Positions 1 to 23,725 are shown, counted from the stretch's first letter. The stretch is DNA of 23,725 nucleotides from a candidate division WOR-3 bacterium (GCA_965649115.1 CBFGJN010000026.1:1-23725); one strand, 5' to 3'. Numbers and translations are program-made. Notes: generated by a model not told the origin, from the letters alone.

Positions 1-203
1 TTAAGTTCCTTGGCACATAGGGTGACCAGTTTCCTCTAAATTTTACATTTAGTTTATGCGTAGCCCATGTCCCTCTATCAGGAAAACTCCAAACATTACT
101 AACTTCTATATCAAAATCAATAGGATTAGTGCCATTAAGTTTTATTTCTTTTCCTATTGTTTTTTCTTTTATTTTTATTATAGTCACTATAGCCAAATTC
201 CAT
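1..203 (-). CDS. 5' part of a site-specific DNA methyltransferase (N4/N6 family), running off the window; start ambiguous or frameshifted
   Basis: Manual minus-strand translation from TTG 196 gives ...IKEKTIGKEIKLNGTNPIDFDIEVSNVWSFPDRGTWATHKLNVKFRGNWSPYVPRNL, open to the window edge. VWSFPxRGxWATH...RGNWxPxxxRNL is a recognisable N-terminal signature of a DNA methylase family. The ATG at 203 is in a different frame. Confidence 0.7.
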
Positions 204-240
204 AATTTATGAAAATTTCAAGGGATAATTCTACTCGTTA

Positions 241-425
241 TCTGGAATTATTTATTTTTCTTTATTTTCCCACCCGCCCTAAATAAAAGCCTTTGGCTTT
301 AAAATACCCATATTTCGGCTTCGGGATGCTGTGTCTAGTAATTCTAAAAATATAATCATCTCTTATTTTCTCCACCCTAAATTCAAGCCTCTGTCTTAAA
401 AATTCACATTTATTACCCCCAATAA
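241..425 (+). repeat. Two tandem truncated fragments of the 205-bp MITE family
   Basis: 241-325 matches the MITE interior (ttttcccacccgccct...aaaatacccatatttcggct). 327 onward restarts with the left terminus tgctgtgtctagtaattctaaaaatat, as in the copy at 10913. Confidence 0.75.
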
Positions 426-459
426 AATCAACAGTTATTTTTATGCCTTGGAAGCTTTT

Positions 460-1272
460 CTAATCACTAACCAAAATAAAATCAATACCTAAATTTTTCA
501 ATTTGTTCTTTATTTTATTTGAAATCTCCTTTCCAATTAAAATTGGTATAACCTTTCTCTTATAAACCTTCTGTAAAATTTCTCTCCTTCTTATAACCCT
601 TTCAATATCATAATCTCCAATTTTATATGAAATCTCAATAGCAACATATACTTCCTCCTTTGTGTTTTTTAATATACCACTAATAATTAAATCTAATTCA
701 CTAACATCTTCCTCCTCTTCTTCACTAATTATCTTTTCTTCAACATATTTGTCTAATTCATCAAATAATTCACTCTTCTCTTTTATCTTACATTTTCTAA
801 GTCCAATATGTCTTCCTAAATATGAGCATATGTTTAAAAAAACTTTATGTTCTAATTGCCAACCTTTCAATTCTTGTATGCTTTTTTCATGGCTTTTTAA
901 TATTTCTTCCATTCTATCTTGTCTTTGTTTTATTTCCTCTTGCCCCTTCTCTAATGATTCAAGCCTCCTATCCACTTCTTCAAATCTTTTATCTATTTCT
1001 TCAAATCTTTTATTTACCTCACTCCTAAATTCTTCAAATTTCCTATCTACCTCGTCAAATCTCTCATTTACTTCACTTTTGAATTCCTCAAACCTTCTAT
1101 CTGACTCGTCAAATCTTTTATTTACCTCACTCCTAAATTCTTCAAACTTAATAGGTAATTCTAATAGCTCTTTTGTTAAAATTAACATTCTTAATTTTTC
1201 AAGATAGTCTGGTCTTTCTCTTAGTAAATTTAGCAAATCTTCAAATTCTTTTATGATATATTCTTTTTCCAT
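460..1272 (-). CDS. Coiled-coil repeat protein with C-terminal PD-(D/E)xK nuclease-like fold (DUF3782/paREP-like hypothetical)
   Basis: 270-aa ORF with N-terminal LRMLILTKELLELP, heptad repeats (RFEEVDRR) and C-terminal ELDLII...VAIEIS...DIERVIRRREIL...PILIG. This architecture is common in thermophile genomes. Confidence 0.7.
   Translation of the reverse strand: MEKEYIIKEFEDLLNLLRERPDYLEKLRMLILTKELLELPIKFEEFRSEVNKRFDESDRRFEEFKSEVNERFDEVDRKFEEFRSEVNKRFEEIDKRFEEVDRRLESLEKGQEEIKQRQDRMEEILKSHEKSIQELKGWQLEHKVFLNICSYLGRHIGLRKCKIKEKSELFDELDKYVEEKIISEEEEEDVSELDLIISGILKNTKEEVYVAIEISYKIGDYDIERVIRRREILQKVYKRKVIPILIGKEISNKIKNKLKNLGIDFILVSD
1001..1146. repeat. 54-bp (18-aa) coding tandem repeat, about 2.7 copies
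   Basis: tcaaatct units start at 1001, 1055 and 1109. They encode FEEF(R/K)SEVN(K/E)RFDExDR(R/K). Confidence 0.85.
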
Positions 1273-1309
1273 AGTTTTAAAAGTTTAAAGGGTAGATTAT
1301 TCTTATGCA

Positions 1310-1585
1310 TCGGGGGGCTTTACCCCTCTAAATAATTCCCCCGTAAAATCCATAATTTCCGAAAATTCTCCATAAATTATTGCTGTGTCCAATAATTCGG
1401 AAATTAAATAAGCCTTCGGCTTTAAAATCCCCCGATAAATTCAATGATTTTTAATAGATTTTTAATAAGTCTTTGATAATCAATTACTTAACGCCTTTAT
1501 TGGACAAGGCAATTGGAGGGCGTAGACCCGCATAAAATCCATTGTCTGACAAAGCAATTTTTTGGGCTTTGTCTAATAATTTTGA
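1310..1585. repeat. Cluster of degenerate MITE pieces, including a short copy with both termini (1381-1511)
   Basis: tgctgtgtccaataatt at 1381 and ttattggacaaggca ending at 1511. Further termini: gacaaagca (ends 1556) and gctttgtctaataatt (1566). A GC hairpin remnant lies at 1312-1326. Confidence 0.7.
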
Positions 1586-1683
1586 ATTGGAGGCCAAATT
1601 CCATCTTAAACTCTCCTCATCAAAATGCTATCAGTGTACTTTGCCCGCATTAAATCAAAAAATTGTGGGCTTTCAGTTAAGGA

Positions 1684-2060
1684 TTTCAACATTCTTAAAT
1701 AATTGATTATCAATAATTTAGTGAAGTTTTCCACATGTTTAAAAGCAAATTTGTGGAAATGTTGAAAAATGAAAATAGATTTCAACATTCTAAATATCTC
1801 AAAATCAATAACTTAAATTTGTTTTCAACATATTTTTAAAACAAAGAAGTTCGTTTTCAACATATAAAACTTATTGACAATCAATAACTTAATTAAGTTT
1901 TCCACAAAAGTTTTTTAAATGTATGTTGAAAAATCAGGTTATTCTTTTATCCACACAAATTTCCACATAATTTTCCACACAAAAGTTATTGACAATCAAT
2001 AATTTAATTAAGTTTTCCACATTATTATAAACTAATAATAAAAATTTTTTTATAAAGAGA
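1684..2060. other. Putative chromosomal replication origin (oriC): DnaA-box cluster, IHF-like sites and AT-rich unwinding element
   Basis: TTATCCACA at 1947. TTTTCCACA at 1727, 1898, 1971 and 2013. ATTTCCACA at 1959 and 1752 (reverse). TTTTCAACA variants at 1822, 1854, 1760 (reverse) and 1924 (reverse). An AT-rich tract with TAT/TAA triplets follows at 2022-2055. Flanking genes diverge from this region. Confidence 0.7.
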
Positions 2061-2109
2061 AGTTTTTAAAAAAGCCTTTTAAGGTTAATTTTTTATTAAA
2101 CTTTCCAAT

Positions 2110-2163
2110 GCCTAAAAATGGGTATTTTCAGGGTGGGTGGGAAAAAATAGAAATAATCATTTT
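2110..2163 (-). repeat. Internal MITE fragment, inverted, just upstream of the thi promoter
   Basis: The reverse complement atgattatttctattttttcccacccaccctgaaaatacccatttttaggc matches the interior of the 10913 copy with an internal deletion. Confidence 0.7.
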
Positions 2164-2168
2164 TTATC

Positions 2169-2184
2169 CTTTAAAATTTTCAAA
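2169..2184 (+). promoter_or_regulatory. Putative -10 box (TAAAAT) for the riboswitch-thi transcript
   Basis: ctttaaaattttcaaa, with TAAAAT at 2172-2177, ends immediately before the riboswitch P1 stem. A similar motif precedes several other genes. Confidence 0.5.
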
Positions 2185-2285
2185 CCACACCGGGGGAGCT
2201 GGGGCAACCCGGCTGAGAGGCACCCATATAGCGGGTGCGACCCTTTGAACCTGAACCGGGTAATACCGGCGTAGGGAAGGTGTGG
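2185..2285 (+). ncRNA. TPP (THI-box) riboswitch
   Basis: P1 is ccacacc (2185-2191) paired with ggtgtgg (2279-2285). Conserved elements GGGGAGC...GCTGAGAG...ACCC...GAACCTGA-CCGGGTAATACCGGCGTAGGGA are present. It lies upstream of thiamine genes. Confidence 0.96.
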
Positions 2286-2353
2286 GAGTTCCAAACTCTC
2301 ACAACTTCTCTTAAATAGTCTCCCCCGTGTGAAATATAAAAGGAGGTTAAGCT

Positions 2354-3112
2354 ATGGAAAAGTTCATTACAAAAGCGATGTTGGATAAATTTTATAAAGA
2401 TCTTTCAGAAGCAATATCTGCTGATGTTTTTGTTATTGGTGCTGGTCCTTCTGGTCTTGTTTGTGCAAGAGAGCTTGCTAAAAATGGCTTAAAGGTCTTC
2501 GTTATAGAACAGAATAACTATCTTGGTGGTGGATTCTGGATTGGTGGATATTATATGAATAGTATAACAATAAGAGAACCTGCAAATGAATTGTTTGATG
2601 AGCTTGGAATTCCTTATGAAAAAGTTCAAGATGGATTATATATCAGTTATGGACCTATTGCTTGTTCAAAACTAATATATGAAACTGCTATAAGTGGTGT
2701 TAAATTTTTACAATTAACATTCCTTGATGACTTAATAGTAAAGGATAATAAAGTTTGTGGAGTTGTTGTGAATTGGTCTCCTACGAGGGCTTTACCAAGG
2801 GCGATAACATGTGTTGATCCAATAGCACTTGAAAGTAAATTTGTTGTTGATGCTTCTGGTCATGATGCAGTCGCTGTTAAGAAACTTGCTCAAAGGAATT
2901 TGGTGGAAATGAAGGGCTTATATCCATTAAATGTTGAAGTTAGTGAAGAGAGTATTATAAAATGGACAGGTGAAGTTTATAAAGGACTTGTTGTTTGTGG
3001 TATGACTGTTGCTGAAACTTATGGTTTGAATAGAATGGGTCCGACATTCTCAGCAATGTTATTATCAGGTAAGAAGGCTGCGGAAATTATATTAAAAGAG
3101 CTAAAAAAATGA
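2354..3112 (+). CDS. thi4: Thiazole synthase Thi4 (Cys-type)
   Basis: GAGPSG dinucleotide-binding motif, LGGGFWIGG, CVDP active-site motif, DASGHDA, RMGPTFSAMLLSG. SD aggagg at 2341. Confidence 0.93.
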   Translation: MEKFITKAMLDKFYKDLSEAISADVFVIGAGPSGLVCARELAKNGLKVFVIEQNNYLGGGFWIGGYYMNSITIREPANELFDELGIPYEKVQDGLYISYGPIACSKLIYETAISGVKFLQLTFLDDLIVKDNKVCGVVVNWSPTRALPRAITCVDPIALESKFVVDASGHDAVAVKKLAQRNLVEMKGLYPLNVEVSEESIIKWTGEVYKGLVVCGMTVAETYGLNRMGPTFSAMLLSGKKAAEIILKELKK

Positions 3113-3771
3113 AATTTTCAGACGAACTTTGGCTTTCAATAGATGGAATTTTTAAAAGAATTTTAGAGCATCCATTTATAAAAGGTTTGGTTGATGGCTC
3201 CCTTGATTTGGGAGCCTTTAAGTTTTATATTATTCAAGATGCTTTATATTTAAAAGATTTTTCAAGAGGTCTTGCTATTCTTGGAGCTAAAAGTGAAGAA
3301 GATGATGATTTATTATTATTTTGCGAGCATTCAAGAAATGCTATAATTGTTGAAAGGTCACTACACGAAAGTTTCTTTAAGGATTTCTCTTTAAGCAAAG
3401 AGGATGTGTATAAAACTTCAAAAGCACCAATTAATTTACTTTATACTTCGTATTTAATAAGAATTGCTTATGAAAGACCTTATTATGAAGCAATTGGTGC
3501 ATTTTTACCTTGTTATTGGATTTATCTAGAAGTTGGAAAATTTTTAGAAAAACTTGGTTCAAAAAATGAGCTTTACCAAAGGTGGATAGACACATATTCA
3601 AGTGAGCAGTTTGAAAATTCAGTAAGAGCGGTCATTGATATTACAAATAGAATTTCAAAAAATTTAAGCAATCATCAAAAAGATAAAATTAAGGAGCATT
3701 TTATAATAACTTCAAAGTTTGAATATATGTTTTGGGATATGGGATATAAAAAGCAAACATGGGAGGTTTAA
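3109..3771 (+). CDS. tenA: Thiaminase II / aminopyrimidine aminohydrolase TenA (Cys-containing)
   Basis: HPF...GSL...FYIIQDALYL, LPCYWIY, YQRWIDTY, EYMFW. ATGA overlap with thi4. Confidence 0.93.
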   Translation: MKFSDELWLSIDGIFKRILEHPFIKGLVDGSLDLGAFKFYIIQDALYLKDFSRGLAILGAKSEEDDDLLLFCEHSRNAIIVERSLHESFFKDFSLSKEDVYKTSKAPINLLYTSYLIRIAYERPYYEAIGAFLPCYWIYLEVGKFLEKLGSKNELYQRWIDTYSSEQFENSVRAVIDITNRISKNLSNHQKDKIKEHFIITSKFEYMFWDMGYKKQTWEV

Positions 3772-3772
3772 A

Positions 3773-5092
3773 ATGACACAAATGGAATATGCCAAAAAGG
3801 GCAAGATAACGCCAGAAATGGAATATGTTGCTAAAAGTGAAGGAATAGATGTAAAGGAACTAATGGAACTTGTAAAAAATGGAGAAGTTGTTATACCTGC
3901 AAATAAAATTCATTTATCAAAGAATTTAAGAAAATTGGTAGGTATTGGTAAGAATTTAAAGACGAAAGTTAATGTGAATCTTGGAACTTCTTATGATTTT
4001 ATAAATATTGAAGAGGAAAAAGAAAAATTAAAAATATCTATCAAATATGGAGCTGATACTGTTATGGATTTATCAACGGGGGGTGATTTAAGAAAAATTA
4101 GAAAAGAACTAATGGAAATATGTGAAATTCCAATTGGGAGTGTTCCTGTATATGAAGCTGAATTTAACGCTGCAAAAGAAAAGGGTTCTATATTTGAAAT
4201 AGAAATTCACGCAAAAGATGGTATTGATTTTATGACAATCCATGCAGGTATAACATTAGAAGGTATTAGATTTATGAAGAATCAAGGAAGAACAACTTGG
4301 ATTGTTTCAAGAGGTGGAGGACTTTTAGCAGCCTGGATGCTTTTTCATAATAGAGAAAATCCTCTTTTAGAAAATTTTGATGATATTTTGGATATTTGTA
4401 AAACTTATGATATTACAATAAGTCTTGGCGATGCTTTAAGACCTGGTAGTATTGCTGATAGTTTTGATAGACCTCAAGTTCATGAATTATTAGTTCTTGG
4501 TGAATTAGTAGATAGATGTAGAAAAGCGAATGTTCAAGTTATGGTTGAAGGACCTGGACATGTGCCATTAAATGAGATTCAAGCACAAATTATTCTTCAA
4601 AAGAAAATTACAAGAAATGCTCCATTTTATGTCCTTGGGATGCTTCCTACTGACATAGCTGCTGGTTGGGATCATATTGCTGGTGCTATTGGTGGTGCCT
4701 TGGCGGGATGGTTTGGTGCTGATATGTTATGTTATTTGACACCTGCTGAACACCTTGGACTTCCTAATGTTGAACATGTAAAGGAAGGACTAATTGCCTT
4801 TAAAATAGCAGCTCATATAGCAGATATTGCAAAGGGTATTAAAAGTGCTTATGAATGGGATTTAGCAATGTCAAGAGCTAGATATTCTCTTGATTGGGAA
4901 AATCAAATAAGACTTTCTATTGATCCACAAAAAGCTAAACAAATAAGAGAAGAAAGAACTACAAAAACTGTTGCTTGTTCTATGTGTGGTCCTTTTTGCC
5001 CTATGAATTTAATAGAAAAATTTGTTGAAGATGCTAAAAAAGCAAGAGAAGAAGTAAAAGCTATTTTAGAGAAAAGCTTGAAGGAGGTTTAA
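3773..5092 (+). CDS. thiC: Phosphomethylpyrimidine synthase ThiC
   Basis: True start is probably ATG 3773 (MTQMEYAKKG, SD ggagg at 3762). Motifs: KVNVNLGTS, GADTVMDLSTGG, VSRGG, SLGDALRPG, MVEGPGH, YLTPAEHL, C-terminal CSMCGPFC. Confidence 0.95.
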   Translation: MTQMEYAKKGKITPEMEYVAKSEGIDVKELMELVKNGEVVIPANKIHLSKNLRKLVGIGKNLKTKVNVNLGTSYDFINIEEEKEKLKISIKYGADTVMDLSTGGDLRKIRKELMEICEIPIGSVPVYEAEFNAAKEKGSIFEIEIHAKDGIDFMTIHAGITLEGIRFMKNQGRTTWIVSRGGGLLAAWMLFHNRENPLLENFDDILDICKTYDITISLGDALRPGSIADSFDRPQVHELLVLGELVDRCRKANVQVMVEGPGHVPLNEIQAQIILQKKITRNAPFYVLGMLPTDIAAGWDHIAGAIGGALAGWFGADMLCYLTPAEHLGLPNVEHVKEGLIAFKIAAHIADIAKGIKSAYEWDLAMSRARYSLDWENQIRLSIDPQKAKQIREERTTKTVACSMCGPFCPMNLIEKFVEDAKKAREEVKAILEKSLKEV

Positions 5093-5094
5093 AA

Positions 5095-7164
5095 ATGATA
5101 TTTATTTTATTTGAAATAGAAGACACCTTAAAAACTTATCAACTTAAAGAAACAATTATAACTTCAAGTGCTACAAAGGACGCTCCTGTTTCATATAGTC
5201 AAATCAACGATGAAAACATATCTAAAATTTATACTTTTCAAGATGTTCCTTATTTGCTTTCAAGAACACCAAATTTATTCTTTTATTCAGATGCTGGAAA
5301 TGGCCTAAATTATAACTATATTAAAATTAGAGGATTTTCTGATAAATATATTTCTGCTTTAATAAATGATATTCCAACAAATGATATTGAAAGTGGTGAT
5401 ATTTATTGGATAGATTATCCTGATATTTTAAGTAGTGCTTCATATATTCAAGTTCAAAGAGGAACAGGCTATGCTCCTTATGGTATTTCTGCTATTGGTG
5501 GTGTTATAAATGTTGTAGGTTTTAAATTTTCAGAAATTCCAAAAACTTCTATATTTGCTGGTTATGGCTCATATAGAACATTTAGATTTACATCTGAATA
5601 CTCTTCAAATAACATATATGCAAGATTTTCAAAAATGAAGACTGATGGTTATAGAGACAAGTCTTGGAGTGATTTGTATAGCTATTATATTGCTTTAAGA
5701 AGAACTTCAAAAAATTCTATAACAACGCTTGTTTTTCAAGGTGGAAATGAATATACGCATCTTGCTTATGAAGGTATAGATACGATAACATTAAAACAAG
5801 ATAGAAAATATAATCCGTTAAATTTTGATGATGAAACTGATTTATTTTTTAGACCTCACTATGAACTTCATCAAGAAAATTTCATAGGTAATTTATATAT
5901 AAAAAATATCATCTATGCTATAGTAGGAAATGGAAGATTTAGACAAAAAAGAAGTGGTAAATGGTATGAGTACTTTTATGAATTATGGAATGATACGATT
6001 GGGGATACAAAATTCAATTTAGTTAGGGAAAGATGGGTAAATGAGAGTGATTATGGTTATATTCCAAGAATTTCTTATATTTCTGATAAGTATGAATTTT
6101 CAATAGGGGCAAATTTCATATATCACAAATCAGAACATTATGGTTTAATTTTATGGGCTGATTCTCTTCCTTCTTGTTGTAGAGAACCAAATAGAAAGTA
6201 CTATTATTATAACCTCGATAAATTTGTTGCTAATGCTTATCTTCAGTTAATTTTAAAACCTACAAATAAACTAAAAATTCTAACAACTTATTTAAATGCT
6301 TATAATCAAAGTAAATTTTACAACTATTATCCAAGAGGAATAGAATACACTGTTTCATATTTCTTTCCATCACCAAGATTCGGAATAAATTACGATGTAA
6401 ATGAAAATTTAAGTTTGTTTTTAAATACATCATTAAATTCAAGGGAACCTGGAACGAGGGAAATTTACGATGCCCAATATCCATATTGGAATGATCCAAC
6501 ATATGATTTTGAAAATTGTTCAAATAATAAATGTTCAAATCCAAGAAAAAAGCCAGAAAATGCTAGAAGTATAGAAGTGGGGACAAGATATTCAAAAGAT
6601 AGATTTAACTTTGATTTTAATGTTTATTATATGAATTTTAGAGATGCTCTTGTATTTGGAGGAAAAGTTATAGATGGTATTCCAATTTTAACAAATGCTG
6701 GTGTTGTTGAATATAAAGGAATTGAAGTTTCATTTAATTTACCAATTTATAACTTCTTAAATTTATATACTTCATTCAGTTATTCAAATAATAAGTATAT
6801 TGATTTTAAAGGAGAGGATTGGAATGGTCCATTTGATTATTCGGGAAATGTTGTTGCAGGTTATCCAAATTATTTAATTTATTTAAGTTTAGATTTTAAC
6901 TATAAGAATTTAACAGTGATTTTTGAAGAAAGAGGTGTTGGTAAGCAATTTATAGACCCTTCAAACAAATTTACAATTGAACCTTATTTTATCACAAATA
7001 CGATTTTTTATTATGAATTTAGGAACTTTCAATTAAAAGGAGGTATTTATAATGTTTTTAATAAACTTTACAATCAATTTGGATATTTAAGTGATGATAA
7101 TGAACCATTATTCATTCCCGCTGCTGAAAGAAATTTCTTTTTGGGTTTGGGAGTGAATTTTTAA
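5095..7164 (+). CDS. TonB-dependent outer-membrane receptor, probably for thiamine or a precursor
   Basis: Plug motifs (LSRTPNL, SDAGNG, IKIRGF, IQVQRG, YG..AIGGVINV), aromatic beta-strands and C-terminal RNFFLGLGVNF. It is the last gene of the TPP-regulated operon; the substrate is inferred from that context. Confidence 0.85.
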   Translation: MIFILFEIEDTLKTYQLKETIITSSATKDAPVSYSQINDENISKIYTFQDVPYLLSRTPNLFFYSDAGNGLNYNYIKIRGFSDKYISALINDIPTNDIESGDIYWIDYPDILSSASYIQVQRGTGYAPYGISAIGGVINVVGFKFSEIPKTSIFAGYGSYRTFRFTSEYSSNNIYARFSKMKTDGYRDKSWSDLYSYYIALRRTSKNSITTLVFQGGNEYTHLAYEGIDTITLKQDRKYNPLNFDDETDLFFRPHYELHQENFIGNLYIKNIIYAIVGNGRFRQKRSGKWYEYFYELWNDTIGDTKFNLVRERWVNESDYGYIPRISYISDKYEFSIGANFIYHKSEHYGLILWADSLPSCCREPNRKYYYYNLDKFVANAYLQLILKPTNKLKILTTYLNAYNQSKFYNYYPRGIEYTVSYFFPSPRFGINYDVNENLSLFLNTSLNSREPGTREIYDAQYPYWNDPTYDFENCSNNKCSNPRKKPENARSIEVGTRYSKDRFNFDFNVYYMNFRDALVFGGKVIDGIPILTNAGVVEYKGIEVSFNLPIYNFLNLYTSFSYSNNKYIDFKGEDWNGPFDYSGNVVAGYPNYLIYLSLDFNYKNLTVIFEERGVGKQFIDPSNKFTIEPYFITNTIFYYEFRNFQLKGGIYNVFNKLYNQFGYLSDDNEPLFIPAAERNFFLGLGVNF

Positions 7165-7172
7165 TTTAGAAG

Positions 7173-7377
7173 TGATGTGTCTAGTAATTCTGAAATCATT
7201 TATTTTTCTTGTTTCGCCCACACACCCTCTGTGTTCAAGACTTCGCCTTTAAAATGCCCATTTTTCGGCCTAGGGGGTTTCGCCCCCCTTAAAAACCCCT
7301 GTGAAAACTGTAATTTTCTTAAAATTTTTATAAGTTATTGGCAATCAATAACTTAACAATAATTATTGGACAAAGCA
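7173..7377 (+). mobile_element. 205-bp MITE, full copy with probable target-site duplication
   Basis: Termini tgatgtgtctagtaatt and aattattggacaaagca form an imperfect IR. Same length as the copy at 10913-11117. atttagaa occurs on both flanks (7164-7171 and 7378-7385). Confidence 0.8.
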
Positions 7378-7469
7378 ATTTAGAATTAATTTATTGGGGG
7401 CAAAGCCCTCCAAGGCAAAATTTGGGATATTTAGAAGCCGATAGGTAAAGAATAGAAACAATTATATTT

Positions 7470-8639
7470 TTAGAATTTTTGGACATATCTGAAAGAAAGA
7501 AATTGTTGCTTATTTGTTAAAAATAATCTAATGAATTTATATTTAAAATCAATGGCTAATTGGTAGTTTTCATTTTCATTTAACTGAACATTACATCCAA
7601 ATAAAGGTTTATATTCATCACAAATTGAATTCAAATTTCTATACTGATAAATTGAAATAAACTTATAACCAATTTTAATAGCATTATCTCTAAAAATTGA
7701 TATTTTTAAGCCTTCTTCATTCTCAAATTGAATTTTATAGTAATATTCCGAAATTCTAAATTCAAGGTTTGAACCATCCGTTATTTTGTAATTTATTGAA
7801 TGATATTGATAAGTGTTTGAAAAATTTGAAGAAATTGTTATGGGATAATTTTTAAATTTTAAGTAAATTGAAAATTTTTCACTGGTATTTGAATAATTCC
7901 AAGAAGTATCCAAAAGTTTTCTGAAAATTAATTTGAGATAAATGAAATCATTTTTTAAATTAATTCCATAAGCATAATTCAAATGTTTTGATAGTAAAAT
8001 TTCAAAGCTAAAAACACTTAAATTATTTGAAATAACAAAAGATGGTTTTTCGTTTCCTAAAATTGATATAAAGGAGTTTCTAAAATTATAGGAAAGTAAA
8101 TAGTTTCTTAAAGTATCAAAAAATACCTCAAAATTTTTAAATTTAAAAAGTAGTGCTAAATTATTATAAAAATAAATTCCATTATTTATATTGTTCTTGA
8201 AATAAACTTTTGAAATTAATCCCAAACCCTTTGAAATATAGAAATTCCCAAAATAAAAATTTTGATAACCTAAAAGAAAATAACTTTCTGAAAATTTTAA
8301 TGAAAATTCTCTATATTTTAAATTTGCTCTAAGCTTGTAATTTAAAGTTGAATCGTAATTGAAAGAAATTATAAAATTTATAAATTTTTTTTCTTTTTTT
8401 GATATAAAGATGTAATTTCTTAAAATTTCTCTTTCAATTGAGCTTAAATTTAAACTTTCAGCAAATTCATTAAATGAATGATATGGTCTTTGTTTTAAAA
8501 TTTTTTGAATATCTTCATCTGTGAAAAATGGAATTGAATTTAATTCTTCATATTTGGCACTATTTATATCAATTATTTGAATTTCAAGACTATCAAAAGA
8601 AGCATTTGTAATAAGTAAGAGCAATAATGGTTTTAGCAT
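7470..8639 (-). CDS. Exported/outer-membrane protein with N-terminal ComEA-like helix-hairpin-helix region
   Basis: Hydrophobic N-terminus, IDINSAKYEELNSIP...QKILKQRPYHSFNE (HhH-like), GNFYISKGLGL, and an aromatic beta-rich C-terminus ending in F. Confidence 0.6.
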   Translation of the reverse strand: MLKPLLLLLITNASFDSLEIQIIDINSAKYEELNSIPFFTDEDIQKILKQRPYHSFNEFAESLNLSSIEREILRNYIFISKKEKKFINFIISFNYDSTLNYKLRANLKYREFSLKFSESYFLLGYQNFYFGNFYISKGLGLISKVYFKNNINNGIYFYNNLALLFKFKNFEVFFDTLRNYLLSYNFRNSFISILGNEKPSFVISNNLSVFSFEILLSKHLNYAYGINLKNDFIYLKLIFRKLLDTSWNYSNTSEKFSIYLKFKNYPITISSNFSNTYQYHSINYKITDGSNLEFRISEYYYKIQFENEEGLKISIFRDNAIKIGYKFISIYQYRNLNSICDEYKPLFGCNVQLNENENYQLAIDFKYKFIRLFLTNKQQFLSFRYVQKF

Positions 8640-9093
8640 CTTTTATTTCATTATTTTTTATCATTTCATAAGCTTTTTCTATATCAATCCAGATAATTTC
8701 AATATCTTCTTCCTCCTCCGGATTATTTTTTGTAATTTCAAAATTTTCTGTATAAAATAAATGGATAATTTCTGAACAATATCCGGGAGCGACAAAAAAT
8801 TTAATTAAAAATGTTAATTCATTTGCTTTTATTCCTGCTTCTTCTAATAATTCTCTTTTTGCAGTTTCAATTGGCGTTTCATTTTCTTCAAGTGTTCCCG
8901 CTGGAATTTCAATTAATTTTTCTCTTGAAGGGTGTCTATATTGTTTTACAAATAAAAATTGATTGTTTTTTTTGACAAGAATAGCAACAGCTCCTGGATG
9001 ATATATTACATCTCTTAAAATTTTTTTATTATTTATTGTTAATTCTTCACTTCTAACCTCAAAGACTTTACCCTTATAAATTAGCTTATTCAT
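8593..9093 (-). CDS. nudF: Nudix hydrolase, ADP-ribose pyrophosphatase-like
   Basis: Nudix box GTLEENETPIETAKRELLEEAG, plus HPGAVAIL, QYRHP, EIPAG, PGYCSE and IKDAKT. ATG at 9093. Confidence 0.88.
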   Translation of the reverse strand: MNKLIYKGKVFEVRSEELTINNKKILRDVIYHPGAVAILVKKNNQFLFVKQYRHPSREKLIEIPAGTLEENETPIETAKRELLEEAGIKANELTFLIKFFVAPGYCSEIIHLFYTENFEITKNNPEEEEDIEIIWIDIEKAYEMIKNNEIKDAKTIIALTYYKCFF

Positions 9094-9790
9094 AAGCAAT
9101 TTGAATTGTGTTTATGAAACCATATTCAGAAAGTGATCTTATTCCATAACCAATTTTATATTTTTTAAAATTAATCTCAATTCCTGCTAAAAATCCCGTT
9201 AATAAATCCTTAGATATGTTAAAATCGTTGTATCTATTTGAATAGGAAATATAAAGTGTTAAAGTTTTTGAAACTGATTTTTGATAGGCAATATTGTAAA
9301 TGGTTTTATAACTCAATTCATAAGAAATACTAATGCTAAAATTTTTATAATTTCCATTTATACCAAAAATTATTGGTGTATTAAGTCCAAGATAATCAAA
9401 GAATAAGTTTAAATTTATATTTTTAATTCTCTTTGGATAATATGCTCCAATACTTAAATTTAAATCATTTTTAATAATACTCTCATAATGAACATTGAAT
9501 TTAAAGTAGCTTTTGTATAACGAGAAGTTTATAAAACTAGCATAAAATTCACCGATAAAATTCCCACTTTCATCAAATTTTTCAATTTTTCCAGAGTTTA
9601 AGTAATTTAAATAGAAAATTAAATTATTTTTTAAATTATACGAAATTGAACCAAAATTTATATCCGAAATATAATTACTTACAGAAAAAACAAATTTTTC
9701 CTTTGGAATAAAAAATTTATCATAAATTTGTTCATAAAGTGAATATCTTATTATTGGAGATTCCATAAATGATATAAAAATTTCAATCAT
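9086..9790 (-). CDS. PorV/PorQ-like outer-membrane beta-barrel protein
   Basis: ATG 9790 overlaps the hbd stop. NYISDINFGSISY and YLNSGKIEKFDESGNFIGEF resemble PorV/PorQ-family motifs, and the C-terminus is beta-rich. Confidence 0.55.
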   Translation of the reverse strand: MIEIFISFMESPIIRYSLYEQIYDKFFIPKEKFVFSVSNYISDINFGSISYNLKNNLIFYLNYLNSGKIEKFDESGNFIGEFYASFINFSLYKSYFKFNVHYESIIKNDLNLSIGAYYPKRIKNINLNLFFDYLGLNTPIIFGINGNYKNFSISISYELSYKTIYNIAYQKSVSKTLTLYISYSNRYNDFNISKDLLTGFLAGIEINFKKYKIGYGIRSLSEYGFINTIQIAYE

Positions 9791-10625
9791 ATTCATAAAA
9801 TCCTTTCTTAGTTTTTCTTCCAAGATAACCTGCTTCAACCATTTTTATTAAGAGTGGAGCAGGTCTGTATTTTGGGTCCTTAAAGTTTTCATATAAAACA
9901 TTTAAAATATCTAAAACAACATCAAGACCAATTAAATCAGCTAATTGTAATGGTCCCATAGGATGGTTCATACCAAGTTTCATTATATTATCAATTGATT
10001 CTTTGTCTGCAATTCCTTCTCCAAGAGCAAATATAGCTTCATTTATTAAAGGCATTAAAACTCTATTTGATATAAATCCAGGAAAGTCTTTAACAACAAT
10101 AGGAACCTTTTCTAATGTTTTTGAAATTTCAACTATTTCATTAACTGTTTCCTCACTTGTTATAAATCCTTTAACAACTTCAACAAGTTTCATAACAGGA
10201 ACAGGATTAAAGAAGTGCATTCCAATTACTTTTTCTGGTCTATTTGTAGCTTTTGATAATCTTGTTATAGAGATGCTTGAAGTATTACTTGCCAAAATAA
10301 CATCTTTATTAGTTATTTTATCAAGTTTTGAAAAAATTTCTTTTTTTATCTCCTCTTTTTCTACTACTGCTTCAATAACAAGTTCAACTTCTCTAAAATC
10401 TTCTAAATTTTTTGTGGTTTTTATTCTACTTAAAATTTTTTCTTTATCTTCTAATTTAACAATTCCTTTTTTGATTTGTCTGTCAAGGTTTTCAGAAATA
10501 GTCTTTATTGCTTTTTGTAGAATTTCATCAGATATATCGCATAAGAGAACATCATATCCATATTGAGCAAAAACATGAGCAATTCCATTTCCCATAGTTC
10601 CCGCACCTACTACGCCAACTTTCAT
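9783..10625 (-). CDS. hbd: 3-hydroxybutyryl-CoA (3-hydroxyacyl-CoA) dehydrogenase
   Basis: GAGTMGNGIA, EAVVE, ASNTSSISIT, GMHFFNPVPVMKLVE, PGFISNR, HPMGPLQLADLIGLD, GRKTKKGFYEY. Confidence 0.95.
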   Translation of the reverse strand: MKVGVVGAGTMGNGIAHVFAQYGYDVLLCDISDEILQKAIKTISENLDRQIKKGIVKLEDKEKILSRIKTTKNLEDFREVELVIEAVVEKEEIKKEIFSKLDKITNKDVILASNTSSISITRLSKATNRPEKVIGMHFFNPVPVMKLVEVVKGFITSEETVNEIVEISKTLEKVPIVVKDFPGFISNRVLMPLINEAIFALGEGIADKESIDNIMKLGMNHPMGPLQLADLIGLDVVLDILNVLYENFKDPKYRPAPLLIKMVEAGYLGRKTKKGFYEYD

Positions 10626-10627
10626 AG

Positions 10628-10876
10628 CTAAAAACCTCCTTTTCCTTCACTTCTTATTTTCTTTATGCTTTCTATTATTTGTCCTAAATAGGATTTTTCT
10701 TGACCATCCTCTTGGTAATATAAACCTTCATAAATTCTTTTTAAATAAGGAATTTTTTGCCCATCTTTCTGGTAATATAAACCTTCTTCAAGTTTTTGAG
10801 AAAAGGTTTTAAGAATTTCCCTTGTTTCCACGAGAACCTCCTTTAACTCCACATTATCTAAATTTTTCTCTTCCAT
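10628..10876 (-). CDS. Small hypothetical protein with a 19-aa tandem repeat
   Basis: 82 aa with EGLYYQxDGQxxxYL twice (57-bp period). Its 3' end supplies the SD (ggagg) for hbd. Confidence 0.7.
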   Translation of the reverse strand: MEEKNLDNVELKEVLVETREILKTFSQKLEEGLYYQKDGQKIPYLKRIYEGLYYQEDGQEKSYLGQIIESIKKIRSEGKGGF

Positions 10877-10912
10877 AGTTTTGAAATTTTAAAGCTTTTT
10901 TTAATTTCCGTG

Positions 10913-11117
10913 TGCTTTGTCTAGTAATTCTAAAAATATGATTATTTCTATATTTTCCCCACCCACCCTATGAATAAGGCTTCGCCTTATAAATACCCAT
11001 TTTTCGGCTATGGGGGCGAAGCCCCCATTAAAAACCCCCCATAAAAACTATAATTTTCTTAAAATTTTTATAAGTTATTGACAATCAATAAGTTAGCAAT
11101 AATTATTGGACAAAGCA
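10913..11117 (+). mobile_element. 205-bp MITE, full copy; right end abuts a truncated cas5
   Basis: TIR tgctttgtctagtaatt / aattattggacaaagca (15/17 match). Internal hairpin atgggggcgaagcccccat and IHF-like palindrome at 11071-11095. No matching TSD. Confidence 0.82.
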
Positions 11118-11118
11118 A

Positions 11119-11385
11119 ACTGAAATTGGTGGCAATTTTAAAAAATTTATATGGATTCCAAAAGAAACTTTCCCTCAAAATCAATTTAACTTTGAAAAAA
11201 TTGAGGGTATTTTATACAAAATTCCAACATTTTATTCACTGAAAAATGGCATAAGAGATTTTCAATATATTGATGTTAAGCTAAATGAAGGTGAAATTAA
11301 CGCAGAGCGGGAAATAAAACTTTATATTGATGAAGAAGAAAATGCGCCAGTATTTTTAGCAAATTTAGGAGGAGCTTTAATATGA
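11119..11385 (+). pseudogene. cas5: 3' remnant of a type I-B Cas5-like gene (no start codon)
   Basis: Start-less 88-codon frame TEIGGNFKKFIWIPKETF...FEKIEGILYKIPTFYSLKNGIRDFQYIDVKLNEG...LYIDEEENAPVFLANLGGALI* resembles Cas5 C-termini as I recall them. It ends in a GGAGG plus ATGA overlap, and cas3-4-1-2 lie downstream. Confidence 0.62.
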
Positions 11386-11437
11386 ACGAGCTAAGATTGC
11401 TTGTTCTATTTATTTGTAAATTAGGAGGATTAGGAAT

Positions 11438-13672
11438 ATGGCTGGAGAACCCATAAGTGAAGAGGATTCAAAAACTCTTATAGATGAACATTTGAGAAAC
11501 AGAGGATGGGACATTACTGATTTCTCAAAAATTAAGAAAGAATATCTCACACCAGCAGGAAAACCTGTAGATTACATATTTTTTGATAAAAATGGAAATC
11601 CGGTAGCAATTTTAGAAGCAAAAAAGCTGGGTAAGGATTTATATGGAGCTCTTGAACAAGCTAAAGGTTATGTGAAAGAATTTCAAGAAGATGGTATAGA
11701 TATATCCCTTGTTTTTTCAAGTGATGGAAAAATTTTTCTGAAGCAGAATTTGAAGGCAAGAACACTTCCTGAAAGGATAGAACAATTTCCAACTCCAGAT
11801 GAGTTCTATGAAATAATTCATCCCGAAGTGAAAAAAGTTATCATTCATCTAAGACCCTATCAAAAAATTGCCATCTCACAGGTAATATCATCTTTTCTTG
11901 CAGGCAGGGATAAGATGTATATACACATGGCAACAGGAACAGGAAAAACAGCAGTTGCATCATCAATCATCGCCAAGTTACTAACTATGGGAAAAATCAA
12001 AAAAGTTTTATTTATGGTCGATAGAGACTCTTTGGCAACCCAAACTGTGAATAAATTAAAAGAATATGGCCTTGGTGAATACTGGGAGATAAAACGACTT
12101 ACAGCAGATCCATCTGATAGATATGCCGATATCCTGGTTTCTACTGTTCAGATGTTGGCAACAGGAGATAAATTTACATTATATCCTAACGATTTCTTTG
12201 ATTTGATAATACTGGATGAGTGTCATAGATCTTATTTTGGAGATTGGCATAAAGTTGTGGAGTATTTCAGAAGTAACAAAAAAGCTGTAATTCTCGGGCT
12301 TACCGCAACTCCCTCTGATAAAGAAACTGTTAATACTGATGAATATTTTGGACCACCTGTTTTTAAATATACCTACAGACAAGCGGTCAAGGACGGTATT
12401 CTTGCAGATACAATTTACTACAAATTTCAAACTAATGTTGACCTTTATGGAATTCATGAACTTGGTTTTGATTTTGACCCTGAAGATTTGGGAAGGGCTG
12501 TGGATGTTACTCAAAGAAATGAACTAATTGCGGAGAAGTATTTTGAAGTTATTGATTTTGAAAAGGAGAAGAAACTGAAAAAAGCCCTCGTATTTGCTGC
12601 AAGTATTCCGCATGCAAACAATTTAAGATACGCATTCATTAAAAAATATAACGAGCTTATGGGACTACCACCTAATGATGCTACCGCAGAGGATTTTATA
12701 GTAGCAATCCATACGGGAATGCCTAATGCTAAGGATTTGATAAGAGAGTTTCAACGGATTAATAGCAGAATTAAAATTGCCGTCTCAATAGATATGCTTT
12801 CCACAGGAATTGACGCCCCGGACATTGAAGTCCTCGTTATGGCAAGACCAACTAAATCCAAAGTTCTCTATGCTCAAATGAAGGGAAGAGGAGCAAGAAA
12901 ATGTGAAGAAACTGGCAAAGATAAGTTCATTCTTATTGACTTTGTCGACTCTTGGGCTATTGAGGAAGAGATTATAACAAATGAAATTTTAGAAAAAGAG
13001 GAAGAAACTCAATACGAAGAACCTGTTTCATCTGAAAAAGAACCAACAGTGGTAGGGGAAAAACAGGCAGAATATAAAGTAAAAGAACACAGAGAGGTTA
13101 GGCACAAGGAGATGGTAATTCTTGATATCCCTGTGTGGATAGAATATTCAGAAGTAATAGAACCTCAAATAATTGATCAAATTACAAAACAAATACAACA
13201 TCAGGTAAAAAATGCAAGTGATAGAATAACACTAACATCTAAATTCCAGCAAGCACTAATTTCTTGGCGGTATTTTAGGGGTGATGAACCTGTTAGTGAA
13301 GATTATCTAAAAGCTATGGGTTTTGACCTTGAAACATTGAGAGAAATATATGGTGAACCCAAAGCAGAGTTAAAGGACTTTATTGATGTTGCACTTGGCA
13401 AAAAGACATTTCCCACACCTGAAGAAAGGAAAAAGCAAACTTTTAAAAGATGGCTAAAAGAAGAAAAGAAAATTCCAGACGAGGGAATAGATTTTATTAT
13501 GATTTATGTTGACTTTAAGAGCAAAAATCCAGAGCTTACCCTTTCACAGTTCATTAGGAGTAGAATTGTAGATTTGAAAGGCGGACTCACAAAAATTGAG
13601 CAGATATTTGGAAGTGTTGAAAACTTCAAAAATTTAGCAGAAGAAACATACAGGAGGTGGGAACATGGCTGA
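11438..13672 (+). CDS. hsdR: Type I restriction enzyme R subunit
   Basis: PD-(D/E)xK nuclease (PVDY...LEAKK, EQAKGY), Walker A MATGTGKT, DECHRS, GLTATP, MLSTGIDAP and QMKGRGAR. Confidence 0.92.
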   Translation: MAGEPISEEDSKTLIDEHLRNRGWDITDFSKIKKEYLTPAGKPVDYIFFDKNGNPVAILEAKKLGKDLYGALEQAKGYVKEFQEDGIDISLVFSSDGKIFLKQNLKARTLPERIEQFPTPDEFYEIIHPEVKKVIIHLRPYQKIAISQVISSFLAGRDKMYIHMATGTGKTAVASSIIAKLLTMGKIKKVLFMVDRDSLATQTVNKLKEYGLGEYWEIKRLTADPSDRYADILVSTVQMLATGDKFTLYPNDFFDLIILDECHRSYFGDWHKVVEYFRSNKKAVILGLTATPSDKETVNTDEYFGPPVFKYTYRQAVKDGILADTIYYKFQTNVDLYGIHELGFDFDPEDLGRAVDVTQRNELIAEKYFEVIDFEKEKKLKKALVFAASIPHANNLRYAFIKKYNELMGLPPNDATAEDFIVAIHTGMPNAKDLIREFQRINSRIKIAVSIDMLSTGIDAPDIEVLVMARPTKSKVLYAQMKGRGARKCEETGKDKFILIDFVDSWAIEEEIITNEILEKEEETQYEEPVSSEKEPTVVGEKQAEYKVKEHREVRHKEMVILDIPVWIEYSEVIEPQIIDQITKQIQHQVKNASDRITLTSKFQQALISWRYFRGDEPVSEDYLKAMGFDLETLREIYGEPKAELKDFIDVALGKKTFPTPEERKKQTFKRWLKEEKKIPDEGIDFIMIYVDFKSKNPELTLSQFIRSRIVDLKGGLTKIEQIFGSVENFKNLAEETYRRWEHG

Positions 13673-15209
13673 CACAATTCATGATTTTGGAAGGTTGTTG
13701 TGGGAAATAGCAGGAATACTAAGACAGGAGGGCTTGCCTTCATGGGAGTATGTAGAGGAGTTTTCATATTTTCTATTCCTCAAACTCTTTGATGAAAAAG
13801 AAATAGAGCGGGAGAAAATAGCCCAGGTTGATGAAAAAGATTACACTCCGATAATCCCTGAAAAATTCAGATTTCATAATTGGGCAGAAGCACCAGAAAG
13901 TTGGGCTAAATCTCAAGGATATAGGGATGTGGCGGATTTTTTGAAAGATTTATTTTCTACACTTGCAAAACTTGATAAACAAGGAAATCAAGAAAGAAAG
14001 ATAATAGCAAAAATTTTCAAAGGACACGAACCGAAGATAAAAAAGGATAAAACACTAAGCGAACTTGCAAAAAGGATTTTAGATTTAAGGTTAAGAGGTG
14101 TCCCTTATGACCAGATGGGACAAGCATATGAGTATCTCATCCAGAAAATTGGCGCTGAAAAGGAATTTTCTGAATACTTTACACCAAGACATATTGTTGA
14201 GTTCATGGTTGAGATAATTGACCCAAAACCAGCTGAAAAAATCTACGACCCTGCAGCAGGAACTGGTGGCTTTCTCGTGAAAGCGCACGATTATGTTATT
14301 CATAAATATATAGAGAAGGAAAAAGATTCAGCAAAGAAGGAATTTTTGTTAAGACAGCTTAGAGAAAATCTATTTGGTAGGGAGAAAGTAGAATATGTTT
14401 ATCGCCTTGGTCTTATGAATCTTGTCCTGCACGGGGATGGGAGTTCAAACTTTGAGCATGGAGATTCTTTATCCGCTCCTGTAATAGCAAAAGAGAGAAA
14501 TTTCTACGATGTTGTTCTTACAAATCCTCCTTTTGGCAATTTGAAGTATGAGATAACAGGGACCTTTGACCACCCGACGAAGAGGATGGAAACTTTATTC
14601 TTACAGCATGTTATGAACGCAGTAAAACCAGGGGGAAGAGTTGGAATAGTTGTTCCTGATAGTGTTCTTTTCAGGGCAGATAATGCTCATAAATGGGTAA
14701 GAAAAAGATTAATTGAAGAGTTCAATGTTTTTGCGATTGTATCTTTGCCTTCTGGTGTTTTTCAGCCATACACAGGGTCAAAGACCTCTCTGCTTTTCTT
14801 TGAAAAACCAAAAGATGAAAACGCTCCAAAAACAACAAAGATATGGTATTATGTGGTTGAAAACGATGGTTTTGATTTGGGGGCAACAAGGCGACCCATA
14901 TATAAGAATGACCTACCAGATGCTTTAATGAAATGGAAAATTTGGAAAGAAAATGGAAAAGTTCCAGATGAGTGGTTTGGAGAAGGACCTAATCCAGATA
15001 AACAAAAGTGCTGGGTTGTTAATGTTGATACAATAAGAAAAAATGATTATTATCTTAATGCAAACCGCTATGCTCCTTATAAAGTTGAAGAAGTTGAATA
15101 CGAAGACCCTGCAACGCTTATAGAGGAGTTGATTTCTAAGCAGGAGGAAATACTTGATGGAATGAAAAAACTATATTCATTAATTGGGGGAGCGAACCAT
15201 GACCTTTGA
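13665..15209 (+). CDS. hsdM: Type I R-M N6-adenine methyltransferase M subunit
   Basis: YFLFLK, EYFTPRHIV, motif I DPAAGTGGFL, motif IV NPPF, SLPSGVFQPY and NDGFDL. Overlaps the hsdR stop. Confidence 0.94.
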   Translation: MADTIHDFGRLLWEIAGILRQEGLPSWEYVEEFSYFLFLKLFDEKEIEREKIAQVDEKDYTPIIPEKFRFHNWAEAPESWAKSQGYRDVADFLKDLFSTLAKLDKQGNQERKIIAKIFKGHEPKIKKDKTLSELAKRILDLRLRGVPYDQMGQAYEYLIQKIGAEKEFSEYFTPRHIVEFMVEIIDPKPAEKIYDPAAGTGGFLVKAHDYVIHKYIEKEKDSAKKEFLLRQLRENLFGREKVEYVYRLGLMNLVLHGDGSSNFEHGDSLSAPVIAKERNFYDVVLTNPPFGNLKYEITGTFDHPTKRMETLFLQHVMNAVKPGGRVGIVVPDSVLFRADNAHKWVRKRLIEEFNVFAIVSLPSGVFQPYTGSKTSLLFFEKPKDENAPKTTKIWYYVVENDGFDLGATRRPIYKNDLPDALMKWKIWKENGKVPDEWFGEGPNPDKQKCWVVNVDTIRKNDYYLNANRYAPYKVEEVEYEDPATLIEELISKQEEILDGMKKLYSLIGGANHDL

Positions 15210-16905
15210 GAACCTGCCAGATACCTGGAAGGTTGTGAGATTGGGAGATAATTTAATAAAACTTGAAACAGGGAAGAGACAAAAAGGTGGTGCTTTAAAA
15301 GAAGGAGATGTTCTAAGTATAGGAGGGGAACATATAAATGATTTTGGTAGAGTAGAAATAAAGGAACCCAAATATATCACTTTTGACTTTTACAAAAAAT
15401 TAAAAAATGGGAAATTACAAAAAGGGGATATTGTTGTCTGTAAGGATGGTGCAAAGACAGGGAAAGTGGCGTATATTCATGAACTGCCGAGTGAGTATTG
15501 TGCTGTTAATGAGCATGTATTTATTATCCGAACGCAAGAGGAGAAATTAAATAGTGCTTATTTATTTTTCTTCCTCTTTTCCAAAGAAGGACAAAGACAA
15601 ATACGGGAAAGATTTCACGGGATTATTTGGGGAATAAAGAAAGAAGATGTTTACGAGATTTCAATCCCCCTTCCACCACTTCCAGAACAAAAACTCATTG
15701 TTGAAATCCTAACCCTTGCACAAGATTTGATAAGAAAGCAAAAAGAAGCCATAGCTTTGATTGATAAAATCCTCATGGCTAAATTCATTGAAATGTTCGG
15801 CGACCCTGCAACAAATCCCAAGGGGTGGGAAGTGAGGAGATTGGGAGATAATTTAATAAAACTTGAAACAGGGAAGAGACAGAAAGGTGGTGCTTTAAAA
15901 GAAGGAGATGTTCTAAGTATAGGAGGGGAACATATAAATGATTTTGGTAGAGTAGAAATAAAGGAACCCAAATATATCACTTTTGACTTTTACAAAAAAT
16001 TAAAAAATGGGAAATTACAAAAAGGGGATATTGTTGTCTGTAAGGATGGTGCAAAGACAGGGAAAGTGGCGTATATTCATGAACTGCCGAGTGAGTATTG
16101 TGCTGTTAATGAGCATGTATTTATTATCCGAACGCAAGAGGAGAAATTAAATAGTGCTTATTTATTTTTCTTCCTCTTTTCCAAAGAAGGACAAAGACAA
16201 ATACGGGAAAGATTTCACGGGATTATTGGGGGAATAAAGAAAGAAGATGTTTACGAGATTTCAATCCCCCTTCCACCCATAGAACTCCAAAAACAATTTG
16301 CCCAAATCGTTGAAGAATTTGAAAAGAAGAGAGAAGAAATGCAAAAAAACTTGGAAACCCTTGAATCACTCTTTAAACTCCTTCAGAAAAAAGCGTTTAC
16401 AGGAGAACTGACAGCAAAGTGGAGAGAACAGAATAAAATTGAGTGGGAACTTCCAAAGATAACAGAGAGACAAGCTGTTTTGCTTGCCTGTCTTTATTAC
16501 TATCAAAACCTCGTCCAAAAGCCTGCTATGGTTACCATGGCTATGAAATCGGCATTTCTCCTTCAACAAGAAGCAGGTCTAAATCTTGGCTATAACTTCA
16601 TACCTTACAAATACGGACCCTTTTCCAAAGAAGTATATGAAGATTTGGAAGAACTTGAGAAAAACCTTCTCGTTGAAAGAGTAAAGCCAAAGAAAGATTT
16701 AGAAATGACAGAGATTAAACTTCTTGATGAATTCAAAGATTGGACAGAAAGAATAATAAATAATCTCCCTCAAAAAATAAAATATGAGATAAAAACTTAC
16801 ACAGAAAAATATGGCAAGATGAACCTTAACGAATTGCTTGATTATGTCTATGCTAAATATCCTAAATATGCGATAAAGAGTGAGAGAAAGGAAAGAAAAA
16901 AATGA
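15199..16905 (+). CDS. hsdS: Type I R-M specificity subunit with two near-identical TRDs and a C-terminal Panacea/DUF4065(SocA)-like domain
   Basis: ATG 15199. LPDTWKVVRLG, PLPPLPEQ, EMFGDP.TNPKGW, PLPPIELQ and AFTGEL, followed by about 160 extra aa with TMAMKSAFLL, YNFIPYKYGPFSKEVY and LLDYVYAKYP. Confidence 0.9.
   Translation: MTFENLPDTWKVVRLGDNLIKLETGKRQKGGALKEGDVLSIGGEHINDFGRVEIKEPKYITFDFYKKLKNGKLQKGDIVVCKDGAKTGKVAYIHELPSEYCAVNEHVFIIRTQEEKLNSAYLFFFLFSKEGQRQIRERFHGIIWGIKKEDVYEISIPLPPLPEQKLIVEILTLAQDLIRKQKEAIALIDKILMAKFIEMFGDPATNPKGWEVRRLGDNLIKLETGKRQKGGALKEGDVLSIGGEHINDFGRVEIKEPKYITFDFYKKLKNGKLQKGDIVVCKDGAKTGKVAYIHELPSEYCAVNEHVFIIRTQEEKLNSAYLFFFLFSKEGQRQIRERFHGIIGGIKKEDVYEISIPLPPIELQKQFAQIVEEFEKKREEMQKNLETLESLFKLLQKKAFTGELTAKWREQNKIEWELPKITERQAVLLACLYYYQNLVQKPAMVTMAMKSAFLLQQEAGLNLGYNFIPYKYGPFSKEVYEDLEELEKNLLVERVKPKKDLEMTEIKLLDEFKDWTERIINNLPQKIKYEIKTYTEKYGKMNLNELLDYVYAKYPKYAIKSERKERKK
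15237..16277 (+). repeat. 441-bp direct repeat (TRD1 15237-15677, TRD2 15837-16277), 2 mismatches
   Basis: Line-by-line comparison at a 600-bp offset shows differences only at 15282/15882 (silent) and 15628/16228 (TGG Trp vs GGG Gly). Confidence 0.97.
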
Positions 16906-18431
16906 GTGGAAGAACATGGAAAAATGTAAATTCTTATACCGCCGAAGAAATTAAAAATTATCTAATAAAAAATGGGGGCAAAGAACAGGAAGTCAAATCT
17001 CCACATGAGCACTGGCGAGTTAGATTTTCCGATTCAACTTTTACTTATTATAAAAAAGGGACTCTTTATAGCACTTTCTCTAACTCAAAAGACCCTGCGG
17101 TATTTCAAGCATGGCAACAAATAGATTCCATTGTTGGCTCTTGTTATATTCTGCCAAGTAAGGATTTTCTTATCGGTTTAGATGAAACTGGGAAGGGAGA
17201 AGTTATTGGACATACAGTTTTAACAGGCATAATTTTCCCAAAAGAGATTTTTAAAGAAATAGACCTATTGGTAGGTCCAGCAGATACAAAAAAGAGGCAC
17301 GAATTTAAATACTGGGATGATATCTTTATAAAATTGGATAAGTTGAGAAGCAGGGGTCTTGATTTTATCTATGAGAAAATCCCTCCTTGGCATGTTGATA
17401 AATATAACCTGAATAAAATAATGGATGTAAGTTATCAACGAATACTCTCTATTTTCCTACGAAAAATTGAAATTTCACGCTGTAGAATAGTTCTGGATGA
17501 TTATGGGATAGGAGACACTCTAAAACGATTTTTAAACTTCTTAAAACAACAAGGAGCGGAAGTTATCGTTGCTCAAAACTCTGAAGACAAATATCTTGAG
17601 GCAAAAGTTGCTTCGCTAATCTCAAAGAGACAAAGAGAAGCTATAATAAAAGCTATCAATGAAAACCCCGAATTTCAGATAGATGGATTATCTGTGGGTT
17701 CAGGTAATGCAGGAGATCCAAAAACTGACGCTTGGCTCAAAGCATGGTGGAATAAAAACAAAGATTTTCCTTGGTTTGTAAAGAGGTCTTTTAATAATGT
17801 GAGAATGATTGAGGGAAGGTCTGGGGGGATAAAAAAAATTTCTCCACCAATTGATGAAAAACTATTATCTGATAAATTTTTAGAGGATTTCAATGAAGGC
17901 AAGCTCTCTATTCGATCTCTTTCTTTGGTTTGTCCTCATTGCGGTACTGATTTAAAAAGTGTTGAGTTTGCGGTTTTCAAGAAAAATGGTAAGGATATAA
18001 GTGGAGTAAAATGTGTCAACAAGGATTGCGGAAAAATTATTGATAATGTAGGAATAACTTTAAGATATTATTGTGGATATATTTTACCAGATAGTAGTGC
18101 TATTCAGAGCAGGGTTATATCACGAGACCTTAACAGTTCAAAGTTTTTTGAAAATTTTACAATAATCCTTTCGCCAGTGGTTAGAAAAGAATGTGATGGA
18201 ACTCCAAGAGGAAAGAAAGAGTTTGAAGAATTGTCCAAACTCAATTCTATGGGCAGAATAAAATTAGAGAGTGTTGAAAAAATAGAAGAAATCTTGGATG
18301 ATCTAACTAATGAAGAAAGAGATGAAAGAATCATAGAAGATTGCATAAAATATAATGCCATATTATTAACTGCTGATAAATCTATGTTAGCATTTGCAAG
18401 CGGTAGAGATGTTTTCACAATATATCTTTAA
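16902..18431 (+). CDS. Fusion protein: RNase HIII-like N-domain, RNase HII/HIII catalytic domain, Zn ribbon and PIN nuclease domain
   Basis: TFTYYKKGTL (N-domain). IGLDETGKGE, ADTK, IVLDDY, SEDKYLEAKVASLISK, GSGNAGD and PWFVKRSF (type 2 RNase H). CPHC...CVNKDC (Zn). ILPDSS, SPVVRKE, RDERII and ILLTADK (PIN). ATGA overlap with hsdS. Confidence 0.8.
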   Translation: MSGRTWKNVNSYTAEEIKNYLIKNGGKEQEVKSPHEHWRVRFSDSTFTYYKKGTLYSTFSNSKDPAVFQAWQQIDSIVGSCYILPSKDFLIGLDETGKGEVIGHTVLTGIIFPKEIFKEIDLLVGPADTKKRHEFKYWDDIFIKLDKLRSRGLDFIYEKIPPWHVDKYNLNKIMDVSYQRILSIFLRKIEISRCRIVLDDYGIGDTLKRFLNFLKQQGAEVIVAQNSEDKYLEAKVASLISKRQREAIIKAINENPEFQIDGLSVGSGNAGDPKTDAWLKAWWNKNKDFPWFVKRSFNNVRMIEGRSGGIKKISPPIDEKLLSDKFLEDFNEGKLSIRSLSLVCPHCGTDLKSVEFAVFKKNGKDISGVKCVNKDCGKIIDNVGITLRYYCGYILPDSSAIQSRVISRDLNSSKFFENFTIILSPVVRKECDGTPRGKKEFEELSKLNSMGRIKLESVEKIEEILDDLTNEERDERIIEDCIKYNAILLTADKSMLAFASGRDVFTIYL

Positions 18432-18443
18432 AAATATCACCAA

Positions 18444-18505
18444 AATGTTGCTTTACCCAATAAATTAGGAATAATTATATTTTCCTAATTATTAGAAACA
18501 ACATT
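18444..18505. terminator. Imperfect long hairpin after the R-M cassette (possible terminator or operator)
   Basis: aatgttg (18444) pairs with caacatt (ends 18505), and aattagga pairs with tcctaatt. AT-rich, with no strong U tract. Confidence 0.35.
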
Positions 18506-18529
18506 CTCTTTATGGCTTAAAATTTTAGA

Positions 18530-21187
18530 ATGAATGAAAGTATGATTTTAGCAAAAAGTTTTAAAGAAAATTGGAATATAATAACCTTATCTCAACACAC
18601 AAAAGATATTCTATCAGCTTTTGAAAGTATAAAAGATAAAGTTCCAACTGAACTTCATCTACCAATAAAAATAGCAATTTTTTATCATGATTTTGGAAAG
18701 GTTATTCCAAAATTTCAAATAGAGAAACTTAGAAATAAAAACTATGAACCTTTTGATATTATATATGAAATTCCGCATTCTTTGTTTTCAGTCTTTTGGA
18801 TTGACGAAGAGAAAATAAAAGAAATTTTAAATGACGAAAAAATTATAAAATTTATTATTTCAGCAGTTGCTTATCATCACTGGCGAGAAAGTTTTGATGA
18901 TTACATAAGAACTAATGAAGATTTTAAAAAATTCGCTAAAAAGGTTTTAGATGAATGGAAAGATAAATTTGAAGAGAAATTAAGAAATGAATTTGGAAAT
19001 TTAAATATAAACGATACCGATATTTTTGAGTTAATTAAAAACATAGCTTTGAATGAGAAAAGATTGAAAAAAATTTTAAATAATTTTAGTTTTTATAGAA
19101 TAGCTATTCCACCTTATAAATTTGATTATCAGATTTTAAGAGAAACATTAAGCCAAAGCTTTGAAGACCAGAAAAAATGGATTTTAATTTCTGGATTTCT
19201 GCAAAGATGCGACCACTTTGCATCATTTTGTGAAGAAGAAGGAGAAAGTTTAGATAAAATTGAAATAAATCAGCCTGACTTTAATTCAGTAAGAGGAAAA
19301 GTAAAAGAAATAATAAAAGAAGATGAAAACAAAATCTGGCAAATTCAAAAATTAAATGAAGAAAGAAGAAATAAAAACTTGATTTTAATTGCTCCAACAG
19401 GTTATGGAAAAACTGAATTTGCATTTCTTTGGTCAAATTCAGAAAAGTTCATTTACACTTTGCCTTTGCGTTCAGCAGTAAATCAAATCTATGAGAGAGC
19501 AAAAGAAATTTTTGGAAATGAAAAAGTTGGATTACTTTATTCAGACGCAGATATTTATTTAAATGAAAAAGAAAAAGATGTTGGAGATACTTCAAAGCTC
19601 TATGAACTTGCCAAAGCTCTTTCTTTCCCTGCTATAATTTCAACAGGAGACCAATTCTTCCCTTATGCTTTAAGACCACCAGGATATGAAAAAATTTTTG
19701 CTTTATTTTCCTACTCACGACTTGTTATTGATGAAGTTCAAGCTTACGACCCAAAAGCTTGTGCTATTGTAGTTAGTTTTATTGAATGGGTTTATAAAAT
19801 GGGTGGAAAATTTCTCTTGATGAGTGCTACTATGCCAAGTTTTGTTTTAAATGAAATAAAAAAAAGAATTGGGAATAACTTTGATGAAATAAATATCTAC
19901 AAAGAAGAAAAAGAAAATTTTCAAAAATTTTTCAAACACAAAATAAAAATTGAGCTAATCAATAATGAAGAAGGTCAGATAAAACAAATCATAGAACAAG
20001 CAAAAAATGGCAAAAGAGTTCTTGTTATTTTAAATACAGTCAAAAAAGCACAAGAAATTTATGAAAAATTAAAAGAGAATGTAGATAATTCACTTAAAAA
20101 CAAAATTTTCTTAATTCACTCTCGTTTTACACTTGAAGATAGAAGAGAAAAAGAAACTAAACTTATTGAAAAGGAATTTAAAAACCCAAAACCTCAAGAT
20201 GAAAACGAAGGAAAAATTTTAGTGGCAACACAAGTTGTTGAAGCAAGCTTAGATATTGATGCTGATGTTCTATTTACTGAGATTTGCCCACTTGATGCCT
20301 TAATTCAAAGAATGGGAAGAGTTTTAAGAAGGTATTTTTATTCATCAGAAAGCACAGAGGAAAAGTCTGATTATAAAGTTTTTGGAGACAAACCTAATGT
20401 TTTCGTTTGGGTTTTCAAAAATGAACTTGAATCAGGACAAGGTAAAGTTTATAATAAGGAAATTATAAGACTTTCCTTAGTATGGCTTTGGAAGAAACAT
20501 AAGGATGAAATTTTAGATATTCCAGAAGAAAAAGCAAATAAAACAAAAGAAGAACTTTCGGAATTTTTTAGCCAGCATTTTGTTAATTTAATTCAACCTT
20601 CACAAAGAATAGAACAATCAAGCAGGAAAAGGAAGAGTAAGGAAAATGAAAATATACTACAAAAAATTATTGAAAATGATGAGTGGATCAATAATATCAA
20701 TGAGGAGTTAGTGATTGAGCTCAGTGAATACAGCAAGTTCAAACTTGTTGATAACTTTTACAAATCAATTCCTTCTGATAGTGAATATATTAAAGAATTT
20801 TATGAAACACTTGAAGTTATTGATAGTAGTTATATGTCAGAAAAAAGAAGTCAAGCTCAAGGAATTTTTAGAGAGATTTATAATGTTGATGTTATTATAA
20901 AAGAAAAATTAGAAGAATTTAAAAATGAAATTAGAAAATTTATAAAACATAAAAATTCATTTTTAGAATTTAAAAAAGACATTTTGATGAAATTTATTGT
21001 TTCTATTCCATATAGGAGAAGTTTGGATTTAAGTAAAAAATTAAATTATAAAATTGATGTTGAAGATGAAATTTGGAGAAAAAAATTATTTTCTTGGCTT
21101 GATGGAATTTACATTATTGATGGAAGTTATGACGAGGAAAAAGGTTTAATTTTTAAGGATTTTGAAGATGATTCAATCATTTATTGA
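18530..21187 (+). CDS. cas3: CRISPR-associated HD nuclease/helicase Cas3
   Basis: LSQHT, YHDFGK, PHS, AYHH, CDHFAS, APTGYGKT, DEVQ, MSAT, IHSRF, ATQVVEASLDID and QRMGR. Confidence 0.96.
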   Translation: MNESMILAKSFKENWNIITLSQHTKDILSAFESIKDKVPTELHLPIKIAIFYHDFGKVIPKFQIEKLRNKNYEPFDIIYEIPHSLFSVFWIDEEKIKEILNDEKIIKFIISAVAYHHWRESFDDYIRTNEDFKKFAKKVLDEWKDKFEEKLRNEFGNLNINDTDIFELIKNIALNEKRLKKILNNFSFYRIAIPPYKFDYQILRETLSQSFEDQKKWILISGFLQRCDHFASFCEEEGESLDKIEINQPDFNSVRGKVKEIIKEDENKIWQIQKLNEERRNKNLILIAPTGYGKTEFAFLWSNSEKFIYTLPLRSAVNQIYERAKEIFGNEKVGLLYSDADIYLNEKEKDVGDTSKLYELAKALSFPAIISTGDQFFPYALRPPGYEKIFALFSYSRLVIDEVQAYDPKACAIVVSFIEWVYKMGGKFLLMSATMPSFVLNEIKKRIGNNFDEINIYKEEKENFQKFFKHKIKIELINNEEGQIKQIIEQAKNGKRVLVILNTVKKAQEIYEKLKENVDNSLKNKIFLIHSRFTLEDRREKETKLIEKEFKNPKPQDENEGKILVATQVVEASLDIDADVLFTEICPLDALIQRMGRVLRRYFYSSESTEEKSDYKVFGDKPNVFVWVFKNELESGQGKVYNKEIIRLSLVWLWKKHKDEILDIPEEKANKTKEELSEFFSQHFVNLIQPSQRIEQSSRKRKSKENENILQKIIENDEWINNINEELVIELSEYSKFKLVDNFYKSIPSDSEYIKEFYETLEVIDSSYMSEKRSQAQGIFREIYNVDVIIKEKLEEFKNEIRKFIKHKNSFLEFKKDILMKFIVSIPYRRSLDLSKKLNYKIDVEDEIWRKKLFSWLDGIYIIDGSYDEEKGLIFKDFEDDSIIY

Positions 21188-21695
21188 TTTAAATAAGATG
21201 TACATTACAGGAGTTGAAGTTGCTTATTATATAGTTTGTAAAAGAAAGTTATGGTTATTTTCAAAGCAAATAAGTTTTGAGCATACATCGGAATTTATTG
21301 AAATTGGTAAAATTATTGAAAGACAATTTTACAGAGAAGAGGAAAAAATTACAAGTTATTTCTACGAACCAATAAAAATAGACTTTATAACTCTTGAAGA
21401 CGGCATTATTATTCATGAAGTTAAAAAAGGAAAATCACTTGAAACTGCTCACATTTACCAAGTTAAGTACTACATTTGGTTTTTAAGAAATAAAGGGATA
21501 AATGTAAAATACGGAATTATTCACTATCCGAAACTTCTAAAAAAAATTGAAGTTTATTTAGAAAATTCAGATAATGAAAAAATCCAAAATGCTTTAAATG
21601 AAATTTTAAAAATTAAATTTTTGAAGAAACCGCCAGAAGTTATAAATAAACCATATTGTAAAAAGTGCGCATATTTTTATTTTTGCTATGGATAG
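21168..21695 (+). CDS. cas4: CRISPR-associated exonuclease Cas4
   Basis: CKRKLWLF, KIDF..., HEVKK, QVKYY and CKKCAYFYFC (Fe-S cysteines). Start could alternatively be ATG 21198. Confidence 0.94.
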   Translation: MIQSFIDLNKMYITGVEVAYYIVCKRKLWLFSKQISFEHTSEFIEIGKIIERQFYREEEKITSYFYEPIKIDFITLEDGIIIHEVKKGKSLETAHIYQVKYYIWFLRNKGINVKYGIIHYPKLLKKIEVYLENSDNEKIQNALNEILKIKFLKKPPEVINKPYCKKCAYFYFCYG

Positions 21696-22638
21696 GAGTT
21701 ATTATATTTTAAAATCAGGGAGTTTATATAGAGAACAAAATACAATTGTTTTTGAGACAAGTGAAGGTAAGAAATTTTTACCTGTTGAAAATGTTAGAGA
21801 TATTTACCTTTTTGGTGAAGTTTCCTTAAATACAAAATTATTGAATTTTTTAAGTCAAAATGAAATTATCCTTCACATTTTTAATTATTATGGTTATTAT
21901 TCAGGAAGCTTCTTTCCAAGAGAAAAGTATATTTCAGGAAAATTATTAATTTTACAGGCTGAACACTATTTAGATTTTGACAAAAGACTGTTTTTAGCAA
22001 AGAAAACTATTGAAGGCTCAATTTCTAACATTTTAAGAAATTTAAAAGAAATAAATTCTCAAAGAATTGAAGAAGTTAAAAAAATTTTCAAAGAATTAGA
22101 AATTGCTAATGATATTGAAAAAATTATGAATATAGAAGGAAGAATAAGGGAAATTTATTATAATGAATTTTTTGAAATTGAAAAGAGAACAAGAAGACCA
22201 CCACTTGACCCAATAAATGCTTTAATTTCTTTTGGGAATTCACTTTTATATGCGACTATTATCTCTGAAATTTATATAACTCAATTAAATCCTACAATTA
22301 GTTATTTACACGAACCTTCTGAAAGAAGGTTTTCATTAGCACTTGATATTTCTGAAATTTTCAAGCCAATTATTGTTGATAATATAATTAGAAGAATTTT
22401 AAATCTTAACATAATTAACGAAAATGACTTTTTGAAGGAATTAAATTATTGTTATTTAAATGATGAGGGAAAAAGAAAATTTATTAAGGAATATGAAGAA
22501 AAACTAAAATCTACAATAAAACATAGAAAATTGAAAAGAAAAGTTTCTTATAGAATGTTAATTAGGCTTGAATGCTATAAAATTATGAAACATTTGTTGG
22601 GTGATGAGATATATGAACCTTTAAAAATTTGGTGGTAA
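21688..22638 (+). CDS. cas1: CRISPR-associated integrase Cas1 (type I-B-like)
   Basis: FNYYGYYSGSF, IEG, RRPPLDPINALISFGNSLLY, SYLHEP, LALDISEIFKP and LECYK...WW. Confidence 0.96.
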   Translation: MDRSYYILKSGSLYREQNTIVFETSEGKKFLPVENVRDIYLFGEVSLNTKLLNFLSQNEIILHIFNYYGYYSGSFFPREKYISGKLLILQAEHYLDFDKRLFLAKKTIEGSISNILRNLKEINSQRIEEVKKIFKELEIANDIEKIMNIEGRIREIYYNEFFEIEKRTRRPPLDPINALISFGNSLLYATIISEIYITQLNPTISYLHEPSERRFSLALDISEIFKPIIVDNIIRRILNLNIINENDFLKELNYCYLNDEGKRKFIKEYEEKLKSTIKHRKLKRKVSYRMLIRLECYKIMKHLLGDEIYEPLKIWW

Positions 22639-22639
22639 T

Positions 22640-22906
22640 ATGTTCTTTATTATTACCTATGATATTGCTGATGAACAAAGACTAAATAAGGTTAGAAAAA
22701 TTTTAAGAAAGTACTTTAATTGGGTTCAAAATAGTGTTTTTGAGGGCGAAATAACAGCATCAAAATTAGAAAAATGTATTTTTGAGCTTAAAGAAGTTAT
22801 AAATGAAAAAGAAGATTCAATTTATTTTTATCAAGTAGAAAATTACAAAGGACTTAAGAAAACGATTTTGGGTATAGCAAAGAATTTAACTGATAACATT
22901 ATTTAG
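22640..22906 (+). CDS. cas2: CRISPR-associated Cas2
   Basis: IITYDI, KVRKILRKY, WVQNSVFEG and DSIYFY. Confidence 0.96.
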   Translation: MFFIITYDIADEQRLNKVRKILRKYFNWVQNSVFEGEITASKLEKCIFELKEVINEKEDSIYFYQVENYKGLKKTILGIAKNLTDNII

Positions 22907-23114
22907 TCAAATTATATTTTTATTTAATTTATCAAATTTCAAATTATTTTTAAAATTGGATTTTTATTAACTTAACAATTTAATGGTAATTTTATCCTTT
23001 TAAATTTATTTTAAGTAAAGGCTTTTTCCAACCAATCAAATTAATTTTATTTTAATTAGACAATTTAAGGCAAAAGGTTAATAAATTGACAAATTAAATA
23101 AATAGTTTTTTTTG

Positions 23115-23255
23115 TGCTTTGTCCGATAAATAGTTTTAAATCTTTGAGCATTAACGACTTAAGAAAATTATAGTTTTAATGGGGGCGGAGTTCCCATGGC
23201 CAAAGGCTTAAATTCAGGGTAGGCAAAATATAGAAGAATATATATTTTTAGAATT
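23115..23255 (-). repeat. Degenerate inverted MITE copy
   Basis: Begins tgctttgtccgataa. Contains aagaaaattatagttttaatgggggc and aaaatatagaa...atttttagaatt, which are reverse complements of the 10913 copy. Confidence 0.7.
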
Positions 23256-23259
23256 TTCT

Positions 23260-23725
23260 TGTTTTAAAAAAATCAAATTAAAATTTTTTTAAATTGATAA
23301 ATTATTAAATTTTATTTTTAGAATAACTTTTATAAATTTACTTTTTAATTTGCTAAATTAAGGCATAAATTAAATAACTTATTGATTATCAATAATTTAG
23401 ACCTTGTCACAAACCCCCCTCTTTTTTAAAAATTTCCATTTTTCAAAACTTTAATTTTAATCAGGCAAATTAAAATTTAGTATTTATAAGGAATTTAGAT
23501 ATATTTTAAGTTATTGGTTTTCAATAACTTATAAAATTTTTTATTTTAAAAGCTTATCAGAAGCAAGAGTCACAAACCTAAAATTTTGAAGAATTTTATT
23601 TAGCGAATTAGAATTAGATAATTTAATTAAGTTATTGATTAAGAGTTATTTATTAATTTATCATTTTAATTTGACTAATAACAAGGTGGAGGTTTGTGGC
23701 AATTGACATTCGTTTGAGGTATGCT
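23260..23725 (+). promoter_or_regulatory. Probable CRISPR leader; any array would lie beyond the window
   Basis: Very AT-rich and non-coding, downstream of cas2. IHF-like palindromes at 23375 and 23507, half site at 23628. gtcacaaacc at 23406 and 23569, with inverted ggtttgtggc at 23691. No repeated CRISPR unit is visible. Confidence 0.5.

Follow-up and report, generated by a model that had tools for sequence, protein, structure and literature searches.

A type I restriction-modification operon with an RNase H-PIN nuclease as its fourth gene: a possible back-up layer of phage defence

Back-up effectors that fire once phages have neutralised restriction enzymes, such as PrrC, Ronin and PARIS, are a current theme in the study of phage defence. 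To our knowledge, it is clear for only a handful of them how the effector is physically coupled to the restriction-modification (R-M) complex. The stretch of DNA analysed here (23,725 nucleotides from a candidate division WOR-3 bacterium, GCA_965649115.1, CBFGJN010000026.1:1-23725, called the window below) raises the question of such a coupling. A gene for a putative nuclease follows the three genes of a type I R-M system, and the specificity subunit encoded just before it carries an extra C-terminal domain. What is this nuclease, does it belong to the R-M system, and what might the extra domain do?

Organization of the operon

The hsdR, hsdM and hsdS genes and the gene of a 509-residue protein are four open reading frames on the + strand, and every junction between them is an overlap. 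The hsdR gene (11438..13672, + strand) codes for an EcoAI/type IB-like restriction subunit of 744 residues with the Pfam domains ResIII, SWI2_SNF2, Helicase_C, EcoEI_R_C and HSDR_N. The protein matches the PADLOC family REase_I and the NCBIfam model restrict_EcoAI (E 6e-86, under the equivalog cut-off), and the motifs of the PD-(D/E)xK nuclease (D45..E60-x-K62) and of the SF2 helicase (DECH260) are present. The hsdM gene (13665..15209, + strand) overlaps hsdR by 8 nt and codes for the N6-adenine methyltransferase subunit of 514 residues, which is recognized by Pfam N6_Mtase (2e-62), HsdM_N and PADLOC MTase_I (6.6e-135) and contains NPPF287 and the AdoMet motif PAAGTGG.

The hsdS gene (15199..16905, + strand, 568 residues) overlaps hsdM by 11 nt if translation begins at the ATG at 15199. 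This start is more likely than the TTG at 15184, from which the frame is also open (15184-16905, 573 residues). Pfam Methylase_S covers two stretches of HsdS, and PADLOC Specificity_I matches at 2.5e-113. The two target-recognition domains are nearly identical, as seen from a direct repeat of 300 nt with 98% identity between its copies at 15226-15525 and 15826-16125. HsdS thus agrees with the type I layout of two such domains and conserved spacer helices, and HsdR and HsdM likewise have the marks of a type I system. The 509-residue frame (16902-18431, + strand) is joined to hsdS by a 4-nt overlap, ATGA at 16902. The genes and junctions lie where a reading of the sequence alone had placed them, and its naming of the R, M and S subunits agrees with both Pfam and PADLOC. 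The type I R-M operon is intact and translationally coupled, and the nuclease is its fourth gene.

A promoter-like site (TTGACA-17-AATTAT, 11078..11106, + strand) is found upstream of hsdR; it is a consensus match only, at 10 of 12 positions, and shuffled sequence yields at least as many sites in the same scan. The site lies within or borders a MITE copy.

Architecture of the nuclease

The 509-residue protein consists of an RNase HIII-like N-terminal domain, a type 2 RNase H domain, a four-cysteine zinc ribbon and a PIN domain. Modelled with AlphaFold2 (AF2), the protein reaches a pLDDT of 92.7 and a pTM of 0.87, and it looks soluble. Residues 1-90 (16902..17171, + strand) resemble the substrate-binding domain of RNase HIII: the matches to the RNase H3 structures 4py5 and 3vn5, obtained with PDB profiles and with Foldseek, begin at residue 11, and NCBIfam rnhC aligns with residues 13-253. 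An N-terminal domain of this type is described as 'TBP-like' in PMC3710099.

The catalytic RNase H domain follows (residues 91-313, 17172..17840, + strand). Residues 91-300 match Pfam RNase_HII with 53.9 bits against a cut-off of 25.8, and structures of archaeal RNase HII match at E about 1e-26 in the PDB profile search. Of 28 full-length relatives, 27 retain D94, E95 and D199, and 27 have an acidic residue (D or E) at the position of D229. A match above the cut-off and these four catalytic acidic (DEDD) residues identify a type 2 RNase H. With RNase HIII of Thermovibrio ammonificans (4py5) and Aquifex aeolicus (3vn5) and with archaeal RNase HII (1uax, 1io2, 1eke), the nuclease has in common the N-terminal substrate-binding domain and the type 2 fold, the catalytic acidic residues and the GKG loop. 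It differs from them in its low identity (22-26%), its added zinc ribbon and PIN domain, its sporadic, transferred distribution, and scores below the equivalog cut-offs (77.5 against 123.3 for TIGR00729, rnhB; 34.3 against 161.2 for rnhC).

The zinc ribbon (C344, C347, C371 and C376; 17919..18041, + strand) contains a beta-hairpin pair at 353-371 in the AF2 model, and all four cysteines are kept in 28 of 28 full-length relatives. The C-terminal part (residues about 390-509 and the stop codon, 18069..18431, + strand) has a PIN fold. Profiles match the PIN domain of MJ1533 (3i8o, E 2.3e-6) and 1o4w, and Foldseek returns 5f4h (PINA), 3i8o, 3ix7 and 1o4w. The acidic residues of this domain are conserved in most of the 28 full-length relatives (D397 in 24, E430 in 21, D474 in 18 and D492 in 24), and it is the fold together with these residues that identifies the domain as PIN; Pfam PIN does not match the protein at E <= 0.01. 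The RNase H and PIN parts had been recognized from the sequence alone; the present analysis corrects the former to an RNase HIII-like enzyme with its N-terminal domain and the linker to a four-cysteine zinc ribbon.

No family of PADLOC-DB v2.0.0 matches the 509-residue protein at E <= 0.01, and no description of the nuclease family was found in the literature searched. A small antitoxin frame of the VapB type is not found directly upstream of the nuclease, where the gene is hsdS.

A mobile accessory gene

More than 540 homologues of about 509 residues, 60-87% identical, are found in Thermotogota, Dictyoglomus, Chloroflexota, Thermococcus and Asgard archaea. Such identity across bacteria and archaea indicates horizontal transfer. 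Of the 272 genomes of the phylum, just 2 have the long form, as do 2 of 41 close relatives and none of the 4 other genomes of the genus. A separate RNase HII-family gene of 285 residues is kept in 35 of the 41 relatives, and the nuclease is therefore not the housekeeping RNase H of its host, a point in favour of the sequence-only reading. The nuclease gene is a horizontally mobile accessory gene; no copies were found in the plasmid and phage collections.

It could be argued that the protein nevertheless removes RNA primers or R-loops of the host and that its position after hsdS is incidental. The active-site residues of its RNase H are intact, no RNase HI was found in the window's genome (94.5% complete), and three of the nuclease loci described below have neighbours of a housekeeping kind (GatB/GNAT in L012, Thi4/DUF6775 in L018, and L004). 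In addition, a short form of about 320 residues, which has neither zinc ribbon nor PIN domain, is conserved in some families of the phylum (4 of 4, 6 of 6 and 5 of 6 sampled genomes in f7, f11 and f29). This form looks vertically inherited, and the RNase H module could thus have an ordinary role in nucleic-acid metabolism. The rarity of the long form, its transfer between domains of life, the conserved 285-residue gene and the unreached rnhB and rnhC cut-offs nonetheless make a housekeeping function of the 509-residue protein highly improbable.

Genomic neighbourhoods of the nuclease

Fifteen non-redundant loci were selected by the nuclease alone (the window, L004-L015, L017, L018 and L040, with L007 and L009 counted as one); the fractions that follow are rough, because the loci were found with peptide words of one protein and many are contigs of metagenome-assembled genomes. 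An R-M or R-M-like gene adjoins or encloses the nuclease in 6 of the 15 (the window, L005, L007/L009, L008, L010 and L014). The nuclease gene follows and overlaps an S subunit gene in L005 and a DUF1156 methylase gene in L007/L009, precedes DUF499 and a helicase in L008, and lies between hsdS and hsdR in L010. In L014 it overlaps the gene of an HsdM_N/HsdR-C-like protein, beside Mrr_cat. The host operons are of type I R-M, RM-fusion plus S, and DUF1156/DUF499 BREX-related kinds. Other defence, toxin-antitoxin or mobile genes lie within two genes of the nuclease in 6 of the 15 loci, and neither sort of neighbour is present in 3.

The variety of these contexts could mean that the nuclease is a self-contained mobile enzyme, serving in stand-alone defence or in nucleic-acid metabolism, which tends to land at operon ends, while the extra domain of HsdS binds some other partner or DNA. 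This is unlikely. The nuclease gene forms a start-stop overlap with the upstream R-M-type gene in four system types (the window, L005, L007/L009 and L014), and in all three loci seen with the extended HsdS it comes directly after hsdS. What is known of the domain itself, given in the next section, bears on this explanation from both sides.

A search with a profile of the HsdS extension found no Panacea-like domain in 14 of the 15 nuclease loci, housekeeping and stand-alone settings included. In L005, L007/L009 and L010 the nuclease is part of R-M-type operons whose S or M subunits have no extension, and a copy 78% identical, in a genome of the same class, has no R-M gene adjoining. The nuclease is therefore tolerated without the Panacea-like domain, the two are not an obligate toxin-antitoxin pair, and docking through this domain cannot be general. 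Such independent copies had been named beforehand as evidence against the interpretation made from the sequence alone, which is borne out in part.

The C-terminal extension of HsdS

The extra part of HsdS spans residues about 410-573 of the 573-residue frame, and the domain itself, of about 150 residues, lies at about 426-573 (16459..16902, + strand). Profiles and the AF2 model (pLDDT 88.3) indicate a winged-helix, Panacea/DarG-like domain, putatively for binding a partner. The likeness to DUF4065/Panacea noted from the sequence is supported by the family: Pfam SocA_Panacea (PF13274/DUF4065) matches 26 of 26 examined proteins with the extension at E <= 0.01, the best at 8.5e-8, though the window's own HsdS, at 20.4 bits, stays under the gathering cut-off of 25.7. 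The NCBIfam model antitoxin_DarG matches the window's HsdS at E 2.6e-9 over profile positions 156-276. The closest fold in the PDB is DarG in the DarTG complex (7yk3, TM 0.67, rmsd 3.5, 153 columns), so that profile and model agree on the fold of a toxin-binding antitoxin domain. MarR-type regulators are matched more weakly (TM 0.35-0.44). This winged-helix likeness, and the quite different partners of distant homologues of the domain (DUF488, HxlR and ThiF neighbourhoods, for example), fit an extension that acts independently of the nuclease; DarG, however, is a far better match than any DNA-binding regulator. The PADLOC model of Specificity_I, PDLC03184, already spans the extension.

The extension is common to 29 HsdS proteins (61-100% identity), and its fusion to HsdS is limited to one narrow clade. 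Three loci with the extended hsdS were seen, namely the window, L020 and L021, and in all three the nuclease gene comes directly after it; the count is small and biased because L020 and L021 were selected through the extension itself. L020 and L021 are unrelated metagenome contigs, and the recurrence shows that the arrangement is not due to chance. In another locus, L027, a homologue of the domain is found as a separate protein, with a PIN protein encoded after it.

The sequence-only reading had gone further and taken the extension for an antitoxin that silences a toxic RNase H-PIN protein on the R-M complex until anti-restriction proteins (Ocr, ArdA or Stp-like) free it, causing abortive infection. 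Such a release is proposed by analogy with PrrC and Ronin. The Panacea-like and DarG-like character of the domain, the ATGA coupling of the two genes and the gene pair of L027 would suit such a role. According to PMC8832971, Panacea/DarG-type domains bind and neutralise toxins encoded next door. However, nuclease copies 64-80% identical to that of the window exist without any Panacea-like domain, both in other R-M-type operons and alone, and it is therefore improbable that the nuclease is constitutively toxic and depends on this antitoxin. Full silencing as described would be a doubtful account of the locus, albeit one with several points in its favour.

A pair of this kind might also do no more than stabilise the R-M island by addiction and not sense phage at all. 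In favour of this, the domain families belong to the toxin-antitoxin type and the locus is a sporadic island. Nevertheless, the nuclease is tolerated without the extension, and an antitoxin built into a subunit that is structural and stable would fit poorly with the logic of labile antitoxins. Addiction is a very unlikely explanation.

Relationship to known systems

PrrC is an ABC-ATPase anticodon nuclease, and in the prr locus its gene lies between hsdS and hsdR. The order of genes in L010 is the same, which lends some weight to a silenced toxin. As in PrrC/EcoprrI and RloC, a type I R-M operon contains an RNase gene or is coupled to one, and the idea is likewise that of a latent nuclease which the R-M enzyme would hold. 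Members of the nuclease family are found repeatedly within defence operons based on methyltransferases or at their ends, the slot of back-up effectors of the PrrC/Rlo type. The effector here, on the other hand, is RNase HIII-like with a PIN domain, and a Panacea-like domain fused to HsdS would provide the link. No ATPase domain was found in the nuclease besides its RNase H, zinc ribbon and PIN domains, and its identity as a PrrC-type ABC-ATPase anticodon nuclease is ruled out.

In Ronin, HsdS and HsdM are accompanied by RonA, a toxin of 61 residues that HsdMS is proposed to sequester, and the system is triggered by ArdA and Aop1 and, in ECOR55, its native strain, also by Ocr (bioRxiv 10.1101/2023.04.06.535777). 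Type I M and S subunits beside a putative effector are common to both loci, and suppression of a toxin by HsdMS is a precedent for silencing of the nuclease. Ronin, as described there, lacks hsdR and has a small membrane protein as its effector, whereas the window has an intact hsdR, a 509-residue nuclease and an extra HsdS domain. The locus is not a member of the Ronin family, since it has an intact hsdR and an effector of 509 residues that looks soluble.

With the Panacea antitoxins (DUF4065, PF13274) and DarG of DarTG the extension has in common a Pfam likeness seen over the family as a whole and the best fold match (PMC8832971; 7yk3), and it is likewise encoded directly upstream of, and overlapping, a putative nuclease gene. 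It differs in forming the C-terminal end of a type I specificity subunit, next to a partner that elsewhere is tolerated without it. No description of such a fusion was found in the literature searched. The concept put forward in the sequence-only reading has a precedent in Ronin.

Also comparable are the 'two-headed' defence RNases, fusions of HEPN with RNase H or a TBP-like domain (PMC3710099), and the BREX-related DUF499 systems, in which PIN proteins serve as back-up effectors (PMC12839542). The former share with the present protein two nuclease heads and a hybrid-binding domain, and are predicted to attack the RNA of invader RNA:DNA duplexes; the second head of the present protein is PIN rather than HEPN. 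The resemblance to the latter lies in a PIN-bearing nuclease gene within a DUF1156/DUF499 operon (L007 and L008). The main text of the two papers, as available, does not name an RNase H-PIN protein.

A possible mechanism

The best reading overall, to which a probability of about 0.42 is given, is that the nuclease is a mobile back-up enzyme in the slot of PrrC and that in the window's clade it is docked to HsdS. The nuclease would be a second-line effector of methyltransferase-based defence operons. Its RNase H head would cut the RNA of RNA:DNA hybrids, such as primers and R-loops, and its PIN head would cut RNA. In the narrow clade of the window, HsdS would have gained a partner-binding domain of the DarG/Panacea type, which may dock the nuclease on the M2S core and would probably keep it in check. 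Against this reading stand the 14 nuclease loci in which the domain was not found, the housekeeping-like neighbours and short form, and the absence of a PADLOC model and of copies in the plasmid and phage collections.

A wider proposal, which is rather speculative and at present unlikely, is that the RNase HIII-like/zinc-ribbon/PIN protein backs up immunity based on methylation as a new effector, widespread among bacteria and archaea, which adaptors hold and phage factors release. The adaptors to the methyltransferase-specificity core would differ, being the HsdS-fused Panacea/DarG-like domain here and the stand-alone HsdM_N/HsdR-C-like protein in L014. Phage factors that disable or occupy the core would free the nuclease to destroy RNA:DNA hybrids and RNA. 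If this were true, the natural HsdS fusion would be direct genomic evidence of an R-M complex guarding an abortive-infection nuclease.

Implications

Judged from its genes, the locus may represent a new layer that backs up phage defence, and it provides two leads. The first is a nuclease family that is highly conserved across both prokaryotic domains, has no PADLOC model and recurs in operons of the type I, RM-fusion and BREX-related kinds. The second lead, an antitoxin-type binding domain fused to HsdS in nature, gives a specific interface to test. If the proposed function is true, a nuclease directed at RNA:DNA hybrids would join the known defence effectors, and Panacea/DarG-like domains would be known not just as free antitoxins but also as adaptors on larger machines.

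Organization of the operon and its flanks

The nuclease gene is the last of four co-oriented genes on the forward strand of the window, a contig of 23,725 bases from an AT-rich genome. The genes hsdR (11438-13672), hsdM (13665-15209) and hsdS (from 15184 or 15199 to 16905) are identified as R, M and S subunits by Pfam, NCBIfam and PADLOC, and an ORF scan of the window places the 509-aa nuclease at 16902-18431. Each gene overlaps the next, by 8, 11 and 4 nt in turn, and the 4-nt overlap is the ATGA at 16902. The overlapping arrangement described in the sequence-only reading is thus found in full. No convincing terminator was found at the junctions between hsdR and the nuclease gene. HsdR retains D45..E60xK62 and DECH260, and HsdM retains NPPF287. 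Because the two target-recognition domains of HsdS are encoded by a 300-nt direct repeat with 98% identity, the recognition site is probably symmetric. Just 5' of hsdR, a 97-codon open frame (11092-11385) begins without an obvious start codon, and a terminator-like hairpin lies by it (11384-11406).

Copies of a MITE-like repeat of about 205 nt, with 27-nt terminal inverted repeats, are located at 7160-7378, 10900-11130 and, degenerate and inverted, 23105-23280. Across the 1.85-Mb genome the repeat has 71 matches; full-length copies number about 40, with 81-94% identity, and folding is much better than for shuffled sequence (z -6.0). The inverted repeats on either side of 11.1-23.2 kb were considered as the ends of an island and rejected, because they are copies of this genome-wide element. 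A palindromic motif, AAGTTATTGA-N5-TCAATAACTT, occurs four times in the non-coding flanks (11071-11095, 23375-23399, 23507-23531 and 23628-23652), and one copy overlaps a promoter-like site ahead of hsdR. After a gap of 98 nt, the nuclease gene is followed by cas3 (HD and helicase, type I-B-like), cas4, cas1 and cas2 (18530-22906); Cascade genes were not found on the contig, nor was a CRISPR array between cas2 and the contig end at 23725. A TPP riboswitch at 2182-2295 (75.9 bits, gathering score 54.3) precedes an operon of thi4, tenA, thiC and a TonB-dependent receptor.

The nuclease

The following observations suggest that the nuclease carries two functional heads, a type 2 RNase H and a PIN domain, joined through a zinc ribbon. 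Pfam RNase_HII matches residues 91-300, and the family profile matches archaeal RNase HII (E ~1e-26), RNase HIII structures from residue 11 on and, at residues 390-497, the PIN domain of MJ1533. In Foldseek, the AF2 model (pLDDT 92.7, pTM 0.87) ranks closest to the Thermovibrio (4py5) and Aquifex (3vn5) RNase H3 structures, then to archaeal RNase HII, and its C-terminus matches the PIN domains of PINA (5f4h), MJ1533 (3i8o) and AF0591 (1o4w). The ESM Atlas search returned the protein's own RNase_HII cluster alone. Among 28 full-length relatives, D94, E95 and D199 are each retained in 27, position 229 (D229 here) is D or E in 27, all four zinc-ribbon cysteines are retained in 28, and between 18 and 24 retain the PIN acidic residues. 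Following the DE pair, the GKG loop has the RNase HIII form. Since the catalytic residues are retained among relatives, both heads are predicted from sequence to be active. The N-terminal domain suggests, by analogy, binding of RNA:DNA hybrids, as is argued for TBP-like fusions in PMC3710099.

Homologues of about 509 aa number more than 540; they are 60-87% identical and spread across distant bacterial and archaeal phyla. In the search of all cluster representatives, 515 clusters reached E <= 0.001 and 89 reached E <= 1e-30, including a short form of about 310 aa that has neither zinc ribbon nor PIN domain. The long form is sporadic: 2 of 41 close relatives and 2 of 272 genomes in the phylum carry it (the window's own counted), and none of four other genomes of the genus does. 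The short form, here about 320 aa and comprising the N-domain and RNase H (37-53% identical), occurs in several families of the phylum (loci L051-L067 in genomes G069-G076 and G168-G179), with 4/4, 6/6 and 5/6 sampled genomes positive in families f7, f11 and f29. It looks vertically inherited, an RNase HIII-like enzyme conserved by lineage, and the long form may have arisen from it.

The sequence-only reading had allowed that the host might have no other type 2 RNase H, and RNase HI was not matched in the genome of the window (94.5% complete). A gene for a divergent RNase HII-family protein of 285 aa is, in fact, located elsewhere in this genome (G000:C83:4037-4891; L002:886-1743) and in 35 of 41 relatives. 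Its product, which matches Pfam over profile positions 117-194 only (30.4 bits), is probably the housekeeping enzyme of the lineage. Because of this separate gene, the sporadic long form and the identity across phyla, the 509-aa protein is accessory and horizontally transferred, in a host that has another type 2 RNase H; a housekeeping role for it is scarcely credible. A decayed second copy is present in the same genome (L043, G000:C68:2100-2219), a fragment 70% identical to residues 178-217 with two TAA stops. The nuclease was not found in the plasmid and phage collections, or in IMG/VR with the one peptide pattern searched.

The C-terminal extension of HsdS

Residues ~410-573 of HsdS extend beyond the point where S subunits normally stop. 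Pfam SocA_Panacea matches the window's own protein below threshold (20.4 bits, cut-off 25.7), and the NCBIfam DarG antitoxin model matches the extension with E 2.6e-9 (model positions 156-276). The database search with the extension gave 30 proteins, 29 of which, the window's own counted, share it at 61-100% identity and all carry Methylase_S. SocA_Panacea matches at E <= 0.01 (best 8.5e-8) in all 26 aligned proteins, four short ones of the 30 having been excluded from the alignment. The best solved fold match of the AF2 model (14 sequences, pLDDT 88.3) is DarG of the M. tuberculosis DarTG complex (7yk3 chains D/B, TM 0.67/0.64), where the molecule is named 'DNA ADP-ribosyl glycohydrolase'; MarR-type winged helices score far lower. 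Against PDB sequences, phmmer gave nothing meaningful and the A3 profile matched DarG weakly (E 0.086); the link to DarG rests on the fold and the NCBIfam model. The PADLOC Specificity_I model PDLC03184 already covers the extension, and such S subunits therefore exist in reference sets.

Among more distant homologues (27-38% identity), some make up the N-terminal half of DUF488 fusion proteins, and others are linked to an HxlR helix-turn-helix and lie next to ThiF-like genes. The Panacea and DarG matches, the fold and these varied contexts place the extension in a promiscuous partner-binding family, as the sequence-only reading had proposed. A separate search for short stand-alone relatives of the extension gave 17 matches, five of which were retrieved. 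P0306, P0307 and P0310 begin within the C-terminal helix of HsdS, at an internal Met, and P0313 still contains the last part of the S core; these four were rejected as free antitoxins and are most likely truncated or mis-called hsdS. The fifth, P0317, is a distant stand-alone homologue of ~180 aa at L027, where it precedes a 197-aa PIN protein (Pfam PIN 1e-10), and the two (1668-2739) are a candidate Panacea-PIN toxin-antitoxin pair. A two-gene module is conserved in L022, L024, L026, L028-L030, L033, L034 and L037. Its first gene encodes ~300 aa, a DarG/Panacea-like N-domain fused to DUF488; the second, often overlapping the first, encodes ~270 aa without a Pfam family and with one weak DuOB match. 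The module, which adjoins an OLD-like ATPase at L033, looks like an enzymatic antitoxin with a putative toxin.

Genomic neighborhood of the nuclease

Gene context was compared at 15 non-redundant loci for which the nuclease was the sole criterion of choice (the window, L004-L015, L017, L018 and L040, with L007 and L009 taken as one), a small set found with peptide words from one protein and mostly from metagenome bins; L003 and L019 were excluded as having no usable flank and L016 as a short form. At six of the 15, an R-M or R-M-like gene adjoins or encloses the nuclease. Besides the window, it comes after an RM-fusion methylase and an S subunit with a stop-start overlap at L005, a DUF1156 methylase overlaps it at L007/L009, and the order at L010 is hsdM-hsdS-nuclease-hsdR. 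At L014 (7349-9491), a 214-aa protein consisting solely of an HsdM_N/HsdR C-terminal helical domain overlaps the nuclease start, next to an Mrr_cat gene, and may be an alternative adaptor to an R-M complex. At L008, genes for a DUF499 ATPase and for an SNF2/NOV_C helicase come after the nuclease; they belong to the BREX-related system of PMC12839542.

At six loci, genes of other defence or toxin-antitoxin systems, or mobile genes, are at most two genes away: SNF2 and HNH (L006), the NADAR antitoxin of DarT1 (L013), M78 with DUF4411 (L015), GmrSD and a serine recombinase (L017), a serine recombinase (L011) and an MNT nucleotidyltransferase (L040). The neighbours are housekeeping-like at L004, L012 and L018. 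In the unrelated lineages of L004 (Thermoplasmatales) and L011 (Rhodothermus), the nuclease gene adjoins NfeD or an NfeD/SPFH pair, possibly by coincidence or through a common insertion site.

The extension does not follow the nuclease through these loci. It gave no tblastn match across the nuclease's 17 genome loci, and its profile, run over all six-frame ORFs of the 15 nuclease-chosen loci, matched the window only. Further profile matches are confined to L020, L021 and L027, all fetched through the extension. At the metagenome loci L020 and L021, each with a close copy of the extension, the nuclease follows directly with a 1-nt overlap; three more such pairs on equal-sized contigs in protein tables (14568, 30185, 5261) are suggestive only. 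These searches indicate that the nuclease is independent of a Panacea-like partner, and the HsdS-extension fusion is a recent, narrow innovation.

These findings bear on three readings. In the strict guard model, docking on HsdS would silence the nuclease, and anti-restriction proteins would set it free in the manner of PrrC or Ronin (HsdMS with the small toxin RonA; bioRxiv 10.1101/2023.04.06.535777); this model is unlikely. That the nuclease and the extension are independent neighbours is quite unlikely. An addiction module, which the independence from a Panacea-like partner speaks against, is very unlikely.

A possible role in restriction

No description of the RNase HIII-like/PIN effector family or of the HsdS-Panacea fusion was found in the literature searched; the supplementary tables of PMC12839542 may already list the family among PIN effectors of DUF499 systems. 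The R-M-coupled back-up effector is, as a concept, already established. The whole case is computational. In its behaviour, the nuclease resembles back-up effectors that are embedded in operons of the R-M and BREX types. Most simply, the HsdS fusion would dock it physically on the M2S core, and the reading of a docked back-up nuclease is tentatively preferred, with a probability of roughly 0.4.
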